Part shown: in pieces, positions 1 through 64,000 of the stretch
Layout: every line of letters begins with the position of its first letter
How positions within the stretch are numbered: position 1 is the stretch's first letter
Origin: Escherichia coli
GTDB lineage: Bacteria; Pseudomonadota; Gammaproteobacteria; Enterobacterales; Enterobacteriaceae
DNA: 64,000 nt
Assembly: GCF_003018255.1 (NCBI RefSeq)
Contig: NZ_CP027440.1
Reading direction: 5' to 3' (one strand)
The notes under the pieces: generated by a model
Told to the model about the DNA's origin: nothing
Databases searched by the model: none
Seen by the model: only the letters and a program-made list of their open reading frames with translations
Made by a program: the position numbers and the translations under genes

Positions 1-14229: not shown

Positions 14230-15771
14230 TTACCAGGATTGGGTTGCTTTGAAGGAATCGAGGATGCCTTTCAGCTTGCCTTCGATTTCGTCGTTGTAGC
14301 CACCGGTCTGGTTGATCTCTTGCATCAACGGAGCGTGATCACGGTCGACGTAAGCCAGCAGAGCGGCTTCGAAGCTGCCGATTTTCGACAGTTCTACATC
14401 CGCCAGGTAACCACGTTCTGCTGCGAACAGAACCAGAGACTGTTGCGCAACAGACATCGGCGCATACTGTTTCTGCTTCAGCAGTTCGGTCACTTTCTGA
14501 CCGTGGTCAAGCTGCTTACGTGTTGCATCGTCAAGGTCGGATGCAAACTGAGAGAACGCTGCCAGTTCACGATACTGTGCCAGAGCGGTACGGATACCAC
14601 CGGACAGTTTTTTCATGATCTTGGTCTGTGCTGCACCACCAACACGGGATACGGAAATACCCGGGTTAACCGCAGGACGAATACCGGCGTTGAACAGGTT
14701 GGTTTCCAGGAAGATCTGACCATCGGTAATGGAGATTACGTTGGTTGGAACGAACGCAGAAACGTCACCCGCCTGAGTTTCGATAATCGGCAGCGCAGTC
14801 AGAGAACCGGTTTTCCCTTTCACTTCACCTTTGGTGAAGGCTTCAACGTATTCGGCGTTAACACGCGCAGCACGCTCCAGCAGACGAGAGTGGAGGTAGA
14901 ATACGTCGCCCGGGAATGCTTCACGTCCTGGCGGACGACGGAGCAGCAGGGAGATCTGACGGTAAGCAACAGCCTGTTTAGACAGGTCATCGTAAATGAT
15001 CAGCGCATCTTCACCGCGGTCACGGAAGTATTCGCCCATTGCACAACCAGCGTACGGTGCCAGGTATTGCAGTGCAGCGGATTCAGACGCGGTTGCTACC
15101 ACAACGATGGTGTTAGCCAGTGCGCCGTGCTCTTCCAGTTTACGTACCACGTTAGAAATGGTGGACGCTTTCTGGCCGATAGCGACATAGATACATTTGA
15201 TACCGGAATCGCGCTGGTTGATGATGGCATCGATAGCCAGTGCGGTTTTACCGGTCTGACGGTCACCGATGATCAATTCACGCTGACCACGACCGATTGG
15301 GATCATGGAGTCAACGGCTTTATAACCGGTCTGTACCGGCTGATCTACGGACTGACGTTCGATAACGCCCGGAGCGATTGCTTCTACAGCAGAGAAGCCG
15401 TCGTGATCCAGCGGACCTTTACCGTCGATTGGTGCACCCAGAGTGTTAACCACACGGCCCAGCAGGCCACGGCCAACCGGAACTTCCAGGATACGGCCAG
15501 TACACTTAACTTTCATGCCTTCGGCAAGGTCAGCGTACGGACCCATAACAACCGCACCTACAGAGTCGCGCTCGAGGTTCAGTGCGATAGCGTAACGGTT
15601 ACCCGGCAGGGAGATCATTTCACCCTGCATACAATCGGCCAGGCCGTGAATGCGGATAACACCGTCACTTACAGAAACAATAGTACCTTCGTTGTGAGCT
15701 TCACTCACAACATTGAACTGAGCAATGCGCTGCTTGATCAGTTCGCTGATTTCGGTGGAATTCAGTTGCAT
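14230..15771 (-). CDS. atpA: F1 ATP synthase alpha subunit
   Basis: 513-aa ORF with Walker A motif GDRQTGKT. Confidence 0.97.
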
Positions 15772-15783
15772 GCTCCAGTCCCC

Positions 15784-16317
15784 TTAAGACTGCAAGACGT
15801 CTGCAAGGCGCTCAAGACGACCGCGTACGCTGCCATCAATGACCATATCACCCGCTCGGATGATAACGCCTGCCATTACAGACTTATCGATTTTGCAATT
15901 CAGCTTAACTTTGCGTGACAGACGTTTTTCCATCGCAGCAGAAATTTTCGCGAGCTGTTGTTCACTCAGTGCGGCAGCGGAAATGACGTCTACCTCAGCG
16001 GTAGCCTCACTCACGGCACGCAGGTGAATAAACTGCTCCAGAACATCCGGGAGCGCGTTAAGACGACCATTTTCAGCCATAACCCGAATCAGGTTCTGAC
16101 CGTTTTCGTCCAGTTGCTCACCACAAACTGCGATAAACGACTCGGCGAGCGTTTCTGGCGCAAGCGCGCCAGAGAGAAGCTCTGCCATTTGTTCGTTTTT
16201 GGTTACCTCGGCGGCAAACGCCAGCATGTCCTGCCAGCGTTCTACACTTTGGTGTTCGACGGCAAAGTCAAAAGCTGCTTTGGCGTAGGGGCGAGCTACC
16301 GTAATAAATTCAGACAT
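15784..16317 (-). CDS. atpH: F1 ATP synthase delta subunit
   Basis: 177-aa ORF, position and sequence typical of AtpH. Confidence 0.95.
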
Positions 16318-16331
16318 CAGCCCCTCCCTCC

Positions 16332-16802
16332 TTACAGTTCAGCGACAAGTTTATCCACGATGTCGCTGTTAGCAGCTTCATCCACGGAACGTTCGATGAT
16401 CTTCTCGGCGCCAGCAACAGCCAGGATAGCAACTTGCTTACGCAGCTCTTCACGGGCACGTTTACGCTCGGCTTCAATTTCCGCCTGCGCCTGGGCCACG
16501 ATTTTAGTACGTTCCTGTTCTGCCTCAGCTTTCGCTTCGTCCAGAATCTGCGAGCGGCGTTTGTTAGCCTGCTCGATGATTACCTGGGCTTCCGCTTTCG
16601 CTTTTTTCAGCTGGTCGGTCGCGCTGGCCTTTGCAAGGTCAAGGTCCTTATGTGCTCGTTCTGCGGAAGCAAGGCCGTCAGCAATTTCTTTTTGACGTTT
16701 TTCGATGGCTGCCATTAATGGCGGCCATACGTACTTCATGCAGAACAGAACGAACAGGACAAACGCGATGGCCTGGCCGAGGATTGTTGCGTTAAGATTC
16801 AC
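16332..16802 (-). CDS. atpF: Fo ATP synthase b subunit
   Basis: 156-aa ORF with one N-terminal transmembrane helix then a long charged coiled coil. Confidence 0.95.
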
Positions 16803-16846
16803 AGCACAATGCCTCTATTTAGTTAACGTTCTGATATTGCTCTTTA

Positions 16847-17121
<275 letters not shown>

Positions 17122-17149
17122 TCAGTTAAAACGTAGTAGTGTTGGTAAA

Positions 17150-18366
<1,217 letters not shown>

Positions 18367-18970
18367 TCCTGCTCCCTTCGAGGTATGCCGCGTGTCGTAT
18401 AAAACTTTCTTTAAGGCTTAGAGTCAAGCATCAAAAAGCGGTCAAATTATACGGTGCGCCCCCGTGATTTCAAACAATAAGTAGCCAAAAGGTGAATAAA
18501 TGTTTAAATATTTTTCCAGTGCATACAATTGCGACTTTTCTGCAAACCCTGTTCGATCATGAAAAACTGTAAATAACGCGTAAACACTGGTGATAAAGCG
18601 TGCTTCAGATCACATATTGAGCATGTTCGCGCACAGCATATTTATTTACTTGGCAAATGATGCCTTTGCAAGTTTATGATATTTCAGTCTAAAAACAGAT
18701 ACTGTTTTAATAAATGACATTTACACAACAAAAACCACCCATTGACATTTTTAATAATGTTTTAACAGCCAATGATGATTCTTAGCGCCGATTTTTAGCA
18801 GACTGATATTTTCACTTATGACTTATTTTCTGCTTACCAAAAAAAGCCACGTTATCTTGTTGATGCAAAAGAGTGAACGTGGCGTTAAATGTAACCAGTT
18901 ATATCAGTAGAAAACCTGGTTGTTGTTAACAGTCTAACCGGTCAATTTTTTATGATTTTTTTGATAAAAA

Positions 18971-19594
18971 TTAAATTTTATTTGCTTTAATCACCACCAG
19001 ATGACGTTCGCCATCCAGGGCCGGAACGTGAAGTTTAACCACTGATTCGACCTGATATTCTTCGGGCAACAAAGCGATTTCATCTTCCGGCATTTGGCCT
19101 TTCAGCGCGTAGAAACGGCCTTGCTCACCAGGAAGATGGTGACACCAGCTCACCATATCGTTCAGAGAGGCAAAAGCGCGGCTAATTACGCCATCAAATG
19201 GCGGCTCTGAAGGAAACTCTTCTACCCTGCTCTGTACTGGCTCAATATTCTCCAGTTTAAGCTCATGTTGCACCTGACGAAGGAAACGCACGCGTTTACC
19301 AAGGCTATCCAACAGAGTGAAATGGGCTTCAGGACGCACGATAGAGAGTGGAATGCCAGGCAGTCCTGGACCGGTGCCGACATCGATAAACCGTTCACCT
19401 TGCAGATACGGTGCCACCACAATGCTATCGAGAATATGGCGTACCAGCATCTCATTAGGATCGCGGACCGAAGTCAGGTTGTACGCTTTATTCCATTTAT
19501 GCAGCATATTCACATAGGCAATAAGCTGGTTTTTCTGGTGATCGGTAAGCGAAATACCTGCGTCTTTCAGCAGTAAGGAGAGTTTGTTGAGCAC
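18971..19594 (-). CDS. rsmG: 16S rRNA m7G527 methyltransferase RsmG (GidB)
   Basis: 207-aa ORF ([28 protein letters not shown]...), SAM-methyltransferase, adjacent to mnmG. Confidence 0.95.
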
Positions 19595-19657
19595 GGTGAT
19601 TACCTGTTCTTGATGCGTTGCCCGGTAAGCGGGTGCTTACCAGGCATTTTTAATGCG

Positions 19658-21547
19658 TTATGCGCTACGACGCAGCATACCCTGTTTTTTCAGCCACACC
19701 AGCAGAATGGAGATGGCCGCAGGCGTGACGCCAGAAATACGCGAAGCCTGGCCGATAGAGGCCGGTTTGTGATCGTTAAGTTTGGCGATCACTTCGTTAG
19801 AAAGACCGGATACCTGGCGGTAATCCAGCGTCGCTGGTAGCAGGGTGTTCTCGTTACGCAGCTGCTTTTCGATCTCATCTTGCTGGCGCGCGATATAACC
19901 TTCGTATTTAACCTGAATCTCAACCTGTTCCGCCGCCTGTTCGTCTGTCAACGCAGGGGCAAACGGCGTCAGCGTGGTTAATTTTTCATAAGTCATTTCC
20001 GGACGACGCAGCAGATCTTCACCACTGGCTTCACGGGAAAGTGGCGCAGTCAGGTGAGCATTCACTTCGGCTGCAGCTTCCGCCGACGGGGTTACCCAGG
20101 TCGATTTCAGACGCTGACGCTCACGCTCGATATTCTCAAGTTTCTCGTTAAAGCGCGCCCAACGTTCGTCATCCACCAGGCCCAGTTCACGACCAATTTC
20201 AGTCAAACGCAGATCCGCATTATCTTCGCGCAGCATCAGACGATATTCTGCGCGCGAGGTAAACATACGATACGGTTCTTTGGTTCCTAAAGTGCACAGG
20301 TCATCAACCAGTACGCCGAGATACGCCTGAGAACGCGCCGGAGCCCAACCTTCTTTGTCAGCAGACAGACGGGCAGCGTTAAGACCGGCCAGCAAACCTT
20401 GCGCAGCGGCTTCTTCGTAACCGGTAGTGCCGTTAATCTGACCAGCAAAGAACAGCCCCTGGATAAACTTGCTCTCCAGCGTCGGTTTCAGGTCGCGTGG
20501 ATCGAAGAAGTCATACTCAATGGCATAACCCGGACGCACGATCTTCGCGTTTTCCATCCCCTGCATGGAGCGGACGATTTGCATCTGCACATCGAACGGC
20601 AGGCTGGTGGAGATACCGTTCGGATAAATTTCGTTTGAGGTCAGCCCTTCCGGTTCAAGGAAGATCTGATGCTGATTTCTGTCGGCGAAGCGCATGACTT
20701 TGTCTTCGATCGACGGGCAGTAGCGTGGGCCGACACCTTCGATCACCCCTGCATACATTGGGCTACGATCGAGGTTACTGCGGATCACATCATGGGTTTT
20801 CTCGTTGGTATGGGTGATATAACACGGCACCTGCTGTGGATGCTGGGACGCATTACCCATAAACGAGAATACCGGCATTGGGTTATCGCCATGCTGTTGC
20901 GCCAGCACGCTGAAGTCGATAGTACGCGCATCAATACGCGGCGGTGTCCCGGTTTTCAGACGACCAACGCGCAGCGGCAGTTCACGCAAACGGCGAGAGA
21001 GCGGAATGGACGGCGGATCACCAGCACGACCACCGCTGTAGTTATCCAGACCGATATGAATTTTACCGTCGAGGAACGTCCCAACGGTAAGCACGACGGC
21101 TTTGGCACGGAACTTCAGTCCCATTTGGGTAACAGCACCGACCACGCGATCGTTTTCGACAATAAGATCTTCAACCGCCTGCTGGAAGATCATCAGGTTC
21201 GGTTGGTTCTCCAGCGCCGTACGTACCGCCTGACGGTAGAGCACACGATCCGCCTGAGCTCGGGTAGCGCGAACCGCCGGTCCCTTGCTTGCGTTTAGTA
21301 TCCTAAACTGGATACCCGCCTGATCGATCGCTTTCGCCATCAGACCGCCGAGTGCATCCACTTCTTTTACCAGATGTCCCTTCCCAATACCGCCGATCGC
21401 CGGGTTGCAGCTCATCTGCCCCAGAGTGTCGATATTGTGTGTCAAAAGCAGAGTCTGTTGACCCATACGCGCCGCGGCCATCGCGGCCTCGGTGCCTGCA
21501 TGACCCCCGCCAATGATGATGACGTCAAAAGGATCCGGATAAAACAT
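19658..21547 (-). CDS. mnmG: tRNA uridine-5-carboxymethylaminomethyl modification enzyme MnmG (GidA)
   Basis: 629-aa ORF with FAD-binding motif [13 protein letters not shown]; oriC lies directly upstream. Confidence 0.97.
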
Positions 21548-21639
21548 GGTGATTGCCTCGCATAACGCGGTATGAAAATGGATTGAAGCCCGGGCCGTGG
21601 ATTCTACTCAACTTTGTCGACTTGAGAAAGACCTGGGAT

Positions 21640-21910
21640 CCTGGGTATTAAAAAGAAGATCTATTTATTTAGAGATCTGTTCTATTGTGATCTCTTATTA
21701 GGATCGCACTGCCCTGTGGATAACAAGGATCCGGCTTTTAAGATCAACAACCTGGAAAGGATCATTAACTGTGAATGATCGGTGATCCTGGACCGTATAA
21801 GCTGGGATCAGAATGAGGGGTTATACACAACTCAAAAACTGAACAACGGTTGTTCTTTGGATAACTACCGGTTGATCCAAGCTTCCTGACAGAGTTATCC
21901 ACAGTAGATC
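21640..21910. other. Chromosomal replication origin oriC
   Basis: Three AT-rich 13-mers (GATCTATTTATTT 21658-21670, GATCTGTTCTATT 21674-21686, GATCTCTTATTAG 21689-21701); DnaA boxes TGTGGATAA 21715-21723, TTATACACA 21821-21829, TTTGGATAA 21856-21864, TTATCCACA 21895-21903; about 14 GATC sites; flanked by mnmG and mioC. Confidence 0.95.
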
Positions 21911-21925
21911 GCACGATCTGTATAC

Positions 21926-22369
21926 TTATTTGAGTAAATTAATCCACGATCCCAGCCATTCTTCTGCCGGATCTTCCGGAATGTCGTGATCAAGAATGTT
22001 GATCTTCAGTGTTTCGCCTGTCTGTTTTGCACCGGAATTTTTGAGTTCTGCCTCGAGTTTATCGATAGCCCCACAAAAGGTGTCATATTCACGACTACCA
22101 ATACCGATTGCGCCAAAGCGGACCGCAGAAAGATCGGGCTTCTGTTCCTGCAATGCTTCATAGAAAGGAGAAAGGTTGTCCGGAATATCTCCGGCACCGT
22201 GGGTTGAGCTGATAACCAGCCAGATCCCAGAGGCAGATAAATCTTCCAACAGCGGACCGTGCAGCGTTTCGGTGGTAAAACCCGCCTCTTCCAGCTTTTC
22301 AGCCAGGTGTTCTGCTACATATTCGGCACCGCCGAGGGTGCTGCCGCTGATAAGAGTGATATCTGCCAT
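21926..22369 (-). CDS. mioC: FMN-binding flavodoxin-like protein MioC
   Basis: 147-aa ORF (MADITLISGSTLGGAEYVAEHLAEKLEEAGF...), adjacent to oriC. Confidence 0.95.
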   Translation of the reverse strand: MADITLISGSTLGGAEYVAEHLAEKLEEAGFTTETLHGPLLEDLSASGIWLVISSTHGAGDIPDNLSPFYEALQEQKPDLSAVRFGAIGIGSREYDTFCGAIDKLEAELKNSGAKQTGETLKINILDHDIPEDPAEEWLGSWINLLK

Positions 22370-22458
22370 AAACCGCCACCTTTATTAAGAGTGGCGTATT
22401 GTACGCTGTGAACGCGTTGGGATCTACCTGTGGAAAAGTATGGGATTAAAAAAGCCGA

Positions 22459-22917
22459 TCAGGGCTTGATGGTACGCATGATCGGGTTTTGCAGGACGAT
22501 CAATGTCTCGGTGGACTGAATTTCATCAATTGTTTGGATCTTGTTGATAAGTACATGCTGGAGAGCGTCGATCGAACGGCACATCACTTTTATAAAGATG
22601 CTGTAGTGGCCGGTGGTGTAATAGGCTTCAGTGACTTCATCAAGGCTTTCCAGTTTCGCCAGCGCGGAAGGATAGTCTTTGGCGCTCTTTAATATAATGC
22701 CGATAAAGCAGCCTACGTCATAACCGAGCTGCTTCGGGCTGACATCAATACGCGCCCCGGTAATGATCCCCGCCTGCTTCATTTTCTCTACTCGAACGTG
22801 AATCGTCCCCGGACTGACGCCAAATTGTTTCGCCAGTTCGGCGTAAGCGGTGCGCGCATTGCCCATTAATGCTTCCAGGATGCCACGGTCCAGATTGTCG
22901 ATTAGATAATTTTCCAT
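22459..22917 (-). CDS. asnC: Lrp/AsnC-family transcriptional regulator AsnC
   Basis: 152-aa ORF with N-terminal HTH, divergent from asnA. Confidence 0.95.
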   Translation of the reverse strand: MENYLIDNLDRGILEALMGNARTAYAELAKQFGVSPGTIHVRVEKMKQAGIITGARIDVSPKQLGYDVGCFIGIILKSAKDYPSALAKLESLDEVTEAYYTTGHYSIFIKVMCRSIDALQHVLINKIQTIDEIQSTETLIVLQNPIMRTIKP

Positions 22918-23068
22918 AGGATTTTCTTATGCGGATTGATGATTCATTCTATTTTAGCCTTCTTTTTTAATGAATCAAAAGTGAGTTAGGCTTTTTATTG
23001 AATGATTATTGCATGCGTGTCGGTTTTTGTTGCTTAATCATAAGCAACAGGACGCAGGAGTATAAAAA

Positions 23069-24061
23069 ATGAAAACCGCTTACATTGCCAAACAACGTCA
23101 AATTAGCTTCGTGAAATCTCACTTTTCCCGTCAACTGGAAGAACGTCTGGGGCTGATCGAAGTCCAGGCGCCGATTCTTAGCCGTGTGGGGGATGGCACG
23201 CAGGATAACTTGTCGGGCTGTGAAAAAGCGGTGCAGGTAAAAGTGAAAGCTCTGCCTGATGCCCAGTTCGAAGTGGTTCATTCACTGGCGAAGTGGAAAC
23301 GTCAGACATTAGGGCAACACGACTTCAGCGCGGGCGAAGGGCTGTACACGCACATGAAAGCCCTTCGCCCCGATGAAGACCGTCTTTCTCCGTTGCACTC
23401 GGTCTATGTTGACCAGTGGGACTGGGAACGCGTAATGGGCGACGGTGAGCGTCAATTCTCGACTCTGAAAAGCACGGTAGAGGCGATCTGGGCGGGAATT
23501 AAAGCAACCGAAGCTGCGGTTAGCGAAGAGTTTGGCCTGGCACCGTTCCTGCCGGATCAGATCCACTTCGTACACAGCCAGGAGTTACTGTCTCGTTATC
23601 CGGATCTCGATGCCAAAGGGCGTGAGCGGGCGATTGCGAAAGATCTTGGCGCGGTATTCCTCGTCGGGATTGGCGGCAAGTTGAGTGATGGTCATCGTCA
23701 CGACGTGCGCGCACCGGATTATGATGACTGGAGCACCCCGTCAGAGCTGGGCCATGCGGGTCTGAACGGCGATATTCTGGTATGGAACCCGGTACTGGAA
23801 GATGCGTTTGAGCTTTCTTCCATGGGGATCCGCGTGGATGCCGATACGTTGAAACATCAGCTGGCGCTGACCGGTGATGAAGATCGCCTGGAGCTGGAGT
23901 GGCATCAGGCGCTGCTGCGCGGTGAAATGCCGCAGACCATCGGCGGCGGTATCGGGCAGTCTCGTTTGACCATGCTGCTGCTGCAACTGCCACATATCGG
24001 CCAGGTTCAGTGTGGTGTATGGCCGGCAGCTGTTCGCGAGAGCGTCCCTTCTCTGCTGTAA
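23069..24061 (+). CDS. asnA: Aspartate-ammonia ligase (asparagine synthetase A)
   Basis: 330-aa ORF ([50 protein letters not shown]...). Confidence 0.96.
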
Positions 24062-24065
24062 TAAT

Positions 24066-25517
24066 TTATCGCCGCCAGCGTCTGAGCAGGCGGCTTCGCA
24101 TCCCGGTATCAAAGCGCCAGATATGATCGAAAATGCGCATGATGCCGGGTTTGCCATGTGCAGACATCGCCACGGCATGAAAGCGATGCTGATGTACGCG
24201 CTGTAGCTCTTTCACTTTACTCGTCACGTCGTCAGGCAACCGCTGGGCGATAAAATCAGAAATCACCACCGCATCGGCATCAAACCATTCCCTGCTTTGC
24301 AAGCGTTCCATAATGGCGCGAAAACAACTGGCAAGATCGGTGCCGCCACGAAACTGCTGGCTTAAAAAACGGATTGCTTGTTCGATGCCTTGTGGGCCTG
24401 AAAGCTCATAACGGACGATCTCGGTGGAAAATAACATAATATAGCAGCGCCGGTTTTCAGCGAGAGCAATGCGCATCAAGGCCATGCAGAACGCTTTCGC
24501 ACACTGTTCATTAAAGCCGCCCATTGAGCCGGAAGTATCCACACAGACAATAAACGGTCCGCGCGGCTGTTCGTCGTAATCTTTATGTACCACCGGGCGT
24601 TCGATCACTTTTTCACGCCACGACTCACCGTGCAGGCGATAGGTGAGCAACTGTTTTTCCACCAGCCGACGGTAAAACTCATACTCCAGTTCCGTTATCC
24701 CCAGTGTCGCCAGTTCTGGCGGCAGGAGACGTAAAATATCATCGCTTTGTTGCAGACCATCAACCTGCTCAGGAACCGTCGCCGGTTCGCGCACCATGGT
24801 GCGGAAGGTTTCCATCTGCGCATCGTTGCGCGGTATTGATTTGGCTTCCCGTGAACGCCCCAACTGTTCTGCCAGGCGTTTCAGTTCCGGCTGTTCGTTA
24901 AGAAATTCACCGTATTTCACAATCAACTGATAGTCGCCGCGTTTAAGCTGACCGGCGCTCATATCCCACAGACGACCAGCTGCGGTATTGTTATCTGCGA
25001 GAATCGGTTCAAGTTGCCCGCTCAGCGTCATGCGTTCCTGAACTTCACTCAACAGTTGTTCGCGTTCTTCTTCTAATAGCTGCTGATTTAGCGTCGTTGC
25101 TTGCACGATCAGACTTAAACGCCAGCGCTGGAGAAAAAGCGTGTGTAACGCTGAAGTGATCGTACTGTTAGCATCAACCAACTGTCGGGCTTGTTCTGCC
25201 CATGGAGAATTCAGACGATGCAGTAAGTCCAGGATCTGTGGTAGCTGCACAATAAACTGCGGCGTGGAGAGGAGCTGGCTTTGCTGATAGCACATCACCT
25301 CTTCGGTGAGTTCCGGCGGGACTCGGGCATCTTTCAGCCGACTGCGCAGCGCCTCACGCCAGCGGGGAACATCATCAGTGATTGCCGCCTTCAGTCGTGG
25401 GAATTTTTCAAAGAAGACCGCCAGCTGCGGTGAGGCCAGCAGCGCGATGATCATCTCTTCGATCAATCCCTCTTCGCTGACGGCCAGCATCACATTAAGC
25501 GTATCCAGCGTTAGCAT
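24066..25517 (-). CDS. viaA: VWA-domain protein ViaA (partner of RavA)
   Basis: 483-aa ORF; start overlaps the ravA stop by 7 nt; C-terminal von Willebrand A-like region. Confidence 0.92.
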
Positions 25518-27007
25518 TGTTGTGCCTGGCGAATCTGGGCGCCGACATCCTGTAGGCTGGCTTCAATGCGACCTAACCAGTCGCCAGGGATAAACAGACA
25601 TTTTTGCTGTTCGCTGAATAAAGCGTGTTGCTTGCGCCAGTCGCTTTCAAGCTCTTCCAGTTGTTGTTTTATTTCACCTGGCAGACCTTCAGCCGATGAA
25701 CCGGGAAGTGCCAGCGTACTGCCTTGTAAACTTACATCGCGTACAACAAGATGTTGGGCGCTATCCACTTCCAGATTCAATTTCTGGGCAAAGCCGATAC
25801 CGTTCAGTTTGCCGCGAATTTCACCACCTTTACTCAGCCACTGTTCCAGCGCGTTACGCTCAAAGGAGATATGAACCACTTCCATATCATGCAGTTTTAA
25901 CGGTTTTTGCAGCAGCAGAGTCAGAGTGGAAGCAGTAACGTTAACAGGAAGTTGATACTGCTGACGACGGCTGAAAATGCCGCCCAGACGAATTACCGTT
26001 AAGGCTGTTTTATCGCTTTGTTGCTGCTGGAGTTGCAGGTGACGTTGCACAATCGCGCCCAGGCGGGTCAACATTCCTTGCTGTTGCCAGGCATGACCGG
26101 TCATCAATACATCAATTTGTTGTTGTATCAAATTCAGGCTTTGCGCGTCATACCACAGGCAATCTTTCAGCAAAATGAGATCAACCGGGGCAACAGCACT
26201 GCGACCGCTAAAAAAGGCGCTGGCCTGCAATAATCGAATCGCTTTTTTCCAGCGACGATCCGAGACATAAGGCGCATCCGGTAATTTATCCAGTTGCTGG
26301 CGCAGCATAAAAATCAGCTCAAATACATGATCGGGCAGCGTAATTTCACCAATCTCTTTCTGCCAGCGTTCATATTCTTCATCTGTGACCTGCAAGGAGG
26401 CAGGAACCGGATTGTCGTTTTCATCCTGTTGACTGGTCAGCATGGAGCGGAAATTCGCTTTATCCTGCACTTTATCTAACCACAGACGAATCAGCATGCG
26501 GTCATATAACGCTTCCAGACTGCTGTCTGCTTCCGGCAGCTCGTTGGAGGCCGCCACCAGCAGGCGCATCGGGATTTTTTCTACGTGTGCACCGTTGCGG
26601 AACTGGCGCTCGTTAATGGCGGTGAGCAAGGTATTAAGAATTGCCGGGCCCGCTTTCCAGATCTCATCCAGAAAGACGATTTCTGCTTCCGGCAGGTAAC
26701 CGCTGGTTAAACGTTCATAGCGCCCTTCATCTTTTAGCGCCTGAATAGAAAGGGGACCAAAAACCTCTTCCGGCGTGGAGAAGCGAGTCATCAGATATTC
26801 AAACGCGCGGGCATTCTGAAAGGCGAATTTTAAGCGCCGGGCGATCAAACTTTTGGCAATACCTGGCGGGCCAAGGAGGAACACACTTTCACCACTTAAT
26901 GCCGCTAATAAACACAAGCGGATGGCGTGGCTACGTTCATAAAGCCCCTTTTCCAACGAACTGCTCAGGCGGGAAATTCTTTCCGCTAATAAATGAGGGT
27001 GAGCCAT
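25511..27007 (-). CDS. ravA: MoxR-family AAA+ ATPase RavA
   Basis: 498 aa from [15 protein letters not shown]... with Walker A motif GPPGIAKS; the track ORF extends 8 codons further upstream (to 27031). Confidence 0.93.
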
Positions 27008-27229
27008 AATGAAGTGGCGTCCTTTCGTCAAAAGTTCTGCGTAAATTGCGAGTATAGACGTTTCTTGCTGGTGGCTAAAATAGTCTCAAAGGGGGGGTAT
27101 TTTTCTTTGAGCCAGGTTAATGTGGCCGCATTTAGGAGTACGATTTTGCCGTTAATCGTGCATACTGTGCGCTTTTTTGTGGGCCAAGGGACTAAGCACA
27201 CATTTCATATTTCAACGAAAGACTAGTCT

Positions 27230-29098
27230 ATGAGCACTGATAATAAGCAATCATTGCCCGCGATTACCCTCGCGGCGATTGGAGTTGTCTACGGCGATAT
27301 TGGTACCAGCCCGTTATATACACTTCGTGAATGTTTGTCCGGCCAGTTTGGTTTTGGCGTTGAACGCGATGCCGTGTTTGGCTTTTTATCGCTGATCTTC
27401 TGGCTGCTAATCTTTGTGGTTTCCATTAAATATCTCACCTTCGTGATGCGGGCAGATAACGCCGGTGAAGGGGGGATCCTGACGTTGATGTCGCTTGCCG
27501 GGCGTAATACGTCGGCGCGAACCACATCAATGCTGGTGATTATGGGGCTAATCGGCGGCAGCTTTTTCTATGGTGAAGTCGTCATAACACCCGCTATTTC
27601 GGTGATGTCAGCCATTGAAGGTCTGGAAATCGTCGCCCCGCAGCTGGATACCTGGATAGTTCCCCTCTCAATTATCGTTCTCACTTTATTATTTATGATT
27701 CAAAAACATGGCACGGCTATGGTCGGTAAGCTGTTTGCGCCGATCATGCTGACCTGGTTTTTGATTCTGGCAGGACTGGGGTTACGTAGCATTATTGCTA
27801 ACCCGGAAGTGCTGCATGCGCTGAATCCGATGTGGGCGGTGCATTTCTTCCTTGAATACAAAACGGTTTCTTTTATTGCATTAGGGGCAGTGGTGCTGTC
27901 GATTACGGGGGTCGAGGCGCTGTATGCTGATATGGGGCACTTTGGTAAGTTCCCTATTCGCCTGGCGTGGTTCACCGTCGTATTACCTTCCTTAACTCTT
28001 AATTACTTCGGTCAGGGCGCTCTGTTGTTAAAGAACCCGGAAGCAATTAAGAACCCGTTCTTCCTGTTGGCACCGGACTGGGCGCTGATCCCGCTGCTGA
28101 TCATCGCCGCACTGGCGACGGTAATTGCCTCGCAGGCGGTTATCTCTGGCGTCTTCTCATTGACGCGTCAGGCGGTACGTCTGGGATATTTGTCGCCGAT
28201 GCGCATTATTCACACCTCCGAAATGGAGTCAGGGCAAATCTATATTCCGTTTGTGAACTGGATGCTCTATGTCGCGGTCGTGATTGTGATTGTCAGCTTT
28301 GAGCACTCCAGCAACCTGGCGGCGGCGTACGGGATTGCGGTGACCGGAACCATGGTGCTGACGTCTATTCTCTCGACTACCGTGGCACGTCAGAACTGGC
28401 ACTGGAATAAGTATTTTGTTGCGCTGATCCTGATTGCTTTCCTTTGTGTCGATATTCCATTGTTCACCGCTAACCTCGATAAACTGCTCTCCGGCGGCTG
28501 GTTGCCATTGAGCCTCGGTACGGTGATGTTTATCGTGATGACCACCTGGAAGAGCGAGCGTTTCCGCTTGCTGCGGCGGATGCATGAACATGGCAACTCT
28601 CTGGAGGCGATGATTGCTTCGCTGGAGAAATCACCGCCCGTTCGCGTGCCTGGGACCGCGGTGTATATGTCACGTGCAATCAACGTCATTCCCTTTGCGC
28701 TGATGCATAACCTTAAACATAACAAGGTATTGCATGAGCGGGTGATTCTGTTAACTCTGCGCACCGAAGATGCGCCATATGTCCATAACGTCCGTCGGGT
28801 ACAGATTGAACAACTGTCGCCCACGTTCTGGCGCGTGGTGGCAAGTTATGGTTGGCGAGAAACGCCAAACGTGGAAGAAGTATTCCACCGCTGCGGTCTG
28901 GAAGGATTAAGTTGCCGGATGATGGAAACCTCCTTCTTTATGTCGCATGAGTCGTTGATCCTCGGCAAACGCCCGTGGTATTTGCGTCTGCGCGGTAAGC
29001 TGTACTTGCTGTTGCAACGTAATGCGCTGCGTGCGCCGGATCAATTTGAAATCCCGCCAAACAGGGTTATCGAACTGGGTACTCAGGTCGAAATCTAA
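27230..29098 (+). CDS. kup: Low-affinity potassium uptake transporter Kup (TrkD)
   Basis: 622-aa polytopic membrane protein ([32 protein letters not shown]...). Confidence 0.96.
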
Positions 29099-29234
29099 CG
29101 CCAGACGCCTCCTTTCTCCATAAGGGGGCGTTTTTGTTTTCATGGTTAATCACCATGTAAAACGTTTCGAGGTTGATCACATTTCCGTAACGTCACGATG
29201 GTTTTCCCAACTCAGTCAGGATTAAACTGCGGGT

Positions 29235-29252
29235 CAGCGAAACGTTTCGCTG
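29235..29252 (+). promoter_or_regulatory. Candidate RbsR operator at the rbs promoter
   Basis: Perfect 18-bp palindrome CAGCGAAACGTTTCGCTG ending 12 bp before the rbsD ATG; LacI-family operator-like. Confidence 0.75.
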
Positions 29253-29264
29253 ATGGAGAAAAAA

Positions 29265-29684
29265 ATGAAAAAAGGCACCGTTCTTAATTCTGATATTTCA
29301 TCGGTGATCTCCCGTCTGGGACATACCGATACGCTGGTGGTGTGTGATGCTGGTTTACCCATCCCCAAAAGTACAACGCGTATCGATATGGCATTAACCC
29401 AGGGTGTACCTTCTTTTATGCAGGTGCTGGGCGTCGTCACAAATGAAATGCAGGTCGAGGCAGCCATTATCGCGGAAGAGATCAAACAACATAATCCGCA
29501 ACTCCACGAAACGTTGCTCACTCACCTTGAGCAGCTGCAAAAACACCAGGGAAATACCATTGAAATTCGTTACACCACGCATGAACAATTCAAACAACAA
29601 ACCGCAGAAAGTCAGGCGGTAATTCGCAGCGGAGAATGTTCTCCGTATGCGAATATCATTCTCTGTGCTGGCGTGACGTTCTGA
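29265..29684 (+). CDS. rbsD: D-ribose pyranase RbsD
   Basis: 139 aa from [34 protein letters not shown]...; the track ORF begins 4 codons upstream. Confidence 0.93.
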
Positions 29685-29691
29685 GGCCGTC

Positions 29692-31197
29692 ATGGAAGCA
29701 TTACTTCAGCTTAAAGGCATCGATAAAGCCTTCCCGGGCGTAAAAGCCCTCTCGGGTGCAGCGTTAAATGTCTATCCTGGCCGCGTGATGGCGCTGGTGG
29801 GCGAAAACGGTGCGGGTAAATCCACCATGATGAAAGTGCTTACGGGTATCTATACTCGCGATGCCGGTACGCTTTTATGGCTGGGGAAAGAAACGACGTT
29901 TACCGGGCCGAAATCTTCCCAGGAAGCCGGGATTGGGATTATCCATCAGGAACTGAACCTGATCCCGCAGTTGACCATTGCCGAAAACATTTTCCTCGGT
30001 CGTGAGTTTGTTAATCGCTTTGGCAAAATTGACTGGAAAACCATGTATGCCGAAGCGGATAAATTGCTGGCTAAACTTAACCTGCGCTTTAAAAGCGACA
30101 AGCTGGTGGGCGATCTTTCCATCGGTGACCAGCAAATGGTTGAAATTGCCAAAGTGCTGAGCTTTGAGTCGAAAGTCATCATTATGGATGAACCGACCGA
30201 TGCGCTGACCGATACCGAAACCGAATCCTTGTTCCGCGTCATCCGCGAGCTGAAATCGCAAGGCCGCGGTATTGTCTATATTTCCCACCGCATGAAAGAA
30301 ATCTTCGAGATTTGCGATGACGTTACCGTTTTTCGTGATGGGCAATTTATTGCTGAGCGTGAAGTAGCATCACTGACCGAAGATTCGCTGATTGAGATGA
30401 TGGTGGGCCGCAAGCTGGAAGATCAATATCCGCACCTGGACAAAGCGCCAGGAGATATTCGCCTGAAAGTCGATAATCTCTGCGGACCTGGCGTTAACGA
30501 TGTCTCTTTTACTTTACGCAAAGGCGAAATTCTTGGCGTCTCTGGTTTGATGGGCGCAGGTCGTACCGAACTGATGAAAGTGCTCTACGGCGCACTGCCG
30601 CGCACCAGCGGTTACGTCACCCTGGATGGGCATGAAGTTGTTACCCGTTCACCGCAGGATGGCCTGGCAAACGGCATTGTGTATATCTCCGAAGACCGTA
30701 AACGCGACGGTTTGGTGCTGGGCATGTCAGTAAAAGAGAATATGTCGCTGACCGCGCTGCGCTACTTCAGCCGTACTGGTGGCAGTTTGAAGCATGCCGA
30801 TGAACAGCAGGCAGTAAGTGATTTCATTCGTCTGTTTAATGTGAAAACGCCGTCGATGGAACAGGCAATTGGTCTGCTTTCCGGTGGCAATCAGCAAAAA
30901 GTGGCGATTGCCCGTGGTCTGATGACACGCCCCAAAGTGTTGATCCTCGATGAGCCTACCCGTGGCGTAGATGTCGGCGCGAAAAAAGAGATCTATCAAC
31001 TGATTAACCAGTTCAAAGCCGATGGCTTGAGCATCATTCTGGTGTCATCGGAGATGCCAGAAGTATTAGGCATGAGCGATCGCATCATCGTCATGCATGA
31101 AGGGCATCTCAGCGGGGAATTTACTCGTGAGCAGGCCACCCAGGAAGTGTTAATGGCTGCCGCTGTGGGCAAGCTTAATCGCGTGAATCAGGAGTAA
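29692..31197 (+). CDS. rbsA: Ribose ABC transporter ATP-binding protein RbsA
   Basis: 501-aa ORF with duplicated ABC cassette (Walker A motifs GENGAGKST and GLMGAGRTE). Confidence 0.96.
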
Positions 31198-31201
31198 AAA
31201 A

Positions 31202-32167
31202 ATGACAACCCAGACTGTCTCTGGTCGCCGTTATTTCACGAAAGCGTGGCTGATGGAGCAGAAATCGCTTATCGCTCTGCTGGTGCTGATCGCGATTGTC
31301 TCGACGTTAAGCCCGAACTTTTTCACCATCAATAACTTATTCAATATTCTCCAGCAAACCTCGGTGAACGCCATTATGGCAGTCGGGATGACGCTGGTGA
31401 TCCTGACGTCGGGCATCGACTTGTCGGTAGGTTCTCTATTGGCGCTGACCGGCGCAGTTGCTGCATCTATCGTTGGCATTGAAGTCAATGCGCTGGTGGC
31501 TGTCGCTGCCGCTCTCGCGTTAGGTGCCGCAATTGGTGCGGTAACCGGGGTGATTGTAGCGAAAGGTCGCGTCCAGGCGTTTATCGCTACGCTGGTTATG
31601 ATGCTTTTACTGCGCGGCGTGACCATGGTTTATACCAACGGTAGCCCAGTGAATACCGGCTTTACTGAGAACGCCGATCTGTTTGGCTGGTTTGGGATCG
31701 GTCGTCCGCTGGGCGTACCGACGCCAGTCTGGATCATGGGGATTGTGTTCCTCGCGGCCTGGTACATGCTGCATCACACGCGTTTGGGGCGTTACATCTA
31801 CGCGCTGGGCGGCAACGAAGCGGCAACGCGTCTTTCTGGTATCAACGTCAATAAAATCAAAATCATCGTCTATTCTCTTTGTGGTCTGCTGGCATCGCTG
31901 GCCGGGATCATTGAAGTGGCGCGTCTCTCCTCCGCACAACCCACGGCGGGGACTGGCTATGAGCTGGATGCTATTGCTGCGGTGGTTCTGGGCGGTACGA
32001 GTCTGGCGGGCGGAAAAGGTCGCATTGTTGGGACGTTGATCGGCGCATTAATTCTTGGCTTCCTTAATAATGGATTGAATTTGTTAGGTGTTTCCTCCTA
32101 TTACCAGATGATCGTCAAAGCGGTGGTGATTTTGCTGGCGGTGCTGGTAGACAACAAAAAGCAGTAA
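31202..32167 (+). CDS. rbsC: Ribose ABC transporter permease RbsC
   Basis: 321-aa polytopic membrane protein following rbsA. Confidence 0.95.
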   Translation: MTTQTVSGRRYFTKAWLMEQKSLIALLVLIAIVSTLSPNFFTINNLFNILQQTSVNAIMAVGMTLVILTSGIDLSVGSLLALTGAVAASIVGIEVNALVAVAAALALGAAIGAVTGVIVAKGRVQAFIATLVMMLLLRGVTMVYTNGSPVNTGFTENADLFGWFGIGRPLGVPTPVWIMGIVFLAAWYMLHHTRLGRYIYALGGNEAATRLSGINVNKIKIIVYSLCGLLASLAGIIEVARLSSAQPTAGTGYELDAIAAVVLGGTSLAGGKGRIVGTLIGALILGFLNNGLNLLGVSSYYQMIVKAVVILLAVLVDNKKQ

Positions 32168-32191
32168 TAACGACTACAGGACATCTTGAAT

Positions 32192-33082
32192 ATGAACATG
32201 AAAAAACTGGCTACCCTGGTTTCCGCTGTTGCGCTAAGCGCCACCGTCAGTGCGAATGCGATGGCAAAAGACACCATCGCGCTGGTGGTCTCCACGCTTA
32301 ACAACCCGTTCTTTGTATCGCTGAAAGATGGCGCGCAGAAAGAGGCGGATAAACTTGGCTATAACCTGGTGGTGCTGGACTCCCAGAACAACCCGGCGAA
32401 AGAGCTGGCGAACGTGCAGGACTTAACCGTTCGCGGCACCAAAATTCTGCTGATTAACCCGACCGACTCCGACGCAGTGGGTAATGCTGTGAAGATGGCT
32501 AACCAGGCGAACATCCCGGTTATCACTCTTGACCGCCAGGCAACGAAAGGTGAAGTGGTGAGCCACATTGCTTCTGATAACGTACTGGGCGGCAAAATCG
32601 CCGGTGATTACATCGCGAAGAAAGCGGGTGAAGGTGCCAAAGTTATCGAGCTGCAAGGCATTGCCGGTACATCCGCAGCCCGTGAACGTGGCGAAGGCTT
32701 CCAGCAGGCTGTTGCTGCTCACAAGTTTAATGTTCTTGCCAGCCAGCCAGCAGATTTTGATCGCACTAAAGGTTTGAACGTAATGCAGAACCTGTTGACC
32801 GCACATCCGGATGTTCAGGCTGTATTCGCGCAGAATGATGAAATGGCGCTGGGCGCGCTGCGCGCACTGCAAACTGCCGGTAAATCGGATGTGATGGTCG
32901 TCGGATTTGACGGTACACCGGATGGCGAAAAAGCGGTGAATGATGGCAAACTAGCAGCGACTATCGCTCAGCTACCCGATCAGATTGGCGCGAAAGGCGT
33001 CGAAACCGCAGATAAAGTACTGAAAGGCGAGAAAGTTCAGGCTAAGTATCCGGTTGATCTGAAACTGGTTGTTAAGCAGTAG
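32192..33082 (+). CDS. rbsB: Periplasmic ribose-binding protein RbsB
   Basis: 296 aa from [25 protein letters not shown] (signal peptide); the track ORF begins two codons upstream at a TTG. Confidence 0.95.
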
Positions 33083-33207
33083 TTTTAATCAGGTTGTATG
33101 ACCTGATGGTGACATAAATACGGCATCGACAGATGAACGTGTAATATAAAGAAAAGCAGGGCACGCGCCACCCTAACACGGTGGCGCATTTTATGGACAT
33201 CCCGAAT

Positions 33208-34137
33208 ATGCAAAACGCAGGCAGCCTCGTTGTTCTTGGCAGCATTAATGCTGACCACATTCTTAATCTTCAATCTTTTCCTACCCCAGGCGAAACCGTA
33301 ACCGGTAACCACTATCAGGTTGCATTTGGCGGCAAAGGCGCGAATCAGGCTGTGGCTGCTGGGCGTAGCGGTGCGAATATCGCGTTTATTGCCTGTACTG
33401 GCGATGACAGCATTGGCGAGAGCGTTCGCCAGCAGCTCGCCACTGATAACATCGATATTTCTCCGGTCAGCGTGATCAAAGGCGAATCAACAGGTGTGGC
33501 GCTGATTTTTGTTAATGGCGAAGGTGAGAATGTCATTGGTATTCATGCCGGCGCTAATGCTGCCCTTTCCCCGGCGCTGGTGGAAGCGCAACGTGAGCGT
33601 ATTGCCAACGCGTCAGCATTATTAATGCAGCTGGAATCACCACTCGAAAGTGTGATGGCAGCGGCGAAAATCGCCCATCAAAATAAGACTATCGTTGCGC
33701 TTAACCCGGCTCCGGCTCGCGAACTTCCTGACGAACTGCTGGCGCTGGTGGACATTATTACGCCAAACGAAACGGAAGCAGAAAAGCTCACCGGTATTCG
33801 TGTTGAAAATGATGAAGATGCAGCGAAGGCGGCGCAGGTACTGCATGAAAAAGGTATCCGTACTGTACTGATTACTTTAGGAAGTCGTGGTGTATGGGCT
33901 AGCGTGAATGGTGAAGGTCAGCGCGTTCCTGGATTCCGGGTGCAGGCTGTCGATACCATTGCTGCCGGAGATACCTTTAACGGCGCGTTAATCACGGCGT
34001 TGCTGGAAGAAAAACCATTGCCAGAGGCGATTCGGTTTGCCCATGCTGCCGCTGCGATTGCCGTAACACGTAAAGGCGCACAACCTTCCGTACCGTGGCG
34101 TGAAGAGATCGACGCATTTTTAGACAGGCAGAGGTGA
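33208..34137 (+). CDS. rbsK: Ribokinase RbsK
   Basis: 309 aa from MQNAGSLVVLGSINADHI...; PfkB-family motifs; the track ORF begins upstream at a GTG. Confidence 0.94.
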   Translation: MQNAGSLVVLGSINADHILNLQSFPTPGETVTGNHYQVAFGGKGANQAVAAGRSGANIAFIACTGDDSIGESVRQQLATDNIDISPVSVIKGESTGVALIFVNGEGENVIGIHAGANAALSPALVEAQRERIANASALLMQLESPLESVMAAAKIAHQNKTIVALNPAPARELPDELLALVDIITPNETEAEKLTGIRVENDEDAAKAAQVLHEKGIRTVLITLGSRGVWASVNGEGQRVPGFRVQAVDTIAAGDTFNGALITALLEEKPLPEAIRFAHAAAAIAVTRKGAQPSVPWREEIDAFLDRQR

Positions 34138-34140
34138 CGC

Positions 34141-35133
34141 TTGGCTACAATGAAAGATGTTGCCCGCCTGGCGGGCGTTTCTACCTCAACAGTTTCTCAC
34201 GTTATCAATAAAGATCGCTTCGTCAGTGAAGCGATTACCGCCAAAGTTGAAGCGGCGATTAAAGAACTCAATTACGCGCCATCAGCCCTGGCGCGTAGCC
34301 TCAAACTCAATCAAACACATACCATTGGCATGTTGATCACTGCCAGTACCAATCCTTTCTATTCAGAACTGGTGCGTGGCGTTGAACGCAGCTGCTTCGA
34401 ACGCGGTTATAGTCTCGTCCTTTGCAATACCGAAGGCGATGAACAGCGGATGAATCGCAATCTGGAAACGCTGATGCAAAAACGCGTTGATGGCTTGCTG
34501 TTACTGTGCACCGAAACGCATCAACCTTCGCGTGAAATCATGCAACGTTATCCGACAGTGCCTACTGTGATGATGGACTGGGCTCCGTTCGATGGCGACA
34601 GCGATCTTATTCAGGATAACTCGTTGCTGGGCGGAGACTTAGCAACGCAATATCTGATCGATAAAGGTCATACCCGTATCGCCTGTATTACCGGTCCGCT
34701 GGATAAAACTCCGGCGCGCCTGCGGTTGGAAGGTTATCGGGCGGCGATGAAACGTGCGGGTCTCAACATTCCTGATGGCTATGAAGTCACTGGTGATTTT
34801 GAATTTAACGGCGGGTTTGACGCCATGCGCCAACTGTTATCACATCCGCTGCGTCCTCAGGCCGTCTTTACCGGAAATGACGCTATGGCTGTTGGCGTTT
34901 ACCAGGCGCTGTATCAGGCAGAGTTACAGGTTCCGCAGGATATCGCGGTGATTGGCTATGACGATATCGAACTGGCAAGCTTTATGACGCCACCATTAAC
35001 CACTATCCACCAACCGAAAGATGAACTGGGGGAACTGGCGATTGATGTACTCATCCATCGGATAACCCAGCCGACCCTTCAGCAACAACGATTACAACTT
35101 ACTCCGATTCTGATGGAACGCGGTTCGGCTTAG
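34141..35133 (+). CDS. rbsR: LacI-family ribose operon repressor RbsR
   Basis: 330-aa ORF ([24 protein letters not shown]...), N-terminal HTH; apparent TTG start; 3' end overlaps convergent hsrA. Confidence 0.93.
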
Positions 35134-36526
35134 ATTTACGCTGTCTTTTGATCAAATTATTACCATCAGTTGTTTTCAGAAGCATGAACATTGCTGCTGA
35201 AGCAACAGTAATAATGCCCATCGTGATAAACGTATAGTGGAATTGTTCGACTGTCGTTGTGCCTTCCATCCCTTCATAAACGCGAAGGACGGCCGCACTT
35301 ACAGCAACGCCTAAACTGATAGACAGTTGCTGCGTGACCGCCAGAACACTGTTACCGCTGCTGGCGTTGTCATCGGTCAGATCGGCAAGTGTGATGGTAT
35401 TCATCGCGGTAAATTGCGTCGACATAGCCATCCCTAATATAAACAACGGCAAGATCAGCATCCATATCGCCATTGCCGGTGATTGCAAAGAGAACTGAGC
35501 GATCATTAGCCCAATAATCACCGTGATCCCAACTAACGTATGGCGATAGCCCAGACGACGTAAGACTTGGGTAACCATCGATTTTGCAATAATGGAACCT
35601 AACGCTGTCGGTGCCATCATACAGCCGGCAATAAACGCCTGATAACCAAATCCTACCTGTAACATCAATGGCATAAGGAACGGTACACAACCGGTCCCCA
35701 GACGGGTTGCAATATTGCCTACGATACCGATCGAGAAAGTGCGGGTTTTAAATAAATCTAATGAAATTAATGGGTTTGGCGTGCGTCGTGCATGGAGAAT
35801 ATAGAGAAGCAGTAACCCGATGCTGGTGACAATTACCGTCAAGGCAATCCAACTGGCGACAATCTTTTCCCCGAATAGCTCTATTCCGCTTGAGAAGAGA
35901 ACAAGGCTAAGGCCAAACAGCAAAAAGCCAGTGATATCGAATCTGCGTCGTGCGGTGGTGAAATTGGGCATATGTTTGCGCGCGTAAAGAAGGCCCGCAA
36001 TACCTATGGGGATATTGATTAAAAATATCCAGTGCCAGGTTGCCCAGGTGACCAGCACGCCGCCAAGAACAGGGCCTAAAATTGGCCCCACCAGACCCGG
36101 CATGGCGACAAAATTCAATACAGGAAGAAGCTCATTACGAGGATAAGCGCGCAGTAAGGCCAGCCGAGCAACAGGCATCATCATTGCGCCGCCTATCCCC
36201 TGAATAACCCGGAAGACAACCAGCTGTGGTAGCGAGTTAGAAAGTGCGCAGGCCAGAGAACCCAACGTGAACAGACTCACGGCAAGAGTAAATATGCGAC
36301 GCGTACCGAAGCGATCGGCTAGCCATCCGCTTACCGGAATAAGCATCGCCACCGTCAGCGTATAACTGATGATGGCTGATTGCATCGCGAGAGGAGAACG
36401 ATTAAGGCTATGAGCGATTGCGGGTAAGGCGGTATTCAGAATAGTGGCATCAAGTGCCTGCATGAAGAAGGCCATCGCCGCGATCCACGGCAAACCCGCC
36501 ATACTGCGCTTCTTTTTATCGCTCAT
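35099..36526 (-). CDS. hsrA: MFS transporter HsrA (YieO)
   Basis: 475-aa, roughly 14-TM drug/H+ antiporter-like ORF at the expected K-12 position. Confidence 0.88.
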
Positions 36527-36548
36527 TCAATGTCCTGTTATCGGGGTG

Positions 36549-37241
36549 TCACTTATCAGGTGAGCGTAGCAGCGCCTGACAAGCTTTAAATGCCGCGTCG
36601 CCATCGCTTTGGATAATCGCGTCAACAATCGCCTGGTGCAGATCCAGCTTTATCACTGTGTCGCTGGTAATTGACGTGAAGTAAGTGTGATAAACCGAAT
36701 GGAAGAGCGAGGCGAATGAGGTCAAAAACGGATTGGCGCTCATTTCATAGATATGCTCATGCCAGGCCATATCGACCTCAATCCAGCGTTCACGGCGAAA
36801 GTTCTCTTTTAATGCCACCATTTCGGTCATTAACGTATTGAGATGCGCCTTCTGTTCCGCGGTGCCAACCATTGCTGCCAGTAGGCAAGCTTGCGGCTCC
36901 AGACAGATACGCATAACCAGAAAGTGATCGATGACCTGATGAAAGTTCTCTTCTGTCATCCACCAGGTAAGCAATTCCTGATCAAGAAAATTCCAGTTTG
37001 ATTGTGGCATGACCCGGGTACCAATTCGCGGTCGCGGTAAAACCATCCCTTTTGCCGTTAACGTTTTGACCGCTTCGCGTACCGCTGTACGACTCACTCC
37101 AAATTGCTCGCCCAGCTCAATCTCACCAGGCAAAATGGTGCCGGGTTCATATTCACCTTTTAAGATGCGTTGCGCCAGCTTCTCAGCCAGAACATACGAA
37201 AGGTTTTTCTGTGCAGCTAACTGTTGTGCGCTTAAAGGCAT
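36549..37241 (-). CDS. yieP: GntR/FadR-family transcriptional regulator YieP
   Basis: 230-aa ORF with N-terminal GntR-type HTH (GEQFGVSRTAVREAV). Confidence 0.88.
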   Translation of the reverse strand: MPLSAQQLAAQKNLSYVLAEKLAQRILKGEYEPGTILPGEIELGEQFGVSRTAVREAVKTLTAKGMVLPRPRIGTRVMPQSNWNFLDQELLTWWMTEENFHQVIDHFLVMRICLEPQACLLAAMVGTAEQKAHLNTLMTEMVALKENFRRERWIEVDMAWHEHIYEMSANPFLTSFASLFHSVYHTYFTSITSDTVIKLDLHQAIVDAIIQSDGDAAFKACQALLRSPDK

Positions 37242-37393
37242 TACTAATCTTCCTTTTTCTTTTTATTCCTCCTTAGTATGCCACCAGGAAGTGTGATTAC
37301 GGTTGCAAAAACGGCAAATTGCTTGTTTTATGGCACATTAACGGGGTTTTTGCTGAAAAAATGCGCGGTCAGAAAATTATTTTAAATTTCCTC

Positions 37394-37421
37394 TTGTCAG
37401 GCCGGAATAACTCCCTATAAT
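37394..37421 (+). promoter_or_regulatory. rrn P1 promoter
   Basis: TTGTCA (37394-37399), 16-bp spacer, TATAAT (37416-37421), followed by a GC-rich discriminator (GCGCC); A/T-rich UP-element-like DNA upstream. Confidence 0.8.
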
Positions 37422-37512
37422 GCGCCACCACTGACACGGAACAACGGCAAACACGCCGCCGGGTTAGCGGGGTTCTCCTGAGAATTCCGGCAGAGAAAGC
37501 AAAAACAAATGC

Positions 37513-37540
37513 TTGACTCTGTAGCGGGAAAGCGTATTAT
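37513..37540 (+). promoter_or_regulatory. rrn P2 promoter
   Basis: TTGACT (37513-37518), 16-bp spacer, TATTAT (37535-37540), about 120 bp downstream of P1. Confidence 0.75.
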
Positions 37541-37722
37541 GCACACCCCGCGCCGCTGAGAAAAAAGCGAAGCGGCACTGCTCTTTAACAATTTATCAGA
37601 CAATCTGTGTGGGCACTCGAAGATACGGATTCTTAACGTCGCAAGACGAAAAATGAATACCAAGTCTCAAGAGTGAACACGTAATTCATTACGAAGTTTA
37701 ATTCTTTGAGCATCAAACTTTT

Positions 37723-39264
<1,542 letters not shown>

Positions 39265-39349
39265 CCTTAAAGAAGCGTACTTTGCAGTGCTCACACAGAT
39301 TGTCTGATAGAAAGTGAAAAGCAAGGCGTCTTGCGAAGCAGACTGATAC

Positions 39350-39425
39350 GTCCCCTTCGTCTAGAGGCCCAGGACACCGCCCTTTCACGGCGGTAACAGG
39401 GGTTCGAATCCCCTAGGGGACGCCA
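39350..39425 (+). tRNA. gltU: tRNA-Glu (UUC), 16S-23S spacer tRNA
   Basis: GTCCCCTTCGTCTAGAGGCCCAGGACACCGCCCTTTCACGGCGGTAACAGGGGTTCGAATCCCCTAGGGGACGCCA, 76 nt. Confidence 0.95.
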
Positions 39426-39609
39426 CTTGCTGGTTTGTGAGTGAAAGTCACCTGCCTTAATATCTCAAAACTCATCTTCGGGTGATGTTTGAGATATTTG
39501 CTCTTTAAAAATCTGGATCAAGCTGAAAATTGAAACACTGAACAACGAAAGTTGTTCGTGAGTCTCTCAAATTTTCGCAACTCTGAAGTGAAACATCTTC
39601 GGGTTGTGA

Positions 39610-42515
<2,906 letters not shown>

Positions 42516-42612
42516 ACAACGCCGAAGATGTTTTGGCGGATGAGAGAAGATTTTCAGCCTGATACAGATTAAATCGACATGTCATAACGAGACGTGTTGA
42601 TAAAACAGAATT

Positions 42613-42732
42613 TGCCTGGCGGCCTTAGCGCGGTGGTCCCACCTGACCCCATGCCGAACTCAGAAGTGAAACGCCGTAGCGCCGATGGTAGTGTGGGGTC
42701 TCCCCATGCGAGAGTAGGGAACTGCCAGGCAT
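42613..42732 (+). rRNA. rrfC: 5S ribosomal RNA
   Basis: TGCCTGGCGGCC...GGGAACTGCCAGGCAT, 120 nt. Confidence 0.96.
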
Positions 42733-42784
42733 CAAATTAAGCAGTAAGCCGGTCATAAAACCGGTGGTTGTAAAAGAATTCGGT

Positions 42785-42861
42785 GGAGCGGTAGTTCAGT
42801 CGGTTAGAATACCTGCCTGTCACGCAGGGGGTCGCGGGTTCGAGTCCCGTCCGTTCCGCCA
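42785..42861 (+). tRNA. aspT: tRNA-Asp (GUC)
   Basis: GGAGCGGTAGTTCAGTCGGTTAGAATACCTGCCTGTCACGCAGGGGGTCGCGGGTTCGAGTCCCGTCCGTTCCGCCA, 77 nt. Confidence 0.95.
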
Positions 42862-42869
42862 CCCTAATT

Positions 42870-42945
42870 AGGGGCGTAGTTCAATTGGTAGAGCACCGGT
42901 CTCCAAAACCGGGTGTTGGGAGTTCGAGTCTCTCCGCCCCTGCCA
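42870..42945 (+). tRNA. trpT: tRNA-Trp (CCA)
   Basis: AGGGGCGTAGTTCAATTGGTAGAGCACCGGTCTCCAAAACCGGGTGTTGGGAGTTCGAGTCTCTCCGCCCCTGCCA, 76 nt. Confidence 0.95.
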
Positions 42946-42951
42946 GAAATC

Positions 42952-42981
42952 ATCCTTAGCGAAAGCTAAGGATTTTTTTTA
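42952..42981 (+). terminator. rrn operon rho-independent terminator
   Basis: Hairpin ATCCTTAGC-GAAA-GCTAAGGAT followed by TTTTTTTT. Confidence 0.8.
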
Positions 42982-43039
42982 TCTGAAATAACCTCTCCGA
43001 AGTAAATCCTTCTACCGGCATCCTTGCCAGCCATTCAGA

Positions 43040-43879
43040 TTAATACACTTCATCCAGCACGTTAATTTTCAATAGATCGCGAATCAACGCATTTTTATCG
43101 CTATTTTGCAGCCATATGGCATAAAGCGGCCGTGAAAGTGTTGTGCTATCGACAACGGTATGCAGGCCGCCCTTTTTACGCGCCCAACTGACGGGTAGCC
43201 AGGTGCAACCATTAAGCGTCGCAATCTGTTGCTGTGCCAGTTCAGCAGAACTGGTTGTCAGAATGGGAACTTCGTCAGCACCGATCAAACCTGCCTCATG
43301 CTGTTGAAAATCTGGCCCCCATTCCAGTCGCAGATAGTTAAGATCTCCCTTTAGTTTAGAAGGGGCACTGGTATAAAGCGCTAAAGTGAAATACCCGAGC
43401 AACTGACTGCTAAATTCGTCCATTTTGGGCGCTTCAGTAGTAATAAGAAGATCAAGCTGGCGTTCATGCAGCTGTTTTACCAGAGACTGCCGTTGGGCAA
43501 TTCGCGCTTCGAACTGTAAGCCTGTATGGACATCCTGATTTTGATACAAGCGTCCCAGCCACTGATTAAGCATACATTCCCACAACGAGGCGCTGGCACC
43601 GATAGAAAACTCGTTATGTCGTGAGGTATGCGCCACCTCCTTACGGGCGGCCTGCCAGGTGCTCATGAGCGTTTCTGCATAAGGCAGTAGTTTTTCACCA
43701 GCAGCGGTTAAACGGATATTGTTTCTGTGGCGGGTGAAAAGGTTCACACCCAGTTGATTTTCCAGTTGTCTGATTCGAAAGCTCACGGCTGATTGGGTCA
43801 GATAGAGCGATTCAGCTGCTCGACCAAAGTGACGCGTTCGGCTAACTTCCAGGAAAGTTTTTAACAATTCCGTATCCAC
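43040..43879 (-). CDS. hdfR: LysR-family transcriptional regulator HdfR
   Basis: 279-aa ORF with N-terminal LysR HTH ([40 protein letters not shown]). Confidence 0.92.
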
Positions 43880-43997
43880 AGTGCTCTCCGCAAAATTATT
43901 TGTCGTTATGATTTAAATGTTTTGTTTTACACTCTGTCAAGCGTAACTAATACTCCGCGCCATAACTAGCTCGGTCAAAGAATTAGGAGCGTGCAGG

Positions 43998-44336
43998 ATG
44001 GCGGAAAGCTTTACGACGACTAATCGATATTTCGACAATAAACATTATCCACGTGGATTCTCTCGTCATGGTGACTTCACCATCAAAGAGGCACAACTGC
44101 TTGAGCGTCATGGTTATGCCTTCAATGAGTTGGATCTTGGCAAACGCGAGCCGGTTACCGAGGAAGAGAAACTCTTCGTAGCAGTATGCCGTGGCGAACG
44201 TGAGCCAGTGACAGAAGCAGAACGCGTGTGGTCCAAGTATATGACGCGTATCAAGCGTCCAAAACGTTTTCACACCCTTTCCGGCGGTAAACCGCAGGTT
44301 GAAGGTGCTGAAGACTACACCGATTCTGACGATTAA
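43998..44336 (+). CDS. maoP: Macrodomain Ori organisation protein MaoP (YifE)
   Basis: 112-aa ORF ([42 protein letters not shown]...), divergent from hdfR. Confidence 0.9.
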
Positions 44337-44361
44337 TAAAAAGGGCGAAATGCCCTTTTTT
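44337..44361. terminator. Bidirectional terminator between maoP and comM
   Basis: AAAAAGGGCGAAATGCCCTTTTTTTT hairpin between convergent stop codons. Confidence 0.7.
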
Positions 44362-55715: not shown

Positions 55716-57737
55716 ATGCGTCTAAACCCCGGCCAACAACAAGCTGTCGAATTCGTTACCGGCCCCTGCCTGGTGCTGGCGGGCGCGGGTTCCGGTAAAA
55801 CTCGTGTTATCACCAATAAAATCGCCCATCTGATCCGCGGTTGCGGTTATCAGGCGCGACATATCGCGGCGGTGACCTTTACCAATAAGGCGGCACGCGA
55901 GATGAAAGAGCGTGTCGGGCAGACGCTGGGGCGTAAAGAGGCGCGTGGGCTGATGATCTCCACCTTTCACACGCTGGGGCTGGATATCATTAAGCGTGAG
56001 TACGCGGCGTTGGGGATGAAGGCTAACTTTTCGCTGTTTGACGATACCGATCAGCTTGCTTTGCTTAAAGAGTTGACCGAGGGGCTGATTGAAGATGACA
56101 AAGTTCTCCTGCAACAGCTAATTTCGACCATCTCCAACTGGAAGAACGATCTCAAAACACCGGCGCAGGCGGCGGCAGAGGCAAAGGGCGAGCGGGACCG
56201 TATTTTTGCCCATTGTTATGGGCTGTATGATGCACACCTGAAAGCCTGTAACGTTCTCGATTTCGATGATCTGATTTTATTGCCAACGTTGCTGTTGCAA
56301 CGCAATGAAGAAGTCCGCGAGCGCTGGCAGAACAAAATTCGCTACCTGCTGGTGGACGAATATCAGGACACCAACACCAGCCAGTATGAGCTGGTGAAAC
56401 TGCTGGTGGGCAGCCGCGCGCGCTTTACCGTGGTGGGTGACGATGACCAGTCGATCTACTCCTGGCGCGGCGCACGTCCGCAAAACCTGGTGCTGCTGAG
56501 TCAGGATTTTCCGGCGCTGAAGGTGATTAAGCTTGAGCAGAACTACCGCTCTTCCGGACGTATTTTGAAAGCGGCGAACATCCTGATCGCCAATAACCCG
56601 CACGTCTTTGAAAAGCGTCTGTTCTCCGAACTGGGTTACGGCACAGAGCTAAAAGTTTTAAGCGCGAATAACGAGGAACATGAAGCCGAGCGCGTTACTG
56701 GCGAGCTGATTGCCCATCACTTCGTCAATAAAACGCAGTACAAAGATTACGCCATTCTTTATCGCGGTAACCATCAGTCGCGGGTGTTTGAAAAATTCCT
56801 GATGCAAAACCGCATCCCGTACAAAATTTCTGGTGGTACGTCGTTTTTCTCTCGTCCTGAAATCAAGGACTTGCTGGCTTATCTGCGCGTGCTGACTAAC
56901 CCGGACGATGATAGTGCGTTCCTGCGTATCGTTAACACGCCGAAGCGAGAGATTGGCCCGGCGACGCTGAAAAAGTTGGGTGAATGGGCGATGACGCGCA
57001 ATAAAAGCATGTTTACCGCCAGCTTTGATATGGGCCTGAGTCAGACGCTTAGCGGACGTGGTTATGAAGCATTGACCCGCTTCACTCACTGGTTGGCAGA
57101 AATCCAGCGTCTGGCGGAGCGGGAGCCGATTGCCGCGGTGCGTGATCTGATCCACGGCATGGATTATGAATCCTGGCTGTACGAAACATCGCCCAGCCCG
57201 AAAGCCGCCGAAATGCGCATGAAGAACGTCAACCAACTGTTTAGCTGGATGACGGAGATGCTGGAAGGCAGCGAACTGGATGAGCCGATGACGCTCACCC
57301 AGGTGGTGACGCGCTTTACTTTGCGCGACATGATGGAGCGTGGTGAGAGTGAAGAAGAGCTGGATCAGGTGCAACTGATGACTCTCCACGCGTCGAAAGG
57401 GCTGGAGTTTCCTTATGTCTACATGGTCGGTATGGAAGAGGGGTTTTTGCCGCACCAGAGCAGCATCGATGAAGATAATATCGATGAGGAGCGGCGGCTG
57501 GCCTATGTCGGCATTACCCGCGCCCAGAAGGAATTGACCTTTACGCTGTGTAAAGAACGCCGTCAGTACGGAGAACTGGTGCGCCCGGAGCCGAGCCGCT
57601 TCCTGCTGGAGCTGCCGCAGGATGATTTGATTTGGGAACAGGAGCGCAAAGTGGTCAGCGCCGAAGAACGGATGCAGAAAGGGCAAAGCCATCTGGCGAA
57701 TCTGAAAGCGATGATGGCGGCAAAACGAGGGAAATAA
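55716..57737 (+). CDS. rep: ATP-dependent DNA helicase Rep
   Basis: 673 aa from [33 protein letters not shown]...; UvrD/Rep superfamily 1 helicase motifs. Confidence 0.96.
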
Positions 57738-57742
57738 TCAAG

Positions 57743-57774
57743 GCCGGAAAAGATGTGTCAGCATCGCATCCGGC
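57743..57774. terminator. Hairpin between convergent rep and gppA (REP-like or bidirectional terminator)
   Basis: GCCGGA...TCCGGC inverted repeat between the two stop codons. Confidence 0.55.
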
Positions 57775-57783
57775 ACTTACTCA

Positions 57784-59268
57784 TTAATGCACTTCCAGCG
57801 GCCAGTGGACATAGCTCTGCCACTGGCTTTCCTGATCAATAATCTCTTTACCCAGCGGATGTTGGGTTAGCCAACCTTGCGGAAGCGTCAAGGTCAACAG
57901 TTCATGGTTAGCCTGTAATGTCATCTCTGGCACGAGATCGTCACGGCGACGGCTGGCAAAAATGATAGCCAGGCGGAGTAAACGGCAGAGTTGTTCTGCG
58001 ACGCGCGGTGGTACGGCATTTTGCTGATGCAGCGATGAGAGATCGACCGGATTAGTCTGGTTGAGCAGTAGCGTCGCCAGCAGTTTTTTCTGTGCGGGGG
58101 TAAAACCGGGAAGATCCAGATTACGTACCAGATAAGCAGCGTGTTGCGGCGCTTGTTTGAAGTCAACGCTCAGGCCGATTTCATGAAGCTGACAGGCGCT
58201 GATGAGCAAATCGCGGCTTATTGCTTCAAGATGCCATTCATTTTCCACCTGATCGTAGAAGTTAGCCGCAACTTTGGCTACGCGCTGTGCCTGATCAATA
58301 TCGATCATAAAGCGGCGCTGAATATTACGCAGCGTACGGCTGCGAATATCCTGCTCGACGGTAAGATGCAACATACCGTAGACCAGGCCTTCACGCAGCG
58401 CACCGCCCGCCAGGGTCATACACTGAATATTCAGTTCGGTAAAAATGGCTATCAGGATCGCCAGACCACTCGGGAACACTAACGCACGTTCCAGCGTCAG
58501 CCCGTCAATCTCTAGCTCTTCCAGCCGACCGCAATGAATGGCGCGTTGTTTCAGTTGCTGCAACTTTTCCAGGGTAATGCGTTCATCCATCCCCTGTGCC
58601 ATCATGATTTCCTGTAACGCCTGCACGGTGCCGGAAGCGCCAACGCACACTTTCCAGCCGTGATACCGTAATTCATCGGCAACCGGACGTAACACTTCGC
58701 GTGCCGCTTTTTCTGCAGCATCAAAATTTTCCTGCGCCAGATTACGATCGGCAAAATAGCGTTCCAGCCAGGTGACGCAGCCCATCGACAGGCTGAACAA
58801 CGAGGTGGTTTGTGCACCCGTGCCGGTTACCAGTTCAGTACTGGCACCGCCTATATCCACCACCAGGCGCTGATCGGCACCGCCTGTTGTGTGGGCCACC
58901 CCCTGATAAATCAGGCGGGCTTCTTCTTCACCGCTGATGACTTGTACCGGGCAGCCAAGGATTTCCTGTGCTTTGGCGATAAAATCACCCGCATTGACGG
59001 CTAGTCGTAATGTCGCCGTAGCGACAACGCGAATTTGCGAGGGAGGGATATCTTGCAGACGTTCAGCAAACAGGCGCAGACATTGCCAACCGCGCTCCAT
59101 TGCTTCATTAGACAGGGCATTTTCGCTATTCAGGCCAGCAGCCAGACGCACTTTGCGTTTAATTCGCGTCAGCGTCTGGATGCTTCCAGCCACCTCGCGC
59201 ACAACCAGCATATGAAAACTATTCGAACCGAGATCAATGGCTGCATACAGCGACGAGGTGGAACCCAT
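57784..59268 (-). CDS. gppA: Guanosine pentaphosphate phosphohydrolase / exopolyphosphatase GppA
   Basis: 494 aa from [23 protein letters not shown]...; the track ORF begins 3 codons upstream. Confidence 0.95.
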
Positions 59269-59401
59269 ACTCTTCATCCTTCAATCTGTCTCTGTGTTGG
59301 CTGCGTTCTTTCACCCAAATCACTTACTACAGCATGCGCATCGGGATTCATTCTCTTGCCATCTTGATACAGTTTGAATGATTTTGAGTATGACATTTTA
59401 T

Positions 59402-60667
59402 TTAACCTGAACGACGACGATTACGCGGAGCACCAGTACGACGCGGACCATTGCCTGTACGCGGGCGCGTGAGGCGCAGCGGTTTTGGCAGATCGGTCAT
59501 CAATGCGTCCGGATTGTATTTGCTTACCGGAATTGAGTGACCAATATAGGTCTCAATAGCAGGCAAATTCAATGCATACTCTTCACATGCCAGGCTGATG
59601 GAATGACCACTTGCGCCAGCGCGACCTGTACGACCAATACGGTGAACGTAATCTTCACAGTCATCGGGTAAATCGTAGTTAAAGACGTGCGTCACAGCCG
59701 GGATATGCAGGCCACGCGCGGCAACATCGGTGGCAACCAGAATATCCAAATCACCACGGGTAAATTCATCAAGAATACGCAGACGTTTTTTCTGCGCGAC
59801 ATCGCCTGTCAACAAACCGACACGATGACCATCTGCCGCCAGGTGGCCCCAGATCTCTTCACAACGGTGTTTGGTGTTGGCGAAAATAATCGCTCTGTCT
59901 GGCCACTCTTCTTCGATCAGCGTTTGCAGCAAACGCATTTTTTCTTCGTTAGAAGGGTAGAAAAGCTCTTCTTTAATACGGTGGCCCGTTTTCTGTTCCG
60001 GTTCCACTTCAATATATTCGGCATTGTTCATCTGCTCGAACGCCAGTTCACGTACCCGGTACGAAAGCGTGGCGGAGAACAGCATGTTGAGGCGCTGGTT
60101 TGCAGGCGGCATACGGCGGAACAGCCAGCGGATATCTTTAATAAAGCCCAGATCGTACATACGATCGGCTTCGTCCAGTACCACTACCTGAATGGCACCG
60201 AGGTTAATGTGGTTCTGCTTGGCGTAGTCAATTAAACGCCCCGTGGTGCCAATCAGAATGTCAACGCCGCTTTCCAGCACTTTCAGCTGTTTGTCGTAGC
60301 CATCACCACCGTAAGCCAGACCCAGCTTCAGGCCGGTAGCTTGCGCAAGTGGCTCCGCGTCGGCGTGGATCTGCACGGCAAGTTCACGCGTCGGTGCCAT
60401 AATTAAGGCACGCGGTTGATTCACCTTGCGATCGGCAATCGCGGGATGAGAGAGAAGATAATGAAACGTTGACGTAAGAAACGCCATCGTTTTCCCGGTA
60501 CCGGTTTGCGCCTGCCCGGCTACGTCACGACCCGCCAGCGTCAGCGGAAGGGCCAGTGCCTGAATGGGCGTACAGTTATGAAACCCTTTTTTTTCAAGGG
60601 CTTCTACAACCTTCGGATGCAGGGCGAAGTCGGAAAACTTCTGTTCTGTTAAATGTGTTTTGCTCAT
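59402..60667 (-). CDS. rhlB: ATP-dependent RNA helicase RhlB (DEAD-box)
   Basis: 421-aa ORF with Walker A-type motif AQTGTGKT, a DEAD box and an Arg-rich C-terminus. Confidence 0.96.
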
Positions 60668-60797
60668 AGTGTGGTAGAATATCAGCTTACTATTGCTTTA
60701 CGAAAGCGTATCCGGTGAAATAAAGTCAACCTTTAGTTGGTTAATGTTACACCAACAACGAAACCAACACGCCAGGCTTATTCCTGTGGAGTTATAT

Positions 60798-61127
60798 ATG
60801 AGCGATAAAATTATTCACCTGACTGACGACAGTTTTGACACGGATGTACTCAAAGCGGACGGGGCGATCCTCGTCGATTTCTGGGCAGAGTGGTGCGGTC
60901 CGTGCAAAATGATCGCCCCGATTCTGGATGAAATCGCTGACGAATATCAGGGCAAACTGACCGTTGCAAAACTGAACATCGATCAAAACCCTGGCACTGC
61001 GCCGAAATATGGCATCCGTGGTATCCCGACTTTGCTGCTGTTCAAAAACGGTGAAGTGGCGGCAACCAAAGTGGGCGCACTGTCTAAAGGTCAGTTGAAA
61101 GAGTTCCTCGACGCTAACCTGGCGTAA
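60798..61127 (+). CDS. trxA: Thioredoxin 1
   Basis: 109 aa from [41 protein letters not shown]...; WCGPC active site; the track ORF begins 35 codons upstream. Confidence 0.97.
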
Positions 61128-61267
61128 GGGAATTTCATGTTCGGGTGCCCCGTCGCTAAAAACTGGACGCCCGGCGTGAGTCATGCTAACTTAGTGTTGA
61201 CTTCGTATTAAACATACCTTATTAAGTTTGAATCTTGTAATTTCCAACGCTTCCCGTTTTATCTTAA

Positions 61268-61369
61268 ATGCGAAGTGAACAGATTTCTGGCTCGTCACTC
61301 AATCCGTCTTGTCGTTTCAGTTCTGCGTACTCTCCTGTGACCAGGCAGCGAAAAGACATGAGTCGATGA
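61268..61369 (+). CDS. rhoL: rho leader peptide RhoL
   Basis: 33-codon ORF MRSEQISGSSLNPSCRFSSAYSPVTRQRKDMSR upstream of rho; not in the ORF track. Confidence 0.8.
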   Translation: MRSEQISGSSLNPSCRFSSAYSPVTRQRKDMSR

Positions 61370-61453
61370 CCGTAAACAGGCATGGATGATCCTGCCATAC
61401 CATTCACAACATTAAGTTCGAGATTTACCCCAAGTTTAAGAACTCACACCACT

Positions 61454-62713
61454 ATGAATCTTACCGAATTAAAGAATACGCCGGTTTCTGAGCTGATCAC
61501 TCTCGGCGAAAATATGGGGCTGGAAAACCTGGCTCGTATGCGTAAGCAGGACATTATTTTTGCCATCCTGAAGCAGCACGCAAAGAGTGGCGAAGATATC
61601 TTTGGTGATGGTGTACTGGAGATATTGCAGGATGGATTTGGTTTCCTCCGTTCCGCAGACAGCTCCTACCTCGCCGGTCCTGATGACATCTACGTTTCCC
61701 CTAGCCAAATCCGCCGTTTCAACCTCCGCACTGGTGATACCATCTCTGGTAAGATTCGCCCGCCGAAAGAAGGTGAACGCTATTTTGCGCTGCTGAAAGT
61801 TAACGAAGTTAACTTCGACAAACCTGAAAACGCCCGCAACAAAATCCTCTTTGAGAACTTAACCCCGCTGCACGCAAACTCTCGTCTGCGTATGGAACGT
61901 GGTAACGGTTCTACTGAAGATTTAACCGCTCGCGTACTGGATCTGGCATCACCTATCGGTCGTGGTCAGCGTGGTCTGATTGTGGCACCGCCGAAAGCCG
62001 GTAAAACCATGCTGCTGCAGAACATTGCTCAGAGCATTGCTTACAACCACCCGGATTGTGTGCTGATGGTTCTGCTGATCGACGAACGTCCGGAAGAAGT
62101 AACCGAGATGCAGCGTCTGGTAAAAGGTGAAGTTGTTGCTTCTACCTTTGACGAACCAGCATCTCGCCACGTTCAGGTCGCGGAAATGGTGATCGAGAAG
62201 GCGAAACGCCTTGTTGAGCACAAGAAAGACGTTATCATCCTGCTCGACTCCATCACTCGTCTGGCGCGCGCTTACAACACCGTTGTTCCGGCGTCAGGTA
62301 AAGTGCTGACCGGTGGTGTGGATGCCAACGCCCTGCATCGTCCGAAACGCTTCTTCGGTGCGGCGCGTAACGTGGAAGAGGGCGGCAGCCTGACCATCAT
62401 CGCTACCGCGCTTATCGATACCGGTTCCAAGATGGACGAAGTTATCTACGAAGAGTTTAAAGGTACAGGCAACATGGAACTGCACCTCTCTCGTAAGATC
62501 GCTGAAAAACGCGTCTTCCCGGCAATCGACTACAACCGTTCCGGTACCCGTAAAGAAGAGCTGCTCACTACTCAGGAAGAACTGCAGAAAATGTGGATCC
62601 TGCGCAAAATCATTCACCCGATGGGCGAAATCGATGCAATGGAATTCCTCATTAATAAACTGGCAATGACCAAGACCAATGACGATTTCTTCGAAATGAT
62701 GAAACGCTCATAA
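61454..62713 (+). CDS. rho: Transcription termination factor Rho
   Basis: 419 aa from [40 protein letters not shown]...; the track ORF begins 24 codons upstream. Confidence 0.98.
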
Positions 62714-62730
62714 ATTTGTCTTATGCCAAA

Positions 62731-62764
62731 AACGCCACGTGTTTACGTGGCGTTTTGCTTTTAT
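62731..62764 (+). terminator. rho rho-independent terminator
   Basis: AACGCCACGT-GTTT-ACGTGGCGTT hairpin followed by a T-rich tract. Confidence 0.8.
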
Positions 62765-62952
62765 ATCTGTAATCTTAATGCCGCGCTGGCAATGTTAGGA
62801 AAATTCCTGGATTTTGCTGGTGTGTTATGCAATTTGCATATCAAATGGTTAATTTTTGCACAGGACTGGTGGGTTCGGAACGGACTTTCCCTTCTGAATA
62901 AAGGTCTTCGTGGTTATACTTCTGCTAATAATTTTCTCTGAGAGCATGCATT

Positions 62953-64000
62953 GTGAATTTACTGACAGTGAGTACTGATCTCATCAGTATTTTTTTATTC
63001 ACGACACTGTTTCTGTTTTTTGCCCGTAAGGTGGCAAAAAAAGTCGGTTTAGTGGATAAACCTAACTTCCGCAAACGTCACCAGGGATTGATACCTCTCG
63101 TTGGGGGGATTTCGGTTTACGCAGGGATTTGCTTCACGTTCGGAATTGTCGATTACTATATTCCGCATGCATCTCTCTATCTCGCTTGTGCTGGTGTGCT
63201 TGTTTTCATTGGCGCGCTGGATGACCGTTTTGATATCAGCGTAAAAATCCGTGCCACCATACAGGCCGCTGTTGGCATTGTTATGATGGTGTTCGGCAAA
63301 CTTTATCTCAGTAGCCTGGGTTATATCTTTGGCTCCTGGGAGATGGTGCTCGGACCGTTTGGTTACTTCCTGACGCTATTTGCCGTCTGGGCGGCCATTA
63401 ATGCGTTCAACATGGTTGATGGCATTGATGGCTTGCTGGGTGGGTTGTCCTGCGTCTCGTTTGCAGCAATCGGTATGATTTTGTGGTTCGACGGGCAAAC
63501 CAGTCTCGCAATCTGGTGCTTTGCGATGATCGCCGCCATCCTGCCATACATCATGCTTAACCTTGGTATCCTGGGTCGCCGCTACAAAGTCTTTATGGGG
63601 GATGCGGGCAGTACGCTGATTGGTTTTACCGTTATCTGGATCCTGCTCGAAACGACCCAGGGCAAAACTCATCCCATCAGCCCGGTTACCGCTTTGTGGA
63701 TAATCGCCATTCCGCTAATGGATATGGTGGCGATTATGTACCGTCGCCTGCGTAAAGGCATGAGCCCATTCTCTCCAGACCGTCAGCATATTCACCATTT
63801 GATCATGCGTGCCGGGTTTACTTCCCGCCAGGCGTTTGTGCTGATTACCCTTGCCGCAGCACTGCTCGCTTCCATTGGCGTGCTGGCAGAATATTCTCAT
63901 TTTGTCCCGGAGTGGGTCATGCTGGTGCTCTTTTTGCTAGCATTCTTCCTCTATGGATATTGCATCAAGCGTGCCTGGAAAGTTGCTCGCTTTATTAAGC
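62953..64000 (+). CDS. wecA: UDP-GlcNAc:undecaprenyl-phosphate GlcNAc-1-phosphate transferase WecA (Rfe), runs to the window end without a stop
   Basis: GTG-initiated frame translating (M)NLLTVSTDLISIFLFTTLFLFFARKVAKKVGLVDKPNFRKRHQG...; absent from the ORF track because of the GTG start and missing stop. Confidence 0.9.
   Translation, partial: MNLLTVSTDLISIFLFTTLFLFFARKVAKKVGLVDKPNFRKRHQGLIPLVGGISVYAGICFTFGIVDYYIPHASLYLACAGVLVFIGALDDRFDISVKIRATIQAAVGIVMMVFGKLYLSSLGYIFGSWEMVLGPFGYFLTLFAVWAAINAFNMVDGIDGLLGGLSCVSFAAIGMILWFDGQTSLAIWCFAMIAAILPYIMLNLGILGRRYKVFMGDAGSTLIGFTVIWILLETTQGKTHPISPVTALWIIAIPLMDMVAIMYRRLRKGMSPFSPDRQHIHHLIMRAGFTSRQAFVLITLAAALLASIGVLAEYSHFVPEWVMLVLFLLAFFLYGYCIKRAWKVARFIK

What the first reader, a model, noticed from the sequence alone, without database searches (positions are those of the whole stretch)
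21640..21910. Complete oriC with canonical architecture
Three GATC-initiated AT-rich 13-mers followed by DnaA boxes in the order expected between mnmG and mioC, with a high density of GATC Dam sites. Useful as an anchor: the window is centred on the origin macrodomain (maoP also present).
Basis: partly seen in the sequence, partly recalled or inferred. Interest (0 to 1): 0.35.

Follow-up and report, generated by a model that had tools for sequence, protein, structure and literature searches.

The report
Ordinary E. coli chromosomal origin oriC
This is the standard chromosomal replication origin (oriC) of Escherichia coli, one base different from the textbook K-12 sequence and identical to that of many sequenced strains, so it is a correct but ordinary landmark.

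Summary
The observation and its interpretation both hold. The 378-bp spacer between mnmG (19658-21547, -) and mioC (21926-22369, -) aligns without gaps to the same spacer of E. coli K-12 MG1655 at 376/378 bases. The 245-bp minimal oriC (window 21658-21902) is 244/245 identical to K-12. It is 100% identical to the oriC of many complete E. coli genomes, including an O157:H7 strain.

All mapped elements are present in the canonical order: AT cluster, L/M/R 13-mers, R1, IHF site, R5M-tau2-I1-I2, R2, Fis site, the C3/C2 (R3) region, I3, C1 and R4.
- There are 11 GATC sites in 245 bp against 1.2 expected.
- Four DnaA boxes with at most one mismatch lie in 189 bp (P about 7e-7).
- The cumulative G-C minimum is at 21511, about 150 bp from the unwinding element.

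maoS (43947-43963, exact 17-mer) and maoP (43998-44336) are also present.

The only difference from K-12 inside oriC is A>G at 21848, the centre of the Fis 15-mer. That position carries G, A or C in hundreds of genomes each. Two small corrections apply: "centred on the macrodomain" is loose wording, and the stated coordinates are slightly wider than the minimal origin. The feature is already known and of low interest.

The parts
21658..21902 (+). Minimal oriC of 245 bp. The BamHI site GGATCC at 21636 is taken as position 1, which makes the minimal origin positions 23-267.
   Evidence: Gap-free alignment to MG1655, 244/245 identical. 100% identical to many complete E. coli genomes. The 245-bp minimal oriC made of a DUE and a DOR is described in PMC10325909.
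21646..21657 (+). AT cluster (TATTAAAAAGAA), an auxiliary unwinding region just outside the minimal origin
   Evidence: Exact K-12 sequence. Role as given in PMC10325909.
21658..21670 (+). L 13-mer of the duplex-unwinding element, GATCTATTTATTT
21674..21686 (+). M 13-mer, GATCTGTTCTATT. The single-strand DnaA-binding motif TTGT lies at 21685-21688.
   Evidence: The TT[A/G]T(T) motifs are described in PMC10325909.
21689..21701 (+). R 13-mer, GATCTCTTATTAG. The single-strand DnaA-binding motif TTATT lies at 21695-21699.
21715..21723 (-). DnaA box R1, perfect TTATCCACA, high affinity
   Evidence: It forms an 11-nt perfect inverted repeat with R4 (I1).
21742..21754 (+). IHF binding core, GATCAACAACCTG
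   Evidence: Exact match to the site listed in PMC4285127 Table 2. It lies between R1 and R5M, as PMC10325909 describes.
21759..21767 (-). Putative DnaA box tau1; the register is inferred
   Evidence: Placed 11 bp left of R5M by the 2-bp spacing rule (PMC6158602). The sequence is identical to K-12. Binding at tau1 is disputed: PMC6158602 detected none.
21770..21778 (-). DnaA box R5M, TCATTCACA, low affinity
21781..21811 (-). Low-affinity DnaA-ATP sites tau2 (21781-21789), I1 (21792-21800) and I2 (21803-21811), forming the left array
   Evidence: Sequence identical to K-12. The 9-mers are found at an 11-bp period. Their registers come from the published 2-bp spacing rule and from my memory of the site sequences, not from a table I could read.
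21821..21829 (+). DnaA box R2, TTATACACA, moderate affinity
21841..21855 (.). Fis binding 15-mer, GAACAACGGTTGTTC. K-12 has A at the centre position, 21848.
   Evidence: K-12 site GAACAACAGTTGTTC from PMC4285127 Table 2. The substitution is seen.
21851..21870 (+). C3 and C2 low-affinity site region. It contains the classical R3 box TTATCCAAA at 21856-21864 (-).
   Evidence: R3 box. C3/C2 registers are inferred from the 11-bp period counted from R4. The overlap of Fis with C3 is stated in PMC4285127.
21873..21892 (+). Low-affinity sites I3 (21873-21881, TGATCCAAG) and C1 (21884-21892, TCCTGACAG), forming the right array
   Evidence: I3 is the mirror image of the I2 region (I5: 12 nt, 92% complementary).
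21895..21903 (+). DnaA box R4, perfect TTATCCACA, high affinity
21908..21927 (.). Rob (right oriC-binding protein) site, ATCGCACGATCTGTATACTT. It reaches the mioC stop codon.
   Evidence: Exact match to PMC4285127 Table 2.
19658..21547 (-). mnmG (gidA), the left flanking gene, transcribed away from oriC
   Evidence: TIGR00136, 1017 bits. RefSeq annotation of a 100% identical genome.
21926..22369 (-). mioC, the right flanking gene, transcribed towards oriC
   Evidence: NF006531, 245 bits.
22429..22437 (-). DnaA box TTTTCCACA upstream of mioC
   Evidence: That DnaA regulates the mioC promoter comes from my own knowledge and was not tested here.
43947..43963 (+). maoS, the 17-bp cis site of the Ori macrodomain system
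   Evidence: Exact CTAATACTCCGCGCCAT, with 0 expected by chance. Sequence from PMC5023128. It lies in a 118-bp hdfR-maoP spacer, as in that paper.
43998..44336 (+). maoP (yifE)
   Evidence: ORF of 112 aa. Its translation equals that of the gene annotated as MaoP, WP_000841001.1. NF008251, 254 bits.

Best explanation
The region is the single chromosomal replication origin, oriC, of an Escherichia coli strain, in its native place between mnmG and mioC. It should work as the K-12 origin does.

1. DnaA sits on the high-affinity boxes R1, R2 and R4.
2. [quoted passage not shown]
3. Fis, bound between R2 and C3, is displaced.
4. IHF binds between R1 and R5M and bends the DNA back.
5. The left DnaA oligomer then captures the T-rich strand of the M/R 13-mers through the TT[A/G]T(T) motifs, which stabilises unwinding of the AT-rich element.
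6. Two DnaB helicases are loaded.
7. After firing, the 11 hemimethylated GATC sites are bound by SeqA, which blocks immediate re-initiation.

What is shown here: the sequence identity, the element order, the motif enrichment, the strand-composition switch and the gene context. What is inferred: every binding and unwinding step, carried over from published K-12 work.
For: - Identity: gap-free alignment to the MG1655 mnmG-mioC spacer at 376/378, with one difference inside oriC. The RefSeq origin_of_replication feature of MG1655 maps onto 21658-21889.
- Spread among genomes: the 401-bp and 245-bp queries match 5424 of 5426 complete E. coli genomes, on chromosomes only and at a median of one place per genome. 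Many matches are 100% identical.
- Element sequences: every element sequence looked for occurs once in the spacer, and they lie in the canonical order. The IHF, Fis, Rob and H-NS site strings came from PMC4285127.
- Motif enrichment: 11 GATC in 245 bp (P = 6e-8) and 4 strong DnaA boxes in 189 bp (P = 7e-7).
- Mirror symmetry: R1/R4 and I2/I3 form mirror-image pairs, which fits two opposed arrays.
- Unwinding element: 21646-21701 is 77% A+T. Its nearest-neighbour stability is -58.7 kcal/mol against a window mean of -79.0 with sd 5.1.
- Strand composition: GC skew is -0.041 to the left and +0.042 to the right, and the cumulative G-C minimum is at 21511.
- Context: window 1-25000 is 100.0% identical to a complete E. 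coli chromosome annotated pst, lpf, glmUS, atp, rsmG, mnmG, mioC, asnC, asnA in that order.
Against: Nothing argues against it. The limits are these:
- Origin activity was not measured.
- The one substitution, 21848 A>G, lies in the Fis site and moves the 15-mer from 2 to 3 mismatches against a degenerate Fis consensus that I quoted from memory.
- The exact registers of tau1, tau2, I1, I2, C2 and C3 could not be checked against a published table.
- The unwinding element is not the least stable duplex in the window, so low stability alone would not single it out.
Confidence: 0.98

Rival explanations
1. The motif cluster is a chance concentration of GATC, AT-rich 13-mers and DnaA-box-like 9-mers in an intergenic spacer, with no origin function.
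For: The degenerate 13-mer pattern is not enriched across the window: 20 hits against 19.3 expected. The generic IHF and Fis consensus scans hit several places in the spacer.
Against: The GATC count has P = 6e-8 and the DnaA box cluster P = 7e-7. The spacer is 376/378 identical to the experimentally defined K-12 origin. It is conserved in 5424 of 5426 genomes. The GC-skew minimum lies within about 150 bp of the unwinding element.
Confidence: 0.001
2. The sequence is an oriC copy outside its working context: a cloned minichromosome, an engineered construct, or a silent second copy, while the chromosome replicates from somewhere else.
For: A few genomes show two matching places. In the one such record listed, H116, the best match ends at the last base of the record. 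That fits a match split across the start of a circular record.
Against: The whole 64 kb is collinear with complete E. coli chromosomes at 99.4-100% identity. No match was on a plasmid. The window holds only one copy. Strand composition switches sign here.
Confidence: 0.01
3. The origin works, but the G at the centre of the Fis 15-mer (21848) measurably weakens Fis binding. Initiation timing or growth-rate dependence would then differ from K-12.
For: The substitution lies at the dyad centre of the published Fis site (PMC4285127). It adds one mismatch to the AT-rich core of a degenerate Fis consensus.
Against: G, A and C all occur at this position in hundreds of healthy natural isolates each, with exact 61-mers in 1269, 1144, 896 and 536 genomes. 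That pattern fits weak constraint rather than functional tuning.
Confidence: 0.1

Closest known systems
E. coli K-12 MG1655 oriC (NC_000913.3 3925744-3925975 as annotated; 245-bp minimal origin)
   Same: Same locus between mnmG and mioC, same length and same order of all elements. 244/245 bases are identical in the minimal origin and 376/378 in the whole spacer. Both have 11 GATC sites.
   Different: There is one substitution inside oriC: G for A at the centre of the Fis 15-mer (21848). A second lies outside it: 21620, A for G.
oriC of other natural E. coli lineages (for example O157:H7 strain 493/89, strains 120899, JNE23-011, DETEC-S792)
   Same: 100% identical over the minimal origin. JNE23-011, JNE112863 and DETEC-S792 are 100% identical over 401 bp.
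   Different: Nothing differs in those strains. Other lineages differ at 1-5 positions of the 305 bp compared, mostly in spacers, with recurrent change at 21848. O157:H7 Sakai loses the GATC of the R 13-mer.
MaoP/maoS Ori-macrodomain system (PMC5023128)
   Same: The exact 17-bp maoS lies in a 118-bp hdfR-maoP spacer. The maoP translation equals that of the gene annotated WP_000841001.1.
   Different: None seen. It lies about 22 kb clockwise of oriC and is a separate system, not part of the origin.

Membership tests
Enterobacterial (E. coli-type) oriC | Position between mnmG (gidA) and mioC | tested here: met
   mnmG is at 19658-21547 (-) and mioC at 21926-22369 (-). NCBIfam equivalog matches are far above their cut-offs, and RefSeq annotates the same genes in a 100% identical genome.
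Enterobacterial (E. coli-type) oriC | AT-rich unwinding element made of three tandem 13-mers that begin with GATC | tested here: met
   L is at 21658-21670, M at 21674-21686 and R at 21689-21701, all identical to K-12. The stretch is 77% A+T and about 4 sd less stable than the window mean.
Enterobacterial (E. coli-type) oriC | High-affinity DnaA boxes R1 and R4 in inverted orientation at the two ends, with R2 between them | tested here: met
   Perfect TTATCCACA lies at 21715-21723 (-) and 21895-21903 (+), and TTATACACA at 21821-21829 (+). R1 and R4 form an 11-nt perfect inverted repeat.
Enterobacterial (E. coli-type) oriC | Two opposed arrays of low-affinity DnaA sites at 2-bp spacing (R5M, tau2, I1, I2 / C1, I3, C2, C3) | tested here: met
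   The sequence across both arrays is identical to K-12. The 9-mers are found at an 11-bp period. The I2 and I3 regions are mirror images. The registers are partly from memory and DnaA binding was not tested.
Enterobacterial (E. coli-type) oriC | IHF site between R1 and R5M, and Fis site between R2 and R3/C3 | tested here: met
   The IHF core GATCAACAACCTG is exact at 21742-21754. The Fis 15-mer lies at 21841-21855 with one central substitution (site strings from PMC4285127).
Enterobacterial (E. coli-type) oriC | Strong over-representation of GATC (Dam/SeqA sequestration sites) | tested here: met
   11 in 245 bp against 1.19 expected, P = 6e-8. This is the densest 245-bp frame of the window.
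Enterobacterial (E. coli-type) oriC | Switch of strand compositional bias (GC skew) at the origin | tested here: met
   Skew is -0.041 to the left and +0.042 to the right. The cumulative G-C minimum is at 21511.
Enterobacterial (E. coli-type) oriC | DnaA-dependent unwinding and autonomous replication activity | not testable with these tools
   Inferred only from 244/245 identity to the experimentally defined K-12 origin, and from 100% identity to the origin of many viable isolates.
MaoP/maoS system | 17-bp maoS CTAATACTCCGCGCCAT in the hdfR-maoP spacer, next to the maoP gene | tested here: met
   Exact match at 43947-43963 with 0 expected. The spacer is 118 bp, as published (PMC5023128). The maoP translation equals that of the gene annotated WP_000841001.1.

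The most novel reading that the evidence does not exclude
The centre of the oriC Fis site (window 21848) carries G, A or C in large groups of natural E. coli. These alleles could set different Fis occupancies and so tune initiation timing by lineage. The window carries the G allele. The evidence here does not exclude this, but it fits a weakly constrained position at least as well.
Probability: 0.08. Interest if true: 0.25.

Novelty: already known. Interest (0 to 1): 0.04.

Why it matters
As biology it adds nothing new, because E. coli oriC is the best-studied bacterial origin. Its value is as an anchor:
- It fixes the organism as E. coli.
- It fixes the replichore boundary at about 21.7 kb. 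Genes to the left are read by the counter-clockwise fork and genes to the right by the clockwise fork.
- It places the window in the Ori region together with maoS and maoP.

Other findings in this window can be interpreted against that frame.

Tried and rejected
- Low-affinity site sequences. I tried to take the published 9-mers of tau1, tau2, I1-I3 and C1-C3 from papers. The texts held give only the architecture and the 2-bp spacing rule. The key paper, PMC3192301, is not held, and PMC6158602 has no supplement held as text. Those registers are therefore marked as inferred.
- IHF and Fis consensus scans. Both are uninformative at 2 mismatches or fewer. They gave 4 IHF-like windows and 8 Fis-like windows in the 271 bp scanned (21640-21910), and the window's own Fis 15-mer was not among them.
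- Promoter and terminator scan of 21400-22600. It found no more sites than shuffled sequence: 2 against 1.8, and 2 against 1.1. It says nothing about the gidA or mioC promoters.
- 13-mer pattern. On its own it is not enriched in the window; only the tandem trio is distinctive.
- Duplex stability. It ranks the unwinding element only sixth among non-overlapping 56-mers.
- Large collection scans. I did not scan genome or metagenome collections for origins of other genera, because near-identity to K-12 already settles the question.

Full report
What is there. The sequence at 21636-21930 reads as the E. coli origin of replication. Aligned to the mnmG-mioC spacer of E. coli K-12 MG1655, the window's 378-bp spacer (21548-21925) has no gaps and two differences. 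One is at 21620 (A for G), left of the origin. The other is at 21848 (G for A), inside it. RefSeq's origin_of_replication feature of MG1655 (3925744-3925975) maps to window 21658-21889. With the BamHI site GGATCC (21636) taken as position 1, the 245-bp minimal oriC (positions 23-267) is window 21658-21902.

Is it more than chance?
- GATC occurs 11 times in the minimal origin against 1.19 expected from the window-wide density (Poisson 6e-8). The densest 245-bp frame of the whole window is here, with 12 sites; outside 21100-22400 the maximum is 7.
- Boxes within one mismatch of TTATCCACA occur four times in 189 bp against 0.065 expected (P = 7e-7). Two of the window's three perfect boxes are R1 and R4.
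- The degenerate 13-mer pattern is not enriched in the window as a whole. Three tandem same-strand copies within 44 bp occur only here.

Anatomy. The elements lie in this order:
- AT cluster, 21646-21657.
- L, M and R 13-mers at 21658-21670, 21674-21686 and 21689-21701. The single-strand DnaA-binding motifs TTGT (21685-21688) and TTATT (21695-21699) lie in M/R, as described in PMC10325909.
- R1, 21715-21723 (-).
- IHF core GATCAACAACCTG, 21742-21754.
- R5M, 21770-21778 (-).
- tau2, I1 and I2 at 21781-21789, 21792-21800 and 21803-21811, an 11-bp period.
- R2, 21821-21829 (+).
- Fis 15-mer, 21841-21855.
- The C3/C2 region, which holds the classical R3 box at 21856-21864 (-).
- I3, 21873-21881, and C1, 21884-21892.
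- R4, 21895-21903 (+).
- Rob site, 21908-21927, which abuts the mioC stop codon.

The IHF, Fis, Rob and H-NS strings are those of Table 2 in PMC4285127. The 2-bp spacing rule for low-affinity sites comes from PMC6158602. The exact registers of tau1, tau2, I1, I2, C2 and C3 are partly from memory, because no paper I could read lists them. R1/R4 and I2/I3 are mirror-image pairs, which fits two opposed arrays.

Physical and compositional signs. The stretch 21646-21701 is 77% A+T. Its nearest-neighbour stability is -58.7 kcal/mol against a window mean of -79.0 with sd 5.1. It is the sixth least stable non-overlapping 56-mer of the window, so low stability alone would not identify it. GC skew is -0.041 left of the origin and +0.042 right of it. 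The cumulative G-C curve has its minimum at 21511, about 150 bp from the unwinding element.

Context. Window 1-25000 is 100.0% identical to E. coli JNE23-011. That genome's annotation gives pstA, pstC, pstS, an lpf-O113 fimbrial operon, glmS, glmU, atpCDGAHFEBI, rsmG, mnmG, then the spacer, then mioC, asnC, asnA and viaA. The right part of the window carries ravA, kup, rbsDACBKR, mdtD, yieP, an rRNA operon, hdfR, maoP, yifB, the ilv genes, ppiC, rep, gppA, rhlB, trxA, rho and wecA. NCBIfam equivalog models confirm MnmG, MioC and RsmG. The exact 17-bp maoS (sequence from PMC5023128) lies at 43947-43963 in a 118-bp hdfR-maoP spacer. The maoP translation equals that of the gene annotated WP_000841001.1. 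'Centred on the macrodomain' is loose, since oriC is not the middle of that domain (PMC5023128).

Comparison across E. coli. The 401-bp and 245-bp queries match 5424 of 5426 complete genomes, on chromosomes only and at a median of one place per genome. In an evenly spaced sample of the ranking, the first 6 of 40 rows are 100% identical over the minimal origin, including O157:H7 strain 493/89. I compared six other origins with the window over 305 bp (21628-21932): MG1655, O157:H7 Sakai, Combat11I9, ST131, THO-008 and GN06667. They differ from it at 1 to 5 positions, mostly in spacers. Position 21848 carries G, A or C. Exact 61-mers around that position occur as follows:

| Haplotype | Genomes |
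|---|---|
| Window type (G) | 1269 |
| K-12 type (A) | 1144 |
| C type (as in Combat11I9) | 896 |
| ST131 type (C, plus changes at 21847 and 21871) | 536 |

The window's only departure from K-12 is therefore a common natural allele, at the dyad centre of the Fis site.

Mechanism. By identity with the K-12 origin, the expected sequence of events is:
1. DnaA is bound at R1, R2 and R4.
2. DnaA-ATP fills the two low-affinity arrays cooperatively as its level rises.
3. Fis is displaced.
4. IHF binds between R1 and R5M and bends the DNA.
5. The left DnaA oligomer captures the T-rich strand of M/R through TT[A/G]T(T).
6. The AT-rich element is stably unwound and two DnaB helicases are loaded (PMC10325909).
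7. After initiation, SeqA binds the hemimethylated GATC sites and blocks the low-affinity sites (PMC4285127).

These steps are carried over from the literature. Only the sequence features were shown here.

Verdict. This is the already known E. coli oriC, a useful landmark of low intrinsic interest. The one reading with any novelty is that the three alleles at the Fis-site centre tune initiation. It is not excluded but is unlikely, and it would be a modest result if true.

Noticed in passing
window 21848 (Fis 15-mer 21841-21855); loci L005-L009: The centre base of the oriC Fis site carries at least three alleles among E. coli. Exact 61-mers occur as G (window type) in 1269 genomes, A (K-12 type) in 1144, C in 896, and an ST131-type C haplotype with two further changes in 536.
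   Followed up: yes
window 21658-21889 versus 21895-21903: The RefSeq origin_of_replication feature of MG1655 (232 bp) maps to 21658-21889. It stops 6 bp short of DnaA box R4, which the 245-bp minimal origin includes.
   Followed up: partly
window 2471-7450 (-): An lpf-O113 long polar fimbria operon (lpfA, lpfB, lpfC and a fimbrial protein gene) sits between pstS and glmS in a low-G+C stretch (about 0.45). Only 1945 of 5426 genomes cover at least 80% of window 1-25000, so this is a variable island.
   Followed up: partly
window 1-25000 versus 39001-64000: The left 25 kb is 100.0% identical to strain JNE23-011. The right 25 kb is only 99.4% identical to that strain and 99.7% to DETEC-S792. This suggests mosaic ancestry by recombination somewhere to the right of the origin.
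   Followed up: no
window 43947-43963 and 43998-44336: The exact maoS 17-mer and the maoP gene lie about 22 kb clockwise of oriC, in a 118-bp hdfR-maoP spacer as published.
   Followed up: yes
window 63695-63703 (-) and 22429-22437 (-): A third perfect DnaA box, TTATCCACA, lies inside wecA; about 0.5 are expected by chance in 64 kb on both strands. A TTTTCCACA box lies 60 bp upstream of the mioC start codon.
   Followed up: partly
window 21907-22004 and 22421-22573: GATC stays dense to the right of the minimal origin. Six sites lie in the 3' end of mioC and its flank, and six more in the mioC-asnC spacer and the 3' end of asnC.
   Followed up: no
window 11202-11359, 46164-46453, 39503-39602, 60728-60827: Rfam matches above gathering score: sRNA STnc410 between glmU and atpC, the Rev39 5'UTR at the ilv leader, StyR-44 in the rRNA operon spacer, and the TrxA 5'UTR thermometer.
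   Followed up: no
L005 (O157:H7 Sakai), equivalent to window 21689: Sakai has T for G at the first base of the R 13-mer, which removes one of the origin's GATC sites.
   Followed up: no
window 7464-7713, 2329-2384, 46093-46148: Several AT-rich spacers are predicted to be less stable duplexes than the origin's unwinding element. They lie in the lpf island and upstream of ilvL.
   Followed up: no

Follow-up and report, generated by a model that had tools for sequence, protein, structure and literature searches.

The locus analysed here lies in a stretch of Escherichia coli DNA of 64,000 nucleotides (contig NZ_CP027440.1), referred to below as the window. It carries ravA, encoding a MoxR-family AAA+ ATPase, and viaA, encoding the VWA-domain partner of RavA, both on the minus strand, and viaA faces asnA, which is transcribed from the plus strand. 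In the RefSeq annotation, the gene order is mnmG-mioC-asnC-asnA-viaA-ravA-kup-rbsD, adjoining oriC. The features of the locus are as follows:

23069-24061, plus strand: asnA, aspartate-ammonia ligase, convergent to viaA (TIGR00669 equivalog, Pfam AsnA)
23930-24065, minus strand: ravA-viaA transcript beyond the viaA stop codon, in antisense to asnA (mapped by Adams et al. 2021, PMC7815308)
24062-24065, no strand: spacer of 4 bp, taat, separating the stop codon of asnA from that of viaA (read from the sequence)
24062-24354, plus strand: asnA transcript beyond the asnA stop codon, in antisense to viaA (mapped by Adams et al. 2021, PMC7815308)
24066-25517, minus strand: viaA, VWA-domain partner of RavA, 483 aa (NF008230, Pfam, PDB)
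24071-24094, no strand: GC-rich inverted repeat GCCGCC-N12-GGCGGC within the last viaA codons, predicted to fold on both strands
25511-25517, minus strand: overlap of the ravA stop and the viaA start, ATGCTAA, 7 nt (read from the sequence)
25511-27007, minus strand: ravA, MoxR-family AAA+ ATPase, 498 aa (NF010054, Pfam, PDB)
27008-27229, minus strand: ravA-kup divergent intergenic region with the native ravA promoter (from the literature)

Elsewhere in the window, the mnmG-mioC gap (21548-21925) is oriC, with three matches to the DnaA-box consensus (TTATNCACA) at 21715-21723 (minus strand), 21821-21829 (plus strand) and 21895-21903 (plus strand); the window as a whole contains seven such matches, against two expected. 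Rfam models detected an rRNA operon at 37723-42942 (16S, tRNA, 23S, 5S and two more tRNAs, with StyR-44 in the spacer), and also the small RNA STnc410, a Rev39-type 5' UTR and a TrxA 5' UTR thermometer (11202-11359, 46164-46453 and 60728-60827, respectively).

The identities of ravA and viaA given by the first-pass annotation were confirmed with NCBIfam equivalog models. RavA matched NF010054 ('ATPase RavA') over residues 1-498 of 498 with 992.8 bits (cut-off, 681 bits), and ViaA matched NF008230 ('ATPase RavA stimulator ViaA') over its full length with 878 bits (cut-off, 500 bits). AsnA matched the TIGR00669 equivalog with 665 bits, as well as the Pfam AsnA model, and no evidence contradicting these gene identities was found. 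For RavA, Pfam detected bpMoxR (191 bits), AAA_5 (98 bits), AAA_lid_8, the LdcI-binding LARA_dom (135 bits, residues 335-436) and the C-terminal domain ATPase_RavA_C (83 bits, residues 444-497). Of the 'AAA_3/MoxR' assignment proposed earlier, the MoxR-type AAA+ part therefore stands on bpMoxR and AAA_5, while the AAA_3 label does not, its score of 21.4 bits being under the cut-off of 27. The Walker A motif (GPPGIAKS) and the Walker B motif (IVFLDE) were located by motif at residues 46-53 and 110-115. Over its whole length, RavA matched the K-12 RavA structures 3NBX and 6Q7L (PDB), and it also matched the LARA-domain structures 4UPF and 5FL2. The mechanical list of open reading frames begins ravA at a TTG (27031) that precedes the annotated ATG (27007) by 24 nt. 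The ATG showed anti-Shine-Dalgarno (anti-SD) pairing of -5.3 kcal/mol, compared with +0.2 kcal/mol, that is, no pairing, for the TTG, and it agrees with the RefSeq annotation and with the crystallized protein of 498 aa.

For ViaA, the predicted VWA domain with a MIDAS motif was recovered. Two Pfam models, VWA_CoxE (39.8 bits; cut-off, 26.4) and VWA_2 (34.8 bits; cut-off, 27), matched the C-terminal part, at approximately residues 320-457, and the DxSxS element of the MIDAS, a motif annotated in ViaA by Felix et al. (2022), was found as DTSGS at residues 327-331. The downstream MIDAS residues may be the Thr in GGTD (391-394) and the Asp in ISDF (419-422), candidates assigned by motif position only. 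Pfam found no match in the N-terminal region of about 320 residues, of which residues 1-191 match PDB entry 7UGC, the N-terminal domain of K-12 ViaA. The protein ends in an Arg-rich helix with RRWRR at residues 479-483, and the Arg-rich C-terminal helix has been described as lipid-binding (Felix et al. 2022). Both domains on which the first-pass annotation had staked its assignment, AAA+ and VWA, were detected by Pfam.

Compared with K-12 MG1655, the ravA-viaA region of the window was colinear, with mismatches at 75 of 4501 nt and no indels. The gene lengths, the 7-nt overlap and the 4-bp gap to asnA are identical to those of K-12 ravA-viaA (b3746-b3745), and the differences are allelic only, amounting to three residues in RavA and one in ViaA. 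Relative coordinates also agree with the RefSeq annotation of a genome 99.9% identical to the window. RavA of K-12 is a hexameric MoxR-family AAA+ ATPase, the activity of which is raised approximately threefold by ViaA via the ViaA middle domain and the RavA triple-helical bundle. In K-12, ViaA binds FrdA (fumarate reductase) and Nuo subunits (NADH dehydrogenase I), RavA and ViaA each bind anionic phospholipids of the inner membrane, and the LARA domain of RavA binds the lysine decarboxylase LdcI separately from the ViaA-linked targets. During fumarate respiration, under anaerobic, low-energy conditions, ravA-viaA raise the proton-motive-force-dependent uptake of gentamicin, an aminoglycoside. 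The role of the pair is debated between that of a chaperone of respiratory complexes, lipid remodelling and effects on membrane energization. By analogy with these nearly identical proteins, RavA of the window would form a hexamer with ViaA-stimulated ATPase activity.

As in the MoxR AAA+/VWA pairs NorQ-NorD and CbbQ-CbbO described in the literature, the ATPase gene adjoins the gene for a VWA/MIDAS adaptor. RavA-ViaA differs from pairs of this type in the LARA and RavA C-terminal domains of RavA, in the N-terminal region of ViaA without Pfam match, and in its targets (Frd, Nuo, LdcI and membrane lipids).

As the native promoter, Wong 2014 used the 206 bp directly preceding ravA, and in K-12 the operon is sigma-S dependent under aerobic conditions and Fnr dependent under anaerobic conditions, with very low native expression. 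Within 27008-27229, no match to the Fnr consensus TTGAT-N4-ATCAA with two or fewer mismatches and no minus-strand promoter in a sigma-70 consensus scan were detected. The nearest match to the Fnr consensus was located at 27237-27250, within kup, and the window-wide counts of such matches were those expected by chance. Since neither scan gave a clear site, we placed the ravA promoter from the literature only.

We then considered the convergent end of the operon. The stop codon of asnA (TAA, 24059-24061, plus strand) and that of viaA (24068-24066, minus strand) are separated by exactly the 4 bp (24062-24065) given in the first-pass annotation, which had also held that this gap leaves no room for independent terminators. 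In agreement with this claim, a terminator scan of 24040-24100 found no terminator-like site at the junction, and the transcript ends mapped in MG1655 lie within the opposite genes. These ends were taken from supplementary files 1 and 2 (3' ends and Rho inhibition in MG1655) of Adams et al. (2021; PMC7815308), and the colinear alignment without indels allowed conversion by subtracting 3,904,086 from the MG1655 coordinate. The 3' end of asnA RNA at MG1655 3928243 (plus strand) lies 96 nt beyond the asnA stop, at window position 24157, and the Rho termination region mapped to 3928440 (plus strand; Rho score, 4.9) falls at 24354 (PMC7815308). On the minus strand, a Rho termination region at 3928016 (score, 3.9; p = 4e-8) falls at 23930, in antisense to asnA and 136 nt beyond the viaA stop (PMC7815308). 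Based on these published maps, both transcripts continue into the opposite gene, where Rho terminates them, and the read-through across the asnA-viaA junction that had been proposed as a check is evident in them. The SMRT-Cappable-seq supplements, which we also searched for transcript ends, contained no entries for the ravA, viaA and asnA genes.

The inverted repeat at 24071-24094 was considered as a bidirectional intrinsic terminator and rejected: it has no U-tract and was missed by the terminator scan. It was likewise rejected as a selected structure, as other species change its 3' arm, replacing Arg with Gln or Lys, without compensatory change. Most likely, the repeat is a by-product of Arg codons. 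Within the asnA reading frame, a separate, strong hairpin is present at 23332-23382 (plus strand; GGGCGAAGGGC...GCCCTTCGCCC), and Term-seq 3' ends lie just past it, at MG1655 3927465 and 3927468, or window 23379 and 23382 (PMC7815308). This internal hairpin may be a site of premature termination or processing.

To follow the junctions across the family, we scanned one genome per species and compared the 80 best-matching species of Enterobacteriaceae, whose ViaA shares 77-99% identity with the query. The genes asnA and viaA meet tail-to-tail in 74 of these species, at a distance of -4 to 17 bp, most commonly 0 bp; at the six other loci, asnA was not found. In Pseudescherichia vulneris (L027, 5452-5947), asnA has been lost, and a co-directional asnC follows viaA after 36 nt. 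Two further loci, L014 (titled Escherichia sp. ESNIH1) and L040, have no asnA within the downstream flank of about 4 kb and probably resemble P. vulneris in the loss of asnA. The ravA/viaA overlap is ATGA in all three. One contig, CACSKA010000004.1, is titled Chryseobacterium sp. 18061 and contains ravA-viaA-asnA of Enterobacteriaceae type, with ViaA 83% identical to that of E. coli; this assembly is probably contaminated or mislabelled.

Overlapping ends of this kind raise the reading of asnA/viaA as a working excludon, in which transcription of each gene lowers expression of the other by polymerase collision or by RNase III cleavage where the two RNAs form a double strand. The pair is already a member of the published list of E. 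coli convergent excludons, or overlapping 3' UTR pairs, the transcripts of which overlap tail-to-tail (ExcludonFinder, PMC12288877). In addition to this listing, the extension of both transcripts into the opposite gene and the close abutment kept in 74 of the 80 species speak for such a function, as do array data of Wong et al. (2014; PMC3893208). In their study, the marker of a ravA::cat deletion drove extra viaA expression in cis, and among the genes for which a fold-change could be calculated, asnA fell the most (-11.2-fold; Table S1), while over-expression of ravA-viaA in trans from a plasmid changed asnA by +1.96-fold. Read-through in cis into asnA would explain this contrast, and the fall of asnA in the ravA::cat strain looks like a cis artefact of the marked deletion; this reading is ours, and the array authors gave no such interpretation. 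Against it, asnB was lowered as well in the ravA::cat strain, by 3.2-fold (PMC3893208), so that part of the asnA response may act in trans. Moreover, at the very low native expression of ravA-viaA, interference with asnA may be negligible in the wild type, and some lineages have lost asnA altogether. Mutually exclusive expression of asnA and viaA through their overlap is a candidate only. Taken together, we consider the working excludon a doubtful possibility. Slightly more doubtful is its fuller form, in which ravA-viaA transcription driven by Fnr or sigma-S would lower asnA by convergent interference, transcription of asnA would lower ViaA, and the fall of asnA in the ravA::cat strain would be an unrecognized cis effect.

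At the other end of viaA, the overlap with ravA was exactly as first read, 7 nt at 25511-25517 (ATGCTAA). The ravA frame ends with CAG GCA CAA CAA TGC TAA, with the stop TAA at 25513-25511 (minus strand), and the viaA frame opens with ATG CTA ACG CTG, with the start ATG at 25517-25515 (minus strand). The residues encoded by codons 2-9 of viaA are conserved, with third positions varying synonymously, and the sole alternative start, Met10, is replaced by Leu or Ile in 12 species. Because codons 2-9 are conserved and Met10 is not, we take the annotated ATG as the real start of viaA.

Some form of overlap was present in all 80 species (7 nt in 49, 4 nt in 18 and 1 nt in 13) and a spacer in none. 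With the window included (n = 81), the forms were ATGCTAA (27), ATGCTGA (22), ATGTTAA (1), ATGA (18) and TAATG (13), counts which reflect few independent changes of form because the surveyed species are related. Among E. coli genomes, the ravA/viaA junction was ungapped in 5414 of 5426. The 20 nt preceding the viaA ATG showed anti-SD pairing of -2.5 kcal/mol, compared with a median of -2.4 kcal/mol for random 20-mers of the window. Of eight other starts tested, those of ravA, asnA, mioC, mnmG, rbsD and rbsA paired at -5.3 to -7.2 kcal/mol, and those of kup and asnC paired as weakly as that of viaA or more weakly.

The conservation of the overlap and the absence of a Shine-Dalgarno signal above background at viaA support coupling of viaA translation to that of ravA. 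The overlap changes form, yet no species has a spacer in its place, and this points to selection for keeping start and stop close together. The tight co-expression first read from the E. coli overlap is thereby strengthened by the species survey and the background-level pairing, with the coupling itself being what we infer from them. Reported levels of about 350 RavA and 90 ViaA molecules per cell, a ratio of approximately 4:1, indicate that any coupling is not 1:1, and this ratio fits inefficient reinitiation. Two observations count against coupling: overlaps of 7 nt are rarer than those of the ATGA or TAATG type, and a conserved AGG, 7 (or 10) nt upstream of the viaA ATG in 67 of the 81 sequences, could allow weak independent initiation.

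Accordingly, we weighed the alternative that the overlap is mere compact packing, with viaA translated independently from a weak ribosome-binding site of its own at this AGG. The frequency of the AGG and the approximately fourfold difference between RavA and ViaA levels are in its favour, and so is the local RNA fold at the viaA start, for which comparison with shuffled sequence gave z = 0.15; with no extra stability in this prediction, a hairpin hiding the viaA start was not adopted in our reading. However, the AGG falls within conserved Gln-Ala codons of ravA, and its conservation therefore needs no ribosome-binding site; the pairing energy of the region equals the random background; and the form of the overlap has changed in at least three ways across species, never to a spacer. 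Independent translation of a merely packed viaA is therefore unlikely in our judgement.

Translational coupling is the reading we prefer, and the proposed sequence of events is as follows. According to the literature, one mRNA that starts at the promoter upstream of ravA covers both genes. Ribosomes ending ravA would then restart at the viaA ATG, or their passage would expose this ATG, and this step would fix ViaA as a constant, smaller fraction of RavA. As shown for the K-12 proteins, ViaA stimulates the RavA ATPase and links RavA to two respiratory enzymes, fumarate reductase and NADH dehydrogenase I, and to anionic phospholipids. At the distal end, no intergenic terminator is present, and in the published maps Rho stops the ravA-viaA and asnA transcripts inside the opposite genes, giving overlapping convergent transcripts.

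Of 5426 complete E. coli genomes, 5424 carry the locus, in every case on the chromosome and never on a plasmid, with a median of one copy, and ravA-viaA synteny was kept across the 80 Enterobacteriaceae species. A search with PADLOC defence models gave no significant match, the top score being 14 bits for a generic AAA segment, and the reading as an anti-phage defence system was rejected on this result. MoxR-VWA pairs are known from some conflict-system contexts and the bpMoxR model takes its name from MoxR-vWA-beta-propeller ternary systems, but with this PADLOC result, a near-universal chromosomal locus fixed in position by asnA and oriC, and no beta-propeller third gene, a mobile or defence-related cassette is extremely improbable. 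The description of a conserved module that is not a mobile defence cassette holds on these grounds.

In conclusion, we assign a probability of about 0.93 to the reading of this locus as the chromosomal E. coli ravA-viaA operon, with translational coupling and Rho-ended convergent transcripts as proposed. The operon, both protein structures, its regulation and phenotypes, and the overlapping convergent transcripts have all been published already. Our analysis makes three small additions. Stop and start overlap in all the Enterobacteriaceae species surveyed, with three forms that replace one another between lineages; no Shine-Dalgarno signal above background precedes viaA; and the asnA array result, in our reading better explained by read-through into asnA in cis, is a caution for users of marked ravA or viaA deletions. 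If asnA/viaA were indeed a working excludon, it would link nitrogen metabolism, through ammonium-dependent asparagine synthesis, to the aminoglycoside-sensitizing RavA-ViaA system.

Follow-up and report, generated by a model that had tools for sequence, protein, structure and literature searches.

The intergenic region between kup and the Escherichia coli ribose operon carries a perfectly dyad-symmetric sequence directly ahead of rbsD. The question raised by this locus is whether this palindrome is the operator through which RbsR, the LacI-family repressor encoded at the 3' end of the same operon, controls transcription, as an earlier note on the DNA had proposed from the letters alone, and how the surrounding promoter is arranged. 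By "the window" we mean the whole stretch of DNA that was analysed, 64,000 nucleotides (64 kb) in length. It is E. coli chromosome, 100% identical to many E. coli genomes, in which kup is followed by rbsDACBKR. Of 5426 complete E. coli genomes, 5411 contain region 29000-29400, where the annotated genes are kup and rbsD. Window positions are converted to K-12 MG1655 coordinates (NC_000913.3) by adding 3904086, and annotation was transferred with this offset; the rbsD ATG at 29265 is therefore K-12 position 3933351. The intergenic region differs from that of K-12 MG1655 at two bases, both outside the palindrome; one is position 29231, three bases outside the palindrome, where the window strain has C and K-12 has T. 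The genes and accessory elements of the locus are as follows.

27230-29098: kup (open reading frame list and K-12 annotation)
29103-29143, plus strand: intrinsic terminator of kup, a 12-pair stem (29103-29133) and then TTTTTGTTTT
29255-29258, plus strand: Shine-Dalgarno sequence of rbsD, GGAG, 2 nt past the 18-bp palindrome and 6 nt before the ATG
29265-29684, plus strand: rbsD, D-ribose pyranase, the first gene of the operon (open reading frame, K-12 annotation, PF05025)
29692-31197, plus strand: rbsA (open reading frame and K-12 annotation)
31202-32167, plus strand: rbsC (open reading frame and K-12 annotation)
32192-33082, plus strand: rbsB (open reading frame and K-12 annotation)
33208-34137, plus strand: rbsK (open reading frame and K-12 annotation)
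34141-35133, plus strand: rbsR, LacI-family ribose repressor, at the 3' end of the operon (PF00356, PDB match)

The kup terminator had been described earlier as a terminator-like hairpin at about 29105-29135, and the analysis bears this out: a T-run follows the stem, the hairpin folds with -18.8 kcal/mol (z = -3.6), and none of 200 shuffled sequences folds as well. Further downstream, the sRNA RbsZ is annotated in K-12 at the end of rbsB (window 32959-33192, NC_000913.3 3937045-3937278); an Rfam scan of 28500-35500 returned no family at gathering score, the annotated RbsZ included.

The 18-bp palindrome that the earlier note had described, CAGCGAAACGTTTCGCTG at 29235-29252, is exact, and its symmetry extends by one extra base on each side to a perfect palindrome of 20 bp, TCAGCGAAACGTTTCGCTGA (29234-29253), with its dyad between 29243 and 29244. 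The symmetry ends at these positions because G29233 and T29254 are not complementary. Inside the palindrome lies a 16-bp core, AGCGAAACGTTTCGCT (29236-29251), which is the unit conserved across genera and occurs only once in the window. Its half-sites, AGCGAAAC and GTTTCGCT, are fully symmetric about a central CG, which fits the 14-20 bp inverted repeats of the LacI/GalR family. When the window was searched for other RbsR-like sites, a single match with three mismatches was found, at 11581, and this is at chance level. From the end of the 18-mer it is 12 nt to the annotated ATG of rbsD, just as had been claimed. In the open reading frame list, rbsD opens instead at an ATG at 29253 (143 aa), the A of which is the last base of the palindrome, while the annotated start at 29265 (139 aa) is the ATG with GGAG before it. 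We do not take the ATG at 29253 as the start of rbsD since it is missing in most other genera, which have AGTGGAG there, and since GGAG precedes 29265. In the comparison of upstream regions, TGGAG or TGGGG is conserved at the rbsD Shine-Dalgarno position.

The repressor that would be expected to recognize this palindrome is encoded where the earlier note had placed it. The rbsR open reading frame is intact and specifies a protein of 330 aa with a LacI helix-turn-helix domain (PF00356) and periplasmic-binding-protein (Peripla_BP) domains. It matches the protein of PDB entries 9ny7/9ny8, "Ribose operon repressor," over residues 2-330 (E = 6.5e-221), and residues 2-66, the DNA-binding domain, are identical to those of the crystallised protein. 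The operator DNA that was co-crystallised with RbsR, rbsO, is the 30-mer GTGGGTCAGCGAAACGTTTCGCTGATGGAG (bioRxiv 10.1101/2025.04.02.646877; PDB 9NY7/9NY8). This oligonucleotide is the K-12 sequence of window 29229-29258, with the 20-bp palindrome at its centre. The window shares 29 of its 30 bases, and the lone mismatch lies in the flank, outside the palindrome. In the RbsR-rbsO structure, hinge helices occupy the minor groove and the DNA is bent by 45 degrees, and a crystal structure of RbsR with ribose was published alongside it (bioRxiv 10.1101/2025.04.02.646877). RbsR is described as a ribose-inducible repressor of rbsDACBKR in passages of papers that cite Mauzy & Hermodson 1992 (Protein Sci 1:831). 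Likewise, an RbsR orthologue from Serratia binds DNA in electrophoretic mobility shift assays (EMSA) and is released by ribose.

Comparison with known operators thus shows a palindrome that is identical to the published rbsO core and has the central CG repeat of the LacI/GalR type, and the reading of it as an RbsR operator is borne out by its place within the oligonucleotide crystallised with RbsR. We consider it very nearly certain that the palindrome is rbsO, the RbsR operator of the E. coli rbsDACBKR operon, acting by the mechanism proposed below. As such it is already known and is textbook biology: the palindrome, the locus and the repressor are the same as those of the E. coli rbsO/RbsR system, and nothing of substance is different, the base at 29231 aside. 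An operator that had been described in 1992 was, in other words, correctly re-identified from raw sequence by means of a palindrome, a nearby LacI-family gene and the position with respect to the start codon.

To place the palindrome relative to the promoter, we used a class I forward transcription start site from dRNA-seq of E. coli BW25113, FWD_(I)-3931345 in U00096.2 coordinates, which is flagged as overlapping RegulonDB (PMC4681348 supplement). Adding 1977 (U00096.2 to U00096.3) and then subtracting 3904086 converts this entry to window coordinates. As a check, the same conversion places the rrnC P1 entry at 37430 and the P2 entry at 37547, each as far from its -10 hexamer as expected. The rrnC P1 promoter reads TTGTCA...TATAAT (window 37396-37430, start 37430), and P2 reads TTGACT...TATTAT (window 37515-37547, start 37547). 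The SMRT-Cappable-seq files contain no transcription start entry for the rbsD promoter. The elements of the promoter are as follows.

29163-29184: CRP-like site, with the core TTCGA-GGTTGA-TCACA at 29166-29181 and its centre at 29173.5, which is -62.5
29223-29228, plus strand: -10 hexamer, TAAACT, 7 nt before +1 and conserved
29236, plus strand: transcription start of rbsD (rbsDp +1), the A of TCAGCG, from one dRNA-seq data set and its RegulonDB flag

Counting from this start, the palindrome extends from -2 to +18 and the core from +1 to +16, the dyad is at +8.5, and the rbsD leader is 29 nt long. The earlier note had allowed that the palindrome might lie within the transcribed leader and overlap no promoter. 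Instead, it spans the start site, and the promoter overlap stands because the site covers both the start point and the DNA that lies under RNA polymerase. The footprint obtained by Mauzy and Hermodson reportedly covers a dyad that overlaps the start site. The -35 element, GGTTTT at 29200-29205, is poor, and a scan of 28900-29500 for consensus sigma-70 promoters produced no match; we therefore placed the rbs promoter from the published start site together with conservation. A weak -35 element is as expected for an activator-dependent promoter and fits CRP dependence, without being positive evidence for it. A block in the -35 area, GATGGTTTTC (29198-29207), resembles TTGACA poorly and is strongly conserved, with a mean of 0.90 for the commonest base and no variation in 4 of its 10 columns. 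The block may serve as a contact for the alpha or sigma subunit of polymerase at a CRP-dependent promoter.

The conservation of these elements was assessed with a protein-guided scan that took one genome per species and yielded 80 loci with RbsD 86-99% identical. The loci represent about 20 genera of Enterobacteriaceae, including Escherichia, Salmonella, Citrobacter, Enterobacter, Klebsiella, Raoultella, Kluyvera, Kosakonia and Siccibacter. The central AAACGTTT is found in all 80, about 25-32 nt before the rbsD ATG, and 15 of the 16 columns of the core are invariant across the 80 unique upstream regions. By contrast, the commonest base averages just 0.53 in the 7-nt spacer between the -10 hexamer and the core, and 0.62 in the spacer between -35 and -10. 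Only Escherichia has TC...GA as the outer ends of the palindrome; the usual reading in other genera is CAGCG...CGCTAG. Of the 82 upstream regions examined (the 80 loci, the window and K-12), 77 have a TAnAnT hexamer 6-7 nt upstream of the core, as TAAACT in 37 loci and TACACT in 30, and this spacing puts the start at the core's first A in the other genera too. The comparative data add a precise picture of the promoter, comprising its start site, its -10 hexamer, the CRP site and the 16-bp core, which does not vary across about 20 genera.

Beyond these genera, Proteus mirabilis (RbsD 60% identical) has the same core directly before the Shine-Dalgarno sequence, and in four loci from Vibrionaceae a closely related palindrome, either ATCGAAACGTTTCGAT or a version of it, stands upstream of rbsD at a distance of 83-141 nt. 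The Proteus and Vibrionaceae loci were drawn from plasmid-collection records, several of which are the size of chromosomes or chromids; a search for RbsD homologues returned only close Enterobacteriaceae relatives among the matches listed and contributed nothing new to the 80-locus scan. In Vibrio sp. HDW18 (locus L083, 1201-2817), rbsD is followed by a fucP-type sugar:H+ symporter in place of rbsA. The presence of ATCGAAACGTTTCGAT upstream of rbsD in this strain suggests that the RbsR-type operator accompanies rbsD in this different transporter context. Within E. coli, 5407 of 5426 genomes contain an exact word that takes in the entire palindrome; at 98-100% identity, the variation there is too low to inform on constraint. 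One record in the comparison, CACSKA010000004.1 (locus L064), is labelled Chryseobacterium sp. 18061. Its rbs locus is near-identical to that of Citrobacter sp. 18056 (locus L063), its RbsD is 89% identical to E. coli RbsD, and its promoter layout is enterobacterial. The assembly is probably mislabelled or contaminated.

Given that transcription starts at 29236, the whole core is transcribed, and the predicted minimum-energy fold of the leader includes a 5'-terminal hairpin. It could therefore be argued that selection acts on an RNA structure, a 7-bp stem-loop at the 5' end of the rbsD mRNA near the Shine-Dalgarno sequence that could stabilise the transcript or tune translation, and that the symmetry of the DNA is a by-product. 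We judge this very improbable. The leader folds no better than shuffled sequences (z = -1.0; 34 of 200 fold as well), the related palindrome of Vibrionaceae sits at a different position relative to rbsD, and it is a DNA duplex that was crystallised with RbsR. Furthermore, the element has no substitutions in the 80 loci, loop bases included, and no compensatory changes, a pattern that argues for base-specific recognition by a protein rather than for a stem. The hairpin may still have some secondary effect on the mRNA. A reading of the leader hairpin as an attenuator or terminator was rejected, as no U-run follows the hairpin.

If a protein recognizes the palindrome, it might be another LacI-family paralogue such as PurR, whose operators are 16-bp palindromes that also centre on AAACGTTT. 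No paralogue is closer to RbsR than PurR (E = 5e-95, second among solved proteins); the recognition helices of the two are almost identical, and they share the hinge ARSLK. Their binding motifs are related as well, and a duplicated RbsR is the presumed origin of PurR (PMC4052901). The two repressors respond to their ligands in opposite ways, in that PurR needs its ligand, a co-repressor, in order to bind DNA and RbsR binds when its ligand is absent (PMC4052901). Despite these likenesses, a PurR operator is a still more improbable identity for the palindrome than an RNA hairpin, as RbsR binds the palindrome sequence in the crystal and the palindrome fronts a ribose operon carrying rbsR in every genus examined. 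The sequences of the operators themselves also differ. The PurR box is ACGCAAACGTTTGCGT, which departs from AGCGAAACGTTTCGCT at +/-5 to +/-7, or 6 of 16 bases.

That the palindrome is a product of chance, with no function, is the least credible explanation and can be practically dismissed: although about 8% of simulated windows (23 of 300 first-order Markov simulations) hold a perfect palindrome of at least 20 bp somewhere, so that length alone is only moderately unusual for 64 kb even for the longest gapless perfect palindrome in the window (the runners-up are 14 bp), chance does not account for its placement in a 166-bp promoter-bearing intergenic region before an operon that ends in a LacI-family repressor gene, nor for its invariance in about 20 genera with variable flanks, its identity to the published operator rbsO, or its presence as part of an exact word in nearly all of the E. 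coli genomes counted above.

The binding protein, the bound sequence and the start site at rbsO are established by the literature or by identity to published reagents. In the mechanism that we propose, a dimer of RbsR would bind the two half-sites of the core, its hinge helices entering the minor groove at the central CG step. Bound in this way, RbsR would cover -2 to +18, which includes the start site and the early transcribed region needed by RNA polymerase, so that initiation would be blocked. Binding of D-ribose to the sugar-binding domain would then cause RbsR to release the DNA, and full expression of rbs would also need cAMP-CRP acting from a class I site near -62.5. The position of the operator, taken with the parallel to lacO1, points to repression by occlusion of polymerase rather than by a roadblock.

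This arrangement resembles that of the lac promoter. Both operators are centred a short way downstream of the start, lacO1 at +11 and rbsO at +8.5, and upstream the lac promoter has a class I CRP site near -61.5 and the rbs promoter a candidate one. LacI and RbsR are also alike in being released by a sugar inducer and in inserting hinge helices into the minor groove of bent DNA. The two systems differ in the operator, since lacO1 has an extra central base pair that is absent from the perfectly symmetric rbsO (bioRxiv 10.1101/2025.04.02.646877), and in the repressor: the crystals contain RbsR dimers, while LacI forms tetramers and loops the DNA to auxiliary operators.

The earlier note had also proposed a search for a CRP site upstream of the palindrome. 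A candidate is there, TTCGA-N6-TCACA: its right half, GATCACA, is invariant in all 80 loci, as are 16 of the 22 columns of the CRP site. On sequence alone its resemblance to the consensus is not above chance, as the core agrees with TGTGA-N6-TCACA at 8 of 10 positions, a level at which the window contains 21 matches against 27 expected, and a search of the window with the 22-mer CRP consensus, at up to three mismatches, found no match. The centre at -62.5 is a class I position (near -61.5) at a promoter lacking a consensus -35 element, and the activity of the rbsD promoter rises with added cAMP (PMC4304618). Since the sequence match is at chance level, the assignment to CRP rests on conservation, position and the literature.

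The left half of this CRP-like site is overlapped by the right half of a second sequence that resembles the operator.

29156-29171: candidate distal element resembling the operator, "O2," TGTAAAACGTTTCGAG; the dyad is 29163.5, which is -72.5

The dyad of this element lies 80 bp upstream of the rbsO dyad. An exact 10-mer, AAACGTTTCG, occurs at only two places in the window, in rbsO and at 29160-29169, again 80 bp apart. In E. coli, the distal element agrees with the operator core at 11 of 16 positions, which by mismatch count is not above chance. In other genera, Proteus among them, it takes the form (A/T)GCGAAACGTTTCGAT and matches the operator core at 14-15 of 16 positions; GCGAAACGTTTCGA, the reading in Salmonella and Klebsiella among others, is a near-copy of the operator. 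The Escherichia element has two positions changed (GTAAAAC) and is weakened. The conserved form at 29156-29171 is (GCG)AAACGTTTCGA, of which AAACGTTTCGA shows no change in any of the 80 loci or in Proteus, while GCG, at -7 to -5 of the element and outside the CRP 22-mer, is present in 61 of 65 unique sequences.

The two flanks of the CRP site differ in conservation. The six bases at the left of the distal element, GCGAAA, lie outside the CRP 22-mer, and there the commonest base averages 0.97; for the six bases on its opposite side the figure is 0.75. The imbalance hints at a further RbsR site, with its centre at -72.5. The six bases outside the CRP 22-mer are conserved to the same degree as the operator, and CRP binding would not by itself explain this. 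That the distal element is a second, unannotated RbsR operator at the rbs promoter is nevertheless a tentative proposal, to which we give somewhat less than an even chance. A 2012 paper that cites a regulatory database gives only one annotated operator for rbsDACBKR, and operator spacing made no difference to an RbsR chimera (PMC3505978).

If RbsR does bind the distal element, repression would be two-way, by occlusion of the start site at rbsO and by exclusion of CRP upstream, and if the element is functional, rbs would be another case of a sugar repressor that competes directly with CRP. In lac, lacO3 is a weaker upstream operator-like site that adjoins or overlaps the CRP site at some 80-90 bp from the main operator, and the candidate distal element may be its analogue in rbs. 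Unlike its lacO3 analogue, the distal element is spaced 78-80 bp from rbsO, or about 7.5 helical turns, which is out of phase for looping. Nothing at the locus apart from the distal element is likely to be new, and the element may already be listed in RegPrecise or in Laikova et al. 2001 (FEMS Microbiol Lett 205:315).

Two E. coli strains have a rearranged rbs promoter region. In E. coli PEC209 (locus L087, NZ_CM168015.1, 3071-3086), an exact 80-bp deletion between the AAACGTTTCG direct repeats, corresponding to window 29170-29249, has removed the right half of the CRP site, the -35 and -10 elements, the start site and the left half of rbsO, and leaves TGTAAAACGTTTCGCTGATGGAG. The rbs operon of this strain should therefore lack its promoter. 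The deletion junction is found in one of 5426 genomes. In E. coli B REL606 (locus L088, NC_012967.1, 4602-5971), IS150 lies between the kup stop codon and rbsD; this is the IS150 to which the repeated loss of rbs in the long-term evolution experiment is reportedly linked, by recurrent deletions. The intergenic region is matched just in part by about 96 E. coli genomes, with 98 extra match places, and insertions like that of REL606 may explain these partial matches.

Follow-up and report, generated by a model that had tools for sequence, protein, structure and literature searches.

Two convergent genes of Escherichia coli, rbsR at the distal end of the ribose operon and hsrA in the minus-strand pair hsrA and yieP that faces it, run into each other with their coding regions: how did the two ends come to be shared, where do the two transcripts stop, and does the shared stretch serve in regulation? 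The locus was analysed within a window of 64,000 nucleotides of contig NZ_CP027440.1 (RefSeq assembly GCF_003018255.1), and the features discussed below are collected in Table 1. Positions published for MG1655 were converted to window positions with an offset of 3,904,086, obtained from the flanking sequences given in the Term-seq table.

Table 1. Features at and around the rbsR–hsrA junction, in window coordinates.
Feature	Position	Strand	Details and source
rbsB	32192–33082	+	ORF list, RefSeq
rbsK	33208–34137	+	ORF list, RefSeq
rbsR CDS, ribose operon repressor, LacI family	34141–35133	+	330 aa, TTG start, TAG stop; ORF and RefSeq
Published Rho termination region	34837 (MG1655 3938923)	-	Antisense to rbsR, 262 nt past the hsrA stop (PMC7815308)
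C>G stretch of untranslated hsrA-strand RNA	34859–34978	-	Candidate rut-like, inferred; upstream of the Rho region
hsrA (= yieO) CDS, DHA2-type MFS transporter	35099–36526	-	475 aa; PGAP label 'mdtD'
hsrA stop TAA	35099–35101	-	From rbsR Leu-Thr codons (C-TTA-CT)
HsrA lineage-specific C-terminal extension, residues 466–475	35102–35131	-	Antisense to the last rbsR codons
p19-captured 22-bp RNase III duplex, 2-nt overhangs	35111–35134	35113–35134 (+), 35111–35132 (-)	PMC7373196 Table S3
rbsR stop TAG	35131–35133	+	Sequence
yieP CDS, FadR/GntR-family regulator	36549–37241	-	First gene of its operon; transcript crosses the overlap
16S rRNA gene	from ~37721		Beyond yieP

The 35-bp overlap of convergent rbsR and hsrA described in the initial annotation is confirmed by the ORF list, the sequence, and RefSeq in two genomes. 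The shared segment spans 35099–35133 (35 nt, tail to tail), and RefSeq/PGAP draws identical boundaries in the E. coli genomes DETEC-S792 and J53, the latter a K-12 derivative in which rbsR (2442–3434, plus strand) and 'mdtD' (= hsrA; 3400–4827, minus strand) again have 35 nt in common. Of 5426 complete E. coli genomes, 5415 contain a 901-nt piece of the locus and 5413 a 101-nt piece with the junction at its centre, the latter with at least 99% identity in 4455. On entering rbsR, the hsrA frame meets its first stop at 35099–35101, and the other two frames stop short of rbsR. A run of 35 nt to the next antisense stop is ordinary by chance; the unusual part is that the two coding ends abut or overlap in all of the 80 species sampled. 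The overlap itself is real, ordinary and already known, and equals the reference annotation. At the other end of the gene, the TTG start of rbsR (34141–34143) lies 3 nt past the rbsK stop, both here and in J53, and the next ATG is found 9 nt downstream, at codon 4.

Both partners are genuine and conserved genes, as judged from profile matches and from synteny kept in the 80 species. RbsR matches the NCBIfam equivalog model NF007743 from end to end (694.7 bits), and its match to Pfam Peripla_BP_3 extends to residue 328 of 329 scanned. In HsrA, which is encoded by the second gene of the yieP-hsrA operon (PMC11340327), Pfam MFS_1 covers residues 17–406, and NCBIfam NF007799 aligns only with residues 13–465; therefore, the overlap encodes only a non-homologous tail past the last hydrophobic segment. 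PGAP names the gene hsrA/yieO 'mdtD: multidrug transporter subunit MdtD', because HsrA narrowly passes NF007799, a 'subfamily' model (458.6 bits against a cut-off of 426). The mdtD gene proper is a member of the mdtABCD-baeSR operon. Identity of hsrA with MdtD (an orthologue of yegB/mdtD) was rejected, the gene being located between yieP and rbsR with no mdtABC context.

The history of the junction was followed in 80 Enterobacteriaceae loci, one genome per species, with overlap lengths computed from the first in-frame stop. The two genes are convergent in every one of the 80 species, and their ends lie at most 3 nt apart and overlap by at most 53 bp. The 35-bp overlap is the state of 34 species (in Escherichia, Salmonella, Citrobacter, Intestinirhabdus, Enterobacter, and Leclercia), and a 4-bp overlap that of 26; the remainder have overlaps of 9 bp (six species, Kosakonia), 53 bp (five, Lelliottia and Huaxiibacter) or 24 bp (one), or a gap of 2–3 nt (eight, Kluyvera and Phytobacter). 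Apparent overlaps of 40, 79, and 124 nt proved to be tblastn alignments running through the true stop, all three being actually 4 bp. HsrA occurs in short forms of 461–467 residues and long forms of 475–477 residues. RbsR has 330 residues nearly everywhere, the exceptions being 10 species with the 35-bp overlap, where it has 332, and the Lelliottia group, where it has 336. All 34 species of the 35-bp group close rbsR with TAG, whereas those with the 4-bp overlap mostly use TAA; the hsrA stop in the 35-bp group is TAA, except for TGA in two species. Read in the hsrA sense, the short form ends with ...CAC AAA GCT TAA and the long form with ...CAT AAA CCT AAA CCG ... GAG TAA, a net difference of -1 nt. 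One sampled record labelled 'Chryseobacterium sp. 18061' (L035, CACSKA010000004.1) has an rbsR-hsrA locus of enterobacterial type that hardly differs from the one in 'Citrobacter sp. 18056' (L027), and is probably mislabelled or contaminated.

Based on this survey, the overlap is best explained as a by-product of drift in the stop codons. The junction would have lacked a spacer ever since the sampled Enterobacteriaceae shared an ancestor, and termination would be factor-dependent, inside the neighbouring gene; we give this reading a probability of about 0.8. Its starting point would be a 4-bp overlap, TTAA or CTAG, in which the two stop codons have two bases in common. A net loss of 1 nt within or beside this tetranucleotide would have left rbsR with a stop (TAG) while shifting the hsrA frame, in which the old stop would no longer be read. 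With the frame shifted off its old stop, HsrA would have become longer by ~10 residues, translated antisense through the end of rbsR up to the TAA that arises from the Leu-Thr codons (CTT/CTC ACT). A frame change at the shared stop followed by extension to the first stop of the new frame, the mark of 3' extension in overlapping pairs, is what the two forms display. The model of Kingsford et al. (2007), as PMC3887535 cites it, likewise explains the overlap lengths of convergent genes by random 3' extension to the next stop. The five Lelliottia and Huaxiibacter loci appear to have gone one step further, both genes having been extended into each other: there the rbsR TAG is mutated too, RbsR gains six residues, and the resulting overlap of 53 bp is exactly that predicted for E. 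coli upon loss of the rbsR stop.

In a midpoint-rooted neighbour-joining tree of both proteins, Buttiauxella, Franconibacter, Siccibacter, Kosakonia, and Phytobacter, all in the short state, branch deep. On this basis we infer an ancestral short state and either one origin or two for the extension, between which the tree is too weak to choose. Since the 35-bp state forms two separate clades in this tree, either one gain with a reversion or two parallel deletions would account for it, and the lack of an established single origin counts to some extent against the drift reading, as does the possibility that the zero-spacer arrangement, found in 80/80 species, is itself under selection.

A further part of the drift reading concerns which of the two genes sets the shared sequence. 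Within the overlap, the codon positions of rbsR and hsrA are paired in the register third with second, second with third, and first with first, so that any change synonymous in one gene is non-synonymous in the other. Among 35 sequences with the 35-bp overlap (the 34 species representatives and the window), the mean column entropy is 0.61 at third, 0.17 at first, and 0.26 at second positions of the rbsR codons. Seven of 11 RbsR residues in the overlap are invariant, compared with one of 11 in the HsrA tail; the remaining RbsR residues vary conservatively save at one site, and 10 of the 11 tail positions are variable. RbsR is thus, from these substitution patterns, the constrained partner, while the HsrA tail varies freely and lies outside the family profile. 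Under the drift reading, RbsR would dictate the common sequence, and the tail would be a poorly constrained cytoplasmic appendage.

One set of sites speaks against an entirely passive overlap. With the stop-forming Leu counted, four of the seven rbsR synonymous sites in the overlap have an entropy of 0.32 or less, as compared with 10% of those outside it: CTY (the hsrA stop), ACT (the HsrA terminal Glu), a CTG, and a TCG. The Leu codon that provides the hsrA stop is CTT or CTC in all 35 sequences with the 35-bp overlap versus 18 of 41 species with short HsrA. These conserved sites, which are at odds with a pure by-product, hint at some selection on the position of the HsrA stop or on the tail; yet overall the extra constraint on rbsR synonymous sites within the overlap is not significant (Mann-Whitney p = 0.12, calculated from species that are not independent).

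As to the transcripts, the remark in the initial annotation that no intergenic terminator separates the two genes is borne out: intergenic DNA is lacking altogether, and no terminator-like hairpin occurs at the junction on either strand. With neither room for a terminator nor a hairpin, both transcripts would be expected to end inside the opposite gene. Peters et al., in 2012, reportedly described Rho-dependent termination of operons without an intrinsic terminator, as well as the suppression of antisense transcription by Rho. On the hsrA strand, the published Rho region at 34837 is bicyclomycin-sensitive, with a Rho score of 2.78 and p = 7.6e-6 (Adams et al. 2021, PMC7815308 Supplementary file 2), and according to these data the yieP-hsrA transcript would reach a Rho-dependent end ~260 nt into antisense rbsR. 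Between +141 and +220 downstream of the hsrA stop, the RNA of this strand is modestly enriched in C over G, with a C/G ratio of up to 1.59.

On the plus strand, Term-seq located a 3' end after rbsB (33192, score 84,576), a weak one inside rbsR (34239, score 865), and a Rho region at 34301 (all PMC7815308). From these early rbsR sites (34239 and 34301) to rrnC, the tables of Adams et al. contain no plus-strand 3' end or Rho region (PMC7815308), and in the SMRT-Cappable-seq supplements, where a 3' end of the rbs transcript past rbsR was sought, the genes are not mentioned. Because of the strong 3' end after rbsB and the early ends in rbsR, little rbs transcription should arrive at the junction in the published conditions; those rbs transcripts that do arrive may be terminated by Rho inside antisense hsrA. 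A canonical intrinsic terminator, GCGCCACC-loop-GGTGGCGC followed by ATTTTAT, is found between rbsB and rbsK (33165–33194, plus strand), and its 3' end at 33192, with the score of 84,576, indicates strong attenuation ahead of rbsK-rbsR. A perfect palindromic hairpin, ATCGCTTCGTCAGTGAAGCGAT, is also found ~75–95 nt into rbsR (34214–34239), with the Term-seq 3' end at 34239 just after it; this hairpin also has a terminator-like score when the minus strand is read.

If the two transcripts end inside opposite genes, the rbsR and hsrA mRNAs are complementary over at least 35 nt. When both are made, they would pair along this stretch and yield low-level dsRNA cleaved by RNase III. Such RNA is on record: the duplex listed as 'hsrA rbsR' is perfectly paired and was captured with 158 and 232 reads, equal to 1.85 and 2.72 per million (Huang et al. 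2020, PMC7373196 Table S3), and both of its strands match the window exactly, within the overlap. The pair is also among the 165 convergent excludons of MG1655 reported with ExcludonFinder (PMC12288877), an excludome for which the transcripts of a pair had to overlap in 50% or more of the 58 transcriptomes (PMC12288877). In purely descriptive terms, these published data make rbsR-hsrA a convergent excludon. The initial annotation had proposed possible transcriptional interference or antisense effects; of this, published data bear out the molecular level, in the form of overlapping RNA and RNase III products, with weak signals (about 2–3 reads per million).

The most serious rival to drift is that the pair is a functional convergent excludon, in which selection keeps the spacer-less junction and transcription of rbs and of yieP-hsrA is antagonistic via polymerase collision and RNase III, ribose catabolism being thereby coupled to the expression of HsrA and YieP. 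The excludome entry, the RNase III-type 22-bp duplex within the overlap, the hsrA-strand transcript extending ~260 nt antisense into rbsR before its Rho-dependent end, and the abutting or overlapping arrangement in 80/80 species are all in keeping with it. The first of these is nearly automatic, since fully transcribed overlapping coding regions must give overlapping RNAs, and the dsRNA reads are low in a dataset in which most genes give some (87% of genes yield at least one read per million; PMC7373196). Moreover, most rbs transcription in the published conditions stops behind rbsB or in the early part of rbsR, the overlap length drifts from -3 to +53 nt across species, and no expression phenotype is reported for the pair. 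Taken together, we consider a functional excludon unlikely, and any regulatory effect of the overlap is probably small. We hold it slightly less likely still that the spacer-less junction was selected specifically because ribose-induced read-through from rbs lowers yieP-hsrA, or the reverse, or, in a weaker variant, that the CTY-ACT codons were selected to hold the HsrA stop and its terminal Glu. A selected excludon, if it existed, would connect the YieP regulon and the HsrA transporter with sugar catabolism.

Far less probable is a cryptic bidirectional intrinsic terminator, in or beside the coding overlap, that stops both transcripts. A small palindrome, GAACGCGGTTC, does lie inside the overlap, and a longer imperfect hairpin at 35156–35215, but both lack a subsequent U-tract, whichever strand is read. 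A terminator pattern scan and an inverted-repeat search found nothing above background at or near the junction on either strand; the junction strands fold no better than shuffled sequences (z = -0.65 and -0.27 for single-sequence folds); and the palindrome is not conserved, an alifold of 35 species with column-shuffle controls returning no conserved consensus structure at the junction (z ~0 on both strands). Nor is there a Term-seq 3' end at this place in those tabs of Adams et al. that contain rbsR rows (PMC7815308). The elements of a bidirectional intrinsic terminator, namely a G+C-rich hairpin with an A-tract upstream and a U-tract downstream, were thus looked for at the junction and are lacking there. 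A scan of 33000–37700 for known RNA families returned only a sub-threshold match to Rfam Ysr197 (37349–37601, plus strand; 82.3 bits, the gathering score being 167; E = 7e-19), directly ahead of the 16S gene. A near-consensus promoter is present at 37394–37421, and the Ysr197-like match, described as lying downstream of a promoter, is probably the rRNA operon leader.

The least credible alternative, that the real HsrA end lies upstream and its last 10 codons are over-extended by annotation, leaving no true coding overlap, takes support from the HsrA proteins of 41/80 species, which are shorter by ~10 residues at the C-terminus, and from the family profile alignment ending at residue 465, but is rejected as largely refuted by the sequence, given that stop codons, unlike starts, cannot be mis-called, that no in-frame hsrA stop precedes 35099–35101, that 34 species representatives and nearly all of the 5413 E. 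coli genomes agree in frame and in the place of the stop, and that the shorter homologues differ by a genuine 1-nt frame change. The proviso that homologues ending earlier would remove the overlap holds in its premise, as the 41 species with HsrA of 461–472 residues lack the 466–475 extension; the overlap nevertheless survives, because E. coli hsrA has no earlier in-frame stop and the short homologues reflect a real difference in reading frame.

For biology at large, the rbsR-hsrA overlap has little importance beyond housekeeping, and its transcript overlap, dsRNA duplex, and Rho-dependent termination are all contained in published genome-wide tables already. Its worth lies in the comparative reconstruction, which provides a clear illustration of how one net deletion can turn a 4-nt overlap of stops into a longer coding overlap, and also of which partner sets the shared sequence. 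In practice, edits, deletions, and insertions at 35099–35133 affect both rbsR and hsrA, and rbsR knock-outs lacking the last 11 codons truncate HsrA too. A natural case is found in E. coli 1162C (NZ_CP051659.1; 2259–3507 of locus L083), where the IS3-family element ISEc52 is inserted at the overlap; PGAP marks both rbsR and hsrA of this strain as pseudogenes with missing C-termini, and a single insertion has therefore disabled both genes.

Compared with known systems, the pair shares with convergent excludons (mscL-arfA of E. coli, PMC10070815; ExcludonFinder, PMC12288877) the opposite orientation of neighbours, overlapping 3' transcript ends, and RNase III substrates. In characterised excludons, however, it is long 3' UTRs that overlap, with a measured regulatory outcome, whereas at rbsR-hsrA the coding regions themselves overlap and the likeness is one of description only. 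With the Rho-terminated transcripts of Adams et al. (2021, PMC7815308), the locus has in common an untranslated antisense RNA ended in a bicyclomycin-sensitive manner a few hundred nucleotides downstream, on the hsrA strand; the published support is for this strand, and the corresponding end on the rbsR strand is inferred. The closest match is with convergent overlapping genes (Kingsford, Delcher & Salzberg 2007; Fukuda et al. 2003), as far as PMC3887535, which cites both, describes them: these are likewise two real genes on opposite strands with common 3' ends, the very common 4-nt shared-stop overlap is the ancestral form, as it would be for rbsR-hsrA, and the long form appears after a stop is lost or shifted and translation continues to the next stop inside the neighbour. 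As in overlaps whose register sets third against second positions, the older gene would keep its protein while the extension is free to vary. The rbsR-hsrA pair differs from this class in no essential respect and is a textbook instance of it, with the additional detail that the palindromic shared stop lost one nucleotide net, by which one stop was preserved (TAA to TAG) and the other removed.

Follow-up and report, generated by a model that had tools for sequence, protein, structure and literature searches.

The rho leader of Escherichia coli: a Rho-dependent attenuator in which selection most likely acts on the RNA rather than on the RhoL peptide

Genes and features of the rho leader region

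The DNA analyzed here is a 64,000-nt stretch of an Escherichia coli chromosome, referred to below as the window. The part of the window from 59.4 to 64 kb is the E. coli chromosome segment that carries rhlB on the minus strand, trxA, rhoL, rho, and wecA. Both the feature table of an identical locus and the list of open reading frames placed rhoL between trxA and rho and on the same strand as rho. An initial annotation of this DNA, made from its letters, had described a 33-codon leader ORF lying 84 bp upstream of rho, and both the ORF and the gap were recovered at exactly these lengths (Table 1). It had also proposed an alignment with the E. coli rhoL/rho leader, and this returned a sequence with 100% identity and equal CDS coordinates. 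A 501-nt query around the leader was 100% identical to RefSeq E. coli chromosomes, and the RefSeq CDS pair of an identical E. coli record mapped exactly onto the coordinates of rhoL and rho. Of 5426 complete E. coli genomes, 5425 carried the leader with at least 95% identity, and nearly all of those sampled had it at 100%.

When compared with protein families, the RhoL peptide matched NCBIfam NF007433, "rho operon leader peptide RhoL" (PRK09979), over residues 1-33 of 33 with 95.2 bits against a cutoff of 85 (E = 1.5e-27). A family for the RhoL peptide was not found in Pfam. An Rfam search in E-value mode of positions 60600..63000 assigned no family to the rho leader. By identity and coordinates, the interval is the known E. 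coli rho leader with the annotated rhoL. It agrees with that of E. coli K-12 in locus, sequence, CDS coordinates, and neighbors (rhlB, trxA, and wecA), with no sequence differences. The rhoL-rho leader is in this respect an already known and ordinary locus, and the circuit of Rho autoregulation has been known since the 1980s. Positions in K-12 were obtained by adding 3904963 to the window coordinate, and the conversion was checked against printed 61-mers.

Table 1. Features of the rho leader region, in window coordinates
Feature	Position	Strand	Description
Probable rho/rhoL promoter	61197..61225	+	-35 TTGACT at 61197..61202, 17-nt spacer, -10 TATTAA at 61220..61225
rho leader (5' UTR)	61232..61453	+	~222 nt, from the putative start site to the rho ATG
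rhoL ORF	61268..61369	+	ATG, 33 sense codons, then TGA (MRSEQISGSSLNPSCRFSSAYSPVTRQRKDMSR); RefSeq CDS WP_001295255.1
Predicted long imperfect hairpin	61288..61372	+	Over rhoL codons 8 to 33; RNAalifold consensus of 11 Enterobacteriaceae
Term-seq RNA 3' end inside rhoL	61359	+	K-12 3966322 (Adams et al. 2021, supplementary files 1 and 3)
rhoL-rho spacer	61370..61453	+	84 nt; C-rich, G-poor, rut-like core
Mini-ORF in the rhoL-rho spacer	61386..61415	+	9 codons, MILPYHSQH then stop
rho CDS	61454..62713	+	419 aa; RefSeq CDS WP_001054527.1
Rho-dependent termination zone early in rho	61504..61541	+	Published (Adams et al. 2021 supplements)
C-rich, G-poor stretch inside the rho ORF	61622..61777	+	Candidate intragenic rut site, from composition
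rho intrinsic terminator	62729..62756	+	12-bp stem, then T run

The probable promoter of rhoL and rho was placed by eye and by the conservation of its hexamers, TTGACT and TATTAA, in Escherichia, Salmonella, and Citrobacter. A scan for the sigma-70 consensus did not call it because the -10 hexamer ends in A. With the promoter in this position, transcription would start at about 61232. At the other end of the transcription unit, a primary Term-seq 3' end at K-12 3967721, or window position 62758, matches the intrinsic terminator of rho (Adams et al. 2021 supplements).

Most of the rhoL frame is predicted to lie within a long imperfect hairpin. Compensatory changes were seen at 4 of its base pairs, compared with 1.8 +/- 0.9 in shuffles, of which 15 of 500 reached 4, and the covariation gives the predicted hairpin weak support. 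The folding z-scores were -1.42 for the hairpin and -1.67 for the whole leader, neither of which is significant.

Several further observations were made on the neighbors of the leader. The sole Rfam match in the region searched was to TrxA_thermometer (RF02773), which covers the 5' UTR and start region of trxA at 60728..60827 on the plus strand with 78.8 bits against a gathering score of 58. The 3' end of trxA carries a hairpin (61142..61182, plus strand; CGGGTGCCC...GGACGCCCG) that has no T run after it, and published Term-seq 3' ends lie at window positions 61179 and 61182. The 3' arm of this hairpin, CTGGACGCCCG, is conserved across genera, and its 5' arm and loop are variable. In Salmonella enterica (locus L093, 1831..1960), the interval between trxA and the rho promoter has an insertion of ~90 nt that is absent from E. 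coli and contains a 12-nt perfect inverted repeat (CGTCGAATGACA ... TGTCATTCGACG). Downstream, the rho-wecA interval holds a 72-aa ORF (62723..62941, plus strand) that overlaps the terminator hairpin of rho, has no Pfam match, and appears among the gene calls of some assemblies (such as locus L082, 2470..2688). This ORF is probably spurious.

The rhoL frame and the leader RNA in related bacteria

The patterns of conservation described here, like the identity, coordinates, and composition of the leader, were observed in this analysis, and the comparative set was small, at ~15 species of Enterobacterales. Exact-protein look-ups with Rho gave only E. coli-like loci, and a look-up with TrxA supplied those of Salmonella and Citrobacter. 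Relatives of the RhoL peptide were gathered via exact cluster look-ups.

Among the loci compared, only those of Escherichia and Shigella had a rhoL ORF initiated with ATG. All Escherichia species seen, namely E. coli, Shigella, E. albertii, E. fergusonii, and E. ruysiae, carry it intact, and the exact-sequence RhoL cluster consists of E. coli, Shigella, E. ruysiae, and E. fergusonii variants. The E. albertii version has 32 codons, with two missense changes and an earlier stop. Outside Escherichia the leader retains high DNA similarity without a start codon for rhoL. At its position stand ACG in Salmonella and GCG in Citrobacter and Enterobacter BIGb0383, and Superficieibacter is without the segment bearing the start; neither ATG, GTG, nor TTG was found as a rhoL start in any of these four. 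Indels that shift the rhoL frame were found in C. werkmanii, Klebsiella BIGb0407, and Enterobacter Ag1.

The substitutions within the frame were then compared with those in the flanking genes. Between E. coli and Salmonella, the differences at codon positions 1, 2, and 3 numbered 4, 5, and 3 in rhoL, as compared with 2, 2, and 59 in rho (Fisher p = 1e-6) and 2, 0, and 20 in trxA (p = 2e-4). The same even spread was seen in the rhoL frame of the other genera compared. In related genera, then, rhoL did not behave as a conserved coding sequence, and from the even spread of substitutions over codon positions, the absent starts, and the indels it follows that the RhoL peptide appears not to be under purifying selection. 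The initial annotation had made its reading depend on conservation of the leader ORF, and this was found within the genus and fails outside of it. The absence of the ORF outside Escherichia leaves the identity of the feature unchanged; as far as these comparisons go, it does undercut the peptide as a conserved functional unit.

Entries named "rho operon leader peptide" are nonetheless present in databases for Salmonella, at 44 or 27 aa, and for Citrobacter, at 30 to 42 aa. In the loci examined these begin at ATC, ATA, or ATT (loci L093, 2027..2161; L095, 1961..2080; L099, 2000..2092; and L100, 2078..2161), and one of them starts directly 3' of the -10 hexamer. They look like annotation propagated by homology rather than real start sites.

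A different pattern emerged when the leader was examined as nucleotide sequence in 11 Enterobacteriaceae. None of the 36 columns at the 5' end of the leader was invariant, as compared with 12 of 33 over rhoL codons 1 to 11, 44 of 69 in the remainder of rhoL, 60 of 84 across the spacer, and 57 of 60 in the first 60 nt of rho. The start of rhoL is located in sequence evolving at approximately the neutral rate, and the conserved block, from about 61301 to 61513, crosses the rhoL stop and the rho start with no break at the boundaries of the ORFs. In Yersinia, Photorhabdus, and Acerihabitans, an nhmmer profile of the leader detected only the last ~85 nt, which corresponds to the spacer.

The spacer is also distinct in composition. 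The initial annotation had suggested looking for C-rich, G-poor, rut-like sequence, and this was found in the 84-nt spacer, with 28.6% C and 14.3% G, and not in the rhoL ORF, whose composition is unbiased at 24.5% C and 24.5% G. The 78-nt window at 61388..61465 has 23 C and 8 G (29.5% and 10.3%), and its excess of C over G is matched by only 0.9% of 78-nt windows in the 64-kb sequence. Unlike the rho coding sequences, in which C and G are approximately equal, the 100 nt preceding rho contained more C than G in 76 of 80 gammaproteobacterial loci (median 27.5 C and 15 G). The most C-rich, G-poor stretch of the region is stronger than the spacer and lies within rho at 61622..61777, where C reaches up to 41% with G at ~17% in 78-nt windows that are among the top 0.15% of those in the 64-kb sequence. 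This stretch may serve further attenuators. Judged by its conservation, the leader most likely works through its RNA, between about 61301 and 61513, and not through the RhoL peptide.

Part of that block lies inside rho. Third codon positions are invariant at 18 of 20 sites in rho codons 1 to 20, as compared with 92 of 280 (33%) in codons 21 to 300 (p = 5e-7; 11 Enterobacteriaceae). This freezing of the early codons (61454..61513) could reflect a constraint on translation initiation rather than the attenuator, which is conceivable because rho is almost without Shine-Dalgarno pairing (-1.4 kcal/mol). Ahead of the rho ATG, at a distance of 14 to 22 nt, lies a conserved UUUAAGAAC motif.

Rho-dependent attenuation and the possible roles of rhoL

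Rho dependence, Rut binding, and sRNA control of this leader are taken from the literature, which bears out the earlier placement of rhoL in the region of Rho autoregulation by attenuation. Autogenous attenuation of rho in the E. coli K-12 leader was described by Matsumoto et al. 1986 and Barik et al. 1985, as reported in papers citing them. RNA polymerase occupancy drops from rhoL to rho (PMC12121999; PMC5499598), and in a rho R66S mutant occupancy in rho increases 12-fold (PMC12121999). A Term-seq 3' end at K-12 3966467, which is window position 61504 and 50 nt into rho, has a Rho score of 7.07 and an intrinsic-terminator score of 1.2 against a threshold of 3, and a BCM-sensitive region peaks at K-12 3966504, or window position 61541, with a score of 7.8 (p = 1.3e-215; Adams et al. 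2021). Helicase-SELEX (H-SELEX) gave a Rut peak in the rho 5' UTR (PMC9499579), and Rho-dependent terminators have been placed both in the 5' UTR and in the rho ORF (PMC10268239). In Salmonella, the sRNA SraL pairs with the rho leader and blocks attenuation. The best duplex predicted here joined leader positions 61302..61327 with positions 76..105 of SraL (RyjA) at -22.4 kcal/mol; the SraL site was not callable from this energy, as 34 of 40 shuffled leaders paired equally well or better. No intrinsic terminator, consisting of a hairpin and a T run, was predicted on the plus strand from 61232 to 61600. The locus has in these respects what marks a Rho-dependent attenuator of the 5'-leader kind: ~80 nt of C-rich, G-poor RNA lie upstream of the stop points, and an intrinsic terminator is lacking.

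These data suggest the following course of events. Transcription would most likely start near 61232 from the conserved promoter, and the ~222-nt leader together with the first ~60 nt of rho would form a Rho-dependent attenuator. Rho would load on RNA that is C-rich, G-poor, and free of ribosomes, chiefly the spacer, with the pyrimidine-rich stretch at 61301..61330 perhaps serving as a further loading site. RNA polymerase would then be stopped just inside rho, between about 61504 and 61541, such that more Rho would lead to less full-length rho mRNA in a direct negative feedback. The rhoL ORF would overlie this conserved RNA, having gained its ATG only in the Escherichia lineage, and the act of translating it would at most modulate the attenuator in Escherichia. 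We infer the transcription start, the segment serving as rut site (from composition and conservation), and that the peptide has no role. Taken as a whole, with the RhoL peptide not under selection, this explanation is in our judgment very probably correct, and we have very little confidence in a function for the RhoL peptide itself.

One alternative is that RhoL is a true regulatory leader ORF, whose translating ribosomes would melt the hairpin and either mask rut RNA or make it accessible. The efficiency of rhoL translation, for example under Mg2+ limitation, would then set Rho-dependent attenuation. Such an arrangement would resemble mgtL, corL, toiL, or tnaC, and the geometry is the one typical of uORF-gated Rho attenuators, with rhoL ending just 5' of the C-rich spacer. 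The ORF is annotated and matches an NCBIfam equivalog, and it has been kept throughout Escherichia in a leader that is nearly invariant in 5425 genomes. As a bare ORF, however, rhoL is no more than expected by chance, since dinucleotide-preserving shuffling of the 222-nt leader produced an ATG ORF of at least 33 codons in 646 of 3000 cases (22%). What goes beyond chance is its identity with the annotated gene and the nucleotide conservation of the leader around it. Ribosomes probably do initiate at rhoL in E. coli, as rhoL was among the small ORFs whose start-site signal in Ribo-RET increased at least 3-fold under Mg2+ starvation (PMC11429745). Shine-Dalgarno pairing upstream of its ATG was not found (+1.2 kcal/mol, as compared with -5.9 for trxA), and the AUG lies inside a small 5' hairpin in the predicted minimum-energy fold. 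Tetracycline, furthermore, did not significantly change RNA polymerase occupancy in rho (PMC12121999).

Genetic results bear on rhoL as well. Insertions in or deletions of rhoL give phenotypes in published work, in which the leader RNA is removed or disrupted too. A multicopy fragment containing rhoL weakens sRNA termination, as does inhibition of Rho, and came from the same screen that yielded the Rho inhibitor Rof (PMC9765468). Every such manipulation, whether deletion, insertion, or multicopy, also alters the leader RNA. The leader RNA is conserved in Salmonella, Citrobacter, Enterobacter, and Superficieibacter, which have no canonical rhoL start, and attenuation is documented in Salmonella although rhoL has no start codon there. 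With these points and the even distribution of substitutions over codon positions, we consider it unlikely that rhoL is a regulatory ORF, or that its translation modulates the attenuator in Escherichia.

It is unlikely, too, that a second and shorter ORF has this role. Within the spacer lies a 9-codon mini-ORF (Table 1), and a short ORF with its ATG 65 to 68 nt before rho was found in 12 of the 15 Enterobacterales examined, including Yersinia and Photorhabdus, as well as in 2 Pantoea symbionts. The mini-ORF is more widely kept than rhoL, and an invariant AACAGGC precedes it. The conserved unit might then be an element of ~85 to 210 nt (61301..61513) present across Enterobacterales, in which translation of a mini-uORF gates the loading of Rho on the spacer, and rhoL would be a recent, Escherichia-specific ORF that arose from a single C-to-T change. 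The mini-ORF is absent from the list of novel ORFs in one E. coli Ribo-RET study, with no entry at K-12 39663xx (Stringer et al. 2021 supplement).

The Term-seq end inside rhoL raised another question, that is, whether a stable RNA from the 5' region of the leader (~61232..61359) builds up, binds Rho, and acts as a decoy in trans in addition to its action in cis. This end was represented by ~6200 reads in LB at OD 2.0 and in M63, and sits 2 nt past the inner stem of the predicted hairpin; the multicopy rhoL fragment recovered alongside Rof would also fit a decoy. The end is explained equally well by exonuclease trimming of Rho-terminated transcripts, which would be cut back to a protective stem, and this is how we would read it. 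The rhoL ORF segment is, moreover, not especially C-rich, and we regard a decoy in trans as improbable.

The term "leader peptide" brings to mind trpL, hisL, pheL, leuL, and thrL, which like rhoL are short ORFs so annotated upstream of a regulated gene. In ribosome-mediated attenuators of the trpL, hisL, and pheL type, an amino acid is sensed through codons of the peptide, and an intrinsic terminator arises from alternative hairpins. The rho leader shares with these only its general layout, a short leader ORF that overlaps a hairpin. Unlike those leaders, rhoL lacks a string of regulatory codons, is not conserved as an ORF across genera, and is not accompanied by an intrinsic terminator, a hairpin with a T run not being predicted on the plus strand anywhere in the leader from 61232 to 61453. 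The published intrinsic-terminator score at the attenuation site is below threshold, and termination there is BCM- and Rho-dependent. With neither the terminator hairpin nor the regulatory codons that define the class, a trpL-type attenuator is effectively refuted.

There is next to no likelihood that Rho itself begins further upstream, at the Met at 61382, which would make the spacer coding and Rho a 443-aa protein. The mechanical ORF list did contain the 443-aa ORF from this in-frame Met, as the initial annotation had accurately remarked in preferring the start at 61454. In E. coli, E. albertii, Salmonella, and some Citrobacter, the rho frame continues upstream through 26 open codons and has an ATG at codon -24. 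In 80 of 80 gammaproteobacterial loci, however, the homologue starts at the Met at 61454, with MNLTELK or a near variant as the N-terminus of Rho and an alignment from residue 1, and an in-frame upstream ATG before a stop was found in only 11 of the 80. The N-terminal extension, rather than being supported by homologues, is frame-shifted or stopped in several Enterobacterales: from 61382 it carries a stop in Citrobacter FP75, and just 4 codons are open 5' of the rho ATG in Klebsiella BIGb0407, Enterobacter Ag1, Yersinia, Acerihabitans, and one Photorhabdus. Solved Rho chains in the PDB align from residue 25 of the 443-aa ORF, and Shine-Dalgarno pairing was not found for a start at 61382.

Relation to known attenuators and significance

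As a Rho-dependent attenuator, the rho leader resembles the 5'-UTR attenuators of rpoS, mgtA/mgtL, corA, topAI/toiL, and cfa, which sRNAs or uORFs gate, in having a long leader, C-rich and G-poor RNA, early BCM-sensitive termination, and a counteracting sRNA (SraL). It differs from all of these in that the terminated gene is rho itself, which makes the negative feedback direct. When the comparison is narrowed to the attenuators gated by a uORF, a role for translation of rhoL gets no backing from conservation.

What the present comparison adds to the known circuit is mildly new, namely that selection would appear to keep the leader RNA and not the peptide. The elements of this are a rhoL ORF confined, among the loci compared, to Escherichia, annotation propagated elsewhere from non-canonical starts, a conserved RNA core that extends into early rho, and a mini-ORF that occurs more broadly than rhoL.

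Rho terminates a large share of bacterial transcription, and the circuit that sets its level matters for this reason. Phenotypes attributed to deletion of rhoL or to control by a leader peptide are best treated as effects on the leader RNA until a start-codon mutant shows otherwise. The useful outcome lies in annotation, as the name RhoL has been spread by homology to Salmonella and Citrobacter, where selection would act on the RNA.

What the first reader, a model, noticed from the sequence alone, without database searches (positions are those of the whole stretch)
62953..64000. wecA begins with GTG and is missed by the ATG-based ORF track
The frame starting GTG at 62953 encodes the recognisable WecA N-terminus and stays open to the window end. 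It is an example of a real gene absent from the six-frame track.
Basis: partly seen in the sequence, partly recalled or inferred. Interest (0 to 1): 0.2.

Follow-up and report, generated by a model that had tools for sequence, protein, structure and literature searches.

The report
wecA gene with GTG start
This is the ordinary, already annotated E. coli gene wecA, which makes the first lipid-linked sugar of enterobacterial common antigen and many O-antigens; it does begin with GTG at 62953, a start codon kept in almost all related enteric bacteria.

Summary
Confirmed and ordinary. The frame from GTG 62953 stays open for 349 codons to the window end. Its product is 349/349 identical to residues 1-349 of E. 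coli K-12 WecA (367 aa). RefSeq annotates wecA from this same GTG in K-12 MG1655 (b3784) and in the closest strain found, JNE23-011 (0 differences in wecA, about 100% elsewhere). An in-frame TAA lies 8 codons upstream, with no ATG/GTG/TTG in between. The first in-frame ATG is codon 111, inside the fourth hydrophobic segment and after the catalytic D90-D91, so an ATG-only call would give a truncated 257-aa product. In 60 of 62 rho-linked orthologues from about 33 Enterobacterales genera, the codon aligned to codon 1 is GTG. It follows a GAGAG-type Shine-Dalgarno-like motif, and codons 2-4 vary synonymously. The two Dickeya exceptions use ATG five codons downstream. None of 78 comparable synonymous A/G sites is invariant, so the GTG itself appears to be selected. 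wecB shows the same invariance (39/39). One caveat: the ORF also runs off the window end, which alone hides it from some ORF lists. The gene and its start are already known. The order-wide GTG conservation is a minor extra.

The parts
62729..62766 (+). Intrinsic terminator of rho, upstream of the wecA regulatory region. It is a 12-bp hairpin (AAAACGCCACGT GTTT ACGTGGCGTTTT) followed by a T-rich tail. Context only, not part of wecA.
   Evidence: Terminator scan. The rho stop codon ends at 62713.
62912..62921 (+). Block GGTTATACTT containing a -10-like hexamer TATACT (62915-62920). It is a candidate element of one of the wec promoters. This is inference only.
   Evidence: The block sits at -41 to -32 from the GTG in the Escherichia, Citrobacter and Enterobacter-like orthologues but not in more distant genera. 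The consensus promoter scan did not call a + strand promoter here. The literature reports four transcription start sites plus PdeL and NsrR sites upstream of wecA (PMC8669472), but I did not map them to these coordinates.
62929..62931 (+). In-frame TAA stop, 8 codons upstream of the GTG. It limits any N-terminal extension.
   Evidence: The seven codons between it and the GTG are TTT TCT CTG AGA GCA TGC ATT, with no ATG, GTG or TTG.
62940..62944 (+). Shine-Dalgarno-like GAGAG, with 8 nt between it and the GTG.
   Evidence: Sequence. A GAGAG-type motif (GAGAG/GAGAA/GAGAT; weaker in Pectobacterium and Brenneria) lies 7-9 nt before the start in most of the 55 orthologue sequences, while the rest of the upstream region diverges.
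62953..62955 (+). GTG initiation codon of wecA.
   Evidence: Annotated start in RefSeq K-12 and JNE23-011. GTG in 56/56 full-length orthologues and in 4 more partial loci. A at -3 in 98% of sequences.
62953..64000 (+). wecA (rfe) coding sequence, codons 1-349 of 367, cut by the window end. [quoted passage not shown]
   Evidence: There are 11 hydrophobic segments.
63220..63225 (+). Codons D90-D91 (GAT GAC) in GALDDRFD, the conserved aspartates of cytoplasmic loop 2. They lie upstream of the first in-frame ATG.
   Evidence: DD at residue 90. Their role is described in the review PMC7439462.
63283..63285 (+). First in-frame ATG (codon 111). An ATG-only ORF caller would start here, which would give a 257-aa product.
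   Evidence: Codon 111 lies within the fourth hydrophobic segment, centred at about 110-114.
63400..63432 (+). NAFNMVDGIDG motif (residues 150-160, including D156 and D159), the signature of this transferase family in cytoplasmic loop 3. It served as the search pattern for orthologues.

Best explanation
The stretch 62953-64000 is the 5' 95% of wecA (rfe), the first gene of the wec (enterobacterial common antigen) operon, directly downstream of rho. WecA is an 11-helix inner-membrane enzyme. It transfers GlcNAc-1-phosphate from UDP-GlcNAc to undecaprenyl phosphate, which starts synthesis of enterobacterial common antigen and of O-antigens that begin with GlcNAc. Translation starts at GUG 62953, positioned by a modest GAGAG Shine-Dalgarno-like motif 8 nt upstream. 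Shown here: gene identity, open frame, agreement with the annotated start, conservation of the GUG and the motif, and coding-type variation from codon 2. Inferred: that ribosomes initiate at this codon in this strain. Also inferred: that the weak start codon is kept because it limits WecA synthesis.
For: The frame is open for 349 codons. The product is 349/349 identical to K-12 WecA and there are 0 nucleotide differences from strain JNE23-011 in this stretch. TIGR02380 scores 573 bits against a cutoff of 326, covering residues 8-349; PF00953 scores 106 bits. RefSeq CDS starts coincide with 62953 and are GTG. The region is present in 5,425 of 5,426 complete E. coli genomes. The upstream in-frame stop is 8 codons away with no alternative canonical start. 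Three orthologues have a stop only 1 codon upstream. GTG is the aligned codon in 56/56 full orthologues and 4 partial ones from about 33 genera. rho lies directly upstream in 48/48 loci that have enough flank. Codons 2-4 vary synonymously (AAT/AAC, TTA/CTA/TTG, CTG/CTC/CTT), while the upstream sequence is unconserved apart from GAGAG and A at -3. D90-D91 and three hydrophobic segments lie before the first ATG. Per the review PMC7439462, WecA has 11 transmembrane segments and essential aspartates in cytoplasmic loops 2 and 3. That review also cites Amer & Valvano 2000, whose title states that the N-terminal three-helix region is required for function.
Against: No direct evidence of initiation could be retrieved: no N-terminal sequencing, start-site ribosome profiling or toeprint. 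The Amer & Valvano 2000 paper is not held. The Ribo-RET supplements are not held. wecA does not appear in the TRAINSPOTTER N-terminomics supplements. The two Dickeya orthologues use ATG five codons downstream, so the first five residues and the GUG are not indispensable. The gene is incomplete in the window.
Confidence: 0.97

Rival explanations
1. The gene is wecA, but translation really starts at the next in-frame GTG, codon 6 (62968). This position is ATG in many other Enterobacterales (VNLLTMSTE...).
For: Codon 6 is ATG in Yersinia, Serratia, Pantoea, Erwinia, Rahnella, Xenorhabdus and other orthologues, and GTG in E. coli. Dickeya initiates at about this position.
Against: Codon 6 is GCA, GCG, GCT, GCC, ACG or GTT, which are not start codons, in Citrobacter, Enterobacter, Pluralibacter, Cedecea, Klebsiella-like and other orthologues. 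No Shine-Dalgarno-like motif precedes it. The conserved GAGAG would be about 23 nt away. Codons 2-5 are conserved at the protein level with synonymous changes, which indicates they are translated. The RefSeq annotation uses codon 1.
Confidence: 0.02
2. The true product starts at the first in-frame ATG (63283) and is 257 aa long, as an ATG-only ORF call would suggest. The upstream open frame would then be untranslated leader.
For: An ATG is present at codon 111. From my own memory, unverified here, the earliest published rfe annotation was 257 aa.
Against: Residues 1-110 are 100% identical to K-12 WecA. In the orthologue protein alignment, whole-protein identity is 70-100% (median 81%) and codon 1 aligns without gaps. 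TIGR02380 aligns from residue 8. This region carries D90-D91 and three hydrophobic segments, and ATG 111 falls inside the fourth. The title cited says the N-terminal region is required for function.
Confidence: 0.005
3. The invariant G of the start codon is conserved not to keep initiation weak but because it overlaps some other sequence element, such as a protein or RNA binding site or an mRNA structure. It could also reflect plain phylogenetic inertia.
For: Nucleotides around the start (A at -3, GTGAAYTTACTC) are unusually conserved, including some third positions: TTA at codon 3 is A in 91% of sequences. No experiment links the GUG to WecA dosage.
Against: The predicted fold of 62922-63000 is no better than shuffled sequence (z = -0.73). 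Inertia is unlikely: none of 78 synonymous A/G sites at invariant amino acids is invariant across the same 57 sequences, and the maximum major-base fraction is 0.88. An independent gene, wecB, shows the same invariance (39/39), while rffC and rffG switch start codons in the same loci.
Confidence: 0.3

Closest known systems
[quoted passage not shown]
   Same: All 349 residues present are identical. The GTG start, the 30 nt upstream and the position after rho are the same. There are 10 nucleotide differences in 1,048 nt, all synonymous, and 5 differences in the 239-nt rho-wecA spacer.
   Different: Only that the window ends 18 codons before the stop.
MraY (phospho-MurNAc-pentapeptide transferase) and other members of the polyprenyl-phosphate N-acetylhexosamine-1-phosphate transferase superfamily (Pfam PF00953)
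   Same: They share the Glycos_transf_4 domain (106 bits). There are weak matches to the MraY models TIGR00445 (33.6 bits) and NF053644 (51.5 bits). The DD and NxxNxxDGxDG motifs are shared. From general knowledge, both enzymes use undecaprenyl phosphate as acceptor.
   Different: The MraY scores are far below the curated MraY cutoffs (192 and 450 bits). The sugar-nucleotide substrate and the pathway differ. No solved structure was retrievable by sequence search, even at E <= 10.
Genes with conserved weak start codons used to limit or regulate expression (from my own knowledge: infC AUU, lacI GUG, cyaA UUG)
   Same: A non-AUG start codon is retained over long evolutionary distance, against the genome-wide tendency for GUG to switch to AUG (Belinky et al. 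2017, PMC5622118).
   Different: No regulatory mechanism acting through the wecA start codon has been shown. Here the evidence is conservation only.

Membership tests
WecA (NCBIfam TIGR02380 ECA_wecA) | Whole-protein score above the curated cutoff of the family model | tested here: met
   573.4 bits against a cutoff of 326.05. Residues 8-349 match profile positions 2-344 of 346.
WecA (NCBIfam TIGR02380 ECA_wecA) | Identity to the experimentally studied E. coli K-12 enzyme | tested here: met
   349/349 residues identical to NP_418231.1.
WecA (NCBIfam TIGR02380 ECA_wecA) | Position as first gene of the wec cluster, downstream of rho and upstream of wzzE-wecB | tested here: met
   rho ends at 62713 in the window. 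wzzE and wecB follow in the closest record found, which has no nucleotide differences in the wecA part. rho is upstream in 48/48 orthologue loci with enough flank. The downstream genes lie outside the window itself.
Polyprenyl-phosphate N-acetylhexosamine-1-phosphate transferases (Pfam PF00953 Glycos_transf_4) | Domain match above the gathering score | tested here: met
   106.3 bits against 27, residues 76-233.
Polyprenyl-phosphate N-acetylhexosamine-1-phosphate transferases (Pfam PF00953 Glycos_transf_4) | Conserved aspartates of cytoplasmic loops 2 and 3 (D90, D91, D156, D159 in WecA) | tested here: met
   DD at residues 90-91 in GALDDRFD. NMVDGIDG starts at residue 153, which places D156 and D159. 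Their importance is stated in PMC7439462.
Polyprenyl-phosphate N-acetylhexosamine-1-phosphate transferases (Pfam PF00953 Glycos_transf_4) | Polytopic membrane protein (11 transmembrane segments in WecA) | tested here: met
   Eleven hydrophobic peaks (Kyte-Doolittle, 19-residue window, threshold 1.6), centred near residues 13-19, 56, 80, 110-114, 140, 169, 195, 222, 252, 303 and 327. This is a crude hydropathy count, not a topology prediction.
Polyprenyl-phosphate N-acetylhexosamine-1-phosphate transferases (Pfam PF00953 Glycos_transf_4) | Catalysis of GlcNAc-1-P transfer to undecaprenyl phosphate | not testable with these tools
   Inferred from identity to the characterised K-12 enzyme (PMC7439462).
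MraY (TIGR00445 / NF053644) | Score above the curated MraY cutoffs | tested here: not met
   33.6 bits against 192.05, and 51.5 bits against 450. It is a paralogous family, not MraY.

The most novel reading that the evidence does not exclude
The GUG start codons of wecA and wecB may be held invariant across the order Enterobacterales by selection for weak initiation. These two enzymes draw UDP-GlcNAc into the common-antigen pathway, and WecA also draws on undecaprenyl phosphate. A weak start would act as a hard-wired translational throttle, protecting the pools shared with peptidoglycan and lipopolysaccharide synthesis. The conservation is shown here. The dosage rationale is speculation.
Probability: 0.35. 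Interest if true: 0.35.

Novelty: already known. Interest (0 to 1): 0.1.

Why it matters
For the genome scan, this is a worked example of a real limitation. ATG-only ORF tracks, and tracks that drop ORFs running off the window end, miss or truncate real genes. Here the ATG-only call would remove three transmembrane segments and two catalytic aspartates. Biologically nothing new is claimed about WecA. The one extra observation is that the weak GUG start of wecA, and that of wecB, is essentially invariant across about 33 enterobacterial genera while synonymous sites are saturated. This suggests that expression of these pathway-entry enzymes is deliberately capped at the level of translation. The idea is testable with a single-base change.

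Tried and rejected
- **Solved structures:** a sequence search of WecA against PDB chains found nothing at E <= 0.001 or even at E <= 10, so no structural comparison was made.
- **Primary papers on the start site:** Amer & Valvano 2000 (PMC94301) and Lehrer et al. 2007 (PMC1855806) are not held. Text searches for wecA with 'start codon'/'GTG', '367 amino' and '257 amino' gave nothing relevant.
- **Start-site data sets:** no supplements are held for the Ribo-RET preprint, and wecA is absent from the TRAINSPOTTER supplements.
- **mRNA structure around the start:** the predicted fold is not better than shuffles (z = -0.73), so a structure-based explanation was dropped.
- **Promoter scan of 62600-63100:** no + strand sigma-70-like site was found, only one chance-level hit on the - strand. 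The wec promoters were not mapped.
- **Codon 6 and codon 111 as alternative starts:** both were considered and rejected (see rival explanations).

Full report
**1. Observation**

GTG lies at 62953-62955 in + frame 1. Translation from it gives 349 sense codons and no stop up to the window end. By my own arithmetic, a random frame would stay open that long with probability of roughly 5e-8. The ORF is not in the mechanical ORF list of the region. So there are two independent reasons why such a gene can be missing from an ORF track: the GTG start and truncation by the window end.

**2. Identity**

- The window is E. coli chromosome. Positions 1-25000 are 100.0% identical, and 62600-64000 are 99.9% identical, to strain JNE23-011 (NZ_AP045067.1).
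- The 349-residue product is identical at every position to K-12 WecA. The DNA differs from K-12 at 10 of 1,048 positions and from JNE23-011 at none.
- It scores 573.4 bits on TIGR02380 ECA_wecA (cutoff 326.05), matching from residue 8 to 349. It scores 106.3 bits on Pfam PF00953 Glycos_transf_4.
- Matches to the MraY models are far below their cutoffs.
- The stretch is present in 5,425 of 5,426 complete E. coli genomes.
- Upstream in the window lie gppA, rhlB, trxA, rhoL and rho, followed by the rho terminator hairpin at 62729-62756.
- Downstream, outside the window, the closest matching record continues with wzzE and wecB.

**3. The start codon**

RefSeq annotates wecA from exactly this codon. 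In JNE23-011 the CDS starts at locus position 1854, which maps to window 62953. In K-12 MG1655, b3784 spans 3967916..3969019 (1104 nt, 367 codons plus stop). Both begin with GTG, and the 30 nt before it are identical to the window.

An in-frame TAA lies 8 codons upstream at 62929. The seven codons between it and the GTG include no ATG, GTG or TTG. The next in-frame candidates are:
- GTG at codon 6 (62968);
- further GTG or TTG codons at positions 27, 34, 46 and 82;
- the first ATG, only at codon 111 (63283).

A GAGAG motif at 62940-62944 sits 8 nt before the GTG.

**4. Independent comparative test**

I scanned one genome per species (GTDB representatives) with a degenerate DNA pattern for the catalytic-loop motif NAFNMVDGIDG. 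This motif lies about 450 nt inside the gene, so the search is blind to the start codon.

- Of the reading frames with enough upstream DNA and high similarity to the E. coli protein, 56 of 56 align from E. coli residue 1, and all have GTG at that position.
- Four further partial loci (Rosenbergiella, two Edwardsiella, Siccibacter) also have GTG.
- These species span about 33 genera, including Escherichia, Citrobacter, Enterobacter, Yersinia, Serratia, Pantoea, Erwinia, Proteus, Xenorhabdus, Photorhabdus, Arsenophonus, Hafnia and Budvicia.
- rho lies directly upstream on the same strand in all 48 loci with enough flank.
- Downstream of the GTG, codons 2-4 show synonymous variation (AAT/AAC; TTA/CTA/TTG; CTG/CTC/CTT).
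- Upstream, only a GAGAG-type motif 7-9 nt away and an A at -3 (98%) recur.
- Three orthologues have a stop just one codon upstream of the GTG.
- Codon 6 is ATG in many genera but GCA, GCG, GCT, GCC, ACG or GTT in others, so it cannot be the common start.
- The only exceptions are two Dickeya species. A relic GTGAAT is followed there by a stop, and an ATGATG five codons downstream opens the gene.
- More distant homologues (Vibrio, Shewanella, Haemophilus) and second copies in some Enterobacterales mostly have ATG as the nearest candidate start (34 of 50). GTG is therefore a trait of the rho-linked gene, not of the family.

**5. What an ATG-only call would lose**

Residues 1-110 carry three hydrophobic segments and D90-D91 (GAT GAC at 63220-63225). 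Codon 111 falls within the fourth of eleven hydrophobic segments. The review PMC7439462 describes WecA as having 11 transmembrane segments, with essential aspartates in cytoplasmic loops 2 and 3. It also cites a paper whose title states that the N-terminal three-helix region is required for function.

A start at codon 111 would give 367 - 110 = 257 residues. From memory only, the earliest rfe annotation was 257 aa, and Amer & Valvano (2000) determined the correct initiation site with FLAG-tagged constructs. I could not read that paper here.

**6. Is the GTG itself selected?**

I aligned 57 orthologues (70-100% amino-acid identity to the window, median 81%). In that alignment, 78 columns have an invariant amino acid whose third codon base can be A or G synonymously.

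- None of those 78 columns is invariant at the third base. The commonest base reaches at most 88%.
- The first base of the start codon is G in all 57, although G to A would create the stronger ATG.
- Genome-wide, GUG-to-AUG switches are more frequent than neutral expectation (Belinky et al. 2017, PMC5622118). Retention here therefore runs against the general trend.
- As controls in the same loci: wecB has GTG in 39 of 39. rffC (GTG in K-12) is ATG in 7 of 15. rffG (ATG in K-12) is TTG or GTG in most others. rho and wecC are always ATG.
- Predicted mRNA structure around the start is unremarkable (z = -0.73).

The most economical reading is gene-specific purifying selection for a weak start at wecA and wecB. 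These are the two enzymes that take UDP-GlcNAc into the pathway. That rationale is inference and is untested.

**7. Comparison with what is known, and verdict**

The gene, its function and its GTG start are already in the reference annotation, so nothing about the finding as stated is new. Membership in the WecA family passes every test I could run; enzymatic activity cannot be tested here. The order-wide invariance of the GUG, shared with wecB, is a small side observation. I did not find it described in the papers I could search, and I did not search for it specifically. Interest is low.

Noticed in passing
outside the window: K-12 locus L123 13134-14264 (wecB), and orthologue loci L007-L119: wecB, two genes downstream of wecA, also starts with GTG (VKVLTVFGTR). 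That GTG is invariant in 39 of 39 Enterobacterales loci. In the same loci, rffC (GTG in K-12) and rffG (ATG in K-12) switch among ATG, GTG and TTG.
   Followed up: partly
L104 and L122 (Dickeya undicola, D. oryzae), about 450 nt upstream of the motif match: The wecA orthologue keeps a relic 'GTGAAT' that now runs into a stop codon (GTG AAT AAA TCA TGA). The gene opens with ATGATG five codons downstream. This is a natural case where the GUG start and the first five residues were lost.
   Followed up: partly
L015, L026, L044, L057, L062, L078, L086: Several Enterobacterales (Rahnella, Pantoea, Brenneria, Pectobacterium, Serratia oryzae) carry a second, more divergent wecA-like gene. It starts with ATG (MQE...) and lies at a different locus from the rho-linked copy.
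   Followed up: no
window 60693-61127 and 61382-62713: The mechanical ORF list over-extends two real genes. trxA is listed from TTG 60693 (144 aa), although the annotated CDS is 330 nt (109 aa). rho is listed from ATG 61382 (443 aa), although the annotated start is at 61454 (419 aa). This is the opposite error to the one in the finding.
   Followed up: partly
window 11202-11359, 37723-42942, 46164-46453, 60728-60827: Rfam matches above gathering score: STnc410 sRNA; a complete rRNA operon (16S, tRNA, 23S, 5S, two tRNAs); Rev39_5p_UTR; and the TrxA 5' UTR thermometer just upstream of trxA.
   Followed up: no
window 1-25000: The start of the window carries long polar fimbria genes (lpfC-O113) next to glmS, the atp operon and mnmG. 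Only 1,945 of 5,426 E. coli genomes hold at least 80% of this 25 kb in one place, so part of it is accessory.
   Followed up: no
window 62912-62921: The block GGTTATACTT, with a -10-like TATACT, lies about 40 nt before the wecA start. It is shared by Escherichia, Citrobacter and Enterobacter-like orthologues but not by more distant genera. It may belong to one of the four reported wec transcription start sites.
   Followed up: no
E. coli strain CH4790, NZ_CM166351.1 556315-557233 (hit H37): This genome matches only 66% of the rho-wecA query, and the wecA remnant lies next to wecB. This suggests a deletion of the 3' part of wecA and of wzzE.
   Followed up: no
window 62953-64000 (protein): A phmmer search of WecA against all PDB chain sequences returned no match even at E <= 10. 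This is surprising given that, from my own knowledge, MraY and GPT structures exist. It may reflect composition filtering of this very hydrophobic query.
   Followed up: no
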